From contig CAYZEJ010000002.1 of NCBI GenBank assembly GCA_964477545.1, positions 1-62,388 on the forward strand: a stretch of DNA of 62,388 nt, written 5' to 3'. The notes under the pieces are model-generated. The model saw nothing but the letters and a program-made list of their open reading frames with translations, did not search any database and was not told the origin of the DNA. Made by a program: the position numbers and the translations under genes. Within the stretch, counting starts at the first letter, position 1. Each line of letters begins with the position of its first letter. The DNA is from an uncultured Anaerolineaceae bacterium (GTDB lineage: Bacteria > Chloroflexota > Limnocylindria > Limnocylindrales > CSP1-4). Below are positions 1 to 62,388 of the stretch, piece after piece.

Positions 1-1
1 C

Positions 2-1336
2 GAGTTCGCGGCCGAGATGCAGGTGAACCGCATCGCCGAGGCGCTCGGGATGTCGCCGCTCGAGCTTCGGCGGCGCTGGGTGTACGTGCTCGGCGACGAG
101 ACGCCGAGCGGGCAGATCCTGCGCGAGAGCGTTGCCGGTGAGGAGGTGCTCGAGCGCGCCGCCGAAGCGGCCGAGTTCGAGCGCGTCAGCGCGCTGACAG
201 CGCGAGCGCGAGCCGAGCGTGCTGCGCGTCCGCCCAAGCCGAGCGTCGCTCAGTTAACGACAGCGTCGGATCGGACCGCGCGCGGGATCGGCCTGGCTCT
301 CGCCTGGCACGGGGCCGGCTTCACCGGCAGCGGCGAGGTGAAGCTCGCCAGCGTGGCCAGCCTCGAACTCACGTCGGACGGCGGGATCCGGGTCCTGACC
401 GGCTCGACCGAGATGGGCCAGGGCACGAAGACAATCTTTCCGCAACTGGCCGCCGAGCAGCTCGGCATCGACGGGGCTGACGTCGAGATGGCTCCGCAGG
501 ACACGTCGATCGTCCCCGACAGCGGCCCAACCGTCGCTTCGCGCACGGCCATGGTCGTCGGCGGGCTGGTCATCGCTGCGAGCGTGCGCATGAGGGCCAT
601 GGTCGAAGCGTCTACTGGGCGCTCCTTCGCCGAGTCCTACGTCGAATACGCCCGCGAGCACGGCGGCCTGCGCGTCGACCAGCAGTTCGAGCCGTATCCG
701 AACGTCAACTTCGACGACGACACCTACCGTGGCGACGCCTACCCGGCGTATGGCTGGGCATGCGCCGTGGCCGAGGTTGAGGTGGACCTGGACACCGGCG
801 AGACCCACGTCCGCAGCGTCGTGTCTGCCGACGACATCGGTAAGGCCATCCATCCGGTCATGGCCGAAGGCCAGGTCGAAGGCGGCACTCTTCAGGGGGT
901 TGGCTACGCGACGATCGAAGAGATCAAACTGGTCGACGGCCGATACCTCAACGACCGGCTGGCGACCTACCTGATCCCGACTGCCCTGGATGCTCCGCGG
1001 ATCGAAACGATCCTCGTGGAGAACCCCTATTCCGGCGCGCCGCACGGCGCGAAGGGCGTCGGGGAGCTGCCCATGGACGTGCCGGCTGCGGCCGTCGTGG
1101 CCGCAATCCACGACGCCACGGGCGTCTGGATCCACGACCTGCCCGCGACCCCCGAACGAGTACTCGCCGCGCTGCACGGCATCACGCCACCGCCGCTTCC
1201 GGGCATAAGCACGGTCAGCGAGCGATCCTCAACGCCCGCACCGTCCGCGGAGGACGCGGGAGTTCCTGACGAGGGATTGGATCCACGACCGGACGCTCCA
1301 ACCGATCCTCAGCCACTGCGCGGGCCGCAACCGTGA
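2..1336 (+). CDS. Molybdopterin-dependent hydroxylase large subunit (xanthine dehydrogenase / aldehyde oxidase family), C-terminal part; 5-prime end lies outside the window
   Basis: Frame of track ORF 17..1336 stays open back to nt 2. Family-typical segments GSTEMGQGTKTIFPQ, DDIGKAIHPVMAEGQVEGG and GAKGVGELPMDVPAAAVVAAIHDATG. Followed directly by matching 2Fe-2S and FAD subunit genes. Confidence 0.85.
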   Translation, partial: EFAAEMQVNRIAEALGMSPLELRRRWVYVLGDETPSGQILRESVAGEEVLERAAEAAEFERVSALTARARAERAARPPKPSVAQLTTASDRTARGIGLALAWHGAGFTGSGEVKLASVASLELTSDGGIRVLTGSTEMGQGTKTIFPQLAAEQLGIDGADVEMAPQDTSIVPDSGPTVASRTAMVVGGLVIAASVRMRAMVEASTGRSFAESYVEYAREHGGLRVDQQFEPYPNVNFDDDTYRGDAYPAYGWACAVAEVEVDLDTGETHVRSVVSADDIGKAIHPVMAEGQVEGGTLQGVGYATIEEIKLVDGRYLNDRLATYLIPTALDAPRIETILVENPYSGAPHGAKGVGELPMDVPAAAVVAAIHDATGVWIHDLPATPERVLAALHGITPPPLPGISTVSERSSTPAPSAEDAGVPDEGLDPRPDAPTDPQPLRGPQP

Positions 1337-1361
1337 GGGCCGCCGCCATGAGGTTTGGAGC

Positions 1362-1832
1362 GTGACCTACGAGTTCGCAGTCAATGGCGAGACGGTGTCC
1401 CTGGATGTGCCGGGCATGCGCAGGTTGCTCGATGCGCTGCGCGAGGATCTCGGGCTCACGGGCACCAAGGAGGGGTGCGGCGAGGGCGAGTGCGGGGCGT
1501 GCTCGGTTCTCATCGACGGCGAGGTGGTCGACAGCTGCCTAGTGCCGGTCAGCCAGGTGGACGGCACGTCTGTGTTGACCGTCGAGGGCCTCGCGCCGGC
1601 TGGCGGCATGGATGGGCTCCAACAGGCGTTTCTCGAACGCGGCGGCGCGCAGTGCGGCATCTGCACGCCGGGCATGCTCATGGCGGCGCGCGCTTACATC
1701 GACGCCGGCGGCGTGCCGGTCGACGAGAATATCCGCGAGGCGATCGCCGGCAACCTGTGTCGCTGCACGGGCTATACCAAGATCATCGAGGCGATCGCCG
1801 TCGCCGCGAGAGGCCCCGCTGATGCCCGCTGA
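1362..1832 (+). CDS. (2Fe-2S)-binding small subunit of the molybdopterin hydroxylase
   Basis: Track ORF with the two Cys clusters CGEGECGACSV and CGICTPG...CRCTGY typical of CoxS/XdhA-type iron-sulfur subunits. GTG start 25 nt after the large-subunit stop. Confidence 0.9.
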   Translation: MTYEFAVNGETVSLDVPGMRRLLDALREDLGLTGTKEGCGEGECGACSVLIDGEVVDSCLVPVSQVDGTSVLTVEGLAPAGGMDGLQQAFLERGGAQCGICTPGMLMAARAYIDAGGVPVDENIREAIAGNLCRCTGYTKIIEAIAVAARGPADAR

Positions 1833-2676
1833 GCCACCGCTCGAATCGCCGGGTGACCTCGGGCAGGCCTACACCCTGCTGGCTGACGGAGAGGGCTGGC
1901 GGCCCATCGCGGGCGGCACGGACCTGATGGTCCAGATCACCGGCGAGCTGGCGCCGCCGCCCGAGCGCGTCCTCGACCTGTGGCGCTTGGACGAGCTGCG
2001 CGGCATCACGATCGTCAATGGTTGGCTGGTCATGGGCGCGCTCACGACGTACACCGAGATCCGCGGCTCGGAGCTATGTGTCCGGCACTTGCCCGCGCTC
2101 GTCGAAGCCGCCGCGACCATCGGCGCCGCCCAGATCCAGAACCGCGGCACGATCGGCGGCAACATCGCCAATGCCTCTCCAGCGGGCGACACGCTGCCCG
2201 TGCTGCTCGCGACCGATGCGCAGGTCGTTCTCGGCAGTGCGGCGGGTGAGCGAGCCGTCGCCGCGACCGACTTCTGGACCGGGTACCGCCAGACCGCGCG
2301 ACGCTCGGACGAGCTCGTGGTGCGGGTTGCGATTCCGCTCCCGCGTGGCCGGCAGGTCCGCTTCCGCAAGGTCGGCACGCGCCGCGCCCAGGCAATATCG
2401 AAGGTCGTCATGGCCCTCTCGTGGCGCGAGGATGCCGGCGTCTGGCGCGACGTGCGCCTGGCGCTCGGGTCTGTGGCCGCAACCCCGATTCGAGCCACGG
2501 AAACGGAACGCGTCCTGGAGGGCGCGGCGCCGCGCAAGGAGACTGCCGACCATGCCGCCGCGACGGTCGCGGCGGAGATCCACCCCATCGACGACGTCCG
2601 CTCGACGGCCGATTACCGCCGGGTTGTCACGGCCCGGGTCCTCCATCGCCTGCTCCGCGAAGCCGGTGGCTGGTGA
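1822..2676 (+). CDS. FAD-binding medium subunit of the molybdopterin hydroxylase (CoxM/XdhB-like)
   Basis: Track ORF 1612..2676 trimmed to in-frame ATG 1822, which overlaps the small-subunit stop by 11 nt. IAGGTDLMV and GTIGGNIANASPAGD are typical of the FAD-binding PCMH-type subunit. Length of 284 aa fits the family. Confidence 0.85.
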   Translation: MPAEPPLESPGDLGQAYTLLADGEGWRPIAGGTDLMVQITGELAPPPERVLDLWRLDELRGITIVNGWLVMGALTTYTEIRGSELCVRHLPALVEAAATIGAAQIQNRGTIGGNIANASPAGDTLPVLLATDAQVVLGSAAGERAVAATDFWTGYRQTARRSDELVVRVAIPLPRGRQVRFRKVGTRRAQAISKVVMALSWREDAGVWRDVRLALGSVAATPIRATETERVLEGAAPRKETADHAAATVAAEIHPIDDVRSTADYRRVVTARVLHRLLREAGGW

Positions 2677-2678
2677 CG

Positions 2679-5600
2679 ATGGATCGGTCGACCGATCAAT
2701 CCACCCGGGACCAGGCGGCATGCCCCAATTGCGGCGCTGTCGTCGCAGCAGGGGCGCGCTTCTGCGCCGCGTGCGGAACAGCGCTCGGAGCGCCGGCGGC
2801 AGAGGAACGGAAGCTGGCGACGATCCTCTTCGCCGACGTGATCGGCTCTACCGACCTCGGGGAACAGCTGGACCCGGAGCGACTCCGAGCTCTGCTACAG
2901 GAGTATTTCGCACAGATGTCCCAGGTGATCGAGGAGTGGGCCGGGACGGTTGAGAAGTACATCGGCGACGCGATCCTTGCCGTCTTCGGTGTTCCGACCG
3001 CTCGTGAAGATGACGCGGTCCGCGCTCTGCACGCAGCAACCGAGATGCTCGCCCAGATCGAGCGGCTCAACGACGACTTCGAGGCACGGCACGGCGTTCG
3101 TTTGCAGGTGCGCATCGGCGTGAACACGGGCGAGGTCCTCGCGCCGGTCGGCGCCCGCTCGGGCGGTCAGTTCCTCGTCTCGGGCGACCCGGTCAACGTC
3201 GCCTCACGTCTCCAGGAGGCGGCCGAGCCGGGCTCGGTCCTGGTTGGCGAGCGAACGTGGACCGCCGCTCGAAACGTCTTCTCGTTCGGCGAGCCGATCT
3301 CCCTGCCGGTGAAGGGCAAGCGCGACCCGGTGATGGCGAGGAGGCTCGGCCTACAGACCAGTGTCGAGAGCCGCGGCGTGCGGTTCCAGGCGCCGATGGT
3401 GGGGCGCGAGCGCGAGCTCGACACGCTACTCGGCCTGCTGGACGAGGCGATCGAGACGGAGCAACCTCGGCTTGTCGTTGTGAGCGGCTCCGCCGGTATC
3501 GGCAAGAGCCGGATGCTGCGCGAGTTCGTCACGGCGGCCAACGAGCACAACTCGGACCTCGCCGTCCTGCGCGGCCGCTGCCTGGCGGCGGGCCATGGCA
3601 TCACGTTCTGGGCTCTCGGCGAGGTTCTTCGCGCCGCGTGCGGAATCTCGCTCGATGAGCCGGCCGACAGCGCCGTTGAGAAGTTGCGCCGAACCGTCAC
3701 CACGCTGCTGGAGCCATTGGGCGTCCGCCAGCACGAGCTCGACGAGACGTTCTACGCGCTCGCCACCAGCGCGAATCTCTCCGTTGCCGGCAACCCGCTC
3801 GACCAGATCGAGCCGGAGGGCGTCGGCGAGGAGATGGCTCGCGCATGGCCACGGTTCCTGACCGGATTTGCGGCGCGCACGCCCACCGCAATCATTCTCG
3901 AAGACCTGCACTGGGCCGACGAGCGAATGGTCGGCATGATCGAATCGCTGGCTACCCGATCGAGCGGGCGGCTGATAGTGCTCGGCACGGCGCGACCCGA
4001 ATTTCTGGAGACGCATGCGGGGTTCGCGGCAGGAACCGAGGTCACCCTCGTGGCTCTGCGTCCTCTGACGGAAGCGCAGAGCGAGCGGCTGGTGACCGAG
4101 CTGCTGGGCAACAGCGACCCTCTTCAGGCGCTGCTCATGGACGTCCGCCAGAAGGCCGACGGGAACCCGTTCTTCCTGGAAGAGATCCTGCAACGGTTGA
4201 TCGATGAAGGCGCGCTTGTCCGCCATGAAGGCAAGTGGCAGGCCACCGAGGTGGCGCACACGGTGCGCCTACCAGACACCATTCATGCCCTGCTCGCGGC
4301 GCGTATCGACGCCCTGCCCGCCGCCGAGAAAGCGCTCCTCCAGCAGGCGGCCGTCGTGGGCCGCATCTTCTGGCCCGGCTCACTGGCTGCGGCCGCCGAC
4401 GGTCGCGACCCAGTCGATGTCCTGCGTGCGCTCGAGCGCCGCGGCCTGGTATCCGCCAGGACTTCATCCACGATCGAGGGCCAGCCTGAGTACATCTTTC
4501 GCCACGTCCTGATCAGGGACGTTGCCTACGCCAGCGTTCCCAAGGCTCGCCGGGCGCGAGCTCACGCCGACACCGGGGGGTGGATCGAGACGCTGGCCGC
4601 GGACAGGCTCGACGAGTTCGGCGAGTTACTCGCATACCACTACGCCGCGGCCGCCGCGGGCGAGGACGCCGACCTGGCCTGGGCCGGGGACCCGGACCGC
4701 CGTGAAGAGCTTCGGAGCCGCGCCGTCAGCACGCTGATCAGCGCCGGTAATGCCGCCCGGCGGCGCTTCGCGGTCGATAGGGCGCTCACACTGCACCAGC
4801 AGGCTCTTGATCTGGCCACCGTCGATGTCGAGCGCGCTGCCACCCATGAGGGCCTTGGCGACGACCATGAGGCGCTGTTCCACATGGACGAGGCCGTTGA
4901 TCACTACCTCGCGGCAATCGACTCGGAGCGGGAGGCCGGAGATGACCCTGAGACCATTGGCCGGATAGCCGCGAAAGCTGGCGGGGCCACCAGGCGTTGG
5001 GGAGCATTCAAGGCGATCCCGCCCCACCAGCGCATCCGCGCCATCATCGACGAGAGCCTGAAGCGAGAGGTGAGCGATCGGGTTCGCACCGAACTGCTGA
5101 TCGGGTCGGGGATGGTCACGAACTCCGGTCCGCGGAGCAGCAGTCGGACACCGATGGCAAGCGCGGATCGATCGGAGCTCCCACTGCGGATAGCGGACGT
5201 CGAGGCAGGGCTGAAGATCGCATTGAGGTTGGACGATCCGACGCTGCTCTACCGAGCGTACGAAGTTCTGGCCCTCCTGTACTGGCACATCGGCGACATC
5301 GAGAACTACCGAGCCGTCAACGACCGCGACGCAGAGTTGCTCGACCGCCTCCCCTCACGTCGCGACCGGGTTGACGTTCTGATCAGTATCTGCAACGTCC
5401 GCATCGATGAGGGCCGCTACGAGGCCGCGTTGGTGGCCGCTGAACAAGCATTCGAGCAGGCCGTCGAGCTGAGCGAGCACGAAAGGATGCACGCAAGCTT
5501 CAACGTGATCTGGTGCGCGGCGCAGGTGGGACATTGGGACCGAGCGCTGGATGTACTGCCGTGGCACATCGAGGCGGCAGCCCGGGAGCCGGACATCAAC

Positions 5601-6224
5601 TGCCCCAACGTTCGCGGTGGCGGGCCGCTTGGGGCCACACTGCTCGCCTGGCGCGGCGAGGTGGAGCGAGCGCGGGAGCTAGTGCCCGTCGACGAGTCGG
5701 CCCTGGCGCGAGACACGATGATCGACCGCGGAATCATTGCCCGCTATGCCGTTCTGATCGGCCGCCCGGACCTCGCCTCGTCGATCACCGAGTCGATGGC
5801 CTCTGACCCTGATCGACTGAGTCAACCGGATGGGTTCGAGCCGCTGATCGAAGCGTTAGCCGAACTGGGCCGCCACACGGAGTTGCGTTCGATCTCCGCC
5901 ACCGCCCGGAGCCTCGCCAGCGCAACGGTCATTCTCGAGCCGCTCGCAGACCGTGCGGACGCCGTGATTGCTGCCCAAGAGGGGCGCGTCGAGGACGCAC
6001 GCGATTTACTAGAGCGGGCCATCAACCGGTTTGCTGAGCTAGCGGTGCCGTTTGAGCTGGCGCGCACGCGCGAGCAATTGGCGCGGTTGGTCGAAGAACC
6101 GCGCGCCTCGGAGCTTTTGCGCGCGGCGCTCGAAACTTACGAAAGCCTGCGCGCGAAACCGTTCGCCGATCGAGTCCGCGCAACGCTCGAGGGCGGCCGA
6201 GCCGCCGGAACGGAGACTGCCTGA
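2679..6224 (+). CDS. Multidomain signalling protein: zinc ribbon + class III adenylate/guanylate cyclase + AAA/STAND ATPase + helical TPR-like C-terminal region
   Basis: Track ORF 2421..6224 trimmed to ATG 2679, 2 nt after the FAD-subunit stop. N-terminal CPNCG...CAACG zinc ribbon. Cyclase core [32 protein letters not shown] at about nt 2808-3350. Canonical Walker A GSAGIGKS at about nt 3484-3507. Roughly 800 aa helical C-terminus. Confidence 0.85.
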
Positions 6225-7756
6225 TGAACGATGAGCGAGCGCAGATCCGCGGACCGGCCGTGCCAGGCATCGAGCGCGTCCTGACGCCGGACGCCCTCGA
6301 GTTTCTGGCCCGGCTCCAGCGCGAGTTCGAGCCACGCCGCCAGGAGATCCTCGACGCACGTCGCGAACGAGCCGCGCGCATGGCGGGAGGAGAATCGCTC
6401 GACTTCCTGCCGGAGACTGCGGATATTCGAGAGTCGGAGTGGTCGGTCGCACCGGCCCCCGCGGACCTCGACGACCGAAGGGTGGAGATCACCGGGCCCG
6501 CTGAGGCCAAGATGACGATCAACGCCCTCAACTCGGGCGCGAAGGTCTTCATGGCCGACTTCGAGGACGCCCTTTCGCCGACCTGGGCGAACGTCATCGG
6601 TGGCCAGGCCGCGTTGATGGATGCGGTGCGTCGGTCGCTTGCTTTCACCTCCCCAGAAGGCAAGGAATATCGGCTGGGGGAACGGCTGGCCACCCTGGTC
6701 GTTCGGCCGCGCGGCTGGCATCTCGTCGAGGGCCATCTCGAGGTCGATGGCGAACCCATGTCGGGCTCCCTGTTCGACTTTGGGCTGTACCTGCTTCACA
6801 ACGGTGCCGAGACGCTTGCGCGCGGCAGTGGCCCGTACTTCTACCTCCCCAAGTTGCAGAGCCACCTCGAGGCGCGGCTGTGGAACGACGTGTTCTTGTG
6901 GGCTCAGGATGTCGTCGGCGTGCCGCGCGGCTCAATCCGCGCCACGGTGCTGATCGAGACGATCTGGGCCGCGTTCGAGATGGACGAAATCCTCCACGAG
7001 CTGCGCGAGCATGCCGCGGGTCTGAACGCCGGCCGTTGGGACTACATCTTCAGCATCATCAAAGCCTTCGCGTCGTCGGCGGGCGCACAGGTCCTGCCCG
7101 ACCGTGCCCAGATCACGATGGCAGTGCCCTTCATGCGCGCCTACGCGCAGCTACTCGTCAAGACATGCCATCGCCGCGGCGCACACGCGATGGGTGGCAT
7201 GTCGGCGTTCATCCCCAACCGGCGCGAACCGGAGGTCACCGCGAACGCGCTGGCCAAGGTGACCGAGGACAAGGAACGCGAGGCGACCGACGGCTTCGAC
7301 GGCACCTGGGTTGCTCATCCGGACCTCGTGCCCGTCGCGATGCAGGTCTTCGACAAGGCTCTCGGCGAACATCCGAACCAGAAATACCGCCAGCGCCACG
7401 ACGTCTCGGTTGGCGCCGCCGACCTGGTGAACTTCGAGGTGCCGGGCGGCCAGATCACCGAAGCCGGGCTGGCTGCCAATGTGTCAGTCGGTGTGCGCTA
7501 CATCGACGCATGGCTTGCCGGCACGGGGGCCGCGGCGATCGACAACCTGATGGAGGACGCCGCGACAGCGGAGATCTCGCGCTCCCAGGTCTGGCAATGG
7601 GTGAGGGACGGCCGATTTGATGGCGATCGAGTTCGTGCGGAGGTGGACCAACTCCGGGCTGAGCACTCTGAGGCGGCCGAACTGTTCGAGCAGGTCGTGC
7701 TCAGCGACGAATTCGTCGAGTTCCTGACGCTCCCTGCGTATGAACGTCTCAAATAG
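6224..7756 (+). CDS. aceB: Malate synthase A
   Basis: Track ORF of 510 aa with a malate synthase A-type N-terminus and motifs ([33 protein letters not shown]). Its ATG shares one nt with the preceding TGA (TGATG at 6222-6226). Confidence 0.9.
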
Positions 7757-7762
7757 GAAAAA

Positions 7763-7790
7763 GGCCCGCGGCTGAGGGGTGCCGCGGGCC
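7763..7790. terminator. Bidirectional intrinsic-terminator-like hairpin between convergent aceB and the CHRD gene
   Basis: Perfect 10-bp GC stem ggcccgcggc / gccgcgggcc with an 8-nt loop. Preceded by an a-run and followed by tt; lies between two convergent stops. Confidence 0.6.
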
Positions 7791-7810
7791 TTCCGGTGAG
7801 GCGCTGATAC

Positions 7811-8260
7811 CTACTTGCTGAGCTGGCCCCTGACGGCGCCGCCCGTGAAGTCGGCGTTGTGGACGTTCACGTAGTACGCGGACGGGTTCTTGCGGATCTG
7901 CTTGATGAGCGACTTACTGACGCCGTCAACACAGCCGACCGAAGTGCCGTCGGCGCCCGGAGCGCCGAGGTTGACGATCGGCGGATTGGCCGTCCCCGCC
8001 GGTCCGGGGTGAATGTGGGCGGCTGTGGCAGGCAGCGTGATGTTCTCCACGGTTATCGACCAGCAGACCTCGCCCTGGCCCTGGTTGAGGGTCAGCCGGG
8101 CAGTGCCGGTCCCGTCTGAGTCGCCTGGGCCGGGAAACTCGTTCGCGCCGTTCATTTCGGCAGTCAAGGGTCTGCCGCCGGCAATGGCGGTACTCACGAG
8201 CGCGAGCGATATCAGCAGAGCCCCTGGCAACGAGGACAGGGACGCACGGCGAAGCAACAT
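7811..8260 (-). CDS. Secreted CHRD domain protein
   Basis: Track ORF 7811..8311 trimmed to Met18 (ATG 8260), which has a strong upstream GGAGGAG. Signal peptide MLLRRASLSSLPGALLISLALVSTAIA. CHRD-like segments TARLTLN...CWSITV, AAHIHPGPAG and YVNVHNADFTGGAVRGQL. Confidence 0.8.
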   Translation of the reverse strand: MLLRRASLSSLPGALLISLALVSTAIAGGRPLTAEMNGANEFPGPGDSDGTGTARLTLNQGQGEVCWSITVENITLPATAAHIHPGPAGTANPPIVNLGAPGADGTSVGCVDGVSKSLIKQIRKNPSAYYVNVHNADFTGGAVRGQLSK

Positions 8261-8355
8261 GGCTCCTCCTTCCACACGGCTTGGGCTGGGGTGCCACGTA
8301 CATTTTCCCACCGACCTGCTGATCCCGCACAGGACGAGGAGCTGAACGAGGGACG

Positions 8356-9741
8356 TCAGGACCAGGTCAGGCGGCGCTCCTGGAACTGGCCGTAGCCTCG
8401 CCGGCCGACGAAATGGCTCTCCCGAATGACGAACTCGCCGCGCACGAGGACGGAGCGGACCCAGCCGGTGATGGCCATACCTTCGTATGGCGTGTAGTCG
8501 CTCGTGTGGTGCAGCTCAGTCGCGCTCAGTGTTCGGCGCTCGGTGGGATCGAAAAGGACCAGGTCCGCGTCTCGTCCCACCTCGATCGCACCCTTTAGCG
8601 GGAGGCCAAAAAGGCGCGCCGGTGTCGTCGACAACAGATCGACCATCCGCTCGATACTGATGCGCCCGCGCGCAACGCCCTCGCTGTAAACGATCGCCAG
8701 CAGCGTCTCTATGCCCGGCCCGCCGTTGCTTATCCGGTCAAACGACTCACGCCACGACTGCTTCTCCACCGCGACCCGGTCTGGAACGTGGTCCGTCGCA
8801 ACGAGGGCAAGCGAGCCGTCGGCCAGCCCTGTCCACAGCGCGTCACGGTCGGAGGGTGCGCGGAGCGGCGGTGAGATCACGTAACGGACGCACTCCTCAT
8901 CCGGCAGCGCATAGCGCGATTCGTCGAGGGCCAGATAGTGCGGGCAGGTCTCCGCGAAAACGGCTTGGCCGGCAGTTCGCGCCTCGCGCACCGCGGTTAG
9001 GGCCGCGGCACTCGAGAGATGAACTATGTACAGCGCTGCGCCACAGCTCCGCGCGAGCTCGATCGCGGTGCGCGTACCGGCTTCTTCGACCGCTGGCGGC
9101 CGCGAAGTGGCGTGGAAACGCGGCGCCACGTTGCCCTCGGCGAGCAGGTTCTGGGTCGTCGTTTCGAGCATCGCGCGGTTCTCGCAATGGACCTCGAGCA
9201 TCCCGCCGTTGCGCGTGGCCGCGCCCAGCATCTCCAGCAAGACGGTGTCTGTAACGCCGAAGTCGTAGACCATGAAGGCCTTGAACGTGGGCACGCCCGC
9301 GGCGATAACGTTGCGCAACTCCGAAACCGGATCGGAATGGGCGGCCGTCACGACGAGGCTCAGTCCATAGTCGACGGCCGAATCGCCGTCCGTCGCCGAT
9401 TGCCACGCTTGCAGATCAGCGACCAATGAGCCGGTCGTCGCGGCGCCGGTGCCGGGGTTGTTGAAAGACAGGAAGGTTGTCGTCCCGCCGAAAGCGGCCG
9501 CGACCGAATCCTGGAAGAAGCGGTCGGGCTCAGCCTCGCTGGCGACGCGCGTGTGTGTGTGGACGTCGACCACGCCGGGCAGCACGAGCAACCCGCCCGC
9601 GTCTACCTCGCGCGCGTCGGCCGACTCCGGCAGCCGCTGTTCGATCGCCGCGATCCTGCCGCCTTCGACCGCTACATCCGCACGCCGCGTGCCCTCGGCG
9701 CTGACAACCGTCCCGCCGCGGACGATCAGATCAGGTCGCAT
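8356..9741 (-). CDS. Cyclic amidohydrolase of the dihydropyrimidinase / hydantoinase / allantoinase family
   Basis: Track ORF with metal-site motifs VVDVHTHT, TFKAFMVY (carbamylated-Lys region), LEVHCEN, YIVHLSS and VATDHVP. From motifs alone I cannot distinguish allantoinase from D-hydantoinase. Confidence 0.85.
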   Translation of the reverse strand: MRPDLIVRGGTVVSAEGTRRADVAVEGGRIAAIEQRLPESADAREVDAGGLLVLPGVVDVHTHTRVASEAEPDRFFQDSVAAAFGGTTTFLSFNNPGTGAATTGSLVADLQAWQSATDGDSAVDYGLSLVVTAAHSDPVSELRNVIAAGVPTFKAFMVYDFGVTDTVLLEMLGAATRNGGMLEVHCENRAMLETTTQNLLAEGNVAPRFHATSRPPAVEEAGTRTAIELARSCGAALYIVHLSSAAALTAVREARTAGQAVFAETCPHYLALDESRYALPDEECVRYVISPPLRAPSDRDALWTGLADGSLALVATDHVPDRVAVEKQSWRESFDRISNGGPGIETLLAIVYSEGVARGRISIERMVDLLSTTPARLFGLPLKGAIEVGRDADLVLFDPTERRTLSATELHHTSDYTPYEGMAITGWVRSVLVRGEFVIRESHFVGRRGYGQFQERRLTWS

Positions 9742-11275
9742 CAGCTTCCTCCAGGCTGCGATCGGCGCCGAGGATTGCTGCCGCAGCCGAATAGCGCGGC
9801 TTCACGGTGTCGACTGCCCAGCGCAACAGGAGGTTGCCGAATTCAGGTTGATGTCGGACCGCCTTGCGCCTCGGGCGCTCGAGCCACGCGTATGCGCGCC
9901 GGACACGAAGGCGCCGCGCCAAAGTCAGGCCGATCCGACGCCACTTCGGAAACGGCCTGCGGCGGAAGGTGAAGGGCCGACTCTCCCCGCCTGCGAAGTC
10001 TCGAACCGATTGGACGGTCGCCGTAGCCAGCGCCGACGGACCGTCAGAGTGGATGCCTGCGCTCGTCGCTCGTTTCGCTCCGGCGAAGGAACCCCGAGGG
10101 ATCCCCGCCTCTTCGAGGATGCGGCGCGGTATTGGCCTGTCATTGAACATTCCGAGCACCCACGGCCGCATCTCGTCGGACACCGTGATTGCCCTGACGC
10201 TCGGGCGCTCACTGGCCCCGAACCACGGCAGCGGGACGTGCACGAAGCCGACGCGCAGCCTGAACTCGCCAAGCGAGGCGCCGGCCTGCTCGAGTCGCCA
10301 GAACAGCGGCCGAATGGGAACGTGGGACCACCACATCCCATCACCGTAGAACCCACTCACCAACACGGACCGTCGGAGGCTGGGCTCCATGCCTGAGAAC
10401 ACGACGTCCTCGCCAGACATGCCTGTCGACAGGAAGTCCGCCTCCGCGAGGTCCTGCCGGTTCATGTATCCAAGCCGATCGTAGGCCGCCACGTCCATGC
10501 CGAGCGCCCTTCCGACCGTCTCACCGCTGTCGCTCAGACTGCGGCTGCCCTTGACTGCTTTCCCGACCGGGATCGTCACCGCCCTGCGGCATCCGAGCTC
10601 CTGCGCAAGCGTGGCCATGCCAGCGCTGTCATACCCGGACGAGATCATCGCCACGGCTTCGAAGTCGGGCGCGTTGGCCAGTGCAGAGGCGAGGGCCGCA
10701 GTGAGGCGGGAGCGGTAATCCGTGAATGATCCGAACGGCTCCTCGCGCGGCCGCTCGAAGGCCGCGGTCGAGCCGTCGAACCGGATCCGCAGACCGTCGT
10801 ACATCAGGATGTGCACGTCTTCCGACCGTGTCGGAACGGCGAATCGGAATATCCCGTCGCCCGACTGGGCGAAGACCTGTGGATAATCGATGGCGGGGTC
10901 GAGCTCGAGATCCGCTGCTGTAAGCAGGCCCGCGAGCGAGTTCGATGCCCACAACGTCCCCGCTCGCTCGCACGTGTAGATACCTTCGAGCATGTGGCTG
11001 GGCGGGACCAAGACAAGGGAATCACCGTCGACGAGGATCCCGGAGCCGAACGTGGTGGTACTGGCGAGGATGCCGGCCACATGTGGCTCGCCGACCCAGG
11101 TGCCCTCGTAGACGCCGCCGGCCAGTTGGCGGACCTGATCGCCACAGGCAATCGAAGCCACCCTCTCGCGCGCGCGCAGCACCCAGGCCATCGAGGGCAG
11201 CGAAGACGACTCGGTCAAACTGACGTTCCAGGCAGACGCCGCACCGCCCTCACTCGGCCTGACCGCGGCGCTCAC
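9731..11275 (-). CDS. Uncharacterised asparagine-synthetase-like / PP-loop (adenine nucleotide alpha-hydrolase) protein
   Basis: Track ORF 9731..11545 trimmed to GTG 11275, which forms a GTGA overlap with the upstream permease stop; alternative start ATG 11191. PP-loop-like SSGYDS at nt 10625-10642. No N-terminal catalytic Cys. The 3-prime end overlaps the hydantoinase start by 11 nt. Confidence 0.55.
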   Translation of the reverse strand: MSAAVRPSEGGAASAWNVSLTESSSLPSMAWVLRARERVASIACGDQVRQLAGGVYEGTWVGEPHVAGILASTTTFGSGILVDGDSLVLVPPSHMLEGIYTCERAGTLWASNSLAGLLTAADLELDPAIDYPQVFAQSGDGIFRFAVPTRSEDVHILMYDGLRIRFDGSTAAFERPREEPFGSFTDYRSRLTAALASALANAPDFEAVAMISSGYDSAGMATLAQELGCRRAVTIPVGKAVKGSRSLSDSGETVGRALGMDVAAYDRLGYMNRQDLAEADFLSTGMSGEDVVFSGMEPSLRRSVLVSGFYGDGMWWSHVPIRPLFWRLEQAGASLGEFRLRVGFVHVPLPWFGASERPSVRAITVSDEMRPWVLGMFNDRPIPRRILEEAGIPRGSFAGAKRATSAGIHSDGPSALATATVQSVRDFAGGESRPFTFRRRPFPKWRRIGLTLARRLRVRRAYAWLERPRRKAVRHQPEFGNLLLRWAVDTVKPRYSAAAAILGADRSLEEADAT

Positions 11276-12051
11276 GCCGGCCGTCGCCGAGCCTCCAGTC
11301 GAGTGAGAGCAACGGCCGCGAGCAGGGCGACACCTGCGAGCACGACCGAGGAAGCGGCGATCGCCGGTGAATGGGATGAGTGGATCTGGCTGAAGATGTA
11401 GACGGCCAGCGTTGGGACCTGCCCGGCGGTGAGGAGGAAGCTGGTGATCACGACCTCGTCGAATGAGCCGATGAAGGCGAACAGCCACGCAGCGATGAGC
11501 GAGGGCAGGATCTGCGGCACCACAACCCGTCGCGCAATCGTCCAACGGCCGGCGCCCAACGTCCGCGCCGCTTTGATGTGGGTCTCATCGAATTCGAGCA
11601 GGGCGGCTCCGACTACGAGCAGGACAAGCGGGCTCGTCAGGACGACATGCGTGGCCACGAGGGTGACCGGCGATCCAAGGAGGTGCAGATTGGCCCACAC
11701 CAGGTAGGCGCCCACGGCGACGCTGATGGCCGGCACGACCAGTGGCGAACCAAGCAGCAGGGCAACCGTTGAGCGGCCCCGGAATTGCCCACGGATCAGC
11801 GGCCACGCTGCCAGCGCGCCGATCAACGTCGCCAGTGAGGCTGAGACTCCCGCGAGTACGAGGCTGACCAGCGTAGGCCCGGTCCAGCGCGGATCGCTCA
11901 GGAATTGCTCATACCAGCGCAGCGTTATGCCGCGCGGCGGGAACAGCATCATGTCCGATGCAGTGAGCGACAGCGGCAGCGCAAGCGCCAGCGGCACGAT
12001 GAGATAAAGCATCACAGCGCCGGCGTAGACCCCGTGCAGGCGCGCCAGCAC
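11272..12051 (-). CDS. ABC transporter permease (PotC-like)
   Basis: Track ORF, polytopic, with an EAA-loop-like segment AARTLGAGRWTIARRVVVPQILP. Confidence 0.85.
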   Translation of the reverse strand: MLARLHGVYAGAVMLYLIVPLALALPLSLTASDMMLFPPRGITLRWYEQFLSDPRWTGPTLVSLVLAGVSASLATLIGALAAWPLIRGQFRGRSTVALLLGSPLVVPAISVAVGAYLVWANLHLLGSPVTLVATHVVLTSPLVLLVVGAALLEFDETHIKAARTLGAGRWTIARRVVVPQILPSLIAAWLFAFIGSFDEVVITSFLLTAGQVPTLAVYIFSQIHSSHSPAIAASSVVLAGVALLAAVALTRLEARRRPA

Positions 12052-12070
12052 CTAACGTCGCCTGGGCACG

Positions 12071-12916
12071 CTAGAGCAGCCCCATCGCACGGAAGCGACC
12101 CACAGCCAGCCGCAGCGCGAGCAGAACGACGATCGTCGTGAGCAGCAGCGTGGCCGACAGCAACGCGGCGAACGGCACGCTGTTGATGGACATCTGTCTC
12201 GAGATGAGCACGCCGAGCATTACGCCCTGCGGACCGCCCAGGATGGCCGGTGTGATCACGAAACCGAGAGTCGTGACGAAGACGAGCCCGCCGCCGGCGA
12301 GGATCGTCGGCATGGTCAGCGGCAGCACGATCCGTCGCCACTGGCTGAACCAGCCCGCCCCCAGCGATGCCGCAGCCGGGCGCAGCTCGGGATCCAGGCG
12401 CAGGAAACCCGCGTACAGCGGCAACGCCGCGAACGGAGTCATGAGATGGACCATGCCGATCAGCACCGCCATCTCGTTCTGGTAGAACGCTCCGTCGAGC
12501 ATGGGCAGGCCCAGCACACTCGAGATGCCGTCAAGCACGCCGCGTGGTCGAAGGATCGCCACCCACACGTATGTGCGGACGACAACGCTGGTCAGCAACG
12601 GAACGAAGAGGATGGCCAGCAGCAGCGCGCGCTGCCGCTGCGGGCGGCCAGCAATGAATGCCGCGAGGGGATATGCGATCGCCACCGTCGCGACCGCCAC
12701 GAGCAGCGAGATCCGCAGCGTCCTGGTCAGGACGTGCGAGTAAAGGGGCACGTCCACCATGCGCGCCAGGTTGACACCGAACTCCGGCGTCAGGACTGCG
12801 TCCACGAACATCCGAAGGAGCGGGTAGAGATAGGCAACTACGAAGAGCGCGGCCAACGGGACGACCGCCCAGCCTGGGTGGCGTCGGATCGCGCTCGTGA
12901 CCATACCCGCCCTCAT
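12071..12916 (-). CDS. ABC transporter permease (PotB-like)
   Basis: Track ORF, polytopic, with an EAA-loop-like segment AAASLGAGWFSQWRRIVLPLTMP. Confidence 0.85.
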   Translation of the reverse strand: MRAGMVTSAIRRHPGWAVVPLAALFVVAYLYPLLRMFVDAVLTPEFGVNLARMVDVPLYSHVLTRTLRISLLVAVATVAIAYPLAAFIAGRPQRQRALLLAILFVPLLTSVVVRTYVWVAILRPRGVLDGISSVLGLPMLDGAFYQNEMAVLIGMVHLMTPFAALPLYAGFLRLDPELRPAAASLGAGWFSQWRRIVLPLTMPTILAGGGLVFVTTLGFVITPAILGGPQGVMLGVLISRQMSINSVPFAALLSATLLLTTIVVLLALRLAVGRFRAMGLL

Positions 12917-12939
12917 CTTTCGATCACGGCGCCGTCAGC

Positions 12940-14046
12940 CTATTGGCCGGTCCACGTGGCGTATCGCTCGCTCGCCTCGGTCGCATGCTCGGCCAGCCAG
13001 GCGTCCTGCTCCGCCGTAAACGCAAAGGTGAGCGGGAAGTTGTTCGGGTTCACGAGGACCTGGCCCTGGAGGTCCGTCGGGAGCAGGTCGTATGAGGCCT
13101 TCACCACGCCCGAATAGCCGATCCTCTGGGTGAAGTTGGCCTGGCGCTGGGCGTCGAGTGTGGATCGCAGGAACTCGAGCGCCGCCCGAGGATGCGGCGC
13201 GCCGGCGGGGATCGCCCAGAAGATGACCGTGCGCAGGGCGCCGTCGTACGAGAGCCGGACGTCTGGTTCTTGTTTCTGGGCCTGGAGCATCCGCGCGTCG
13301 CTGCATAGGCACATGACGGCCTGGTTCTCAACCATGACAGTGACCATCTCGGTGCCGCCGCGGAACCAGACCACGTCGGCTTTGATCGGGTCAAGCTTCG
13401 CAAAGGCGCGGTCCCAATCGAGCGGAATGAGGTCCGCCGGAGCCACTCCATCGGCTACCAGGGCGAGGGCCGGCCGTGTCCAATCCTCGAACCCTCCGAT
13501 CGTCTGGCCGCGCGTTCTTGGGAAACCTGTCACGTCGAAGAAGTCCGCGACGGTCGGGGTCTGGTTCGGGAAGGCGCTCTGGCGGTAACCGAGTCCCACC
13601 ACGTCGTTATGGAAGCCCAGGCCATAGGGCTGGATCGCGCCGTCGGTGAGGGCCACGGACGCGCTGCCGAGTGCGACATGGTCGATCGTCATCAGCAGGC
13701 CCCGGCCGTGGAGATCGGCATACAGCGGGCCACCGAATCCCGCGATGACGTCCCATTCAACCTGGCCGGCCTCCGACTGCGCCGCCAACTGGGTCGTCTG
13801 TGCGTCGCAATCGGCGTCGTACGTGACATCCACGCCGGTCTGCTGCTCGAACGGCGCGATGTAGGCCGCCTCGATCGACTCGCCGTATAGACCGCCACAG
13901 GAATTGACGATGAGCTGGCCCTCGAGTGCCGGCGCCGTTGGCGCGGGCGTGCTTGTCGGACCTGCGCACGCCAAGAGCAACAGTGCGCAGGCATTCGCTC
14001 CGAGAATCGCAGCGTTGCGGAGTCGTCCTTCACGGCTAGGCATCAT
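12940..14046 (-). CDS. ABC transporter substrate-binding lipoprotein (family 1, PotD-like)
   Basis: Track ORF with lipobox LLLACAG and a size and composition typical of polyamine/opine-type solute-binding proteins. Overlaps the ATPase stop by 11 nt. Confidence 0.8.
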   Translation of the reverse strand: MMPSREGRLRNAAILGANACALLLLACAGPTSTPAPTAPALEGQLIVNSCGGLYGESIEAAYIAPFEQQTGVDVTYDADCDAQTTQLAAQSEAGQVEWDVIAGFGGPLYADLHGRGLLMTIDHVALGSASVALTDGAIQPYGLGFHNDVVGLGYRQSAFPNQTPTVADFFDVTGFPRTRGQTIGGFEDWTRPALALVADGVAPADLIPLDWDRAFAKLDPIKADVVWFRGGTEMVTVMVENQAVMCLCSDARMLQAQKQEPDVRLSYDGALRTVIFWAIPAGAPHPRAALEFLRSTLDAQRQANFTQRIGYSGVVKASYDLLPTDLQGQVLVNPNNFPLTFAFTAEQDAWLAEHATEASERYATWTGQ

Positions 14047-15160
14047 TTCCTCGCTTCTCTCGTTCGATTTTTACAAAGGTCGCGTCCTGCTCCCGCCACG
14101 ACACGTTCACCGCAGATCCCGCTTTGGGCGGATGTGCGCTCGTTTTGGGCAGCTTCGCAACGAGTGATGTTCGGCCGTCAGCGGTGAGTTGAACGCGCAG
14201 AGCGTCGCCCACAAACGCGACGGATTCGACACGGGCCTCGAATCCGGGCGGTCCGCTTCGAGCGCTGCCGATCTGGACGTCCTCGGGTCTCACGATGATG
14301 GTCACCGGCTCACCCACGCCGTCGCCGCCGCTGTCGGATCCGAGTCGCCCGAGCGCCTGGAGCCCGCTGGGGCCCGCAGCGCGCGCGACGCCGGTCTGGG
14401 TTTCGACCTCCGAGATCTTTCCGGCGAACAGGTTCGCCTCGCCCAGGAAGGTCGCCACAAACTCACTGACCGGGCGGTCGTAAAGCTGCCGCGGCGGCCC
14501 GACCTGGGCAAGCTGCCCGCCCTCGATGACGCAGATCTCATCAGACATCGCCAGGGCCTCGGCCTGATCGTGCGTGACATAGATCATCGTCAGCCCCAGG
14601 TCGGCCTGGATCTTCTTGATCTCGACCTGCATCTGCTGGCGAAGGTTCTTGTCGAGGGCCCCCAGGGGCTCATCCATGAGGATCACCGAAGGCCGATAGA
14701 TCAGGGCGCGGGCGAGCGCGACGCGCTGCTGCTGGCCGCCCGACAGCTGGCGCGGGCGCCGATTCTCGAGGCCGGTCAGGCCAACGAGGTCCAATGCGTC
14801 GGCCACGCGGTTTCGAATCTCGGAGCCCGACAGGTGCCGCATCTCGAGCGGGAACGCGAGGTTCTGGGCCACGGTCAGGTGGGGGAACAACGCGTAATGC
14901 TGAAACACCACGCCAACATTGCGGCGATCGGGCGGGATCCCTTCGGTCGGCGCGCCGTTGATCCAGATGGCGCCTGCCGTTGGCTCGATGAGCCCGGCGA
15001 TCAGTTGCAGGACGGTGGTCTTGCCCGAGCCCGATGGCCCGAGCAGGGTCAGGAATCGGCCTGGCTCAACGGTGAGAGAGAGGTTCGTTACGGCATGGAC
15101 GTTGCCGTAGTTCTTGCTGACGTTGACCAGCTCGACCTGGGCACCGCCGGTAGTGGTCAG
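14036..15160 (-). CDS. ABC transporter ATP-binding protein (PotA-like)
   Basis: Walker [11 protein letters not shown]-loop, signature [15 protein letters not shown], Walker B ILMDEPL. Track ORF runs to 15421, but the conserved N-terminus ([11 protein letters not shown]) begins near 15136. The only start-like codon giving a normal 374-aa protein is CTG 15160; ATG 15379 would add an Arg-rich, roughly 73-aa extension. Confidence 0.8.
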
Positions 15161-15403
15161 CGAGCGAGAGCGCGTCCGGCGCAGTGCGCGGCGCGCATCG
15201 GTCCGCGGCAACGCATCAGTTCTCTCCGTGGGCGCGGACGTACGCTCCGCCCCGATCCACCGCAGAACTGTGGCGCGGACGGTGCGCTGGGCGCGGGTCA
15301 AGTGCCCATCAAAGCGGCGCGCGGGCGCGTACTGCCAGGGGCTGGGCACGTCACGGGTGCGATGATCGCACAGCCTCATGGCGTTCCAGAAGGAGGGAGA
15401 AGA

Positions 15404-16150
15404 TTGCATCGGATCGATCACGTCTGCATCGGGGCGCGCAACATCTACGAGGGCTTCGAGCGGCTGCGTGACGAGACGGGCTTCGATTCATATGACGGTG
15501 GCTGGAACCCGGGCATGGGCGTCGGGCAGCGGATAGTCCCTCTGGGCGGGCTGACCTACATCGAAGTCAACAGCGTTGTCGATCGCGACATGGCCATGCG
15601 CCATTTCCACGGACGTTGGTACGAGACGGTTTTGTCGGATGCTGGTCGCGCGGACCGCTTCATGGGCTGGGTGATTGCCGTCGACTCGATAGCCGAGCTG
15701 GAAGCAATAGCGGAGCGCATGGGCATGGAGATCGCCCACGAAGGGAAGAGGACAGCCGGCAAGGAAATGGCCTGGAAGCGTCGTCGGCCGAACGGCAGGA
15801 GCCATCGCAACGAGAACGTGCCCGACGACCGCCATCACGGTTGGCCGCGCGGCCTGCCGATGTTCATGCATTGGCCCGGCGAGGCAGATGGAGACCATCC
15901 CGACAGCATCCCCGAGGCTCTGGCTGTGGAGCACCGCGTGCAGCCGCGCGGCATTGCGTGGGTCGAGGTCGGCGACGAGGCATTGACGCGCAATTGGCTG
16001 GGGCCTGCGATAAACGACATGGACGTCCGCTTTGTTGAAGGGCCAGCAGGCCTCTACGGAATGGGCGTCAGGACCGACAACGGCGAGGTGGTGATCCGGC
16101 GCAAGCCGGTGCCGTTATCGCTGGCCTCGTCGTGGCAGCCGGGCGACTAG
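15404..16150 (+). CDS. Glyoxalase-like (VOC superfamily) domain protein
   Basis: Only the C-terminal quarter of track ORF 14189..16150 is plausible; the rest is antisense to the ATPase. RIDHVCIGARNIYEGFERL is a typical VOC/glyoxalase-like N-terminus. TTG 15404 sits 5 nt after AGGAGGGAG; alternative start ATG 15362. Confidence 0.6.
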   Translation: MHRIDHVCIGARNIYEGFERLRDETGFDSYDGGWNPGMGVGQRIVPLGGLTYIEVNSVVDRDMAMRHFHGRWYETVLSDAGRADRFMGWVIAVDSIAELEAIAERMGMEIAHEGKRTAGKEMAWKRRRPNGRSHRNENVPDDRHHGWPRGLPMFMHWPGEADGDHPDSIPEALAVEHRVQPRGIAWVEVGDEALTRNWLGPAINDMDVRFVEGPAGLYGMGVRTDNGEVVIRRKPVPLSLASSWQPGD

Positions 16151-16560
16151 CCCAGCTCCTCGATCGTGATGTCCTGGGCGCCCTGCCACAGGACGCGGCG
16201 GCCCATCTCCTTTAGCTGATCACGCCCCTCGGCGATCGTCGCGAAGTGGTTGCCCGCCAACTGGCCGAGCTTCGACGAGAAATCCACGGCCCCGTAGGCA
16301 ATCAGGATCTCGCACTCCGACATATCGCCTGTGTAGATGATGATGTCGCCCGGTGCGGGGTGGCTGGTGTGGTTCTCGTAGTCAACGCCGACCTTCTTGT
16401 CACCGAACGGGATCCAGCACCCCTCGCCGCTCCAACGGCAGTGGATGAGCTTGTTGCGTATGGGAAGCAGCTCCCGGATTGCGGCCTGCGTCCAGGGTGC
16501 CTCGGCCATCCAGCGGGCAGTAAAGTTCAGGTCGCCGACTCTGATCGACAGGTCACCCAT
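16147..16560 (-). CDS. DUF3830-like (cyclophilin-like fold) protein
   Basis: Track ORF 16147..16710 trimmed to Met51, because the upstream part overlaps the HIU hydrolase gene. The sequence MGDLSIRVGDLNFTARWMAEAP...IHCRWSGEGCW resembles the DUF3830 family as I recall it. Confidence 0.55.
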   Translation of the reverse strand: MGDLSIRVGDLNFTARWMAEAPWTQAAIRELLPIRNKLIHCRWSGEGCWIPFGDKKVGVDYENHTSHPAPGDIIIYTGDMSECEILIAYGAVDFSSKLGQLAGNHFATIAEGRDQLKEMGRRVLWQGAQDITIEELG

Positions 16561-16573
16561 GCGGAGGAAGGGT

Positions 16574-16588
16574 AGCGCGAGCCGCGCT
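16574..16588. promoter_or_regulatory. Palindrome agcgcg-agc-cgcgct in the 41-bp divergent intergenic region (candidate operator)
   Basis: 6-bp inverted repeat with a 3-nt spacer, centred between the divergent starts 16560 (-) and 16602 (+). Confidence 0.25.
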
Positions 16589-16601
16589 CCAAAGGAGGGC
16601 A

Positions 16602-16922
16602 ATGGACGACGGGCCGACCATCTCGACGCACGTGCTGGACATCGGCGGTGGCGACCCGGGTGTCGGCTACCACGTGTCTCTGTTCCGCGTTGAGGGGGAG
16701 CGCGAGACATGGGCCGGGCATGGCACGACCGATGACGACGGGCGCATCCATAGGTTGCTGGATGGACCGCTGACAGCGGGCGAGTATCGGATGGACGTTG
16801 AGGTGGGAGCGGTATTTCTGCGCCGCGCGTCGATCACGTTCGCCGTTGAGGACACGAGCCGCAGCTATCACGTGCCGTTCCTGGTGTCCGCGTTCTCGCT
16901 GACGACATATCGCGGGAGCTGA
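16602..16922 (+). CDS. uraH: 5-hydroxyisourate hydrolase (transthyretin-like)
   Basis: Track ORF of 106 aa with ISTHVLD near the N-terminus and the diagnostic C-terminal YRGS. AAGGAGGG lies upstream of the ATG. Confidence 0.9.
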   Translation: MDDGPTISTHVLDIGGGDPGVGYHVSLFRVEGERETWAGHGTTDDDGRIHRLLDGPLTAGEYRMDVEVGAVFLRRASITFAVEDTSRSYHVPFLVSAFSLTTYRGS

Positions 16923-17398
16923 TGCTGCCCTCTCGGGAGGTCCTTGTGGCGCTGTTCGAGAACGCCCCGCGTTTCACCGCGCGACTGGCCGACGAAGAGG
17001 TGGACTCCTATAGCGAGCTCCTGGACCGAGCCGAGCAGATCGCAGCACAGATGCCCGAGGACGAGCAGCGCGAGCTGATCGACGGCCATCCGCGCATCGG
17101 CGCGGCGCCACAGACGGTCTCGGCCACCTCGTTCCGCGAACAGGGATACGACCGAGACCCCGGCACGGCAGAGCTACAGGCCCGCCTCGACCGCCTCAAC
17201 GAGGCTTACGAATCGAAATTCGGCTTTCGGTTCGTCATTTTCGTGGCGGGTAGGCTGCGGACGGAGATCGCTGACGATGTGGAGGGTCGGATGCTTGCCT
17301 CTCGTGAGGAGGAGTTGAAGCGTGCTCTATCAGACGTCTTCCTGATCGCCCGCAGCCGGTTGGAGAAGCTCCCCAGACCACTTGAGGAGGCTCGATGA
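16922..17398 (+). CDS. uraD: 2-oxo-4-hydroxy-4-carboxy-5-ureidoimidazoline (OHCU) decarboxylase
   Basis: Track ORF with the HPRIG motif (LIDGHPRIGAAP) and FGFRFVIFVAGR. Its ATG overlaps the uraH TGA by 1 nt. Confidence 0.85.
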   Translation: MLPSREVLVALFENAPRFTARLADEEVDSYSELLDRAEQIAAQMPEDEQRELIDGHPRIGAAPQTVSATSFREQGYDRDPGTAELQARLDRLNEAYESKFGFRFVIFVAGRLRTEIADDVEGRMLASREEELKRALSDVFLIARSRLEKLPRPLEEAR

Positions 17399-18324
17399 AG
17401 GCCGAGATCTACTACGGCAAGGCGGACGTCTCGACATATCGGACATACGGGACTCCCCTTGAGGGGCTCACTGCGATCCCCGAGTCGAGCTTCACCAGCC
17501 GATCTAACGTCCTGCTGGCGGCGAGCATCGAGGTGCAGGTCTTGGGCACGGCCTTCATGGCCGCCTACACCGAGGGCGACAACCGCCTCGTCGTGGCCAC
17601 GGACACGATGAAGAACTTCATCCATCGCGAGTCGCTTGCGTTCGAAGGGGCGACGCTGGAGGAGTGGCTGTTCTTCGTCGGCCGTCGCTTCCTCGAGACC
17701 TACCCGCACATGGAGCGTCTGCGCGTCAGCGGCGTGGAGATCCCTTTCGAACCCGCGCTCGTGCCCGCGTCAGACGACGACGGCTTCGCTGCCAGCGAAG
17801 TGCTCTATGCGCGAGAGCACGGCGACCGATCGACGGCCTGGATCGAGCTCGAGCGCTCAGCCGACGGCGACGTGCACGCCGCCGCGCATGGCTGTGGGCG
17901 CCGGGGCCTCCAGTTGATGAAAGTCACCGGATCCGCCTTCGCGGACTTCGCGCGCGATGAGTACACGACGCTGCCCGAACGGCGCGACCGACCGCTCTAC
18001 GTCCACATGGACGTGGGCTGGAAATATGCTCAACCGGAGACCGCCTTTGCCGCCGACCACACCGAGTACGTCGCCGGCGAGCAGGTGGCAGACCTCTGCG
18101 CCGCGGTCTTCCATCGATTCGTGAGCCTGTCGATCCAGCACCTGGTCAACGAGATCGGCGCGGCGATGCTCGAGCGCTGGCCGCAACTGTCCGAGGTCTC
18201 GTTCGAGTCGCAGAACCGACTGTGGGACCTGTCCGTAACGTCCGAGGAGGACGAGCGCGTCAAGGTCTACACCGATCCCCGTCCGCCCTTCGGAAAGATC
18301 GGCCTCATCCTGCGCCGCGACTGA
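17395..18324 (+). CDS. uox: Urate oxidase (uricase)
   Basis: Track ORF with YGKADVSTYR, VVATDTMKNFIH and a tandem T-fold size of 309 aa. ATGA overlap with uraD. Confidence 0.9.
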   Translation: MKAEIYYGKADVSTYRTYGTPLEGLTAIPESSFTSRSNVLLAASIEVQVLGTAFMAAYTEGDNRLVVATDTMKNFIHRESLAFEGATLEEWLFFVGRRFLETYPHMERLRVSGVEIPFEPALVPASDDDGFAASEVLYAREHGDRSTAWIELERSADGDVHAAAHGCGRRGLQLMKVTGSAFADFARDEYTTLPERRDRPLYVHMDVGWKYAQPETAFAADHTEYVAGEQVADLCAAVFHRFVSLSIQHLVNEIGAAMLERWPQLSEVSFESQNRLWDLSVTSEEDERVKVYTDPRPPFGKIGLILRRD

Positions 18325-18889
18325 AAGCGGCCAGGGCGGACTCCGTGTCGATGTCGGGGTTGGTGCCGGGCACGTCGATGTAGCGCACGAGGTCGGGTCG
18401 CGCGGCGAAGAGCTGGGACATCCCCTGGTCGCCGGTCAACTCTTGAGCCATGGGCCAGGCCGCGCGCCCCAGCAGGACCGGATTCCCGGGGCGTCCATCA
18501 GCGTAACGCGGCACCACGATCGGACTCTCGTCATCGCGGGATGCGCCGGTGATCACGCGAACGTTCTCAAGCGTTAGGAACGGCTGGTCACCGAGCAGCA
18601 CGAGTGCACCATCGACGTCGCCGCCGAGCGCATCCAGCCCCGCCGCGACTGAGCTCGAGATTCCCCGCCCGGGATCCTCGTTTCGGATGCGGATCTCGTT
18701 TCGCCACGAGAGGGCGGTCTGGATCGCATCGGCGTCCTCGCCGAGCACGACCACCACCGGATCGAGCTCAGCCTGCGCCGCCAGATCGAGGACGTACTGG
18801 AGCATCGGCCGTGCGCTGATCTCGGCCAACATCTTGCCGCCGCCGAACCGGGTTCCGCGGCCCGCGGCCAGAACGATCGCCGCGATCAC
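18305..18889 (-). CDS. mocA: MobA/MocA-like nucleotidyltransferase (molybdenum cofactor cytidylyltransferase type)
   Basis: Track ORF with N-terminal IVLAAGRGTRFGGGKML. GTGA overlap with the xdhC stop. Confidence 0.8.
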   Translation of the reverse strand: MIAAIVLAAGRGTRFGGGKMLAEISARPMLQYVLDLAAQAELDPVVVVLGEDADAIQTALSWRNEIRIRNEDPGRGISSSVAAGLDALGGDVDGALVLLGDQPFLTLENVRVITGASRDDESPIVVPRYADGRPGNPVLLGRAAWPMAQELTGDQGMSQLFAARPDLVRYIDVPGTNPDIDTESALAAFSRGAG

Positions 18890-19917
18890 CGCTTGCTGAG
18901 TGGCCCGGCGCTGGCTCCGTTGCGCTCGGCGACGATCTCGGCCAGGATCGCCAGGGCCATCTCACCGGGCTCGTGGCCGCCGAGATCGAGCCCGATGGGT
19001 CCATGCAGCCGATCCAGGTCCGCCTCGGTCAGGCCGTCATCGAGCAGTCGTTGGCGCCGGCCGGCCTGCGTTCGGCGGCTGCCCATCGCACCGATGTAGC
19101 GACAGCCGGCGCGCATCGCGGCCACGATCGCCGGCTCGTCGAGCTTGGGATCGTGGCTCATCACCACGACCGCGTCGTCGGTGGAGAGGCCGAGCTTCAG
19201 GGCCACCTCGTCGGGCCAGCCGACCAATATGTCGTCGGCGTCCGGAAAGCGGTCGTGCGACGCGAAGGCCGCCCGAGCGTCTGCCACACAGGTGCGGTAC
19301 CCGAGCTCGCGCGCCATGCGCACCAGTGGGATCGCAGCTTGAACCGCGCCAAAGATCACGATCCGCGGAGGCGGGGTAAACGTCTGGATGAAGAACTGTT
19401 CCTGGTCGAGCGTGACGGTGCCCGATCGACCTGCGGCGACCAGGGACGCTGCGGCTGCATACAAGGCGCCGTCTATGGCGACTGGCTCGGCCATGGGCGA
19501 CGTGACGATTGAGTGTGGCCTGCCATCCCCAGCTGGCGCGTCGGCCGGCAGAGGGATCGCGATCGCGGTCCCGGACGCGGCGCGGGCCGCGGCCTCGACC
19601 TCTGGCCGCAGGACGGGCTCGATGAGCACATCGATCGTGCTGCCGCAGGCCAGCCCAACGCCCCATGCCTGCTCGTCACTTATGCCGAACCGGACCAGCC
19701 GAACGCAGCCATCGCGGCGTGCGCGGGCAATCTCCTCGGCCGCGGCACCCTCGACACAGCCGCCGCTGACCGACCCTGCAACGGAGCCATCGTCCGCAAC
19801 GAGGAGGGTGGCGCCTTCTGGTCGGGGACCATTCCCGAAGACTCGGATCAGGACCGCGCGGCCGAATTCACGTCCTTCGGAGCGCCAGGCATCGATCGTG
19901 GGAAGCAACTCCCTCAT
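18886..19917 (-). CDS. xdhC: XdhC/CoxI family molybdoenzyme maturation protein
   Basis: Track ORF with an XdhC_CoxI N-domain (VSGGCVEGA) and a Rossmann-like C-domain (IVIFGAVQAAIPL). Confidence 0.85.
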   Translation of the reverse strand: MRELLPTIDAWRSEGREFGRAVLIRVFGNGPRPEGATLLVADDGSVAGSVSGGCVEGAAAEEIARARRDGCVRLVRFGISDEQAWGVGLACGSTIDVLIEPVLRPEVEAAARAASGTAIAIPLPADAPAGDGRPHSIVTSPMAEPVAIDGALYAAAASLVAAGRSGTVTLDQEQFFIQTFTPPPRIVIFGAVQAAIPLVRMARELGYRTCVADARAAFASHDRFPDADDILVGWPDEVALKLGLSTDDAVVVMSHDPKLDEPAIVAAMRAGCRYIGAMGSRRTQAGRRQRLLDDGLTEADLDRLHGPIGLDLGGHEPGEMALAILAEIVAERNGASAGPLSKR

Positions 19918-19942
19918 GGCTCGATCGTACAGGGCAAAAGGG

Positions 19943-19976
19943 AGCGGCCCCCGAGCCGGTCATCTCAGGGGCCGCT
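19943..19976 (-). terminator. Hairpin + T-run on the minus strand: terminator of the S8 gene and/or attenuator in the xdhC leader
   Basis: 9-bp stem agcggcccc / ggggccgct with a 16-nt loop. On the minus strand it is followed by cccttttg, which ends about 18 nt before the xdhC ATG. Confidence 0.45.
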
Positions 19977-20086
19977 TCACTGCGCGACCGGAACCCGTCC
20001 TTACCGGTCGCGTATGTGGTTACTGGCTGCTCCCCCCCGCGGAGGGAGCGGGCTGCTTTAACGCGTGAGCAGCCAGCTTTGATTTG

Positions 20087-21904
20087 CTACTCCTGGTACT
20101 CCGGGCAGAAGGGCGTCCTCAGGTACTTGTAAGAGGTGTCGTTGCGGACGGCCCGGTTGGCGTCGATCCGGCCATACCCAAAGCACTTGTCGTAGCCCTT
20201 CTTGCCGATGTCGATGGCCGTCCTGATGAGCTTGCTGGTCACCTTGTCCGGTGCCCAGGACCAGCCGCCGTTGGCGGTGCGGCGCCCGTACTGGCTGATG
20301 ATCAGCGCGGTGACGCCAGTCGTGTGCGGCGAGGCCATCGAAGTGCCCTGAATGCATCCGTAGGTGTTTCCGGGCAGCGTCGACAGCACGTTATCAAGAC
20401 AGTTGCCGGTGGTGCCGTTTCCGCCCGGAGCAGAAACATCGGCCCAACCTGCGCCCCAGCTGGAGTACCCGGCCTTCTCGCTGTTGGGCCCAAGGGCCAC
20501 GGTCCCGATGACGCCGGCTGCCTGTGCGGGGACGGTCTTGCACTTGGTGCCGCCCGGAGGGTTGGCAAGGTTCGTGTCCGAGTTGCCGAGCGCGGCGACC
20601 AGGCTGACGCCCTCGCCGCGAGCGTAGGCGAGCGCTCGCTCGACCGCCGCGCGATAGGCGCGCTGTGTGGGGTGGCTCTGGCACTTGAACTCGGTTGACG
20701 CCTGGAAGTCGTCGTCGTCGACGTAGAAGCTCATGTTGATGGCGTCGAGGTTGAGATCGCCCGCGTACGTAATGCCCTCGACCGCGTCGCTCACGTAGCA
20801 ATGGCCGTCGCCGTCGCAGACCTTGATCGGGATCAGCGTGACGTTCGGTGCCACTCCGGCGACGCCGATTCCGTTACGCCGCGCCGCCACGATGCCGGCC
20901 ACGTGCGTGCCGTGGAAGTTGTTGTCAACGCACGCGAGAGGGCTGCCGATGCCGGGACCCTGGAACGTGAAGTCGGCACCGCGCTGGCAGTCCACGTTCG
21001 ACCTGCCGTTAAGAACAAAGTCCTGGTGGTTGCCGTCGATGCCCGTGTCGACGATGCCGACCTGGACGGCGGGGCGGCCGAGCTGGCGCGCGTGCGCCTG
21101 CCGCGTTCGGATCTGCTGCATGCTCCACTGCTGGGGCTCGAGCGGGTCGGTCGCGGTCGACGACGTGCCGCCATTGGGAACGACGACCACCTGCCCATTG
21201 AACATGTCGACGCCGAAGTCCTTGCCAACCTCGGCCACGAGCGCGTACTTGCGCAGCGTCGCGGCAAACGTCGAGTTCCTCGACTCGACGATCATCACGC
21301 CGATTTGGCGCGTCAGGTCGGCCGTTATCGTGCCGCCGGCGATGCTGACGATGTAGAGCGCGTAGTCGCGGGCCAGGGCGTAGTTCTTGTCGAGCGCGTA
21401 CGCGTCGAGAAGGGCGTAGTTCGCTCCCAGCGCATAACCAACTGCGTTGTCCGCGAGCGCGTAGCTCCCATCGAGGGCATAGCCAGCCGATGCCTCGGCG
21501 AGCGCGTAGCCCGAGCCCAGCGCGTAGTCGGTATCCAGCGCATAACCCGACCTCAGCGCGTATTCGCCGAACTGGCGGTAGTTGCCGTTCTGGTCGAATT
21601 GATCCGTCAGCGCGTACTGGTCGAGAAGGGCGTACGTCCGGCCCAGCGCGTAGAGGGCGTAGTCCGCGCCCAACGCATAGGTGCCGTCGAGCGCGTAGTC
21701 GGACGCCTCGCCGACGAGCGCGTAGCCCTTGCCAAGTGCGTAGCTGCCATCGAGGGCGTAGCCACCCTTCAAAACGACGACGTAACGCTGGTTGAATCCC
21801 TCAACGGCCAGCGCGGCCGTGGGAAGAAGGCTTGCGAGGAGCACGAGGGCGCCGACAGTCGACAGGGCAAACCTCGTACGCAAAGCGGACCGGCTATGCG
21901 TCAT
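20087..21904 (-). CDS. Secreted subtilisin-like serine protease (peptidase S8) with a repeat-expanded propeptide
   Basis: Track ORF 20087..21952 trimmed to Met17, which has GGAGG upstream. Signal peptide present. Catalytic motifs VGIVDTGID, HGTHVAGIV and GTSMASPHTTG. Confidence 0.85.
   Translation of the reverse strand: MTHSRSALRTRFALSTVGALVLLASLLPTAALAVEGFNQRYVVVLKGGYALDGSYALGKGYALVGEASDYALDGTYALGADYALYALGRTYALLDQYALTDQFDQNGNYRQFGEYALRSGYALDTDYALGSGYALAEASAGYALDGSYALADNAVGYALGANYALLDAYALDKNYALARDYALYIVSIAGGTITADLTRQIGVMIVESRNSTFAATLRKYALVAEVGKDFGVDMFNGQVVVVPNGGTSSTATDPLEPQQWSMQQIRTRQAHARQLGRPAVQVGIVDTGIDGNHQDFVLNGRSNVDCQRGADFTFQGPGIGSPLACVDNNFHGTHVAGIVAARRNGIGVAGVAPNVTLIPIKVCDGDGHCYVSDAVEGITYAGDLNLDAINMSFYVDDDDFQASTEFKCQSHPTQRAYRAAVERALAYARGEGVSLVAALGNSDTNLANPPGGTKCKTVPAQAAGVIGTVALGPNSEKAGYSSWGAGWADVSAPGGNGTTGNCLDNVLSTLPGNTYGCIQGTSMASPHTTGVTALIISQYGRRTANGGWSWAPDKVTSKLIRTAIDIGKKGYDKCFGYGRIDANRAVRNDTSYKYLRTPFCPEYQE
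21353..21766 (-). repeat. In-frame coding repeat: 20 tandem short modules ending in Tyr-Ala-Leu inside the S8 propeptide
   Basis: Residues 63-200 of the track ORF read GGYAL DGSYAL GKGYAL VGEASDYAL DGTYAL GADYAL YAL GRTYAL LDQYAL ... DKNYAL ARDYAL. Visible in the + strand as recurring cgcgta/gcgtag. Confidence 0.85.
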
Positions 21905-21940
21905 TCGGACGGGACCTCCAAAGGAGCACGACACCACGTG

Positions 21941-22016
21941 TAGTGGTTCCACTATACGACGGGAGAGGCACCACGGGCAAGGGTGTCATATTTCAGAATC
22001 ATGACAATTCAGAATC
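21941..22016. promoter_or_regulatory. Candidate promoter/operator region of the S8 gene: 14-bp palindrome plus two 9-bp direct repeats in locally AT-rich DNA
   Basis: tagtgg-tt-ccacta at 21941-21954, 37-50 nt upstream of ATG 21904. ttcagaatc occurs at 21992-22000 and 22008-22016. Lies between the trmB-like gene and the protease gene. Confidence 0.3.
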
Positions 22017-22087
22017 GGCGCATTACCTGAACGGTACCTTGACTGCCCCCTGCGACACAACCTCGACCCTGGGACGCCCCTGGAGCG

Positions 22088-22918
22088 TTAGGCGGTCGCA
22101 GCCTTTCGGGCGACCAGCAGCTCGTGTGCCTGGTCGAAGGTCAGCCCCGTCTCCCAGATGGCGTTGAACGCGGTCTTCAGGACCTTGGCCAGGGACTTGT
22201 GCTCGACCACGACGATGGTCAGGTCCGAGCTCCCGGCCACTGGATCTTGCATGCCGAACATCACGATGGTCTCGTCGATGATGACCAGCTTCAAGGGCAG
22301 CTCCGGCACGAAACGCGCGTCCTCGCCGGCCTCGACGAAGCGCTGCACACCGCGCATCACGGCCGGCTCGTCGAAGACCGAGAACTCGTACAGCGACCGC
22401 GCCTCGTGCGTCTCGATCACCTCGAGACCCTCGATGTTCTCCTGTGGCGGCGTCGCGTAGGGCGGCTTCGTGAAGACCAGGATCTCTTTCTTGACCGCGC
22501 TCTGGAGCTCGGCGAAGCGCTCGTTGATCGCGCGCCGGTCGCGCAGGACCTCGATGTATTCGAGCGGGTCGGTATGCGCCTGCCCGGCTTCGAACGCTGG
22601 CTTCAGGTCCGTGACCATGCCGCGCGCATCGCGCTCCATGCGCGACAGCTCGTCGCGATGCGTGGCGAGCAACTGGTCGATTGCAAGCTCCGGCGCCGTC
22701 GCCGCGTACTTGACCACGTTGCCCGGCCGCGAAACGGCGAGTCCCTTCTGGACGAGGCTGCCGAGCACGTCGTAGATGCGCTGGCGCGGCAGGCCCGATT
22801 GGCGCGCGACCTGCGCGGCCGTGAAGGAATCGCGCCTGATGAGAGTCAGATAGGCCTTCGCCTCGTAGCTGGTCAGGCCGAGTCGAGTCAGCTGCGCGAC
22901 AAGTTCACCGTTTTCCAC
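22088..22918 (-). CDS. TrmB family transcriptional regulator
   Basis: Track ORF whose N-terminal wHTH ([48 protein letters not shown]) is characteristic of TrmB. Confidence 0.85.
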
Positions 22919-23059
22919 GTTTTAACTATAGCGTCACTACCCACTGGTGGTGGTGGCACTTTGGCACTAAAGCCTGCCGCTTTGAGATGGGATCGGTCCC
23001 CGAGACCTATCACTGGGCGCAGTGGCGCGGCTCCTCGGAGGCGCCTGTACGATCGAAAC

Positions 23060-25114
23060 ATGGTCAAGGCAGAGCCGGCGCACACGAATCGACTCGCCCA
23101 GGAGACGAGCCCCTACCTCCTCCAGCACGCACACAACCCGGTCGACTGGTACCCCTGGGGCCCTGAGGCGCTGGCCCGGGCAAAAGAGGAGGACCGGCCG
23201 ATCTTCCTTTCGATCGGCTACGCCGCATGCCACTGGTGCCACGTGATGGAGCGCGAATCGTTCGAGACGGACGAGACGGCTGCTCTCCTCAATGAGAGTT
23301 TCGTGGCGATCAAGGTGGACCGCGAGGAGCGCCCTGACCTCGACGCGATCTATATGGACGCGGTCCAGCAGATGACCGGGCAGGGCGGCTGGCCCATGAG
23401 CGTCTTTCTGACGCCGGACGGCAAACCCTTTTACGGCGGCACCTACTTCCCCGACCAGCCGCGCCACGGACTGCCCTCATTCAATGACGTGCTGCGCGGA
23501 GTCGCCGAGGCCTGGCGCGAGCGGCGGAACGAAGTCGAGCAGGCCGGCGCACAGATTGCCGGCTCGATCGCTCGGCAGGTGGCCTCAGCACCGGCGGCCG
23601 ATGGCGGCGGGCAGGGCGCAAGAGCGCAGGGCTGGATGCTCGACGCCGCTCTCGTGGCACTGGAGCACGAGTTCGACTCACGTAACGGCGGCTGGGGCGG
23701 AGCGCCCAAGTTCCCTCAGCCGATGACGATCGAGTTCCTGCTGCGGATGCATGTCAGCACCAAGGATCCGCGGCCGCTGGCCATGGCGCGCCGGAGTCTC
23801 GACGCGATGGCCGCGGGAGGCATCTATGACCACCTCGGCGGCGGGTTCGCGCGCTATGCCACCGACTCGGTCTGGCTCGTGCCGCACTTCGAGAAGATGC
23901 TCTACGACAACGCCCAACTGGCCCGTGTCTATCTCCACGCCTGGCAGGTCACGTCTGACGCCCGCTATCGCGAAGTCGTCGAAGAAACGCTGCACTTCGT
24001 ACGGCGCGAACTGCGCACCGCGGACGGAGGCTTCGCTTCTTCGCTCGATGCCGACACGGATGGCGTGGAAGGGGCGACCTACGTCTGGTCCAAGGCCGAG
24101 ATCGACGCCGTGCTGGGCGAAGACGCTGCGGTCTTCGACGCCGCCTACGGGATCACGGAGAACGGCAACTGGGAGGGGCAGAACATCCTGACCCGGGCTG
24201 CGGACGCGACGGACGACGAGCCGCGACTCCCTGACATTCGCCGGAGGCTGCTGGAATTCAGGAACACCCGTCCACAGCCGGGGCGGGACGACAAGATCCT
24301 GACCGCCTGGAACGGCTTGATGATCGCTTCGTTCGCCGAGGCAGGCGCGGCGATGGGCAGGGCCGATTGGACAGAGACGGCCGAGCATGCCGCGGACCTC
24401 CTACTCCGCGAGGCGCGCGACTCACAGGGTCGGCTGAGCCGCTCGTGGAAGGACGGCCGAGCCTTGCATTCGGGCGTTCTGGAGGACTACGCGAACCTCG
24501 CGGAAGGGTTGCTGGCACTGTACTCGGCCACGTTTGCAGAGCGCTGGTTCGTGGCCGCGCGCGCGCTGGCGGACCAGATCCTCGCCCATTTCGCGGATCC
24601 TGCCGGCGGCTTTTTCGACACGGCCGACGATCACGAGACGCTCATCACGCGACCAAAGAGCCTTCAGGACAACGCAATGCCATCAGGCAACGCGATGGCG
24701 GTCACGGTGCTGCTCAAGTTGGCCGCGCTGACGGGCGGGGGCCGTTACTCGGACGCTGCCGAACGGGCACTGGCCCAGGTGACGTCATACGTGCACCGGT
24801 ACCCGACCGCTTTCGGCCAGTGGCTAGGCGCACTCACGTTTTCACTCGGGGACGTGACGGAGGTCGCGATCGTGGGCGATCCGGCCGCGGACGACACTCG
24901 TGCCCTGCTCGACGTCGTGCGCCGCGAATACCGGCCGTTCAGCGTGGTAGCCCTGGCTGGGGGGAGGCGGGCGGGCGAACAGGCGGTAAAACTCCTGCAC
25001 GACCGCGAAAAGCGTGACGGAAAGGCGACCGCCTACGTCTGCCGCGGCTTCGCCTGCCGCGCGCCGACCACCGAGCCCGCCGAACTGGCGGCGCAGTTAG
25101 CATCCCCGCTGTGA
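23060..25114 (+). CDS. Thioredoxin-domain protein of the YyaL/DUF255 family (N-terminal Trx-like domain + six-hairpin glycosidase-like domain)
   Basis: Track ORF 22124..25114 trimmed to ATG 23060; the upstream part is antisense to trm[26 protein letters not shown] and [17 protein letters not shown] are hallmark DUF255 segments. Confidence 0.85.
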
Positions 25115-25716
25115 CGCGTTCCTTCAGCGGCGCCGCAGCCGTCGCTCTGCTTCTGCTGCTCTTCTCAGTCCTGCCCGTGGCGGCACATGCGGAGCTCGAA
25201 GAATCAGACCCGGCGGATGGCGAAACGATCGAGACGCCGTACAAGCTGACGGCGACGTTCAGCGAGGAGTTCGACCCGAATCCGCAGCGCAGTTTCGTGC
25301 GCGTCGTTGACTCGTCGGATGCCGAGATTGCCAGCGGTGGAGTGAGTGATGACAACCCCACGGTCATGACAGTCGAGCTGCCAGCGCTCGAACCCGGCGA
25401 GTACACCGTCCGCTGGCAGACGACGACAGCCGACGACAACGGAGTCGAGCGCGGGACCTACACGTTCAACGTCGCCGCCACTCCGACGCCAGGACCGACG
25501 GCGACTCCGACTCCCGTGCCGCCCCCAGCGGCGCCTTCCAGCCCACTCGCAACCGCGACACCGGCCGCTACGGCGACGCCCCTTCCTGTGGCTACTCCGA
25601 CCCCTGTGGATCCCGCCCCGAGCGGCACAGGTTCCGACGCCGTCCTGGCGTTATTGATCGGGGCCGTCGCGATCGGAGCAATCGCGATATTCCTCTTCGC
25701 TCGCTCACGACGCTGA
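25111..25716 (+). CDS. copC: CopC-domain copper-binding protein with Pro/Thr/Ala linker and C-terminal membrane anchor
   Basis: Track ORF with a signal peptide ending VAAHA, then [11 protein letters not shown] (mature N-terminal His typical of CopC) and the C-terminal TM segment [22 protein letters not shown] overlap with the upstream gene. Confidence 0.8.
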
Positions 25717-26405
25717 CCGCGCTCACGGCGCTGCCCGATCCGGGCGCCCTGATATTCGATCTCGACGGCACCCTGGTCGACACCGTCGAGGTCCGCATCC
25801 GCGCCTGGATGCAGGTCTTCGCCGAGCTCGGGATCCCAGCAGATCGGGAGCACGTCGCCAGGCTCATCGGCGCCGACGGCAAGCGGCTGGCCAAGGAGGT
25901 CGCGAACGTCGCCAATCGGCACATCGACGATGGGCGGGCGGAGGCCATAGACAAACGCTCCGGAGCGATCTACGACGAGCTCAACACAAACCCGCGTCCG
26001 ATTGCCGGCGCGCGGGCTGTCTTGCTTGCCCTCGGCCGCTCCGCGCTGCCGTGGGCGATCGCGACATCCAGCCGCCCGGAGCAGGTACGCGCTTCAGTCG
26101 ATGCTCTGAAACTCCCGGAACGCCCGCGGATCGTGGACGGCAGTCATGTCGAGCACGCCAAACCAGCGCCCGATCTGCTGCTTCTCGCGGCGGAACAACT
26201 GCGCACCCCGCCAGGCAGGTGTTGGTATGTGGGCGATGCTACGTGGGACATGCTCGCTGCCCGAGCAGCTGGAATGATCGGCATCGGCGTCCCATACGGT
26301 GCCGTGTCCAAGCTGGACCTGCTGAGTGCCGGTGCGCGAACCGTTACGACGTTCCGCAGCCTCCACGCTGATCTGAACCGGCGAGGGCTGCTCGCACCGA
26401 CCTAG
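25713..26405 (+). CDS. HAD-superfamily hydrolase (phosphoglycolate phosphatase-like)
   Basis: Track ORF starts at ATG 25809, but HAD motif I (LIFDLDGTLVDT, nt 25749-25784) lies in frame upstream. No ATG/GTG/TTG is available there; CTG 25713 (overlapping the copC TGA), 25731 or 25749 are the only candidates. Motif II AIATSS and motif IV GDATWDMLAARAAG are present. Confidence 0.75.
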   Translation: MTALTALPDPGALIFDLDGTLVDTVEVRIRAWMQVFAELGIPADREHVARLIGADGKRLAKEVANVANRHIDDGRAEAIDKRSGAIYDELNTNPRPIAGARAVLLALGRSALPWAIATSSRPEQVRASVDALKLPERPRIVDGSHVEHAKPAPDLLLLAAEQLRTPPGRCWYVGDATWDMLAARAAGMIGIGVPYGAVSKLDLLSAGARTVTTFRSLHADLNRRGLLAPT

Positions 26406-28060
26406 TTGCGCGGCGGGCAGGGCGGCGCGTTTGGCCGCGTGTCGGGCTCCGGCTCGGGCTCCTCGAAGATGTTCTGCACCTTTTGGCGGATGCCGCTCAT
26501 GCTCCCGAGGCTCGACAACCTGCCGGGCGCGAAGTCGTACCTGTAAATCCGGTCGGCATCAATGCGCGATGCGGCCTCGGCCAAATAGGGAATGTCCCCG
26601 TCGCTCCACGTGAGGTACAGGTTCTCCTGCGCAACCTGGAGCAAAGCCGGGATGTGCGGCAGCAGGCCGAGCGGGTCGAGCTGCTTTCTGACCTGCGTGA
26701 GCACGTACTGCTGGCGGCGGGCCCGGTCGTAATCGGAGCTCTCATGCCGTGAGCGCGAGTAGGCAAGCGCCATCTCGCCATCGAAGAACTGGCAGCCCTT
26801 GGCGATGTCGATCTCCATCAGCTGGCCGGTGGACGTGTGGTAGACGTCGTCGTGGAGCTTCTGGGGGACGTCCAGCCACACGCCGCCGTAGCAATCGGCG
26901 TTCGTCAAAGCGACGCGGACGGCGCGCGCCGGGCAGGTCGGCGGCAGGTTGTCCACCACGGACACGAACCCCTTCAGGTTGACTGCGATGATTCCGTCGA
27001 TCTGGACCGCGGTCATCTCCTGGATCGTGCCGACGAGCGCCTGCCAGGCGCGCGTGCAGTCGAACTGCTGCGGACAATCCTGGCCGCTGACACCTTCTGA
27101 ACCGGGGAACTCGGGGCGCTCGGCGGCGCGGCGCCACAGCGCGTTGAGCATGTCGGGGAAGGTCCCGTTCGGATAAATGCCCGCGCTCTCAGCCGGTAGC
27201 GGGATGCGCAGCCAGTCCGGGTAGCGTGAGTCGCTGCCGGAGGGTCCGCAGCTGCGGTCGATCGACGGCGTGCACATGTTGCGCGGGAAGCTGAACATCG
27301 CGGCCTTGCCGGCCTGGATGTCGACCGTCATCAGCAGCATCGTGTCGGTGCGCAGGCTGTTGTCGTCGACGCCAGTGTCAGAGCGTGAGTCGGTGCCGAC
27401 AATGAGGATGTTCAGCCGGTTGTCCTGCGCCCAGCCCGGCCACGTGGCGAGGTCGATGGGAGGCAGAGGCGAGCGCGTCGGCTGGGGCGTTTGGCGGCCG
27501 GGCGAGCCGCTCGGACCGGGCGTGCCAACATCCGGAGTGAAGCTCGCTGTCGGGCTCGGAACGGGCGTCGGTGTTTGCGGTCCAGGAGTGGTCGGCGCGA
27601 TCGACTGGACGCTGAACGAGTGGATCGGGTTCGGGCGGTTGGGGTCGAAGATCGACGACATCGTGTTGTGGACCTGGACGCCGTAGACCTCGGGCAAGCC
27701 GTGCAGCACCAGCGTGAGCGAGACGAGCGCGGCGAGCACGATCGGTGCCGCTCCACTGAACCCGGGGCCCCTATAGCGCTCGCGCTGGGCAACCCCATAG
27801 GCGTCGAACATGGCCGCGAGGTGGTAGAGGAAGAAGGCGACGTTCAGGGTCAGCAGCGCGAGCCGCTTCTGAGGGCTGCTGATCAGTCCGAGCATCGCGT
27901 TCTGGCCGCCCAGAAGGATGCCCACGACCGCGACCACGAATACGAACATCGGGATCGCCCACAGGAGGCCCCTGCGTGGCTGGCCGGCGTAGACCTGGCC
28001 GGCACCCGGAAACAGGAACGAGAGAAGCGCGGCGACGGCCGGCGACGGATTAGAAGTCAT
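26402..28060 (-). CDS. LytR-CpsA-Psr (LCP) family protein with N-terminal multi-TM region
   Basis: Track ORF with 3-4 N-terminal TM helices, a Pro/Thr linker and the LCP core LNILIVGTDSRSD...LRTDTMLLMTVD. Confidence 0.8.
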   Translation of the reverse strand: MTSNPSPAVAALLSFLFPGAGQVYAGQPRRGLLWAIPMFVFVVAVVGILLGGQNAMLGLISSPQKRLALLTLNVAFFLYHLAAMFDAYGVAQRERYRGPGFSGAAPIVLAALVSLTLVLHGLPEVYGVQVHNTMSSIFDPNRPNPIHSFSVQSIAPTTPGPQTPTPVPSPTASFTPDVGTPGPSGSPGRQTPQPTRSPLPPIDLATWPGWAQDNRLNILIVGTDSRSDTGVDDNSLRTDTMLLMTVDIQAGKAAMFSFPRNMCTPSIDRSCGPSGSDSRYPDWLRIPLPAESAGIYPNGTFPDMLNALWRRAAERPEFPGSEGVSGQDCPQQFDCTRAWQALVGTIQEMTAVQIDGIIAVNLKGFVSVVDNLPPTCPARAVRVALTNADCYGGVWLDVPQKLHDDVYHTSTGQLMEIDIAKGCQFFDGEMALAYSRSRHESSDYDRARRQQYVLTQVRKQLDPLGLLPHIPALLQVAQENLYLTWSDGDIPYLAEAASRIDADRIYRYDFAPGRLSSLGSMSGIRQKVQNIFEEPEPEPDTRPNAPPCPPRN

Positions 28061-28173
28061 CTAGAAGGTCAGATCCCCAGCGGAGAGTTGTCGAGCGAAT
28101 CTTCCGACTGTGTCGGAGCGCCGAGTCTACGTCAGAACGACGAACGGATCCGTTGGCGTGCTGCGCCGGACCG

Positions 28174-28644
28174 CTATTGGGCGATGTGCAGGGTGCCGAC
28201 CATGTCCGTCGGGTGGACGTCACACCGGAAGAGGTAATCGCCCGGGCTCGCAGGCGTCGTAAAAGTCACCGAGCGGAGCTGGTTTGGTCCTGTGACCTTC
28301 TCCGTGGCACCCAGCGAAGGGGCGTTCTGGTCCGGGCCGTTGAAGAAGTTGATGTTGTGCTCGAGCGAGCTGTTGTTGTTGTACTGGACGGTCACGAGCG
28401 TGCTTGGCGAGGCGTCCAGCGTCGCGGGTACGAATGCCAGAGGGTTGTCGTTGTTGGTCGCGACCTCGATCAGCAAGCCCGCGGGCGATCCACCCGGAGT
28501 CGGCGCGGACGAGGTACCTGGGGTCGGGCCGAGCGGCGCGTACGTCCAGCCAGGACCAGACCCGGAAGCGCAGGCAACGACGGCGACCGCCGCGATCGTG
28601 GCCCACGCGGCGCGCGCGAGGACGGACGGTGAAGGTCTATGCAT
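28174..28644 (-). CDS. Cupredoxin (plastocyanin/azurin-like) copper-binding lipoprotein
   Basis: Track ORF with lipobox VVACAS and type-1 copper ligand pattern HNINF ... FRCDVHPTDMVG (Cys-x2-His-x4-Met). Confidence 0.8.
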   Translation of the reverse strand: MHRPSPSVLARAAWATIAAVAVVACASGSGPGWTYAPLGPTPGTSSAPTPGGSPAGLLIEVATNNDNPLAFVPATLDASPSTLVTVQYNNNSSLEHNINFFNGPDQNAPSLGATEKVTGPNQLRSVTFTTPASPGDYLFRCDVHPTDMVGTLHIAQ

Positions 28645-28689
28645 GGCCGCATTCTTGCCGATTGCGAGCGCAGCCGTCGGATCGGTCGG

Positions 28690-31600
28690 TCAGGCGCGGG
28701 CTGACCGCGAAGAGGCTGCGACGGCACTCGGGTCGTCGGGCACGAGGCCGAGCCTGATCGCCATGCCGGCCGCCTCGGTACGTCCACCGACACCGAGCTT
28801 CGAGAGGATGCGCCGGACGTGAACCGCAACGGTGCGCTCGCTGATGAAGAGACGCTCGGCGATCTCGCGATTCGTACGTCCCTCGGTGAGGACGAGCAGC
28901 ACCGAGTTCTCACGTGGGCTGAGTCCGAAGCGAGCCTCTGCGGGCGATAGGCCGCCGCTTCTACCACCGACCCGTACACCGAAGTCAACTGGCTTCTGCC
29001 GGCCCGGCCCGACCGCGATCAACTCCTTCTGCTCGACCTCGATGGGGATGGCCACGACATTCGTCTCAGGAAGCGGGATGCGGCCGCGGACAGAAAGGTC
29101 GCGCAGCGCACGCTGAAGGGGCGCTGCTGGGAGATTGCTACAGATACGCCACGCCTCTGTCAGGGCCTTGCGCGCTTCGGCACGCCTTGCACGTACCGGC
29201 AGCGCCGCCTGTGCCTGCCACCAGCGCGCCTTGGCTGCCTGGTACGGGATGGGCACCTTCAACCATGCCTCGGCGAGCTCGGCCCATGTCTCGGGCTTCG
29301 TCTTGCCGCGCACCCTGTCGGCGTGCGCCCGGGCCATGGCGAGATGAAGCTCCGCCTCACGCCGCGCACCGACGGTCGTGGGCAGGTCCCAGCCCTTGAG
29401 CGCCCCTTCCGCGACGGCCATGACTCGCCCGGCGAGCTCGCCCGCGTCCGCGACTTCCGACCAGTCGCGCTTCAGGCGGCCACGTTCAGACGAGGCTGCG
29501 CAAGCCTCGAGGACGGTCGAGGCGGCGTACGCGATCTGCGCGGGATCCGCCGTTTCCTGGACGCGCTGCCAGCCCTGCTCCGCGGCGTTGCGCGCGTCGC
29601 CCAGCTCACCGCGCCACAACGCATCGCTTACGGCCGTGCGCAGGACGAGCGCCGACCATTGGCCCGCGGGCACGGTGTCGAGCTGCAACAGCGTCTGCCC
29701 GACAAGTCGGCGGGCCTCTTCGTCGGCGCGCGATTCAATCAGCACGAGGCCGAGATAGAGGGTCGGGCTGAACCACGCCACTCCGGCCGGCGGGAACTCC
29801 ATAGCCGCCCTGCATTCGGCTTCGGATTCTGCCCAGCGGCCGAGCTGGAACAGGATGTCCGCAGCGTTTCCACGCAGGAAGGCGCCGTAGGTCAGGCCGA
29901 GGCCGCTACGACTCGCCTCCGCGATGCCCTCCTTGACCACCGCCAGCGCCTCCTCTCGCCGCGAGTCGAGGTCGAGCAACGTCGTGCGGTTGGCGTAGCA
30001 GCGCATCACCTCATCGAGCCTGCCGACATCTCGGGCAGTCGCCATCGCCTCGTCGAGCAGAGCCAAGCCGGTATCGATATCGCCCATCCAGCCCAGGTCG
30101 ACCGCGAGCGTGTCGCTGGCATGAGCCAGCGCAGCCAGGCCCTCCGGACCAGCGGCTCTGGCGGTCAGACGAGCATCCTCGGCGACGAGCGCGCTGTCGG
30201 CGAATCGCCCGTCGAGCATCAGACCCTGGGCGAGAGACGCGAGCGCCTGGGCGCGCACTGCCGGCGCCGACTCTGGCGCGAGTTCGACCGCCCGCTCGAA
30301 AGCTTCCTGAGCGCCTACCGGATCGCCCCCGCCACGCCGATAGTGGCCCAACTGCTCGCTCAACTCGGCCGCGGTCGACCGTGCCACGAGCCGCGCTGCC
30401 GCTTCGTTCTCGGGAACGGTCCGCGTCATCAGGCGCTCGACGCGCCCGCCTGCGACCCTCTGGAGCGCCTGCTCGACATATGCCGCAGCACGGCGGAAGG
30501 CGACGGCCGCTGCCGCCGCGGAGGCAGCGGCCGTGAGCAGATCGACGTTGGCTTCCTGATCGCTCTCGCCCAGTTCAAGCGCAGCGGAGTAGTGGCTGAA
30601 CGCTGTTTCGCCCGGCTCGAGCTCCTCGGCCGACTCCGCCGCGGCTATGTGCGCCTCGCGAGCCTTCGCGGGACGACCGGCGCGCTGCCAATGCCACGCC
30701 GCTTCGGCTGGCTCGTCCGCCAACAGCTCGGCCAGGGCCGCGTGCAGGCCACGGCGTTCAGCGGGTAGTGTCGAGGCCTCGATTGCCTCAGCGCACAGAT
30801 CGTGGACCAACGACAGGCCAGCATCCGTGGAAACGGCCAATCCACTCGCCACGGCTGCTCCACTCGCGTTCCGGGGCAGGTGGCCGTCGGGCAATCGCAA
30901 CAGGCCCATGCTGGCTTCCGAGATCGGCCGACGCGCAGCCGCAAGGACCTTCAGGCCGCGCACAGCGGCTGCCTCGAGTTGGCTGACGCGCGCGTGCAGG
31001 ATCTCGTCGAAGGGGTCTGACAGCCTGAGGCCGGCAAGCTCGGCTTCGGCCGCCACAAGCTGACCCGCGAGCAGCGGGTTGCCGCGCGCGCCCTCGGTCA
31101 CGGCGGCCACGAAACCGAGAGTGGGCCGCTCGCCCTGGAGGCTCTCTACGAGCGCGGACGTTTCGTCGCGTGACAGCGGCTCGAGGGTCAGACGCTCAAC
31201 GGCCGGGCTGTCATCAATCTCCTGGATCAGGCCAAGGGCGGGATGCCCGCGCGGCAGCTCGTCCGTGTGGTAGCCAACTATCAACATCAACGGCAGGCGC
31301 CGTCTGACGCGCAGCAGTGCGCTAACGAAGCCTCGCGTGGCCGGATCGCTGTGTTCCAGGTCCTCAACGACCAGGAGCAGCAGATTCTGGGCAGCAAGCC
31401 TGGCGAAGACCGCAAAGAGGCTCTCGCGGACCCGTGCCCCGCGCTGGTCAGGCGCGTCCAGGCGCGGCGACCTCGCTTCAACATCCAATCCCTCGAACCG
31501 ATCCGCGAGCTCGGGGATGAGCGTCACCAGGTCGTGAGCGCCTGAGCCAAGGAGTGTCGCGAGGCGGTCTGTCGCCACGCCGCCCAGCGTCGTTGCCAAT

Positions 31601-31830
31601 GCATCGCGCAGAGCCCCATAGGGCACACCGGAAGTCGGCGCGTGGCAGCGCGCGCGGCAGATCGTCACGCCGGCTGATCGGCCGAGACGCTCCGACACCT
31701 CGTCGATCAGGCGCGAAATACCGATACCGAGCGGCCCGGAAAGCGCCACGCGGGTTGGCTCCCCCTCTGCGGCGCGCTGGAGGGCCGAGCCCAGCACGTC
31801 CAACTCGCGTTCACGACCAATGAACGCCAT
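28690..31830 (-). CDS. Large ATP-binding LuxR-family (LAL/MalT-like) transcriptional regulator
   Basis: Track ORF 28690..31941 trimmed to Met38 (MAFIGRERELDVL, the typical LAL N-terminus). P-loop region SGPLGIGISR. Long TPR-like middle. C-terminal LuxR HTH LSPRENSVLLVLTEGRTNREIAERLFISERTVAVHVRRILSKLGV. Confidence 0.85.
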   Translation of the reverse strand: MAFIGRERELDVLGSALQRAAEGEPTRVALSGPLGIGISRLIDEVSERLGRSAGVTICRARCHAPTSGVPYGALRDALATTLGGVATDRLATLLGSGAHDLVTLIPELADRFEGLDVEARSPRLDAPDQRGARVRESLFAVFARLAAQNLLLLVVEDLEHSDPATRGFVSALLRVRRRLPLMLIVGYHTDELPRGHPALGLIQEIDDSPAVERLTLEPLSRDETSALVESLQGERPTLGFVAAVTEGARGNPLLAGQLVAAEAELAGLRLSDPFDEILHARVSQLEAAAVRGLKVLAAARRPISEASMGLLRLPDGHLPRNASGAAVASGLAVSTDAGLSLVHDLCAEAIEASTLPAERRGLHAALAELLADEPAEAAWHWQRAGRPAKAREAHIAAAESAEELEPGETAFSHYSAALELGESDQEANVDLLTAAASAAAAAVAFRRAAAYVEQALQRVAGGRVERLMTRTVPENEAAARLVARSTAAELSEQLGHYRRGGGDPVGAQEAFERAVELAPESAPAVRAQALASLAQGLMLDGRFADSALVAEDARLTARAAGPEGLAALAHASDTLAVDLGWMGDIDTGLALLDEAMATARDVGRLDEVMRCYANRTTLLDLDSRREEALAVVKEGIAEASRSGLGLTYGAFLRGNAADILFQLGRWAESEAECRAAMEFPPAGVAWFSPTLYLGLVLIESRADEEARRLVGQTLLQLDTVPAGQWSALVLRTAVSDALWRGELGDARNAAEQGWQRVQETADPAQIAYAASTVLEACAASSERGRLKRDWSEVADAGELAGRVMAVAEGALKGWDLPTTVGARREAELHLAMARAHADRVRGKTKPETWAELAEAWLKVPIPYQAAKARWWQAQAALPVRARRAEARKALTEAWRICSNLPAAPLQRALRDLSVRGRIPLPETNVVAIPIEVEQKELIAVGPGRQKPVDFGVRVGGRSGGLSPAEARFGLSPRENSVLLVLTEGRTNREIAERLFISERTVAVHVRRILSKLGVGGRTEAAGMAIRLGLVPDDPSAVAASSRSARA

Positions 31831-32815
31831 GCCCGAAGGATACGGTGGTCTGGTGGATACTTGTGAGGTGCGGGAAGGTACCGAGAGGCCGCGAACGCAG
31901 GCTGCGGTGCGCGCGGACAACGGGCACGTGCATCCCGACAACTCGCTGAACGAGCTCTCCGGCGAGGAGTGGCTCTACTTCACGAAGTCGCTCTGGACGA
32001 CGGCTTATCCGTCCGAGCTGGGCCACGCGGCGCGCAAGGCGCATGGCGCGAACAAGCCGCCGAGGTTGATGGCCAAGCTGATCGAGTTCTTCACCAAGCC
32101 AGGTGAGCTGGTCCTGGACCCGTTCGCGGGCGTCGGCGGCACGCTGCTCGGGGCATCGATCTGTCGCTCCCCGCGGCGCGCACTGGGGTTCGAGATCGAG
32201 CCGCGTTGGGCGGAGGTCTACGACAGTGTCGTTAGCTCCGCGCTGGCGGCGCAGAACGGAGATGCGTCGCTTCTGGCGGACCTGGGCCAGTCTGACCCCG
32301 GCGGCGGAAGGGGTTTCGATCCGTCCGGCGCGCGACTGGTCATCGGAGACGCGGTGACGCTTTTGGCTGGTCTCGAAGCGGCGTCAGTCGACTTCGTGGC
32401 GACCGATCCGCCCTACAACCCGCAGCTGCGATTGACCATGGCGGGCGGGAAGCTGGCCGAGCGATTCGCCAATCGGCGAACCGACTACGCCATGGTGACC
32501 GCGGATCCGGCCGATCTGGCGAACAGCGCGACCTATGACGAGTACCTGGACAGGATGGAAGGCGTGCTCGCGGAGCTGCACCGCGTCCTCCGGCCCAAGC
32601 GCTACGCGACGGTCATCGTTCGCGACGCCTACCAGGACGGTCACTACCGCTTCACGGGCGCGGACCTGGCCGCGCGCGCCGAGCGAGTCGGTTTCGTGAC
32701 TAAAGGGGATCTGGTCTGGTATCAGGCCGGCTCGCGCCTACGGCCGTACGGCTACCCGCGCGGGTTCGTCCCGAACATCGTCCACCAGCACATCCTGGTG
32801 CTCCGCGCCGAATAA
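31820..32815 (+). CDS. N4/N6 amino-methyltransferase (DNA methylase N-4/N-6 domain-like), orphan
   Basis: Track ORF with HGANKPPRLMAKLIEFFTKPGELVLDPFAGVGGT (AdoMet motif I region) followed by SVDFVATDPPYN (motif IV). Start uncertain: ATG 31820 and 31829 overlap the divergent LAL start; in-frame GTG 31928 is an alternative. Confidence 0.75.
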   Translation: MNAMPEGYGGLVDTCEVREGTERPRTQAAVRADNGHVHPDNSLNELSGEEWLYFTKSLWTTAYPSELGHAARKAHGANKPPRLMAKLIEFFTKPGELVLDPFAGVGGTLLGASICRSPRRALGFEIEPRWAEVYDSVVSSALAAQNGDASLLADLGQSDPGGGRGFDPSGARLVIGDAVTLLAGLEAASVDFVATDPPYNPQLRLTMAGGKLAERFANRRTDYAMVTADPADLANSATYDEYLDRMEGVLAELHRVLRPKRYATVIVRDAYQDGHYRFTGADLAARAERVGFVTKGDLVWYQAGSRLRPYGYPRGFVPNIVHQHILVLRAE

Positions 32816-32817
32816 TC

Positions 32818-32832
32818 AGGAGCGGGGCTCCT
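32818..32832. terminator. Small hairpin between convergent methyltransferase and M20 genes
   Basis: aggagc-ggg-gctcct. Very short loop and no clear T-run, so support is weak. Confidence 0.25.
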
Positions 32833-34006
32833 AGGTCCCGTTGAGGAGCCGCGCACGCAGCTGCCCGTCCGCGGCGGCGTCGATCGCGGTCCAGGCCAGG
32901 GCCACGGCACCGTCGAAGATCGCTCTGTCCGCGGCGGGCGAGGCGGCGGCCGCGGTGAATTCGGGCTGATGGTTGACCGCCGGCGCCGAGTCGATGCCGA
33001 TGATCGGATGGATCGAAGGCACGACGTATGAAACGTTGCCCATGTCCGTCGAGAAGCGCGTCATGAGTAGTCGAGAGGGATCCGGCGGCATGTCATCGAC
33101 GAAAGTCCGGCCGAGCGCCTCGGCGTTGGCCCGATACAACCCCGTCAGGTCGCGGTCGTGGATCATGTCGGCATAGACGATGTGCTGCTCGAGAGTGAGC
33201 GCCGCACCGCTGGCCGTGGCTCCCGCCTCGAAACAGCGCAGGACCTTCTGGCGCAGCTCGTCCATTCGTGCGACTGACGCGGCCCGGATCATCCAGCGCC
33301 CCTGGACCTTGGCGGGAATAATGTTCGGTGCCTCGCCGCCGACGGTGACGATGCCGTGAACGCGATCCGTGGGCAGCAACGCCTGACGCAGCAATCCGAT
33401 GGCGACCTGGGCAACGACCATTCCGTCGGCGGCGTTGATGCCACGCTCGGGAAAGGCGCCGGCGTGCGAGGGCAGCCCCGTGTAGGTCACATCGATCGAC
33501 TGCGCGGCGAGGACCTCGGGCAGCAACTGGTCGTTCGGACCCGGGTGAACCATCAGTGCACAGTGGACGCCCCCGAAAGCGCCCGCGTCGATGAGCTGCT
33601 GCTTGCCGGCGCCGCCCTCCTCTGCGGGAGTGCCGATCACCGTAACGCGCATACCGAGCTGTTCCGCCACGGCCGTTAGCCCGACCGCCGCCCCAACCGA
33701 CGAGGCCGCGATCACGTTATGGCCACACGCGTGGCCAACTTCGGGAAGGGCGTCGTACTCGACCAGCAGAGCCACGTTGAGCGGGCCGGGACCGGAGGTG
33801 CCGATGACCGCGGTCTCGAGCCCGCCGGCGCCCCGGGTGACGGCAAAGCCTGCCTTCTCGAGCCACTCGGCTACCCAACCCGCCGCCATGCGCTCCTCGT
33901 AGCCGAGCTCCGGGTTGGCGTGGATCCAGTGGCTGAGGCCGACCAGCGCCTCATTGGCCCGCTCTACTTGCTGTCGGGCAGCCGCCTTTGCATCGGTCGT
34001 ATCCAT
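32831..34006 (-). CDS. M20D-family amidohydrolase (aminoacylase / aminobenzoyl-glutamate hydrolase-like)
   Basis: Track ORF with HANPELGYEE, GHACGHNVIAA and GTPAEEGGAGK, which are typical M20D metal-site segments. Confidence 0.85.
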   Translation of the reverse strand: MDTTDAKAAARQQVERANEALVGLSHWIHANPELGYEERMAAGWVAEWLEKAGFAVTRGAGGLETAVIGTSGPGPLNVALLVEYDALPEVGHACGHNVIAASSVGAAVGLTAVAEQLGMRVTVIGTPAEEGGAGKQQLIDAGAFGGVHCALMVHPGPNDQLLPEVLAAQSIDVTYTGLPSHAGAFPERGINAADGMVVAQVAIGLLRQALLPTDRVHGIVTVGGEAPNIIPAKVQGRWMIRAASVARMDELRQKVLRCFEAGATASGAALTLEQHIVYADMIHDRDLTGLYRANAEALGRTFVDDMPPDPSRLLMTRFSTDMGNVSYVVPSIHPIIGIDSAPAVNHQPEFTAAAASPAADRAIFDGAVALAWTAIDAAADGQLRARLLNGT

Positions 34007-34015
34007 CGGGTGGAA

Positions 34016-34091
34016 TGGTAGGGGAGCCTGGATTCGAACCAGGGACCGGGCGGATATAAGCCGCCTGCTCTAACCACTGAGCTACTCCCCC
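34016..34091 (-). tRNA. tRNA-Ile with anticodon UAU (encoded CCA)
   Basis: The reverse complement folds as a 76-nt cloverleaf: acceptor GGGGGAG/CTCCCCT, D arm GCTC-AGTGGTTA-GAGC, anticodon arm GGCGG-CTTATAT-CCGCC, variable CGGTC, T arm CCTGG-TTCGAAT-CCAGG, discriminator A, CCA. Confidence 0.85.
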
Positions 34092-34364
34092 GCGCCGAAA
34101 TCGTACACCGGCCCGTTGCGCCGCTCGCGGCCGGAGGAGTTCTGAACTGCGTGGCACCCTGGTCGTCACCGATGGGGCTAAACCCTCTGCACGTCCACAT
34201 TTGGGCGGTCTCGAGTCCCTGATCGAGCCGCGCCACGCTCGGAGACCCACGTAAAGCGACCGAAGGTCCTCTCATTAGTCCACGACCGACGATTAGTGGG
34301 CGGCGTGACGATCCGGGTGTCACGGACGGCCCCTGCGCGTGCACTGAAGGCCGACGCTGGGCCA

Positions 34365-34730
34365 TCAGCCGCTGGGCAGCACCTGGAAAACGACTACCAG
34401 CACCAGGTATGCGATGGGCACGGATGCGAAGAACCCAAGAATCGCGGCCCATGCCGACCGACGTCGGACGCCCGACGCACCCGTGGGCAGCTCGACCCAC
34501 AGGTAGGTCAGCGCGCTTCCAGCCACCACAACGAGAGCGATAAACAGCACGATCAGCGGCGCCATGGACGCCCCGGGGTTGAGCTTCGCATAAGCGAACA
34601 GGAACGCCCCACCGAGTGCGGCGATGGCGAGGTTGGCCAGCACAGCGCGCAGAACCGGTGGCGGCGGGTTGCGCAACTGGCGCCAGCGAACGGCGAGCCA
34701 CGAGCGCGACTGCGGGTTCCGGCCGCTCAT
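34365..34730 (-). CDS. Small integral membrane protein (3 predicted TM helices), function unknown
   Basis: C-terminal 121 aa of track ORF 34365..35375, starting at ATG 34730. ATGA overlap with the upstream aminotransferase-fold gene. Hydrophobic segments AVLANLAIAALGGAFLFAY, LIVLFIALVVVAGSALTYLWV and AAILGFFASVPIAYLVLVVVF. Confidence 0.55.
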   Translation of the reverse strand: MSGRNPQSRSWLAVRWRQLRNPPPPVLRAVLANLAIAALGGAFLFAYAKLNPGASMAPLIVLFIALVVVAGSALTYLWVELPTGASGVRRRSAWAAILGFFASVPIAYLVLVVVFQVLPSG

Positions 34731-35914
34731 CGCACGATCAGCGGCGGCCGGTGCGGCAGAGATTCGGGCGTGTGGCTGGCGATCTCTGCCACTGCCGCCG
34801 CGAAGCGGTCGAGTTCCTCCTCGGTGTTGAACCACGCAACAGACGCCCTCAGCGCCTTTGTGTCGCCGGTCGTGCCCAGGATTGCGAAGGCGCGCCGGCG
34901 CAACTCGTCGAGCGCCGCCTCCACAGGCCAGCTTGGGAGTCGGAATACGACCAACGTCGCGATGGTGTTCGCAGGGGTGATCATCTCGATCCCATCGGAT
35001 GCGGACAACGCCTCGTGCAAGCGGCGCGCCAGTCGCGCGCCGCGCTCGAGAGCCCAGTCGAGGCCAACGTACATCTCCAGCCAACCCACGCTGCGGGCCA
35101 GGCCGAGGGCCGCGGTCCGGGGGAGGCCGCCGGGCTCGAAACGACGAGCATCGGGCCACGGACGGGCGACGTCGCTGTGAAGCGTTTCGAACGCACGGCT
35201 GCCCGGGAGCGCAGCGCGACCTTCCGCCCGCGGTCTGCGCCCCACCCACAAGGCTCCGGTGTCCTCTGGCCCGAGCAGCCACCGATCGCCGGCGATGGCG
35301 ATGAAGTCCGCGCCCAGCGAAGCAACGTCGAGCGGAACGGCGCCGGCCGACATCGACGCATCGACTGCGAGCCACGCCCCGGTTCCTTCAAGCGACCGCG
35401 CCACGTCCGCGATCGGGAGCAGCGAGCCCGTGGCCGGATCGACGTGCGGAAGCATCACCAACCTCGTTCGATCCGGAACTGCACCAGATAGCTCGGCGAC
35501 GAGGTCCAGCTCGACCCCGAACCGGTCGTGCACGCCAGCTAGCGCGGCCAGGATTCCGCTCGAGGCAGTCGAGAGCGTCAGTGCTCGGTCACCAGGCTGC
35601 CAGTCGGGCGCCCAGGCCGCGATCGTGAGCGCCTGTTCGTCGCCGGTCGTCAGGCAGATTTCGGCTGGATCGCCGCCAACGAGCGCGGCAATGACGGCCC
35701 GCGCTTCGGACCTTCGTTGCACTGCGTCTTCCTCTCGGCCCTCGGTTGCCCGACCAACGCGCAGCTCCCAATCGTCCGCGTCGCGCATCGCCGCCGCCGT
35801 CTCGGCCGGCAGGGGTCCGCGGTACGCCGTGTCGAGGTAGATGCCTGCCCCGGTGCCGGGCAGGAGCTCCCGCAGATCTCGGACTTTCGCCGCGTCGGGA
35901 GCCTCTCGTGCCAT
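34727..35914 (-). CDS. Class V aminotransferase-fold (cysteine desulfurase / epimerase-like) protein
   Basis: Track ORF with overall class-V layout (IYLDTAYRGP..., DASMSAGAVPLDV..., AGDRWLLGPEDTGALWV). The position normally holding the PLP-binding Lys reads Arg (codon 35282-35284). Confidence 0.7.
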   Translation of the reverse strand: MAREAPDAAKVRDLRELLPGTGAGIYLDTAYRGPLPAETAAAMRDADDWELRVGRATEGREEDAVQRRSEARAVIAALVGGDPAEICLTTGDEQALTIAAWAPDWQPGDRALTLSTASSGILAALAGVHDRFGVELDLVAELSGAVPDRTRLVMLPHVDPATGSLLPIADVARSLEGTGAWLAVDASMSAGAVPLDVASLGADFIAIAGDRWLLGPEDTGALWVGRRPRAEGRAALPGSRAFETLHSDVARPWPDARRFEPGGLPRTAALGLARSVGWLEMYVGLDWALERGARLARRLHEALSASDGIEMITPANTIATLVVFRLPSWPVEAALDELRRRAFAILGTTGDTKALRASVAWFNTEEELDRFAAAVAEIASHTPESLPHRPPLIVR

Positions 35915-35940
35915 AGCGGCGCGATCTTATCGGTGGAGGC

Positions 35941-37623
35941 TCAGCCGCCTTCCTCGAGGCGGTAGCCGTCGGGCAGCTCGGCACGCAAACGCTCTAGGGC
36001 GCCGGAGACGTCTGCGCCGGCGGGAGCCGTCAGCACCAGTCTTCGCTCGATCGACGCCGGAGCGGTCGGAATTGCCAATGGCACCAGTTGGGTCGCTTCT
36101 TCCGATTCGCCAGCCACGACTCGCTGATCGCGCCGCAGCCACCAGAAGTGCAGGCCGCCGAGCAGGATCGCAACGATCAGGACGCCCAAGGGTGTGCTGA
36201 GCTCTGATGTCAGGTTGCGCTGAACGGTCGCGCCGATCAGTGAGCCGATGAAGCGGTTGAGGATCAGCAGCAGGCCGCTCAGGCCCGCCAGGACTGAGCC
36301 CGCGATCGTCAGCAGCAGGTAAGCGCGGCGCGCGGTCGAGCGCGATTCGGCCACCTCGTCCGCCGTTCGCCCGGCGTGGACCTGCCGCAGGTCCAGGAGC
36401 CAGATCACGCTGCCGATGATCACCAACGCGAGGAATGACGCGAGCTGGGCACGCCAGTCATCCGATCCTGCGAGTGTGCGCTGGCCGCGGCCGAGGACAT
36501 CGATGGCCAGGCCGAGCAACCATGCCAACGCGGTTGCCCCTGACGAAACCGCGATCAGCGCCACCGTGTAGGCGTCCACACGTCGCGCGCTCCTCGCTTG
36601 ATCTACGCCCATGTGTCCACGCTCACGGATCATCGCCAACCGGTGTGCCCACCAGACGCCGGCAAACACGAGGCCGATCAGGACTGATCCGATGATCTCG
36701 CGCGCGACATCACCGCGCTGGGCGACGGTTTCGGCCCCGAGGACGGCGCGCAGGATCGTCGCCAGCGCGAGCGCCAGTTCGGAGACAGCCACGGTTAGGC
36801 CGATGAAGAGGACCACGACGTAATAGCCGGCCCGTGTGCGCGACTCGCGCTCTGCCGGCGCGCGCCAATCGGACGCATCGAGCATTCGGATCGAGTAGGC
36901 CCAGTGGCCGATCCACACGAGCAAGCCGACGCCGATGTTCGCCATCACGTCGGCAAGCGCCGACGGGCGGACGGCAGTTCCCCCGATGAGCCCTGTGCCA
37001 GTGAGTCCAAGGGAGTCGCCGGCCAGCTCGATGAGGCGGACTATGCCGTACAGCATGATGAGCAGCCCGATCAGCGTTGCCAGGTAGCGGTAGGTGCGGG
37101 GCAGCCACGCCGCGGCGCGAACCATGGGTGTGCGGAGATCCCGCCAGCGGACCAGCGCGTGATATCCCCAGAAGGCACCAACGACGGCAAGGGTTGCTGC
37201 GGCGGATATGGGACCGAGCTCGTCAGAGGGAGCGGCCCCCAGGGCAAGGCTCAGGAGGTATCTGAGTAGCTGAGTGCCGCTGGTGATCAGCGCGATGAGA
37301 AGCGCCAGCAGCACGATCGTGAGATAGAGGGCCCGAACGGCCGAGCTCCGTTCGGCGGCGCCGCCCGCGGCTACGGCACGCACGGAACGCTCCGCAACTC
37401 CCCAGTGGAACGCCCAGACCGGGAGTGCCACGGCGATGGTCGCAAGGACCAGGCTCAACTGGCCGCGGAGCGCTCCCTGGCTGTTACCGCCGAAAACCAG
37501 GTCCGCATTGCTGCCCAGGCTGATCTCCAGAGCGAGGTTGATCAGCGTTATCAGCGCGCCGATGAGCATCGCCAGCGTCACGCCGGCGATGACGTAGAGG
37601 TAGAGACGCCGCGCTATCGCCAC
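35941..37623 (-). CDS. Polytopic membrane protein built from about six repeated two-helix modules, with a soluble C-terminal tail
   Basis: Track ORF, GTG start. Recurrent module of basic residues + Y + long hydrophobic helix (ARRLYLYVIAG..., AVRALYLTIVLL..., PRTYRYLATLIG..., TRAGYYVVVLFIG..., ARRVDAYTVALIA..., ARRAYLLLTIAG...). Confidence 0.65.
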   Translation of the reverse strand: MAIARRLYLYVIAGVTLAMLIGALITLINLALEISLGSNADLVFGGNSQGALRGQLSLVLATIAVALPVWAFHWGVAERSVRAVAAGGAAERSSAVRALYLTIVLLALLIALITSGTQLLRYLLSLALGAAPSDELGPISAAATLAVVGAFWGYHALVRWRDLRTPMVRAAAWLPRTYRYLATLIGLLIMLYGIVRLIELAGDSLGLTGTGLIGGTAVRPSALADVMANIGVGLLVWIGHWAYSIRMLDASDWRAPAERESRTRAGYYVVVLFIGLTVAVSELALALATILRAVLGAETVAQRGDVAREIIGSVLIGLVFAGVWWAHRLAMIRERGHMGVDQARSARRVDAYTVALIAVSSGATALAWLLGLAIDVLGRGQRTLAGSDDWRAQLASFLALVIIGSVIWLLDLRQVHAGRTADEVAESRSTARRAYLLLTIAGSVLAGLSGLLLILNRFIGSLIGATVQRNLTSELSTPLGVLIVAILLGGLHFWWLRRDQRVVAGESEEATQLVPLAIPTAPASIERRLVLTAPAGADVSGALERLRAELPDGYRLEEGG

Positions 37624-37629
37624 GCGCGA

Positions 37630-38172
37630 TCAGAACTCCGAGTAGCCGTAATACGGCTGCACGCCCAGGAGCGCCTCGTCTATTCGCCAGCCATCCGCCT
37701 CCAGGACCATGGAGATGGACTCCTCGTGCTCGTAACCCTCGCCGCCGTAGCCGAAGTAGTCCTCGATCGTGATGCGCAGGGTTCGCCTGGGATCGGCGCC
37801 CGTTGCGCTGACGAGCTCAACGGACTGACCCTCGGGTCCGTAGCCATAGCCAGCTTCTCTTCGGAACTCCTCGAGGCTCATCTGGCCCTTGGCGCGGGTC
37901 GAGAAGTAACCATATGCGGTGTCGTAGTCCTCGTCGTACCACGCCGCCAGGTAGCGCTGGAAGCTCGACTCAGGCGAATCGGCGGGATATGTCGCAGCCC
38001 CTTGGTTGCCGGCCAGAAGGATGACCAGGGTGGCGATCGCGACCACGGCCGCGATGGCCAGAGCGATGAGAGCGGTTCCGCTCAACCGCCAGCGTCGTGA
38101 GGATCTGGGGCTGACGGGCTCAGTCGGGACAGCCCCCTCTGGCTGTGGCGCGTCGTTTGCCGGAACGTCCAT
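37630..38172 (-). CDS. Single-pass membrane-anchored protein with extracytoplasmic domain, function unknown
   Basis: Track ORF 37630..38232 trimmed to Met21. TM segment ALIALAIAAVVAIATLVILLAG. Stop is 7 nt upstream of the next gene's start. Confidence 0.5.
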   Translation of the reverse strand: MDVPANDAPQPEGAVPTEPVSPRSSRRWRLSGTALIALAIAAVVAIATLVILLAGNQGAATYPADSPESSFQRYLAAWYDEDYDTAYGYFSTRAKGQMSLEEFRREAGYGYGPEGQSVELVSATGADPRRTLRITIEDYFGYGGEGYEHEESISMVLEADGWRIDEALLGVQPYYGYSEF

Positions 38173-38253
38173 CGGTATGTCCCTCGGGCCGTGGCCCCCG
38201 GCGACGGTAGACCCGTCGAATCCGCGGGTCAAGCAAAATCGAGCCCGCGTAAA

Positions 38254-39957
38254 TCAGGCCGGCGGCGCGGCTCCGGCCGTGGTCTGGACGCTGAAGCGCC
38301 TGCCGGACTCGAGCCGGCGATACAGCGTCTCAACGTTCGACAGCGTGTCGATCTCGCGTACGTCCTTGTCCGGCCGCAGACGGAAGATGCGCGGGAAGCG
38401 CAGCGCGAAGCCTGAGTCGTGGCGGTTCGAGCGGTGGATCACATCGAACGCAATCTCGACGACGACCGTGGGTTCGACCACGTAGAAGCGACCGAGCTGC
38501 TTCAGCGTGTGGGCCTGGAACCAGGTCGTCATCTCGGCGATCTCTGCGTCGGTCAGGCCGCTGTACGCCTTGCCGATGGTCGCCAGGCGGTCCTCCGCGC
38601 CGGGTCGATCGTCGCGGACCGCAAACGTGTAGTCCGACAGCACGCCGTGCCGCTTGCCGTGCCCAACCTCCACGCCGACGACGACGCAGTCGAGCGTCGC
38701 CAGCGGCCGCTTGAGCTTCAGCCAGCCGTAGCCGCGTCGCCCGGGCGTGTATGTCGATTCGGGGTCCTTGACCATCAGCCCCTCGTTGCCGCGCTCCTGG
38801 GCGGCATCGAAGATCCCCTCCAGCTCGTCGGTCGTTGAGGCAGTGATCAGATTTGCCGTGGCCATGCCCGGCACTTCTGGGAGTCCCAGCGCGTCTAATC
38901 GCTGGCGCCGCTCGCGCAACGGCAGACGCAAAGTCGGTTCCACGGCGGCGCCGCCACCCGGACCATGGGCCAGGATGTCGAAGGCCACGTAGATCACCGG
39001 CACCTGCAGCTGCATCTCGGCCGATGGGTTCTTGCGGCCGAGACGCGCCTGGAGCTGGATGAAGGGCAGCGCCATCCCGTCACGGAAGGCGAGCAGCTCC
39101 CCGTCTAGAACACCGTCCCAGGCAGCTGTCGCAACGGTCGCGACAACCTCCGGGTAGCCCTCGCTGACATCGTGCAGGTCGCGGCTGTACAGGCGCACGG
39201 CGTCGCCCTGCTTGTGCAGTTGGGCGCGGATGCCATCGTACTTATCCTCCACCCACACTGGGGCGCCGAGCCGGCTCAGCACCTCGTTCTCGTCGGCAAC
39301 GGGCGAAGCCAGCATCGACTTCAGCGGCCGGAAGAGTGCCAGCTCGGCCTGGCCAAGCCGGTCGTCGCGCGCGAGCTCTGCGATCTGGCCCAGATCACCG
39401 GTGAGCATGCCCGCCCATTGAACGTCTGCCAGCGGTCGATCGAATGCCTGGGCTATTGCCGCCTCGAGGTGTCCCTCGCGCAGACCAATGCGCAGCTCTC
39501 CGCTGAGAACCTTGACGACCGACTTTGCGGTCAATGGGTCGGAGCGCTCGAGCAGCTCACGCAGCGGCACCTGCTTCGCCTGACCGCGCGCCGCTGCCAT
39601 GGCGGTGAAGGCTTCGTCCGCGTCAACCAGCGATGGCGGTGCCCCTTGAGGAACGTGGTCGTGGGCGGCGAACAGATCGCCAACGGCCTGCCCGAGGTCG
39701 GACGACTCGTTGTAGGCCGCGCCGAGAGCGCCCGGCCCAGCGTTGACGACCTGTTCTGCCGCCGCGGCAATGGCCGACCAACCGATCCCCGTACTGCGCG
39801 GATCGCGCTCAGGGAACGGCCGGCCGGTGAGGTACCAAACGGCAAGCGGCAGTTCGGCGGGTGTGAGCGAACGCAGGTACTCGGCCAGCGTCGAGACCTT
39901 CTCTGTCGTGCGTGACGTGGCCGCGATTCGGGCGGCGACCTCGCTCCAGCGGCGCAT
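38254..39957 (-). CDS. ATP-dependent DNA ligase
   Basis: Track ORF 38254..40722 trimmed to ATG 39957; the upstream part is antisense to the GNAT gene. Adenylation motif I EDKYDGIRAQ, plus LDGELL, EGLMVK and WLKLK motifs. Confidence 0.85.
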   Translation of the reverse strand: MRRWSEVAARIAATSRTTEKVSTLAEYLRSLTPAELPLAVWYLTGRPFPERDPRSTGIGWSAIAAAAEQVVNAGPGALGAAYNESSDLGQAVGDLFAAHDHVPQGAPPSLVDADEAFTAMAAARGQAKQVPLRELLERSDPLTAKSVVKVLSGELRIGLREGHLEAAIAQAFDRPLADVQWAGMLTGDLGQIAELARDDRLGQAELALFRPLKSMLASPVADENEVLSRLGAPVWVEDKYDGIRAQLHKQGDAVRLYSRDLHDVSEGYPEVVATVATAAWDGVLDGELLAFRDGMALPFIQLQARLGRKNPSAEMQLQVPVIYVAFDILAHGPGGGAAVEPTLRLPLRERRQRLDALGLPEVPGMATANLITASTTDELEGIFDAAQERGNEGLMVKDPESTYTPGRRGYGWLKLKRPLATLDCVVVGVEVGHGKRHGVLSDYTFAVRDDRPGAEDRLATIGKAYSGLTDAEIAEMTTWFQAHTLKQLGRFYVVEPTVVVEIAFDVIHRSNRHDSGFALRFPRIFRLRPDKDVREIDTLSNVETLYRRLESGRRFSVQTTAGAAPPA

Positions 39958-39993
39958 CCGGGCCGATGGTAGTCGTGGTATAGGATCGCGGCC

Positions 39994-40623
39994 GTGTCCG
40001 TGCAGGAGCCTGATGGCGGGTATCTCGACCGAGACCTGTGGCACCCGCCCCAGCTGGTCGGTCAACTTGTCGCGCTCCGCCGGCCGCACCAGGACGACCT
40101 CCCCGCTGTCGTGCGCTGGTATCGCGATCGCGAGATCGCCCGGCTGACCCGATACCAGGCCCGACCCATGAGCGAAGTCGAGGTCGAGCGCTTCTTCCAG
40201 CACCGCGTGCTCGCCCCGGACGCGTTGGCCTATTCGATCGTCGAGCTGCCCGACTGGCGGTTGATCGGCTTTACGACGTTCAGCTCGCTCGACGGGGACA
40301 ACGGCTCGGTCATGTTCCACATCACGATCGGCGAACGTGACGCATGGGGGCGCGGAATGGGGACCGAGGTGACGGAGCTGATGCTCGGACACGCCTTCGA
40401 GCGGCTGGGTCTCCATCGCGTGGGCCTCTCCGTGTTTTCGTACAACCTGCGCGCCATTCGTGCGTACGAGAAGGCCGGTTTCCGGATCGAGGGACGCCAG
40501 CGCGAGGCGATCCTGCGCGACGGCCGTTACTGGGACGAGATCCAGATGGGGGTGCTCGCGGCGGAGTGGCTCGAGCACCACTATGGACGCATCGGGGTGG
40601 CCGACGAAGCCCTGGTTCCTTGA
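39994..40623 (+). CDS. GNAT family N-acetyltransferase (RimJ/RimL-like)
   Basis: Track ORF with an acetyl-CoA site WGRGMGTE and LHRVGLSVFSYNLRAIRAYEKAGFRIEG. Confidence 0.85.
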   Translation: MSVQEPDGGYLDRDLWHPPQLVGQLVALRRPHQDDLPAVVRWYRDREIARLTRYQARPMSEVEVERFFQHRVLAPDALAYSIVELPDWRLIGFTTFSSLDGDNGSVMFHITIGERDAWGRGMGTEVTELMLGHAFERLGLHRVGLSVFSYNLRAIRAYEKAGFRIEGRQREAILRDGRYWDEIQMGVLAAEWLEHHYGRIGVADEALVP

Positions 40624-40898
40624 GCAGTAGCGGCCCGGCGGGTGAGGCCGCGCGGCGCGAGTTTCGCGAGCTGATTGAGGCGAAGGGCCACGCAGTGGAC
40701 AACGCCCGCGCCGCAATGGCACGACTGGAGACGGCGTTCGCCGAGGGTTCGTTGACGCGGACTGCCGCGATCGACCAAACGCTGGCCGACCTGCGACTTG
40801 CCCTCGAGCAGGACGAGGGTCAAAAGCTCGGCGGCAAGAGCGCGGAGGCCGCCCGATTCATCACCCGCGCGCTGGCGCGGCTGATCGAGGACGCCTAG
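40620..40898 (+). CDS. Possible small helical protein (92 aa), function unknown
   Basis: In-frame TTG 40620 overlaps the GNAT stop (TTGA). The only support is an open frame with non-shadow-like, helix-prone composition (EFRELIEAKGHAVDNARAAMARLETAFAEG...). Confidence 0.3.
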   Translation: MSSSGPAGEAARREFRELIEAKGHAVDNARAAMARLETAFAEGSLTRTAAIDQTLADLRLALEQDEGQKLGGKSAEAARFITRALARLIEDA

Positions 40899-40921
40899 AA
40901 CCTATGGGTCAGTCGCAAGGG

Positions 40922-41389
40922 TCAATCGCACAGGAAGTAGGCCCGCGGTCCGTCGTGCCGAGTGAGCACGAGAACGGCACCGAGCGGGGTGCGCAGCTCG
41001 ATCCAGTTCGGGTCGGTGAGCACGACGACCGTCGGCGTTGCGTTGATCAGCTCCCCGGTCTGACCTTCCGTGAGAGGTCCGCCCGCGCCGTTGTGCCCAC
41101 TCATCGGGTCCCATAGGCTCCCATCGATATCTATGGGCGACATCAGCCCGCAGTGCCCCAGCGTGAAGTTGCGCGCGATTCCCAGCTCGAGCTCGCCACG
41201 CGGAGTGTGCGGAGCGACCACGGCGGTGTTCGGGTTGCCCGGCTCGGGGATGCCGGACACGTTCTGCGGCAGCGGGAGCGGCGCAGGTGTCGGCGTCGGC
41301 ATCGGCGAGGGGACGGCAATGGTGGCTGGCACGGCCGATCCGCAGCCGACGATCAGGAACGCCGCAAAGGCAGCCAGGATGAAGTGCAT
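40922..41389 (-). CDS. Lipoprotein, function unknown
   Basis: C-terminal 155 aa of track ORF 40922..42283, starting at ATG 41389. Lipobox FLIVGCGS followed by a Pro/Thr linker. Confidence 0.6.
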   Translation of the reverse strand: MHFILAAFAAFLIVGCGSAVPATIAVPSPMPTPTPAPLPLPQNVSGIPEPGNPNTAVVAPHTPRGELELGIARNFTLGHCGLMSPIDIDGSLWDPMSGHNGAGGPLTEGQTGELINATPTVVVLTDPNWIELRTPLGAVLVLTRHDGPRAYFLCD

Positions 41390-41446
41390 GCCATCCAGAC
41401 GGCGCCGCGACAGCCAGGTTCCGGGCCGCGCATACACTCGGCCGTG

Positions 41447-42052
41447 ATGAGCAGTTTTCTGGGCCGCGGCCCGCGTCTCAGCGAAGAGCAGAAGAAGCGC
41501 ATCCCGCCCGGCCAGTACTTCACCGAGAAGTGGCCCGTGCTCCACTACGGCTCGGTGCCGCGGGTAGACCTCAAGACCTGGGATTTCAAGGTCTGGGGCG
41601 AGGTCGACAACCCGTTCGAGTTCAGTTGGGCCGAATTCAAACAGATGCCCCGCAAGCCGCTGCACACGGACATCCATTGCGTCACGCGCTGGTCGCGGCT
41701 CGACATGGAGTTCGAGGGCGTGCCCATCCAACACATCCTGGAGCGGGCGAAGCTTCGCACGACCGCCCGCTTCGTGGTCGTCCACGCCGAGCAGGGCTAC
41801 ACCACCAATCTGCCGCTGACTGTGCTTGACGACGACGACGTCCTGCTGGCCGACATTGCCGACGGCGCCCCGCTGACGCCCGACCATGGCTACCCGCTGC
41901 GGCTCGTCGTCCCCAAGCGGTATTTCTGGAAGAGCGCCAAGTGGGTCCGCGGGCTTCAGTTCACGGCGGCCGATAAGGCGGGTTTCTGGGAGCGCTACGG
42001 CTACAACAACAGCGCGGATCCGTGGAAGGAAGAGCGCTTCAGCGACGACTAG
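41447..42052 (+). CDS. Sulfite-oxidase-like molybdopterin-binding oxidoreductase (small single-domain type)
   Basis: Track ORF 41153..42052 trimmed to ATG 41447. DIHCVTRWS (Mo-ligand Cys), GYPLRLVVPKRYFWKSAKWV and FWERYGY. Confidence 0.8.
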   Translation: MSSFLGRGPRLSEEQKKRIPPGQYFTEKWPVLHYGSVPRVDLKTWDFKVWGEVDNPFEFSWAEFKQMPRKPLHTDIHCVTRWSRLDMEFEGVPIQHILERAKLRTTARFVVVHAEQGYTTNLPLTVLDDDDVLLADIADGAPLTPDHGYPLRLVVPKRYFWKSAKWVRGLQFTAADKAGFWERYGYNNSADPWKEERFSDD

Positions 42053-42119
42053 TTGGCCATTTCGCCCCTTCTGCGGGTGGTAACTTCCCGTCACGCCACG
42101 TCGCCTGGAGGGACTCGAA

Positions 42120-42794
42120 ATGGCAGATTGGAGATGCCCGCAATGCAGCTGGGTGAACCGGGACTTCGCCGATGCCTGCCTAAGTTGCGGACAGGAACGG
42201 CCGCTCGGGGCTGAAACCGTCGCAGCTGCTCCCCTACCCGATCCGGGAAGATGGGATCTACAAGCTCCCTTCGCGACGCCCATGCCAACTCAGATGGACC
42301 CGAGTCCGGCTAATGAAACAGCGAATGTCATGGCGCCGCCCGCGGAGCCCTATGGGATCACGGGTCTTTCCACGGGCATCGTTGGCGCCCTTATCGCCGC
42401 CGTTCTTGCCTCCGCGATCTGGTACGCGATCGTCGCGCTCAGCTCGTTCCAGATCGGCTACGTCGCGGCTGCGGTCGGCTGGCTCGTTGGGACGGGCGCG
42501 GTGATTGGCGCCCGAGGGCGTGGATCCATCTGGTTGTCGGCCGCGAGCGTGATCATCACGGTGCTGGCCCTCGGCATAAGCGAGTACCTGATCGCCTACC
42601 ACTGGGCGACGAGGGATCTGGGCATCACCTTCTCGCTTCTTCAACCTCCAGACGTGATGCTGGACATCGTGCTCGCGGTGCTCCAGGAGGACCCGGCAAC
42701 GTTGTTGTTCTGGGCCTTCGCCGTTGCGCTGGCGGCCTACGTCCCGTTCAAGGCGATTTACCGAACCGCAAGCGTCGTCCCCGCCGAGCGCTGA
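42120..42794 (+). CDS. Zinc-ribbon (RanBP2-like) membrane protein, function unknown
   Basis: Track ORF with N-terminal WRCPQCSWVNRDFADACLSCG followed by 4 hydrophobic helices. Confidence 0.6.
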   Translation: MADWRCPQCSWVNRDFADACLSCGQERPLGAETVAAAPLPDPGRWDLQAPFATPMPTQMDPSPANETANVMAPPAEPYGITGLSTGIVGALIAAVLASAIWYAIVALSSFQIGYVAAAVGWLVGTGAVIGARGRGSIWLSAASVIITVLALGISEYLIAYHWATRDLGITFSLLQPPDVMLDIVLAVLQEDPATLLFWAFAVALAAYVPFKAIYRTASVVPAER

Positions 42795-42800
42795 ATCAAA

Positions 42801-42824
42801 ACGGCGAGCCTTGCGGCTCGCCGT
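42801..42824. terminator. Bidirectional intrinsic-terminator-like hairpin
   Basis: Perfect 10-bp stem acggcgagcc / ggctcgccgt with loop ttgc. Preceded by aaaa; lies between convergent stops at 42794 and 42848. Confidence 0.6.
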
Positions 42825-42847
42825 CGATCGTCAGGTCGAGTGGAAGA

Positions 42848-43261
42848 TCAGTGGGAGCAACCGCCGGGGCTTCCCTCTGAATCGGCCGTCCGGAAGGAGC
42901 TTCCGCAGCCGCACGCTGAAACCGCGTTGGGGTTGTTGACCGTGAAGCCGGCACCCATGAGCGTGTCGAGGTAGTCGATCTCCGAGCCGAGCAGGTGCTG
43001 CGTGCTCTGGCGGTCGATGTACACGTTGATGCCCTTGCTCTGGACGGTGACGTCCTCAGAGCTGGGCTGGTCCTCGAGCATCATGCCGTAGCGGAAGCCG
43101 GAGCAACCGCCGCTGTAAACGTAGACGCGCAGGCCCATCTGCGGGTTCTGCTCAGCCGTGACGAGCTCCTGGAGCTTGCCGGCGGCGGCGTCGCTGAGCA
43201 CGACGAGCGGCTCAGAAGTCATGGGAATCTCGGGCGCGACCTGAGGTTCGGTGTTCAGCAT
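42848..43261 (-). CDS. Iron-sulfur cluster insertion protein (HesB/IscA/ErpA family)
   Basis: Track ORF with LRVYVYSGGCSGFRYGM and C-terminal CGCGSSF. Alternative start at Met14 (43222). Confidence 0.9.
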   Translation of the reverse strand: MLNTEPQVAPEIPMTSEPLVVLSDAAAGKLQELVTAEQNPQMGLRVYVYSGGCSGFRYGMMLEDQPSSEDVTVQSKGINVYIDRQSTQHLLGSEIDYLDTLMGAGFTVNNPNAVSACGCGSSFRTADSEGSPGGCSH

Positions 43262-43271
43262 GGGTCAGAGT

Positions 43272-45215
43272 CTACCTCAGAAGAGAAGTCATGAGCTGAA
43301 TGAAGACAAGGACCAACACAATGACCAGGATCGCCATGCCGATCGTCAGGACGGCCGTCAGGATCTGCGAGGGTTCCTTCCCTTCGGAGATGTCGCCCTC
43401 GTCGCCGTGATTGACAGCGTCCGGCTCGGTGGCGAGGAACCACAGATCCGACTGATCCTGGGCTGACACGGCAGGCAGAGCGGCGCTCGCGACCAAGCGC
43501 GGACTGGCGGCTGGCAGGACCTGGGCGCGCTGGGGCTCGACGTAAGTCGGTGGCGCGAACGGGGGCGCAGCGGCAGATGGGTACGGGATGGGTGGCTGGG
43601 TTCCTGGCCTCGGCGCCGCGGCCGAAGTGGGCGGCGCATAAGTCACCGGCTCCTGTGGCACGGCGTATGCCGGCGGTGGTGCGAAAACGGGTCGAGACGC
43701 GGTCGGTGCCGCGGGAAGTCCCGCCAGCGGGTCGGCCTGTCCTGGCTGCGCCCAAGGTGGGACTGCCGCGGGATATGGCTGCACGACTGGTGGCGGAGCA
43801 AAGGACGGGGCTCCTGCCTGGGTCGGCGCAACGGTTGGGACAGACATGCTGTCCGCCTCGGGCCACGTTGCCTGAGCGAAGAATGCCGGAGCGGGTGCCC
43901 ACGGCGGCGTGGGCGCGGTTGCGGGTCGGAACGCAGCCGGCATTTCCGTGGGCGGGACGAATTGCGGCTGCTGCCACTCGGGCGGGGACACCGGATCTTG
44001 CTGGGTGTCGTGCCATGGTGCCGAGGCGACCGATTGGGCCGGAGCGACGGGCCTGGTCCGCTGCGGCGCGGTTGGCTCGATCCACGCATCGTGGCCGCCG
44101 TTGTTTCCGCGCGGCTCGAACGCGGGATGGCGCGCCGTCACGGGCGCAATTTCAGGCACCGCCGGCCCAGGCACAGCGGGCGCGTAGTCGAGCTCGTTGG
44201 CTCTTCGGGCGGCTTCGGCTGCGCTTACAAGACGGTGCGAATCATCGAGGATCGCGAGCTCAATCCGAACAACGAGTGGCGCCTGCGGGGCTGGCGCGGT
44301 CGAGTATTGCACCGCGGGCTGTGCAGGCTGGTGCGGGTTTGCCGGTTGTGGCTGCTCAATGGCTGCGGCAGGCACAGGTTCGGGAGCTGGATCGACTGGG
44401 GCGGCGGGCTCGGGCGGGTCAGCGTGGGCGAACGCCGCAACTCCGTTACTGAATAGACCCGCGGGCGGCGTCGGGCCGAATCCGGTCTGTCCGAAGCCGG
44501 TTGGCTCTACGGCAGATTCGGGCCAGCTCGTCGCAGGTTCGGCCGGCTCACTCCAGTCGGAACTTGCTGCCGATAGTGCGGCCACCGGCTGGGCAAGGGC
44601 GCCAGACACCGGGGCCTGGGCGATCTGCTCCGTCGAGATGGTCGCGTCGTTGCGGCCTGAGTCGTGGCCATTCAGTTCCGGCCAGGCATGAGCGACGGGC
44701 TGGGATACGTCGCCGAGCACGGGGGCATAAGCATCGTCCGGATCCGCGGCGGCGGACTGGCCGACGAACTCGGCGCTTGCAGCATTGGCGCTAACTACCG
44801 CCGCTACAGGAGCCCAGGGCATCGGCCACGCGTGCATCTGAAGTGTCGCGCTGTCGGGGTTCGCGTCAAACATGTCGGGCGTGCGATCGTCCTCCGGACC
44901 AGGGTCGACCCAGTCGCCCGCGGCAGGCCGGTCCCACGCCGGTTCGTCAGGCGCGGCGGTGTCGAGGGTAGCCGTGTCCGTTGGCTGCTCAAACTCGTTC
45001 GGGCGATCCCACGGAACGTCGTCGCGTGGCGGAGTGGTCCACATTGGCGCTTCGTCCGGAGCGGGCGTCCACGCGGGTGCGACCTCGGCTGACTGTTGAG
45101 TGGGCGGTGTCCAGTCCTCGGTCGGATCGGTCGGATGCATCGATGGCGGCTGATTAGTCGTCTGCATCGGCTCGGACGGAGGTCGAAGTCGCCGGGCCAT
45201 GAGGTCGTTGTCCAT
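43272..45215 (-). CDS. Pro/Ala/Trp-rich acidic low-complexity protein with a single C-terminal TM helix (tail-anchored)
   Basis: Track ORF 43272..45281 trimmed to Met23, whose ATG shares one nt with the thiolase TGA (TGATG). C-terminal ILTAVLTIGMAILVIVLVLVFIQLM. Confidence 0.55.
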   Translation of the reverse strand: MDNDLMARRLRPPSEPMQTTNQPPSMHPTDPTEDWTPPTQQSAEVAPAWTPAPDEAPMWTTPPRDDVPWDRPNEFEQPTDTATLDTAAPDEPAWDRPAAGDWVDPGPEDDRTPDMFDANPDSATLQMHAWPMPWAPVAAVVSANAASAEFVGQSAAADPDDAYAPVLGDVSQPVAHAWPELNGHDSGRNDATISTEQIAQAPVSGALAQPVAALSAASSDWSEPAEPATSWPESAVEPTGFGQTGFGPTPPAGLFSNGVAAFAHADPPEPAAPVDPAPEPVPAAAIEQPQPANPHQPAQPAVQYSTAPAPQAPLVVRIELAILDDSHRLVSAAEAARRANELDYAPAVPGPAVPEIAPVTARHPAFEPRGNNGGHDAWIEPTAPQRTRPVAPAQSVASAPWHDTQQDPVSPPEWQQPQFVPPTEMPAAFRPATAPTPPWAPAPAFFAQATWPEADSMSVPTVAPTQAGAPSFAPPPVVQPYPAAVPPWAQPGQADPLAGLPAAPTASRPVFAPPPAYAVPQEPVTYAPPTSAAAPRPGTQPPIPYPSAAAPPFAPPTYVEPQRAQVLPAASPRLVASAALPAVSAQDQSDLWFLATEPDAVNHGDEGDISEGKEPSQILTAVLTIGMAILVIVLVLVFIQLMTSLLR

Positions 45216-46456
45216 CAGGCGGGGACCTCTTCGCCGATGCGCTCGATGATCGTGGCGATCCCCTGGCCTACGCCGATGCACATCGTCGCCAGGCCGAAGC
45301 GCTTCCCGGTGCGGGCCAACTCGTGACTGAGCATCGTGATCAGGCGCGCCCCACTCATGCCGAGCGGGTGGCCGAGCGCGATCGCCCCGCCGTTCACGTT
45401 GACCCTCTCTGGATCCAGACCGAGCTCGCGCATGACAGCGATCGACTGGCTGGCGAACGCCTCATTGAGCTCTATCAAATCGAGATCGCCGACCTCGAGG
45501 CCCGCGCGCTCGAGCGCCTTCCGCGTCGCCGGGATGGGGCCGAGGCCCATCACCGAGGGGTCAACGCCTGCGACTGCCGTCGAGACCACGCGCGCCAAGG
45601 GCTTGAGGCCCTCGCGTTCGGCGAATTCCCGCGCGACGACGACCGTCGCCGATGCGCCGTCGTTGATCCCCGACGAGTTGCCGGCGGTCACACTGCCGCC
45701 CTCGCGGAAGGCTGCTCGCAAGCGACCGAGGGCCTCCATCGACGTATCCGCGCGGGGATGCTCATCGCGCTCGACCGAGATCGACTCGCCCTTCGGCTGC
45801 GGGACCATCACCGGCACGATCTGATTCATGAAGCGGCCTTCGTCGATGGCCGCCACGGCGCGCCTGTGACTGCGCAGCGCAAACTCGTCCTGCTCCTCGC
45901 GCGTGACTCCGCAGCGCTCCGCGACGTTCTCGCCCGTCTCGCCCATCGAATAGGGCTGATGCATCTCGGCCAGGCGCGGATTGGTGAAGCGCCAGCCGAG
46001 CGTGGTGTCGTACATCTCGCGATTGCCACGGTCGTACGGGGTTTCCGGCTTGGCCATCACGTACGGCGCTCGAGTCATCGACTCCACCCCGCCGGCCACG
46101 AACGCGTCCCCGTCGCCGGCCATGATGGCGTGCGCTGCGCTGTTGATTGCCTGCAAACCTGACCCGCACAGTCGATTGACGGTCTGCCCTGCAATCTCCA
46201 CTGGCAGTCCCGCGAGGAGAGCGGCCATGCGCGCTACGTTGCGGTTGTCCTCACCGGCCTGGTTGGCGCAGCCGAGGATGACGTCTTCGAATTCGAGCGG
46301 CTCAACGCCAGATCGCTCGACCGCTGCCTTGATGGCAGTAGCCGCCAGATCGTCCGGTCGGACGCGCGCGAGTGCGCCACCGTAACGGCCAACTGGCGTG
46401 CGGACAGCACTGACTATCCACGCTTCGCGCGTGCGTCGATCGAGAGGTCGCGACAT
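45215..46456 (-). CDS. Acetyl-CoA C-acetyltransferase (thiolase II)
   Basis: Track ORF trimmed to Met16. Active-site segments [29 protein letters not shown] and CIGVGQG. Confidence 0.9.
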
Positions 46457-46472
46457 GCACGGATTGTAGGAG

Positions 46473-46490
46473 CGGTGCCCATATGCACCG
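46473..46490. promoter_or_regulatory. Palindrome cggtgc-ccatat-gcaccg upstream of the thiolase gene (candidate operator)
   Basis: 6-bp inverted repeat around an AT-rich 6-nt spacer, 17-34 nt upstream of ATG 46456. Confidence 0.3.
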
Positions 46491-46559
46491 GCATAGCCCA
46501 AAGGTCACGGGGTGCGGCAGCCGTTGTCTGCCGCGCGCCGCGCCTGGAGGCGTCATGTC

Positions 46560-46738
46560 GAGGCTCCGTCAGCGCCGCGGACCCCTCGCCGCGGACCGTA
46601 CTGACGAGGCTCCGTCAGCGCCGCGGACCCCTCGCCGCGGACCGTACTGACGAGGCTCCGTCAGCGCCGCGGACCCCTCGCCGCGGACCGTTCTGACGAG
46701 GCTCCGTCAGCGCCGCGGACCCCTCGCCGCGGACCGTT
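46560..46738. repeat. Intergenic tandem repeat, 46-bp unit x 3.9 copies, each unit self-complementary
   Basis: Unit gaggctccgtcagcgccgcggacccctcgccgcggaccgtactgac at 46560-46605 and 46606-46651 (identical), 46652-46697 (1 substitution) and 46698-46738 (truncated, runs into ttttt). 46 is not a multiple of 3, so the repeat is not coding. Confidence 0.9.
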
Positions 46739-46936
46739 TTTCAAATGCCACTTTCAACTCGGCGGTATGGCAACGATCTAGCTGTCTTCCGCGGCGTCCA
46801 CGTCCCACCCGGCGGCAACCAGCGCCGTGAATCCACGCTCATTTCCCGCAAGCGAGCGCCTGGTCCCACTGCCCCTCGGCCAAGATTGGGAGATAAGGCG
46901 TCGATAAGTGCCGAAGTTGAAAATGCGATTTGAAAA
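46738..46936. repeat. About 200-bp lower-GC segment bounded by 21-bp imperfect inverted repeats (MITE-like element or paired operator sites)
   Basis: ttttcaaatgccactttcaac (46738-46758) matches the reverse complement of gttgaaaatgcgatttgaaaa (46916-36) at 18/21 positions. The direct repeat ttgaaaatgc occurs at 46917-46926 and 46930-46939, 40-60 nt upstream of the XRE gene start. Confidence 0.5.
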
Positions 46937-46978
46937 TGCCGCAGGAAACGATCGAAGTCGCCGAATGGAGGCGACGCA

Positions 46979-47746
46979 GTGTCCAGGAGAAACCGGCTCA
47001 CCCGTGCTGCGTCCAGGCTCGATGCTCGCCGGCTTGCTCACGCCTCGGCCGTCACCCTGGGCGGTCGAGTCCGGGATGCACGACGGCGTCGTCGGTGGAG
47101 CCTCCGTCAGCTCGGGGAGCGAGTAGGGCTGACAGCCGCTCGATTGAGCCAAATCGAGCGAGCAGGCGGTGCCGGAGCCCCGCTCGAAGTCTGGTACGCG
47201 CTCGGCCAGGCATTGGGGCTGCCGTTCCAGGCGGCCTTCGCTCGCGACAAGGCCGAGGAACCGTTCGACGCCGGTCATCTCGGAATCCAGGACCTGGCGC
47301 TGCGGCTCGGCCGAATCACCGGTCGCAGCCGGAGCTTCGAGCTGCCCACCCGACCCGCGGATCCGTCTCTTTCGATCGATGTGGGCCTTAGAGACGATGC
47401 GCGGCGGCTCCTGATCATCGAAGAGTGCTGGAACACATTCGGCAACATCAACGCGAGCGTCCGGAGCACTAGGCGCAAGATCGCCGAAGCCGAGGACCTC
47501 GCGGTTGCTGCCGGAGGAGATGCGGGGCCGTTCCGAGTCGCGGCATGCTGGATCGTCCGAGACACGCGGAGAAATCGAGAGATCGTGGGGCGCTACCCAG
47601 ACGTTTTCGCGAGCACGTTCCCGGGCTCATCCCGCCAATGGGTCGCGGCACTGACACGGCCGGGCGTCTCCCCGCCAGAGGGACTGGGGCTTGTGTGGTG
47701 CGACCTGAGAGCCAGGCGGCTGTTTGCGTGGCGGAAACCTTCCTAG
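46979..47746 (+). CDS. XRE-family helix-turn-helix regulator with unassigned C-terminal domain
   Basis: Track ORF, GTG start. HTH WSLRQLGERVGLTAARLSQIERAG. I cannot assign the roughly 170-aa C-terminal part. Confidence 0.7.
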   Translation: MSRRNRLTRAASRLDARRLAHASAVTLGGRVRDARRRRRWSLRQLGERVGLTAARLSQIERAGGAGAPLEVWYALGQALGLPFQAAFARDKAEEPFDAGHLGIQDLALRLGRITGRSRSFELPTRPADPSLSIDVGLRDDARRLLIIEECWNTFGNINASVRSTRRKIAEAEDLAVAAGGDAGPFRVAACWIVRDTRRNREIVGRYPDVFASTFPGSSRQWVAALTRPGVSPPEGLGLVWCDLRARRLFAWRKPS

Positions 47747-48924
47747 ATCGACGCCACCTGCCAGAGCGAGCGGGCGACCTGAAAGCGCTCCCCGTAGCGA
47801 GACTCGAGCCGAGCGAGCCCCTCGATGACGTTCCTCAATCCGATCTGTCCGGCACGCTCGAACGGACCGTGCGGGTGATTGGCGCCGAGCCTCATCGCCC
47901 GGTCTATATCAGGCGGCTCGGCCACTCCTTCGGCCGCTGCGATGTATGCCTCGTTGATGATGGCCAGCTCGATGCGCTCGACGATTTCAATGTCCGTCAA
48001 ATCAGTTCCGGCGGGCGCCTGGACGCCCACCTCGGCGAGGCTGGATGACAGGCCAGTCGGTCGGCCGTCCTCGTATCTGTAGAAACCCTCGCCGGTCTTT
48101 CGGCCGAGGCGTCCGCCTGCAACGAGGGTGAGCTGGATGCCTGAGGGCGTGAACCGGAGCGCCTCGTCGAAACCCTCCCACAGTGCCGTGGCGACAGCGA
48201 GGTTGACGTCGATGCCGACGAGGTCCATCAGGGCGAGCGGGCCCATCGGATAACCGGCCGACTGGACCGCCCGATCGATCTGCTCAACACCAGCCTCGCC
48301 CGCCTCGAGCATGCGCAGCGCTTCGAGCGTGAACGGCCGATTCACCCGATTGACGATGAAACCCGGCATGTCGGCGCTGACGATGGGCTGCTTGCCGAGT
48401 CCCTCGACGAAGGCAACGGCGCGGTCGAGGATTGCATCGGAGGTACGCTGCGTGGCGACGACCTCGACCAGCGGCATCACCGGCGCCGGGTTGAAGAAAT
48501 GGAGACCGACGACGCGCTCCGGCACTCCGCTCGACTCGGCGATCTCGGCGACGCTCAGGGCGCTCGTGTTTGTTGCGAGGATCGTCTCTGGGCCGGCGGA
48601 AGCGCCCAGCGCCAGGAAGATGGTTCGCTTCAGGTCCAGGTCCTCGAGCGCCGCCTCGATTACCAGGTCCGCCTCTTGCGCGAGGCCCTCCAGCGTGTGG
48701 GCATCGTGCAGCGAATCGAGCATCTGTTGCCGATCGTCCGGTGTGAGGCGGCCCTTCTCGACGAGTCTTGCCAGGCCGTCAGCGATGCGGGCACGGCCAC
48801 GCTCGATCTGTTGGTGATCGACGTCGTGCAAGTGGACCTCGTGTCCGGCCTGAAGAGAGACCTGGGCGATACCCGCGCCCATCGTCCCGGCGCCGACGAC
48901 GCCGACGATGAGAGGCTCAGTCAC
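47743..48924 (-). CDS. 3-hydroxyacyl-CoA dehydrogenase (NAD-binding + duplicated C-terminal domain)
   Basis: Track ORF 47743..49131 trimmed to GTG 48924, which overlaps the upstream hydratase stop by 8 nt. VGVVGAGTMGAGIAQ Rossmann motif and PGFIVNR. Confidence 0.85.
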   Translation of the reverse strand: MTEPLIVGVVGAGTMGAGIAQVSLQAGHEVHLHDVDHQQIERGRARIADGLARLVEKGRLTPDDRQQMLDSLHDAHTLEGLAQEADLVIEAALEDLDLKRTIFLALGASAGPETILATNTSALSVAEIAESSGVPERVVGLHFFNPAPVMPLVEVVATQRTSDAILDRAVAFVEGLGKQPIVSADMPGFIVNRVNRPFTLEALRMLEAGEAGVEQIDRAVQSAGYPMGPLALMDLVGIDVNLAVATALWEGFDEALRFTPSGIQLTLVAGGRLGRKTGEGFYRYEDGRPTGLSSSLAEVGVQAPAGTDLTDIEIVERIELAIINEAYIAAAEGVAEPPDIDRAMRLGANHPHGPFERAGQIGLRNVIEGLARLESRYGERFQVARSLWQVASI

Positions 48925-49696
48925 CTTTGAAGTTCGGCGCTCGCTTCTCGACAAACGCTGCGACGCCCTCCTTGTGGTCGTTGGACCGGCCCGCGACCGA
49001 CTGGAGTTGAGCCTCGTAGTCGAGGGCCTGCTCGAGGTCCAGCTCGAGCGCCCGGTTGAGGGCGCGCTTTGCGAGGGCGAGTGCGATGGGCGCCGATTTG
49101 GCGAGGCGTGCGGCGAGCACGTTGGCTTCATCCATCAGGCGGTCGGCGGGAACGGCGCGGTTGATCAGCCCGATTCGCTCGGCGGTCGCGGCGTCAACGG
49201 GGTCGCCGGTGAAAATCATCTCGGCGGCGCGAGGGAGGCCGACAAGGCGGGGCAGGAACCAGGTCGAGCCGGTGTCAGGGACCAGCCCGACGCGCGAGAA
49301 GGCCTCGATGAACGTGGCGTTATCGGCGGCGATGACGATGTCGCAGGCCAGCGCGATGGACATGCCCGCGCCCGCGGCGACGCCGTTGACGGCGCCGACA
49401 ATCGGCTTCTCGAGTCGGCGCATGGCCACGATGATCGGGTTGTAGCGGATGCGCAGCTCCGCCCCGAGATCGCTGATGCCCGGCGCCTGCCGCTCCTTGA
49501 GGTCTTGACCCGCCGAGAACGCACGCCCCGCGCCCGTCAAGACGATGGCCCGCACTTCCTTGTCGCGCCCAGCCTCCTTGAGGGTGGCAAGGAGCGCCTC
49601 CTTCATCTCGATCGTGAAGCTATTGAGCGCGTCCGGCCGATTCAGGGTGAGCGTGAGAACACCGTCGGCTGTGGCGCGGAGCACCGAGTCACTCAC
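48917..49696 (-). CDS. Enoyl-CoA hydratase/isomerase family protein
   Basis: Track ORF 48917..49915 trimmed to GTG 49696 (GTGA overlap with the upstream small gene). LTLNRPDALNSF, GAGRAFSAGQDL and VNGVAAGAGMSIALACD. Confidence 0.85.
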   Translation of the reverse strand: MSDSVLRATADGVLTLTLNRPDALNSFTIEMKEALLATLKEAGRDKEVRAIVLTGAGRAFSAGQDLKERQAPGISDLGAELRIRYNPIIVAMRRLEKPIVGAVNGVAAGAGMSIALACDIVIAADNATFIEAFSRVGLVPDTGSTWFLPRLVGLPRAAEMIFTGDPVDAATAERIGLINRAVPADRLMDEANVLAARLAKSAPIALALAKRALNRALELDLEQALDYEAQLQSVAGRSNDHKEGVAAFVEKRAPNFKGD

Positions 49697-49953
49697 CGGG
49701 CCCACTCGCCGTTCCGGTCGATCCACAGGATCGTCGCGTAGGACATCGCCGCCACAACAAATGCCCAGATGGCGGCTATCACGTACAACACCCGGCCGTC
49801 TCCAGTGTCGAGCGCGAGCGCCACAAGAACGGCGCCGGTTACAAGCTCGAAACCGATCCAGAACCATTGGCTGCGTCGCGTGCGCGAGCCCAAGAGGGTC
49901 ACTTTCACCCACCATGGATACCGTTCTGGAGGAACGCGACCCGTCAAGGACAT
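49693..49953 (-). CDS. Small membrane protein (86 aa), paralog of 50456..50716
   Basis: Track ORF. It shares YPWW..V.L.G..SR..QWF ... AAM.Y..I.WIDR.G.W with the 50456..50716 product and has the same length. Two hydrophobic helices. Confidence 0.6.
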   Translation of the reverse strand: MSLTGRVPPERYPWWVKVTLLGSRTRRSQWFWIGFELVTGAVLVALALDTGDGRVLYVIAAIWAFVVAAMSYATILWIDRNGEWAR

Positions 49954-49980
49954 CGCTGTCAGGTTATCGCTTGGGTTGGG

Positions 49981-50442
49981 TCAGATACCGACATCGACCG
50001 GCTGCGTCGGAGGGCCAACCTCGAGCAGTTGGAGTACCAGCTCCGGCAGCCGCCGCGGCGCAAACTCATCAGCACTTGTCGCCAGCTCATCGGCTGTCCA
50101 CCATCGAATGTCGTCGGGGCCATGCTCGAGCAGGGCCTCGGGAGACGGGCGCGGCTCGAAGGCCGCGGCATGGCCGACGTAGATCCGCTCGGTCTGGTCG
50201 AACGGCTGTCCTCTGAAGACACCGACATGGCGTCTCGTCCAGATGCACGATCCCAGCTCAAGATCAATGCTGCCAAGTTCCTCGGTTAGCTCTCGCGAGG
50301 CCGCGGTCTCGTCGGTTTCGCCTGCCTCGACACCGCCGCCAGGAGTGCACCACCAAGAATGATCGCCGTCCCAGAAGCGGACAAGCAGAATCCGGTCTGA
50401 TTCGTCAAATAGCAGAACGCGAACCGACTGGCGGCTGCCCAC
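49981..50442 (-). CDS. NUDIX hydrolase
   Basis: Track ORF with the Nudix box GGGVEAGETDETAASRELTEELG. Confidence 0.85.
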   Translation of the reverse strand: MGSRQSVRVLLFDESDRILLVRFWDGDHSWWCTPGGGVEAGETDETAASRELTEELGSIDLELGSCIWTRRHVGVFRGQPFDQTERIYVGHAAAFEPRPSPEALLEHGPDDIRWWTADELATSADEFAPRRLPELVLQLLEVGPPTQPVDVGI

Positions 50443-50455
50443 CTTGCGCTATCGC

Positions 50456-50716
50456 TCAGCTCCACGTGCCGTGGCGGTCGATCCAACGGATCGTCAGCCA
50501 ATACATGGCAGCCGAAATCACAAACCCGATGCCGCCGATTAGCGCGATAAGCACGCCCAGTGTTGACTGCGAGACCACTAGTCCGTACAGCAGCGCCCCA
50601 ACCGCCGCGGCCAGAGATAGCCAGAGGAAGAACCATTGCGCGGTCCGGCTACCCGCGCCCATGAGAGACACCCTGGCCCACCATGGGTATTTATCTCGCG
50701 AAACGCGTGGGTCCAT
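50456..50716 (-). CDS. Small membrane protein (86 aa), paralog of 49693..49953
   Basis: C-terminal 86 aa of track ORF 50456..51343, starting at ATG 50716, which shares one nt with the upstream hydratase TGA. Confidence 0.6.
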   Translation of the reverse strand: MDPRVSRDKYPWWARVSLMGAGSRTAQWFFLWLSLAAAVGALLYGLVVSQSTLGVLIALIGGIGFVISAAMYWLTIRWIDRHGTWS

Positions 50717-51534
50717 CAGCGGCCTTTCCACGTTGGCTTGCGCTTCTCCATGAACGCCCGCATGCCCTCCTTCTGATCCTCGCTCGCGAAGAGGAGGAAG
50801 AAGTTGCGGCGCTCGAACTCCAGGCCGGCCTCCAGCGACAGCTCGTACGCTCGGTTGACTGCTTCCTTTGCGGCGCGGACGGCGAGAGGAGGCATCGACG
50901 CCACCTCCGACGCCAGAGTCAGGGCGGATGGCACGGTCTCCTCGCGAGCCACCACCTGAGAGACGAGGCCGCGTTCGTACGCCTCGAGCGCCGACAGGTT
51001 GCGCCCCGTCAGGATCATCTCCATCGCCTTTGCCTTGCCCAGGGCCCGGGTCAGCCGCTGAGTCCCGCCCGCGCCGGGCATGATCCCGATCTTGATCTCC
51101 GGCTGGCCGAACGTCGCGTCGTCCGCGGCGACGACCATGTCGCACGCCATGGCCAGTTCGCATCCGCCACCCAGGGCGAAGCCGCGCACGGCCGCGATAA
51201 GTGGCACGCGGATGCGACGCAGCCGCTCCCAGCGTGCGAAGTTGTTTGCGATCGTCAGGGTGACCGGCGTCGCGTCGGCCATCTCCTTGATATCGGCGCC
51301 TGCAGCGAACGCCCGATCTCCAGCTCCCGTGATAACGACGCATCTGACCGATTCATCGCGGTCGAGTGACTCGAGCGCCTCAACCAGCTCGCCCAGGGTC
51401 TGGTAGTCGAGGGCGTTCAGCACCTCCGGTCGATCGAGAGTCACCAGCGCGACGCCGTCGACGGCCGCACCCGTGGCGGGATGCGACGCCGGGTTGTCGA
51501 CCCTTACTCGCGGCTTGGTCGTTTCAGCGCTCAT
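50716..51534 (-). CDS. Enoyl-CoA hydratase (crotonase)
   Basis: Track ORF 50716..51648 trimmed to Met39 (ATGA overlap with the upstream gene). VTLDRPEVLNAL, GAGDRAFAAGADI and VRGFALGGGCELAMACD. Confidence 0.9.
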   Translation of the reverse strand: MSAETTKPRVRVDNPASHPATGAAVDGVALVTLDRPEVLNALDYQTLGELVEALESLDRDESVRCVVITGAGDRAFAAGADIKEMADATPVTLTIANNFARWERLRRIRVPLIAAVRGFALGGGCELAMACDMVVAADDATFGQPEIKIGIMPGAGGTQRLTRALGKAKAMEMILTGRNLSALEAYERGLVSQVVAREETVPSALTLASEVASMPPLAVRAAKEAVNRAYELSLEAGLEFERRNFFLLFASEDQKEGMRAFMEKRKPTWKGR

Positions 51535-52337
51535 GAGCCGGCACCCTCGATCTCGTTGCGCAGCTTCTCGAAATCCGGCGGCCGCTTCTCGTGGAAGCTG
51601 GCCAGGCCTTCGGCGACCTCGCTCGAAGCCGCGTGGACAGTGAGCCACTCACGCGCCATGTGCACTGTCATCGCCCAGGACAGGTCCTTCCAGAAGTTCA
51701 GCTGCACGCGAGTGGCCCGGATGATTTCGGGCATCTTGCCCAGCAGCTCGTCGCAGTAGTCGGCCACGGCTGCGTCGAGCTCCGCGCGTGGGACGACGCG
51801 GTTCACCCAACCCCAGTCGAGGGCCTGCGCCGCGCTGATCGGCCGATTGAGCAGCAGCACTTCGCGGGCTCGGCGGTCGCCCACCAGCAGCGGCATCCAC
51901 TGCGTCGCGCCACCCGCCGGCAGCGAGCCCCTTGTCGGCCCGACGTGACGGAAGACGACGTCGTCTGCCGCCACGGCCAGATCGCACGCGATGTTCAGTT
52001 CGTTGCCCCCGCCGACGACCATGCCATTGAGGCGCGCAACGACCGGCTTGGCGCAGTCCTTGATTGCCTCGATCGCCTCGATGAAACGACCCATCCAGTC
52101 CCAGTAGTCGTTGGGCCGGGAGAGGAAAGCCTCCTGCTCGTCGAGATCTGCGCCCGTCGAGAACGCTCGGTCGCCGGAACCGGTCAGCACGACCACGCCC
52201 ACGTGATGGTCCGCGGAGGCCGCGCGAAACGAGTCGCGGAGCGCCTCCAACGTCTGCCGATTGAGGGCGTTGAAGACCTCCGGCCGATCGATCCGAACGG
52301 TTGCGACGCGACCCTCCACGTCGTAGTGGACGGTCAC
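51531..52337 (-). CDS. Enoyl-CoA hydratase/isomerase superfamily protein (MenB/BadI-like subgroup)
   Basis: Track ORF, GTG start in a GTGA overlap. VRIDRPEVFNAL, GSGDRAFSTGADL, LNGMVVGGGNELNIACD and a C-terminal FHEKRPPDF. Confidence 0.85.
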   Translation of the reverse strand: MTVHYDVEGRVATVRIDRPEVFNALNRQTLEALRDSFRAASADHHVGVVVLTGSGDRAFSTGADLDEQEAFLSRPNDYWDWMGRFIEAIEAIKDCAKPVVARLNGMVVGGGNELNIACDLAVAADDVVFRHVGPTRGSLPAGGATQWMPLLVGDRRAREVLLLNRPISAAQALDWGWVNRVVPRAELDAAVADYCDELLGKMPEIIRATRVQLNFWKDLSWAMTVHMAREWLTVHAASSEVAEGLASFHEKRPPDFEKLRNEIEGAGS

Positions 52338-52651
52338 TCGGCGGCCTCTTCGAGGGCAACGAGCGTCAGCAGCCCGGGCGCGATCTCGCGCAGGTTTCGC
52401 CCCGCGGCGCGCATCTCGTCGCTGGCCATGCCCGCGTCAAGCGCCGCGCGATCGTCGAACTCCATGCGCGTGGCAAGGACAATGTCGTCGCCCGAGTATT
52501 TGGTGCTGACCGGCTCCGCCACCGTTGAGCGCAACCCGGGGACCATCGAGATCAACGGCAGATGCTCCTCCCGGTAGCGGCGCATGAATTCGTCCAGCCC
52601 ATCGTCACCGCCCTCGGGGCGTTTGAACAGCGCGAGCAGCGTCACTGCCAT
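52334..52651 (-). CDS. EthD-family small protein
   Basis: Track ORF of 105 aa with FKRPEG...FMRRYREEHLPL. Strong GGAGG upstream of the ATG. Confidence 0.65.
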   Translation of the reverse strand: MAVTLLALFKRPEGGDDGLDEFMRRYREEHLPLISMVPGLRSTVAEPVSTKYSGDDIVLATRMEFDDRAALDAGMASDEMRAAGRNLREIAPGLLTLVALEEAAE

Positions 52652-52663
52652 GGATTCTCCTCC

Positions 52664-53566
52664 CTACCAGGTGCTGAAAGGATCGGTTGGATCCGCTTCC
52701 GTTGCCGCGACCGCGGCGGCGGTTGGGTCGTAGGCGTGTGCACCGTCGCCCTGAGCCACCGGGGCTGGCACAAGATCGCGCATGGCGTGTTCGGCGCGCT
52801 GGACGGCAATCTTCTCGGTCGATCGATAGAAGTTCGCGGCCGCCAAGTTGAACAGGGCCGGCTGGCTGACCATCACCTGGTGTGGGCTGTTGGGGCAGAT
52901 GAACAGGCGCGAATCCGGCAGCTGCTTGTGGATCGCGACGGCATGATCGACAGGCACGAACACGTCGCGGTCGCCATAGACGAGCTGCACGGGCAACCGG
53001 ATGCGGCGTAGATCCTCGGGCGTCAGCAAGCTGGCGGCGGCAACGTCGCCGACTATCGCGGGAAGCAGTCTCTGCCAGGCGCCCCCACCCTGGACTGGCC
53101 CATGGCGTCGCTCCAGTTGGTCGGCCCAGTCGGGCTCCTCGCGCAGGATTCGCTCCGGGTCCATAAGGCGCTTGGCCACGCTCGTGCGCGGCTCACGAAC
53201 GATGTCGATGCCGCAGATGATCGCCGTGCGGAGTCGCTCCGGATAGCGAGTCGCGAAGGTCAGCGCCGTCATCGCGCCCATGCTGAAGCCGACGACGTGG
53301 AATGTGGCCAGGCCGAGCGCGTCGACGAAGGCGAGCAGATCGGCAACCAGCGTGTCCCGGTCGAAGCCATCGCGGACGTCCCACTTGGTCCCGCCATGGC
53401 CACGCGCATCAACGAGGTACAACCGGAAAGCCTTGCGCCATAGTGGCCGTTGCGCCGACCAGTCCTCGGCCGCCGTCGACGTCGCGCCGTGAAGCATTAC
53501 TAGCGGTGGGCCTGCGCCCTCGACGGTGTAGTGGACGTCGAGCCCGTTTGCTCGGATCAGCGGCAC
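52664..53566 (-). CDS. Alpha/beta-fold hydrolase
   Basis: Track ORF 52664..53668 trimmed to GTG 53566, 12 nt after the flavin reductase stop. LVMLHGATS and the nucleophile elbow VVGFSMGA. Confidence 0.8.
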   Translation of the reverse strand: MPLIRANGLDVHYTVEGAGPPLVMLHGATSTAAEDWSAQRPLWRKAFRLYLVDARGHGGTKWDVRDGFDRDTLVADLLAFVDALGLATFHVVGFSMGAMTALTFATRYPERLRTAIICGIDIVREPRTSVAKRLMDPERILREEPDWADQLERRHGPVQGGGAWQRLLPAIVGDVAAASLLTPEDLRRIRLPVQLVYGDRDVFVPVDHAVAIHKQLPDSRLFICPNSPHQVMVSQPALFNLAAANFYRSTEKIAVQRAEHAMRDLVPAPVAQGDGAHAYDPTAAAVAATEADPTDPFSTW

Positions 53567-53577
53567 GCGGCAGTCTG

Positions 53578-54168
53578 CTAGCGGAGCGTGTCGGGCTTGC
53601 CGCGAAGGTCGGGCGTCGCGGCCTTTTCGATGCTCAAGTAGCGCCGGCGGAAGTAAAGCAGCGGCCATCCCGTTTCGTCGCGGCAGCCGGTCTCGATGAC
53701 TCGCCCCAGGTACATCGTGTGGTCGCCGGCCTCGATCCGCTGTTCGACGTCGCAGCAGAGGTATGCAATTGCCGCTTCCAGCACAGGCAGACCGGCCGCG
53801 CCCAGCTCGTAGTCGGCATTGCAGAACGCTGATCGGGGTTGGGCGGACGGGGCACCGGCGAAGCAGTCGGACAGATCCTGCGAGTCCTCACCCAGGATGT
53901 TCACCGCGAAACGCTTCGTGCGTTCGATGATCGGGTGGATTGACCGCTCCTTCCCGATCGCAACCATGATCAGTGGCGGATCGAGCGAGATGCCGGTGAA
54001 CGAGTTCACGGTGGTACCCCACGGCTGGAGGCCATTCGGGGTTTCCTCGATAGTTGTCACGACGGTGACGCCGGTCGCGTAACGCGTGAGGACCTCGCGA
54101 TATGCCTGCTTGTCGATGCCCTCGGCATCCGCGCTATGCGGGCGCCCGATCGTCGTCGATTCGGCCAT
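53578..54168 (-). CDS. Flavin reductase (NAD(P)H:flavin oxidoreductase, HpaC-like)
   Basis: Track ORF with GVTVVTT and NSFTGISLDPPLIMVAIGK. Confidence 0.85.
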   Translation of the reverse strand: MAESTTIGRPHSADAEGIDKQAYREVLTRYATGVTVVTTIEETPNGLQPWGTTVNSFTGISLDPPLIMVAIGKERSIHPIIERTKRFAVNILGEDSQDLSDCFAGAPSAQPRSAFCNADYELGAAGLPVLEAAIAYLCCDVEQRIEAGDHTMYLGRVIETGCRDETGWPLLYFRRRYLSIEKAATPDLRGKPDTLR

Positions 54169-54180
54169 AGGCCTGCGAGT

Positions 54181-55137
54181 CTAGCCCCGATCTACGAGCG
54201 GCTTGACCTCGCCGATGAAGCTCTCCAGCGTCTCGTCGTCGTACGGCGCCGGGATCTCGGGAATGACGACGTTGATGCCGATCTCGCGGTACTCGAGGAC
54301 GCGGTCTGCGATCTGCCGTGGCGTACCGACCCAGAAGGTCTCATCGTCCTCGACGTCGGCCATCGGCGTATGGTTCTGAGCCATCGTCTGGCGCAGCAAT
54401 TCCTGTGCCTCGGCCTCGCTGGCGCGGATGAAGAGCTTGCACGAAACGGTGCGCTCGATCTCAGCGGGATTGCGGCCCACGTCGGCGCAATGCTGATCGA
54501 GCACATCCATCTTGTGCCGCAGCTTCTCTGGCGAACCGGATGTGTTCCACATGTCGGCATATTTGGCCACTGTGCGCAGGGTCTTGCGCTCGCCCGCTCC
54601 GCCGATCATCAGCGGCAGCCGCTTCTGTACGGGCAGCGGCTCTTGCCGTAAATCCGTGAATGCGTAGTGAGCGTCTGGCTTGGATGTCGCAGAGCCACCG
54701 TCGAGCACGGTCCGGATCGCCGCGGCCGACTCGTCCAGCCAGGCGAGGCGCTCTCCGGGGGTGTGACCGAAGTCCAGGCCGTGGGCTGTGTGCTCGTATT
54801 GGAACCATGCCGCGCCCAGGCCGAGGATGGCCCGTCCGCCACTCACGTGATCGAGCGTAGTGGCCATCTTTGCCACCAGCCCTGGGTTGCGGAAAGTGTT
54901 TGCGCCGACCATCAGGCCGAGCCGCACGCGGGAGGTCGATTTGGCCCAGGCCGCCAGGGAGATCCAGCCGTCGAAGACCGACTGCTGGGGCTCGCCGAAG
55001 ATCGCATGCAGGTGGTCCCAGGTCCAGACGTGGTCGTATCCCAACTCGTCCACTCGGCGGGCGGCCCGTTCGAAAGTCGGCCAATCGGGCGTCATGTTCC
55101 ACAGCAGAATCCCGGCTCTCATGTCGCTCATGAGCAA
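54181..55137 (-). CDS. Luciferase-like monooxygenase (LLM) class flavin/F420-dependent oxidoreductase
   Basis: Track ORF with LGYDHVWTWDHL and an LLM TIM-barrel pattern. Start may be TTG 55137, ATG 55131 or ATG 55122. Confidence 0.85.
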   Translation of the reverse strand: MLMSDMRAGILLWNMTPDWPTFERAARRVDELGYDHVWTWDHLHAIFGEPQQSVFDGWISLAAWAKSTSRVRLGLMVGANTFRNPGLVAKMATTLDHVSGGRAILGLGAAWFQYEHTAHGLDFGHTPGERLAWLDESAAAIRTVLDGGSATSKPDAHYAFTDLRQEPLPVQKRLPLMIGGAGERKTLRTVAKYADMWNTSGSPEKLRHKMDVLDQHCADVGRNPAEIERTVSCKLFIRASEAEAQELLRQTMAQNHTPMADVEDDETFWVGTPRQIADRVLEYREIGINVVIPEIPAPYDDETLESFIGEVKPLVDRG

Positions 55138-55171
55138 ATGGTAAGAGTGGCCGCGAAAGCTGACGTTGGCC

Positions 55172-56182
55172 TCAGCTGGGTCCGAACAGCTTTTCGTCGA
55201 CTAACACGGCGTATCGATCAGTCATGCCAGCCACGTAGTCGACCACCTGCGTGGTCAGGTCGGCTTCGCTGTCGCGGTAGGAAGTGGGCAGCTCGGACGG
55301 ATTCTCGAGGTGGTGGTCGACCAGGCGCCGGATGAGCGCGATCGCCGGCTCGGTGTGGACGCGCTGGCCGGGTGACAGGTAGACCCTGTCGAACATGAAC
55401 TGGCGCAACTCGTTCATGACGGCGAGAGTCGGGGCGTCCATCCGCACCTCGCCGCTGCGCAGGCTCTCATCGATGACCGCGTTGATCATCTCGTCGATCC
55501 ACACTCGTCCGGGTGGACCAAAACGCTCAAGGGCCGCCGCCGGGATCTCCTCCGGCGAGAGGACGTTGGCGCGGATCGCGTCCAGGGCGTCGTGTGTGAG
55601 GTAGGCGATGCGATCGCCGTACCGGACGGTCATCGCCTCGGCGGTGTCCGGCGGCGGGCTGATCTTCCACGAGTGAGCGCGGATACCGTCGCGCACCTCC
55701 CACGTCAGGTTGAGGTCCTCGAGCACGTCGAAGATGCGCACGCTCTGGGCGGCGTGGTGCCAGCCTGTTTCCGGGAAATACGGCGACAGGGCCTCCTCGC
55801 CTGTGTGGCCGAAGGGTGAGTGGCCCACGTCGTGCCCAAGCGAGATGGCCTCGGCGAGCGTCTCGTTCAGGCTCAGCGCCCCGGCGATAGCGCGTGAGAT
55901 CTGTGTGACCTGGAGAGTGTGCGAGAGGCGCGTGATGAAGTGGTCGCCGTCGGGGTTGATGAAGACCTGCGTCTTGTGCTTCAGGCGGCGGAAAGCCTTG
56001 GAATGCAGGATCCGGTCGCGATCGCGCTCGAACGCCGTGCGGTACTCGTCCGGCACCTCTGGCCGCGCCCTGCCGCGAGTGGCAGCTGCTGGCGTCGCCG
56101 ACGGCGCAAGCAGTGCTTCCTCGGCCTCACGGGCGAGCCGGTCCCGTCGCACGAGCGCAGTTGTTGAAGCCGTCGATTTCAT
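55172..56182 (-). CDS. dgt: dGTP triphosphohydrolase-like HD-domain protein
   Basis: Track ORF trimmed to Met25. FERDRDRILHSKAFRRLKHKTQVF, TRLSHTLQV and GHDVGHSPFGH. Confidence 0.85.
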   Translation of the reverse strand: MKSTASTTALVRRDRLAREAEEALLAPSATPAAATRGRARPEVPDEYRTAFERDRDRILHSKAFRRLKHKTQVFINPDGDHFITRLSHTLQVTQISRAIAGALSLNETLAEAISLGHDVGHSPFGHTGEEALSPYFPETGWHHAAQSVRIFDVLEDLNLTWEVRDGIRAHSWKISPPPDTAEAMTVRYGDRIAYLTHDALDAIRANVLSPEEIPAAALERFGPPGRVWIDEMINAVIDESLRSGEVRMDAPTLAVMNELRQFMFDRVYLSPGQRVHTEPAIALIRRLVDHHLENPSELPTSYRDSEADLTTQVVDYVAGMTDRYAVLVDEKLFGPS

Positions 56183-56208
56183 CGCCACGACATTCTCACG
56201 TTCGCGGC

Positions 56209-56616
56209 TTACCTGCGACTTTGATCGGGCTCCACGAGTCTGAAGTGCTCGCACACGATGAGCGTTTCGTCGGTAATCGCGTGATCTGACCAGAAGCGCT
56301 CGTGCGCAGCGCGCCAGTCGGCGACGGTCTCGAAGCCTTCGCCTTCGTCGCGCGCGAACTGAAGATCGACTTCACCGGCCGGTACGACGCGAACCGCCAT
56401 CGTCTCGACCACGCCGATGTGCTCGTCGTCGTAGCCCAGCAACGACCACCGGTCTCCGGGCTCCGGCAGAGGATCCTCGGTATGCGGAGCAAACTCGCTC
56501 GCCAGCCCGGCAGTAGCGATCTTGTCGCCGCGTAAGACTGCGTCCACGAGCCTCCGCCGGAGATCGGTGCGCGGGTAGCCAAGGCCGAACGGCGGTAGGT
56601 CGGCCGAGTCTTTCAC
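56209..56616 (-). CDS. ASCH domain protein
   Basis: Part of track ORF 56209..56841, starting at GTG 56616, which shares one nt with the upstream TAG. FGLGYP...LVDAVLRGDKIATAG is ASCH-like. Confidence 0.7.
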   Translation of the reverse strand: MKDSADLPPFGLGYPRTDLRRRLVDAVLRGDKIATAGLASEFAPHTEDPLPEPGDRWSLLGYDDEHIGVVETMAVRVVPAGEVDLQFARDEGEGFETVADWRAAHERFWSDHAITDETLIVCEHFRLVEPDQSRR

Positions 56617-57260
56617 TAGCGTGGGCTGCGCCTGGCGACGATGTATGCGCGACGGCTCTGGTATTCGACCTCCGGCGCGTACGGGGCGCGCTCCTCGGCG
56701 GACACGACGACGAAGCCGGCGTCGGCGACAAGCGCCGTGACGTGCTCTGTCGGCAGGAAGCGCGCATCGAGCACGACCGGCATGTCCCACCACTGCTCGC
56801 GATGAACCACCTCGTCGCCGATGTGGAACGCCAGGGCACACTGGCCGCCATCGGCCACCACGCGGGCCATCTCGGCGAAAGCGGTCCCCAACTGATCGTC
56901 GTCGAAATGGATGATCGAGTAGAACGACACCACGCCGGCAAGCTCGCCGTCACCGAAAGGCAGCGCCAGCATGTCGCCCGCGATCACCTCCAAGTCAGGG
57001 AACAGACGACGTGCCTCAGCGACCATGCCCGGTGACAAATCGAGACCGGAGATGTCTACGCCACCCATGGCCAGATAGGCGGCCACGTGGGCTGGACCGC
57101 AGCCAAGCTCCACGACACGCCCGCGGCCTCTTACGGCGTCGGTAAAACGATCGAGGAAGTCTCGGTCAAACGGCTTGTCCTCGAGCTCTCCCGCGATCTC
57201 CTCGGCGTAGCGCCGAGCGACGGTGTCGTAGGTAGCGCGAGTGTCAGTGGGTCGGAACAG
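56616..57260 (-). CDS. Class I SAM-dependent methyltransferase
   Basis: Motif I VVELGCGPA plus DLSPGMV. Track ORF starts at GTG 57113 inside motif I. In-frame N-terminal homology (YDTVARRYAEE) extends to the upstream TAA, and CTG 57260 is the only start-like codon there. Confidence 0.7.
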   Translation of the reverse strand: MFRPTDTRATYDTVARRYAEEIAGELEDKPFDRDFLDRFTDAVRGRGRVVELGCGPAHVAAYLAMGGVDISGLDLSPGMVAEARRLFPDLEVIAGDMLALPFGDGELAGVVSFYSIIHFDDDQLGTAFAEMARVVADGGQCALAFHIGDEVVHREQWWDMPVVLDARFLPTEHVTALVADAGFVVVSAEERAPYAPEVEYQSRRAYIVARRSPR

Positions 57261-57266
57261 GGCCGG

Positions 57267-58793
57267 TTAACCCCCGCCGCCCACCGGGCCCGTTGGGCGC
57301 TTGTAACCCTCGGGCATGCGCGGCTCGAAGCGGAATCCACCGGCGACTCCTGGCTCGGTCAGCTCGTGCGGGTCGAGGATCTGCTCGATCTCCTCGGCCG
57401 TGAAGATGCCCTTCTCGACGACCAGGGCGCGGATCGTCTTGCCGGTCGCGACCGCTTCCTTGGCGATGTCCGCGGCGAGTGCATAGCCGATGTACGGCGC
57501 GAGCGGCGTCGCCATCGCGCTCGACTGCTCGAGCAACCATGCAGATCGCTCGACGTCAGCCTCGATGCCTGAGACGCACTGGCGCGCGAATTGGCGAGCT
57601 CCGTTGGTCAGGATGGCAATCGAATCGAGCACCTCGTGCGCCATCAGCGGCATCATTACGTTCAGCTCGAGCTGGCCACGTGACGCGGCCCAGGCGACGG
57701 CGGTGTCCGCGCCGATCACGTGGTACGAGATCATGGCCATGTTCTCGACCATCACCGGGTTGACCTTGCCGGGCATGATCGACGACCCCGGCTGGAGTGC
57801 TGGTAGTCGGATCTCGGCGAATCCAGTGCGCGGACCAGACGACATCAGCAGCAGGTCTTCGAGGAGCTTGGTCAGGTCGACCGCCAGCCCGCGCAGGGCG
57901 GCTGAGACGGCGAGCATCGGCGCCATCGACTGCGTGGCATGGACCAGGTGCTCGGCCGGGCGCAGCTTGTGGCCGGTCTGTTCGGAAAGAAGCTCCACCA
58001 CGAGTCGGATGTACTCCGGCTCCGCATTGAGGCCCGTGCCGACGGCTGTCGCGCCGATGTTCTGCTCCAGCAACCCGTCCGTTGCCGCGGTGATGGCGGA
58101 ACGCGCGCGGCGAATGGTCAACGCGTAGGCGGCGAATTCCTGGCCCAGCCGGATGGGCACCGCGTCCTGCATGTGCGTCCGGCCTGACTTGAGGACGCCA
58201 TCGAAGGCCACGCCGCGCTCCGCGAACGCTTCGGCCAGTTCATCGAGGACGGGCAGAAGCTCGTTGACCCGGTCCAGCGTGGCCAGGCGCATGGCCGTGG
58301 GGAACGTGTCGTTGGTGGACTGGGCCATGTTCACGTGGTCGTTCGGGTTGACGACCGCATAGTCGCCGCGGTGCCCGCTGCCGATCCCCTGCCCTCCGAG
58401 GATCTCGATCGCTCGGTTCGCGAGGACCTCGTTCGTGTTCATGTTGTGGCTGACCCCGGCGCCAGCCTGGAAGGGGTCGACGCGGAAGTTGTCCACCAGC
58501 GTGGTCTGTCGGGCGCTTCCCTCCTCAGACCCTGCGGCGGCGTCCAATCCCAGGATCTCGTCCGCGGCCTGGGTGATGGCGTCCGCGATGTGCGGCTCCA
58601 GGCGACCTGTCTGTCGATTGGCACGCGCGGCCGCCTTCTTGACCTGCACCGCTGCACGCACGAGGGCTACGTCCGGCCGGCGGCCGCTGATCGGGAAGTT
58701 GTTGATAGCGCGCTGCGTCTGGACGCCGAAATAGGCGTCGCCCGGGACCTCGAGCGGCCCGAGCGGATCCTTCTCTGTGCGCGTATCGGTCAT
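57267..58793 (-). CDS. aspA: Aspartate ammonia-lyase (class II fumarase/aspartase family)
   Basis: Track ORF trimmed to Met25. TEKDPLGPLEVPGDAYFGVQTQRA and the signature GSSIMPGKVNPVMVE, where the PV rather than PT variant favours aspartase. Confidence 0.8.
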   Translation of the reverse strand: MTDTRTEKDPLGPLEVPGDAYFGVQTQRAINNFPISGRRPDVALVRAAVQVKKAAARANRQTGRLEPHIADAITQAADEILGLDAAAGSEEGSARQTTLVDNFRVDPFQAGAGVSHNMNTNEVLANRAIEILGGQGIGSGHRGDYAVVNPNDHVNMAQSTNDTFPTAMRLATLDRVNELLPVLDELAEAFAERGVAFDGVLKSGRTHMQDAVPIRLGQEFAAYALTIRRARSAITAATDGLLEQNIGATAVGTGLNAEPEYIRLVVELLSEQTGHKLRPAEHLVHATQSMAPMLAVSAALRGLAVDLTKLLEDLLLMSSGPRTGFAEIRLPALQPGSSIMPGKVNPVMVENMAMISYHVIGADTAVAWAASRGQLELNVMMPLMAHEVLDSIAILTNGARQFARQCVSGIEADVERSAWLLEQSSAMATPLAPYIGYALAADIAKEAVATGKTIRALVVEKGIFTAEEIEQILDPHELTEPGVAGGFRFEPRMPEGYKRPTGPVGGGG

Positions 58794-58848
58794 CGATTCC
58801 AAGTGTAGGCAGTGGGCGGCGGCGCGCTCGCCTCTACAATCGGCCGCG

Positions 58849-59610
58849 ATGCACGAGGCGCCCACGCCAACCCAGCTACCCGCGCTGCGCGCGCCGGATC
58901 AGCCGACGCTGACCACGAACGAACCGGAGATCAAGGATCTCTTCCGCTTCATGACCGAGGCGGAGCTGCGCGTGGAGACGCTGCGGATGCGCATCGTCGA
59001 CCGGCGGACGACGACCCACGGGGAAGAAACGGAGACGCACGAGGTCTGGCTGCGCCACCCGGGCAGCGCCAAGGTCATCAGCACGCGCGGCCTGCCGCTC
59101 GACCGCGATTTCGACGTCTGGGTATCCGACGGGGAGACCGTCCAGACGTACGACGCGAGGTCGAACCTGGCCACCAAACGCCGCGTCCCAGCCCGACCGG
59201 TGGGCGCGTCCGATCCCGACCTGCCGCCGTTTGCGCAGATCTACCTGCCGGTGACCACGCTCCCGGCGGAGACGCTCGCCGAGATGTTTGTCCATCCAAA
59301 CGGGTTCTGCCGCAACGTCCTGTCCACCGGCGTCGTCACCCGACGCGGCACGCAGGAACTTGCCGGCGGGCGCGAGGCGCTGCTGCTGCGCTGCGATCAC
59401 CCACGCACCAGCCACGTCCTGACAGACCGACCCGACCACTGGCTCGAGATTGGCGTCGACCTGCAAACAGGCATGGTCCTGCTACTGGCCGAGCACGTCG
59501 GCGAGCAGCTCACCCGCCACGCCGAGGTGGTGACCATGGCGATCGACGAGCCCATCGTCGACGACGTTTTCCGGGTCCACGTCTCGAGCGACGCCCGCAT
59601 CCTGTATTAA
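58849..59610 (+). CDS. Hypothetical protein (no signal peptide; beta-rich)
   Basis: Track ORF 58777..59610 trimmed to Met25. Divergent from aspA and 18 nt upstream of the aldehyde dehydrogenase gene. I recognise no motif. Confidence 0.5.
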   Translation: MHEAPTPTQLPALRAPDQPTLTTNEPEIKDLFRFMTEAELRVETLRMRIVDRRTTTHGEETETHEVWLRHPGSAKVISTRGLPLDRDFDVWVSDGETVQTYDARSNLATKRRVPARPVGASDPDLPPFAQIYLPVTTLPAETLAEMFVHPNGFCRNVLSTGVVTRRGTQELAGGREALLLRCDHPRTSHVLTDRPDHWLEIGVDLQTGMVLLLAEHVGEQLTRHAEVVTMAIDEPIVDDVFRVHVSSDARILY

Positions 59611-59628
59611 CGCGGGGAGGAAAGCGAC

Positions 59629-61128
59629 ATGACCATCGAACAGCAGGCGGCGCCAGACGAGGCGACGCGCGAGACCACCGCCAAGCCACGCGACGTCAAG
59701 ATGCTCATCGGCGGCGAGCAGGTCGACGCGCTCGACGGTCAGACCTTTGAGGTCCACAACCCCGCCACCGGGCAGGTCATCGCCAACGTGCCCCTGGCCG
59801 GCAAGGCTGATGTCGATCGCGCAGTCAAGGCAGCGCGAGAGGCGTTCGAAGGTCCGTACTCCAAGTGGTCGGCGGCAAAGCGCGGACGCACGCTCCAGAA
59901 GTTCGCCGACCTGGCCAAGAAGAACGTGGAAGAACTCGCGCAGATCGATCGCGAGAACGTTGGCAAGCCGATCACGAGCTCGCGCGGCGAGGCATTCGCG
60001 GTGAGCCTCGTGCTCGAGTACTACGCCGGCGCGGCGAACAAGCACTTCGGCGAGACCATCCCGACGAGCACGCCCGGCCTCGACCTCACCCTGCGCGAGC
60101 CGATCGGCGTCGTGGGCATGATCGTGCCCTGGAACTTCCCGCTGAACATGGCCACCTGGAAGCTCGGACCGGCGCTCGCTACCGGCAACACGTGCATCCT
60201 GAAGCCGGCGTCGTACACGCCACTGTCCGCCATCCGGCTGGGCGAGCTGGCGCTCGAGGCGGGCTTCCCGCCCGGTGTCGTCAATGTGGTCACAGGACCC
60301 GGCGGAACGGTCGGGTCCGCGATCGCGGCACATCCGGAGGTCGGCAAGATCGCGTTCACGGGCGAGACGACCACTGGCCAGGAGATAATGCGGTTGGCCG
60401 CGGGGAACATAAAGAGGATCTCGCTCGAGCTCGGCGGCAAGAGCCCGAACATCGTGTTCGCCGACGCCGACATCGAGCGCTTCGCGGCCGAGTCGCCGAT
60501 GGCGGTTTTTGACAACGCGGGCCAGGACTGCTGCGCGCGGAGCCGCATACTGGTCGAGCGTTCGGTGCACGATCGGGTGGTCGAGCTCTTCACCAAAGCC
60601 ACCAGCGCACTCGTCGTGGGTGATCCGGCCGATGAGAGGACACAGGTCGGCAGCCTGGTTTCACAGCGCCAGCGTGAACGCGTCCAGGAGTACATCGAGG
60701 CCGGTGAATCGGAGGGTGCTGAGCTCGTCTACGGGGGCCGCGCGCCAGACGATCCATCCCTGGCCGACGGCGCCTTCCTCATGCCCACGATCTTCGATGC
60801 CTGCAACGCGGACATGCGCGTGATGCGCGAAGAGGTCTTTGGGCCGGTCGTCGGCATCATCCCGTTCGACAGCGACGAGGAAGCGGTTCGACTGGCCAAC
60901 TCGACGCCATACGGGCTTGCCGGCTCCGTCTGGTCGCGCGACATCAGCCGCGCGCTGAAGGTCGCCAAGGCGGTTCGCTCCGGAACGATCTCGATCAACA
61001 CGAACCAGGAAATCCACACCGAGGCTCCCTTCGGCGGCTACAAGATGTCTGGCATCGGACGCGAGCTGGGCATGCATGCACTTGATCTCTACACCGAGGT
61101 CAAGAACGTTTTCATCGACCTGAGCTGA
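59629..61128 (+). CDS. NAD(P)-dependent aldehyde dehydrogenase
   Basis: Track ORF with GGGGAGGA upstream. VPWNFPL, FTGETTTG, ELGGKSPNIVF (catalytic Glu) and GQDCCARSR (catalytic Cys). Confidence 0.9.
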   Translation: MTIEQQAAPDEATRETTAKPRDVKMLIGGEQVDALDGQTFEVHNPATGQVIANVPLAGKADVDRAVKAAREAFEGPYSKWSAAKRGRTLQKFADLAKKNVEELAQIDRENVGKPITSSRGEAFAVSLVLEYYAGAANKHFGETIPTSTPGLDLTLREPIGVVGMIVPWNFPLNMATWKLGPALATGNTCILKPASYTPLSAIRLGELALEAGFPPGVVNVVTGPGGTVGSAIAAHPEVGKIAFTGETTTGQEIMRLAAGNIKRISLELGGKSPNIVFADADIERFAAESPMAVFDNAGQDCCARSRILVERSVHDRVVELFTKATSALVVGDPADERTQVGSLVSQRQRERVQEYIEAGESEGAELVYGGRAPDDPSLADGAFLMPTIFDACNADMRVMREEVFGPVVGIIPFDSDEEAVRLANSTPYGLAGSVWSRDISRALKVAKAVRSGTISINTNQEIHTEAPFGGYKMSGIGRELGMHALDLYTEVKNVFIDLS

Positions 61129-61154
61129 GTCCTCAACTCGGCGCGCCGGAGGTC

Positions 61155-62216
61155 CTGACCGACTTCGCCGCGGTCGAAGAGCTACTCCCGGAATGGCGGA
61201 CGCTGGCCGCGTTCTCCGCGCGTGCCGCCCTCGACGCACCCGACTGGCTCCTGCCGCTCGCTCGTCGCTATCTGCGAAATTACGGCGTCCGTGTCCTCGT
61301 GTGGCGCGACGGTGGTGAGCTCGTGGGGATCGCGCCGCTCAGCCTGATCGCCGATAAGCCACCGCTCCGCCCGCTGCGGCAGTTGGCGCTGTGGGGCACG
61401 ATCGGACCTCGATTGCGCGGGCTCGTCGACGTGCTCGCCCGCGACGATGCTCGTCCAGCGGTGATCGACGGTCTGGCGCAGTGGCTCGCTGATTCTCGGG
61501 AGTGGGACCTTCTGCGCATCGTCCGCCCGCAGGTCGGCTCGGCCACGCCTGAGCGCATCCGGGCCGAGGCCGCGGCCTCAGGTTGGACGTACGCGCCCTA
61601 CTCCAACGTGCGGTCAACCACGTTCCAACTGGACCTGCCCGACTCCCCCGAGGGGTGGGAGAAGCACCTCGGCTCCAAGTCGCGCAAGGTGATGCGCTGG
61701 GAGATGCGTAAGTTCGCCGAGTTCCGCAACGGGAAGATCGAGACGGCCGCAGACCAGGTCGCGGTCACCGAGGCGCTCGACGCGGTGGAGCGAATGCTGA
61801 CCGAGCGGTGGGGCGACGCCGAGGTGTATTTCGCACACGACCCCGCCTTCCACGGCTTCCTCCACGAATCGGTTCCCGCACTCGTCGAGCATGGCGGAGC
61901 CTGGGTCACGGTCGCGCGCGACGACGCGGGCATCCAGGGAGTGCTGGTCTCGTTCGCCCAGAACGGGTACGCGATGGCATTGACGATCGCGATGACGACC
62001 GATCCCGCCTACAAGTCGTTCTCGCTCGGCAAGCACCTCTTCGACATCGGCCTTGCCGAGGCCGTGCGGCGCGGCTGTCAGAGCTACGACTTCCTGTGGG
62101 TCGGCGGCTACAAGGAGTCGTTCTGGCACGCGCAGGCGCGCCACCTCGAAAGCGCGATGGTCGGACGTGGCCTGGTTGGCCGGCTGGCCGCAAAGGTGTT
62201 CGCCTCGCGCTCCTAG
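61155..62216 (+). CDS. GNAT-fold acetyltransferase of the CelD/BcsL-like (Acetyltransf_6) type
   Basis: Track ORF starts at GTG 61299. The in-frame family-like N-terminus (DFAAVEELLPEWRTLA...) extends upstream, where CTG 61155 or 61125 are the only start-like codons. KSRKVMRWEMRKF and a C-terminal GNAT core. Confidence 0.65.
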   Translation: MTDFAAVEELLPEWRTLAAFSARAALDAPDWLLPLARRYLRNYGVRVLVWRDGGELVGIAPLSLIADKPPLRPLRQLALWGTIGPRLRGLVDVLARDDARPAVIDGLAQWLADSREWDLLRIVRPQVGSATPERIRAEAAASGWTYAPYSNVRSTTFQLDLPDSPEGWEKHLGSKSRKVMRWEMRKFAEFRNGKIETAADQVAVTEALDAVERMLTERWGDAEVYFAHDPAFHGFLHESVPALVEHGGAWVTVARDDAGIQGVLVSFAQNGYAMALTIAMTTDPAYKSFSLGKHLFDIGLAEAVRRGCQSYDFLWVGGYKESFWHAQARHLESAMVGRGLVGRLAAKVFASRS

Positions 62217-62388
62217 TCGGGCGTCGAGCCCTGCGAACTCCGTCCGCAGCGCCTCCGGCTTGTTGCCGGTGCCTTTAGGCAACGCCGAAGGCCCCACGGC
62301 CTCGACACGCGGCAGGCTCTCGGCGAGAATCAAGGCCGTTACGGGAAGCTGAGATGCGCGGCTAAACCTTCCGGTCGCCGTAGGTCGC

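Follow-up and report, generated by a model that had tools for sequence, protein, structure and literature searches.

The propeptide of a subtilase is a textbook intramolecular chaperone and at the same time inhibits its enzyme; an I9-type propeptide must be degraded for the enzyme to be activated, and its degradation is the rate-limiting step. The pro-subtilisins of known structure (pro-subtilisin E, 3WHI; pro-Tk-subtilisin, 2E1P/2Z2Z) consist of a signal peptide, a pro-domain of about 70–80 aa with the order β-α-β-β-α-β and a subtilase domain with the Asp/His/Ser triad, and none of them bears an array in the β1-α1 loop. Also in family S8, tripeptidyl peptidase II (TPPII; 3LXU) is an exopeptidase that removes tripeptides from free N-termini. 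Multi-core RiPP precursors, such as the fungal ustiloxin precursors with YAIG repeats and the plant BURP-domain proteins with fused core repeats, carry tandem short cores that contain an aromatic residue, in one case fused to a processing domain. Two secreted precursors are described in PMC2114619 as trimmed stepwise, promelittin by DPP-IV acting on a dipeptide-phased pro-region (Kreil 1980, as cited there) and yeast alpha-factor by Ste13 acting on Glu-Ala repeats (Julius 1983, as cited there); such pro-segments obey one strict rule only, a register set by the step length of the exopeptidase, the spacers being otherwise free. Finally, alpha/beta coiled coils with β-layers show hexad/nonad spacing and the canonical motif [aliphatic]-A-T-K-x-[DE], and their fibres are parallel homotrimers (Hartmann et al. 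2016, PMC4786415).

The window analyzed here, a stretch of 62,388 nucleotides from an uncultured Anaerolineaceae bacterium (contig CAYZEJ010000002.1), encodes on its reverse strand a pro-subtilisin-like enzyme that is of a known kind, except for a strange register rule in its pro-region that is new. Translation of positions 20,087–21,952 (−) yields a 621-aa open reading frame in which the S8 domain (Pfam PF00082, E = 1.6e-45) spans residues 296–594. The GTG at 21,952 had been taken as the start codon, which had to be corrected: an ATG at 21,904, kept in homologous loci, is preceded 11–15 nt upstream by GGAGG, and defines a complete coding sequence of 605 aa plus stop (20,087–21,904, −), the numbering used below. 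The same gene was called on two independent assemblies, and because the encoded protein is identical the array described below is not an assembly artefact.

The protein starts with a predicted signal peptide (21,806–21,904, −; aa 1–33, MTHSRSALRTRFALSTVGALVLLASLLPTAALA), modelled by AlphaFold2 (AF2) with a helix at 7–26. Its probable cleavage site, ALA↓VEG, is the best-scoring one by a crude −3/−1 rule. Six residues (VEGFNQ) and strand β1 of an I9-like pro-domain (RYVVVLKGG) follow at 21,761–21,805 (−; aa 34–48), that is, 15 aa or five triplets ahead of the first YAL; around β1, Y41, V43, V44 and G47 are nearly invariant in the family alignment. After the array comes the remainder of the pro-domain (21,221–21,355, −; aa 184–228: end of α1, β2, β3, α2, β4), then the pro/mature linker (21,128–21,220, −; aa 229–259, DFGVDMFNGQVVVVPNGGTSSTATDPLEPQQ) and the catalytic subtilase domain (20,090–21,127, −; aa 260–605). 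The catalytic domain aligns with subtilisin BPN′ and displays, in this order, D286, H334, the oxyanion N441 and S522, all four invariant in 105 sequences. Several Cys residues are invariant as well, and so is an Asp-rich 15-aa insertion after the strand equivalent to Ser125-Gly127 (aa 395–413). The assignment as an S8 protease with a signal peptide was thus confirmed, and the protein carries no further anchoring domain.

The array (21,356–21,760, −; aa 49–183, or 65–199 of the 621-aa frame) contains 20 YAL motifs, the first starting at 21,760 and the last ending at 21,356, separated by spacers of 0, 3, 6 or 15 aa. The block of 20 tandem modules that the original prediction placed at 21,353–21,766 is correct and corresponds to GG, the 20 modules and the next Y. 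Its description of the spacing, mostly 5–6 aa with a few spacers of 3, 9 and 19 aa, was wrong, and the three-residue register was missed: the exact spacings are 6 (fourteen times), 9 (three times), 3 (once) and 18 (once), all of them multiples of 3. A 21st YAL, in the α2-β4 loop (21,239–21,247, −; aa 220–222), lies 39 aa, or 13 triplets, beyond the last copy of the array. The 21 copies compare with 0.1–0.4 expected in the whole protein from its amino-acid composition. The codons of the motif vary synonymously (TAC/TAT, GCG/GCC/GCA, CTC/CTG/CTT/TTG) and the self-identity of the array DNA at an 18-nt offset is only 0.48, so conservation occurs at the peptide level. A DNA-level origin by recent slippage or homogenisation was considered and rejected, on this autocorrelation and on the finding of only two short, weak arrays by Tandem Repeats Finder.

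Scans of the protein against Pfam, NCBIfam and PHROGs recovered only the S8 domain and left the array without a match, while a PDB sequence search with the array gave only chance matches (E > 1). No profile match and no confident solenoid was obtained for the hexapeptide repeat of left-handed β-helices (PF00132), the RTX β-roll or other known repeats, and literature searches on YAL repeats, Limnocylindria subtilases and repeat-bearing subtilase propeptides returned nothing relevant. It holds, therefore, that the repeat matches no named family. An exhaustive phmmer search with the array only, against 1.84 billion representatives, matched the N-termini of the same protease family and, as the sole non-protease matches, unrelated fibre-like proteins of viruses, whose repeats are SSSYAL or KGDYAL and which gave no Pfam repeat family and no PDB match.

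More than 200 relatives, counted as cluster representatives, carry arrays of 3–30 copies, the motif being YAL in Limnocylindria and YAV in Gaiellaceae-type Actinomycetota; some relatives are repeat-less. A scan of genome contigs found just one locus, in a Gaiellaceae MAG, where the gene is of YAV type and frameshifted; it was of little use for taxonomic distribution. Within the clade of the window, 33 orthologues with 59–80% identity show zero indels in the array; in this gap-free set the YAL motif is 98% conserved, and identity is 51% in the spacers, 41% in the linker, 48% in the signal peptide and 74% in the catalytic domain. Some spacers (DGS, GxG, FGQ, LDA, ARD) are conserved position-specifically, and in general the three slots hold D/G, then any residue including Pro, then G/N/D/S. 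The earlier suggestion of an inhibitor tunable by copy number therefore stands between clades, where copies vary from 3 to 30, and fails among the 33 orthologues, where the array does not change in length. The concern that close relatives might lack the array or have it frameshifted, as in an assembly artefact, was dispelled by the two assemblies and the array-bearing relatives. On the other hand, the suggestion that selection acts on the tripeptide, and not recent slippage of the DNA, is upheld by the synonymous variation, the low DNA self-identity and the 98% conservation of the motif.

The strictest property of the family is the register. In the homologue set, 2074 of the 2075 spacings between motifs are divisible by 3, with 6 occurring 1506 times, 9 occurring 190 times and 3 occurring 150 times. 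The loop that bears the array has 29 different lengths (30–183 aa), of which 26 are divisible by 3; the other three are found in seven sequences, six repeat-less relatives and one that is N-terminally truncated. In 94 phylogenetically independent sister pairs, the length of this loop differs in 33 and the difference is a multiple of 3 in 32 of them, including 3, 9 and 15 (binomial p = 1e-14). In the same pairs, the rest of the I9 domain plus the linker differs in 35, with only 7 multiples of 3 (Fisher p = 2e-11 for the comparison with the loop), and the linker differs in length among homologues without any triplet rule. With the same crude predictor, the best −3/−1 signal-peptidase site was in register with the motifs in 147 of 193 distinct N-termini, as against one third by chance, so that the register appears to begin at the N-terminus left by signal peptidase. 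To our knowledge, nothing in the maturation of bacterial proteases, neither a fold nor a mechanism, calls for a single three-residue register. As an explanation of the array, a neutral expansion of low-complexity sequence or an artefact of assembly has nothing in its favour beyond the repetitive look and can be given a negligible probability; it is refuted by the two assemblies, the more than 200 representatives, the 98% motif conservation, the synonymous codons and the register (p about 1e-14).

The structure was predicted with AF2 in two runs, one on the window protein with 105 sequences and another on a homologue with a more regular array (P0073) with 41 sequences. The pro-domain of the window protein was built from elements at 39–45, 175–188, 191–197, 203–208, 213–218 and 223–228, assigned as β1 (39–45), α1 (175–188) and then β2, β3, α2 and β4, with pLDDT about 90 apart from β1 (about 70). 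It superposes on solved pro-subtilisins: the best Foldseek matches were unprocessed pro-subtilisin E (3WHI, TM 0.82) and pro-Tk-subtilisin, over 407–449 aligned columns and with TM 0.72–0.82 normalised to the target. The proposal that the flanks of the array form an I9-type pro-domain is thus well supported by AF2 and Foldseek, although the Pfam I9 profile (PF05922) gave no match to the window protein at E ≤ 1. The companion proposal that the repeats replace the first helix of the propeptide is not: α1 is still present in the model, formed by the last two YAL units (aa 175–183) together with YIVSI, and the array sits N-terminal to it. In comparison with the known pro-subtilisins, then, a 126-aa motif array is inserted here in the β1-α1 loop and more copies are seeded through the pro-domain and the linker. 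The array loops out between β1 and α1, and therefore both of its ends must meet in space.

The array itself received no confident fold in either run, with pLDDT 20–37, while the rest of the protein was predicted with confidence. A solenoid-like fold, one of the readings offered at the outset, is thus left without support. The outcome envisaged there as adverse, only disorder with no conservation of YAL, was found in its first part, as far as the array lacks a confident AF2 fold, and contradicted in its second by the 98% conservation.

A serious rival to the reading preferred below, unlikely though we consider it, is that the array is a folded repeat module missed by AF2, a structural extension of the chaperone/inhibitor domain. 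It could be a stack of YAL β-strands with three-residue turns (a hairpin meander or sandwich) or a hexad/nonad β-layer assembly, and might form only as an oligomer or with Ca2+. Its composition fits this: the array is 32% Tyr + Leu, is as hydrophobic as the catalytic domain, and plots as compact by charge and hydropathy (H 0.49, boundary 0.445). So do its length, frozen with zero indels in the 33 orthologues, the position-specific spacers with slots that resemble turn formers, and a Cys pair 12 aa apart in the YAV clade that could staple a YAV-xxG-YAV hairpin. Some structure in the array is in fact hinted at by the compact-side composition, the conserved spacers and this Cys pair. A hairpin with a central turn was considered and discarded, because close orthologues have ordinary YAL units where the window protein has its irregular middle segment. 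Hexad/nonad coiled coils have spacings of 6 and 9 residues as their hallmark (PMC4786415), and the three-residue unit of β-layers likewise has a hydrophobic residue first and Ala second; also the unrelated viral fibre-like YA[LVI] proteins, with SSSYAL-type hexads, place 436 of 459 spacings at multiples of 3. Yet the spacing of 3 (YALYAL) lies outside the β-layer scheme, the protease has Y-A-[LV] followed by D/G-rich spacers instead of the β-layer consensus, and a parallel homotrimer, with its ends far apart, cannot be reconciled with an insertion into a loop of a monomeric I9 fold, where the ends of the array must meet. Moreover, AF2 normally models solenoids well and gave here only the low pLDDT, neither a PDB sequence match nor a Hexapep or other repeat Pfam match exists, the copy number spans 3 to 30, and YALYAL without spacer next to 6-aa spacers misfits any single regular repeat geometry.

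A static fold also leaves unexplained the motifs outside the array, with their shared register and their L/V covariation. Extra YA[LV] sites occur after the predicted signal-peptidase cleavage, in α2, in the α2-β4 loop and in the pro/mature linker, all in the same register as the array, although many of them are homologous sites and represent only about 6–8 independent in-register events. Some follow directly on canonical AXA signal-peptidase sites (ASA↓GNG-YAV, VSA↓GES-YAL, AQG↓YAL), and the linker copies directly precede GGGGPE..DPLE..QW. The site in the α2-β4 loop is YAV in 70 of the 72 YAV-array relatives where the pattern search resolved it; the inspected extra copies of YAV-clade sequences are YAV, whereas the YAL-array relatives have YAL, and one sequence (P0098) mixes both. 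Repeat-less relatives show SIF, SGL, SVL or SPL at the α2-β4 site. A specificity-pocket residue that would track the L/V switch was sought and not found, the best-discriminating columns being those that follow phylogeny.

The reading that we prefer is that the array is a family-specific tandem insertion of (xxx-YA[L/V]) units in the β1-α1 loop that acts as a processing motif for dismantling the propeptide; we give it a probability of roughly 40%. YA[L/V] would be a short linear motif recognised by some reader, rather than a building block of a fold, and the protease, with which it is invariably inherited, would be the most economical candidate for that reader. The motifs would be processing sites where, once the protein is secreted, the inhibitory propeptide is taken apart, which would set the time of activation of the enzyme and release many short YAL-containing peptides, possibly unmodified. 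That the motif is cleaved, and the enzyme, direction and role of the products, we infer from the sequences. All motifs lie on one three-residue register, and therefore processing is taken to be register-sensitive; its simplest form would be the stepwise removal of tripeptides. Subtilases accept Pro at P2; in the pro-region Pro occupies the middle slot 36 times, the Y slot 9 times and the L slot never, the pattern that cleavage after the L slot would give.

Several observations count against this processing reading. The nine Pro in the Y slot would stand at P1′ of the preceding step. No column of the catalytic domain, the S1-pocket segments included, tracks the L/V switch. A simple exopeptidase working from N to C would be stopped by the folded β1, N-terminal to the array, for as long as the domain stayed closed. 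About a quarter of the signal-peptidase sites predicted with the crude rule are out of register, and in the window protein the primary pro/mature junction lacks a YAL.

The preferred processing reading finds its nearest parallel in promelittin and alpha-factor, since the loop likewise obeys a strict register in step units, here of 3 aa, in 32 of 33 length changes. The period is 3 in the YAL protease and 2 in those precursors; it places a whole tripeptide in every second slot, and they place Ala or Pro at every second residue. Furthermore, the YAL region is embedded in the folded inhibitor domain of a protease, and its stepwise removal is deduced from sequence. A bolder version, which we regard as distinctly doubtful, would make the pro-region a register-locked tripeptide tape or countable fuse. 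In it, a tripeptidyl-type activity, of the subtilase itself or of a partner enzyme, would advance three residues per step, beginning where signal peptidase has cut or behind any YAL that has been cleaved, and would release Tyr-Ala-Leu, or Tyr-Ala-Val in the Gaiellaceae-type clade. Each enzyme molecule would then yield 20–30 copies of this free tripeptide, which might be a diffusible signal or product and might be sensed by the TrmB regulator encoded next to it.

TPPII shares with the YAL protease the subtilase fold and the S8 family. TPPII-type exopeptidases have a double-Glu ruler that holds the N-terminus of the substrate. In a BLASTP alignment with 3LXU, the family-invariant D396 falls opposite the Glu of NMSYGE, presumably the anchor for the substrate N-terminus, and Tyr370 opposite the second Glu; when aligned to subtilisin BPN′ with HMMER, D396 moves by one position. 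TPPII and the YAL protease are only 27% identical over the core, the TPPII insertion of roughly 200 aa between Asp and His is absent (D286 and H334 are 48 aa apart, 48–56 aa in the family), and TPPII, unlike the YAL protease, has no I9 propeptide. Exopeptidase activity in the family is pure conjecture. As a separate matter, DGSYALGKGYAL is a candidate synthetic peptide substrate for the mature enzyme.

The family comes from two abundant, uncultured soil and freshwater lineages and has its propeptide filled with up to 30 copies of a tripeptide on one register. If the register means stepwise tripeptide removal, this would be a new way of timing zymogen activation and a new route to many copies of one defined tripeptide; it would also be the first case in which the "ticketing" of venom and pheromone precursors, which goes by dipeptides, has a parallel in steps of three residues. 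If it reflects a fold, the fold is new and invisible to AF2. The register rule also provides a simple search criterion for similar cassettes elsewhere.

The composition of the array allows another explanation, to which we attach only a slim chance: sticky Tyr/Leu motifs could act as stickers between spacers and, for as long as the propeptide is in place, tether or concentrate the zymogen, whether through self-association or on organic particles or the cell envelope; the motif itself would then not be a cleavage site. The alternation of Tyr-rich stickers with Gly/Asp/Ser spacers, the lack of an AF2 fold and the secretion of a protein with no other anchor agree with it. Regions of that type tolerate indels of any length, at odds with the 32 of 33 length changes in multiples of 3, and the explanation has no place for single motifs at the N-terminus, in the α2-β4 loop and in the linker or for their concerted L/V switch.

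The neighbourhood of the gene bears on a further reading of the original prediction, a multi-core peptide precursor. In a RiPP-like form of it, YAL would be an aromatic-X-aliphatic core, cross-linked as in the YAIG core of ustiloxin, the fused cores of BURP-domain proteins or three-residue cyclophanes, and the products would be excised by the fused protease. The many tandem conserved three-residue cores (3–30 copies), the variable spacers and the fused protease conform to this, and with its aromatic, small and aliphatic residues the motif seems akin to cores that are known to be cross-linked. We consider it highly improbable, as the Pfam annotation of the window and four syntenic loci contains no maturase near the gene (radical SAM/SPASM, P450, DUF3328/UstYa, BURP or YcaO). 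In contrast to RiPP precursors, the YAL protease also lacks flanking Kex2-type dibasic sites and an oxidase domain; the would-be precursor has a Sec-type signal peptide and belongs to a folded pro-domain, motifs within I9 secondary-structure elements make poor cores, and the register rule would be left unexplained.

The genes found around the protease in the window and at the syntenic loci encode a DsbH-like thioredoxin, TrmB, ABC/FtsX, XdhC, MobA-like and uricase-pathway or purine catabolism proteins. In the loci examined, no conserved partner gene was found besides that of the TrmB-family regulator (22,088–22,918, −; PF01978 and DUF7436), immediately upstream in the same orientation and in a conserved neighbourhood. 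The TrmB gene and the upstream palindromes reported at first are real and conserved. An inverted repeat, ACCAC-N6-GTGGT (21,932–21,947), lies 28–43 nt upstream of the start codon of the protease, recurs ahead of the orthologous gene at four further loci, and may serve as an operator or a leader hairpin.

The open reading frame read on the minus strand (window 20087–21952) has 621 codons, but the gene truly begins with the ATG at 21904. This codon is preceded by a GGAGG at a distance of 11–15 nt, start codon and leader are kept in the homologous loci compared, and on two independent contigs the gene is called from the same position, both coding for the identical 605-aa protein. The only Pfam domain of this protein is Peptidase_S8 (E = 1.6e-45); neither I9 nor a hexapeptide nor any other repeat family was among its Pfam matches, and NCBIfam gave only subtilase matches, all sub-threshold. 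The enzyme is an ordinary secreted subtilase of a known kind, with an I9-type propeptide and many invariant cysteines in the catalytic domain (C306, C325, C363, C369, C408, C455, C574 and C600). A family-invariant, Asp-rich 15-aa insertion (VDDDDFQASTEFKCQSHPT; window 20684–20740, residues 395–413) directly follows the substrate-binding strand equivalent to Ser125–Gly127, and might bind Ca2+, cover the cleft as a lid at its S3/S4 end or anchor a substrate N-terminus. In a BLASTP alignment with Drosophila TPPII (3LXU), the invariant D396 stands opposite the Glu of NMSYGE, but the second Glu faces a Tyr, and a different alignment is shifted by one residue; the similarity is a lead and not evidence.

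The array comprises 20 YAL tripeptides (residues 49–183; window 21356–21760, minus strand), when about 0.1–0.4 would be expected from composition, and a 21st occurs 39 aa beyond its end. The successive spacings are 6, 6, 9, 6, 6, 3, 6, 6, 18, 6, 6, 6, 9, 6, 9, 6, 6, 6 and 6. The consecutive YAL modules of the original prediction were thus borne out; its account of the spacers was loose and overlooked that all the spacings are multiples of three. Since YAL codons vary at synonymous sites, self-identity of the DNA is no higher than 0.48 at an offset of 18 nt, and Tandem Repeats Finder gives just two short weak arrays, conservation is at the peptide level and not a product of recent slippage, as had also been proposed.

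The structure predicted by AlphaFold2 with a 105-sequence family alignment was confident for the subtilase domain as well as for an I9-like pro-domain (β1 39–45, α1 175–188, β2 191–197, β3 203–208, α2 213–218, β4 223–228), with pLDDT around 30 for residues 48–173. A second run, on P0073, a homologue whose array is more regular, gave the array pLDDT values of 20–25. The top Foldseek matches in the PDB were unprocessed pro-subtilisin E (3WHI, target-normalised TM 0.82) and pro-Tk-subtilisin, with 407–449 aligned columns, which means that the match takes in the pro-domain. In the model, the array is an insertion in the β1–α1 loop. It does not replace the first propeptide helix, as had been suggested, because α1 is still there, formed by the final two YAL units together with YIVSI. 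Both ends of the insertion belong to a single compact domain and must therefore lie near each other, which argues against a rod-like parallel fibre or a long solenoid; the solenoid-like fold proposed earlier loses ground for this reason, and neither run gave the array a confident fold.

Two homologue searches were run, one from the window protein and one from a relative of the YAV type, and arrays were present in most of the best 120 matches from either. Among the matches listed, long YAL arrays (14–30 copies) carry the source names Chloroflexota or Candidatus Limnocylindria; a second clade, named Gaiellaceae or Actinomycetota, has 6–14 copies of YAV, with a conserved pair of Cys spread over two spacers; short YAL arrays (3–10 copies) are intermediate; and the nearest relatives that lack repeats show a simple β1-loop-α1, e.g., RYIVVFGGTSTADGGFLFDRDAALALVATAGG. 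One YAV-type gene, in a Gaiellaceae MAG (L009:2789-4436, CAVRRU010000012.1), is frameshifted, with array and I9 readable before the frame is lost, either by assembly consensus error or as a pseudogene. An exhaustive phmmer search with the array alone against 1.84 billion representatives found it only in the N-termini of this S8 protease family, the remaining matches being unrelated viral fibre-like proteins. The latter (P0126–P0159, outside the window) are large virion/fibre-like proteins with long (S/T)(A/S)S-YA(L/V/I) hexad runs or KGD-YAL-KxDL units, which match no Pfam repeat family and no PDB entry. Judged by their sequences, they look like natural hexad/nonad α/β coiled coils; Hartmann et al. 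2016 (PMC4786415) reported that natural ones in hexad spacing were not found.

Across 33 orthologues aligned with zero gaps within the array, identity was 98% at YAL positions, 51% in the array spacers, 41% in the pro/mature linker, 48% in the signal peptide, 70% in the rest of I9 and 74% in the catalytic domain. Some spacers are position-specific (DGS, GxG, FGQ, LDA, ARD), and the degenerate units YRQ, TVL and QAL retain unit length.

The most unusual result of the analysis is the register rule. In the first 120 sequences, 2074 of the 2075 successive YA[LV] spacings in the pro-region were multiples of 3. Among 200 family members (84 distinct spacing architectures), the segment from β1 to GG had 29 lengths between 30 and 183 aa, 26 of them 0 mod 3; the three odd lengths come from seven sequences, one of them truncated at the N-terminus and the other six (31 or 32 aa) from relatives without repeats. 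The segment from GG to the QW motif in the same proteins had 21 lengths, distributed 7/7/7 over the three residue classes (an alignment-based version of the segment lengths was also computed). Of 94 sister pairs, all phylogenetically independent, 33 differed in the length of the array loop, by a multiple of 3 aa in 32 of these (binomial p = 1.2e-14), with differences of 3 (five pairs), 6 (fourteen), 9 (two), 12, 15 (three), 18, 24 and 45 aa. The rest of I9 plus the linker differed in 35 pairs, only seven times by multiples of 3 (Fisher p = 1.7e-11 versus the loop); the Asp-His and Asn-Ser stretches also vary, by 1–2 aa. The register unit is 3, not 6. Since mutation by itself could not yield this pattern, selection must act against indels that break the register in proteins that have the motif. 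Anatomy and statistics are solid, and nothing comparable to the array, its spread over the pro-region or the three-residue register was found in Pfam, NCBIfam, the PDB or the literature searched. Artefact or neutral expansion is excluded by the identical protein from two independent contigs, the conserved motif and the register.

The motif also occurs outside the array: directly after canonical signal-peptidase sites (ASA|GNG-YAV-NYLVV, VSA|GES-YAL-RYLVV, AQG|YAL-DGQ-RYIVV); within α2, 6 aa ahead of the next site; in the α2–β4 loop, 39 aa past the array, in nearly all array-bearing members; and in the linker just ahead of the GGGGPE...DPLE..QW segment, at +18, +21 or +24 according to clade. 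All these copies are in the array register, except in two lineages whose I9 domains contain an indel of 1 or 2 aa; one of these lineages has lost the α2–β4 motif in three of four members. Proteins with YAV arrays have YAV at the α2–β4 site in 70 of the 72 sequences resolved by pattern search, and the extra copies inspected in this clade are YAV too; those with YAL arrays have YAL there, only P0098 mixing both, and repeat-less relatives have neither. No column tracking L versus V was found in the catalytic domain. Occurring in helices, loops, termini and linkers and switching from L to V in concert, YA[LV] resembles a recognition motif served by one and the same reader rather than a structural repeat unit. 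By a crude −3/−1 rule, the best signal-peptidase site was in motif register in 147 of 193 distinct N-termini, versus one third by chance, and lies 6 or 9 aa from β1, with two independent 3-aa insertions.

It seems reasonable to interpret YA[LV], tentatively (probability about 0.4), as a processing motif, with sites for taking apart the I9 inhibitor domain that would have multiplied in the β1–α1 loop, the only pro-domain loop presumed to tolerate insertion. The reader would most probably be the cognate subtilase, the sole component always inherited with the motif. A register common to all copies points to a register-sensitive process, and removal of three residues per step would be the only mechanism we can name for motifs both inside and outside the array. 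The formal precedent for a phased pro-region is promelittin, in which dipeptidyl peptidase IV trims the pro-part step by step (Kreil et al. 1980, as cited in PMC2114619), with a phase of two residues instead of three.

Pro at P2 is classic for subtilases, and in the pro-region triplets Pro occupies the middle slot 36 times, the Y slot 9 times and the L slot never, which fits cleavage after the L slot but also Pro at turn position i+1. We infer the processing mechanism with reserve, since it is weakened by the position of β1, N-terminal to the array, the nine Pro in the Y slot, the lack of YAL where the window protein is predicted to have its pro/mature junction, the compact-type composition of the array (hydropathy 0.49, above the 0.445 boundary, and not IDP-like) and the Cys pair retained in the YAV clade. 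This pair occupies the middle slots of two spacers 12 aa apart (YAV-LCN-YAV-xxG-YAV-GCN; e.g., P0101, P0104, P0194), is missing from Limnocylindria YAL arrays, and could staple a YAV-turn-YAV hairpin. Both composition and Cys pair would suit a fold overlooked by AlphaFold2, as would the turn-like spacers, the array length frozen within the window's clade, the spacings of 6 and 9, which are the signature of hexad/nonad β-layers in α/β coiled coils (PMC4786415), and the multiples of 3 held by the viral fibre-like matches (436 of 459 spacings). Such a fold is a weighty but less probable alternative; β-layer fibres are parallel trimers with ends far apart, and no static fold accounts for the motifs that lie in register and covary in other parts of the propeptide. 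A sticker-spacer tether, quite improbable, would leave both the register and the isolated motifs unexplained.

Concerning the genomic context, four homologous loci were read, and three of them (L003, L004/L005 and L008) share the order found in window 18886–25114, namely DsbH-like thioredoxin (DUF255), TrmB, protease, XdhC/MobA-like and a uricase/OHCU-decarboxylase/transthyretin-like purine-degradation cluster, the thioredoxin and TrmB being seen where upstream sequence exists; the short-array locus L006 has other neighbours. L003 carries a MacB-type ABC/FtsX transporter between TrmB and protease. No radical-SAM, P450 or other maturase was found at the window locus or at any of these four, and a RiPP-like precursor, which would also leave the register unexplained, is thus highly improbable.

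The TrmB regulator and the repeat-containing DNA that had been noted upstream were both confirmed. An inverted repeat, ACCAC-N5/6-GTGGT(GTC) (CACCACGTGTAGTGGT on the plus strand; window 21932–21947), lies 25–43 nt 5′ of the start codon, within the spurious GTG-extended ORF, and is kept in five of five loci compared (window, L003, L004, L006 and L008), including the short-array relative. Candidate roles are that of an operator, to which the TrmB-family protein encoded next to it might bind, and that of a 5′ leader hairpin. Between TrmB and the protease gene there is another palindrome (TGTCATATTTC/GAATCATGACA), together with two direct copies of TTCAGAATC (window 21984–22016); these elements are partly kept in L008 (TTCTGAAATGTGCCAC).
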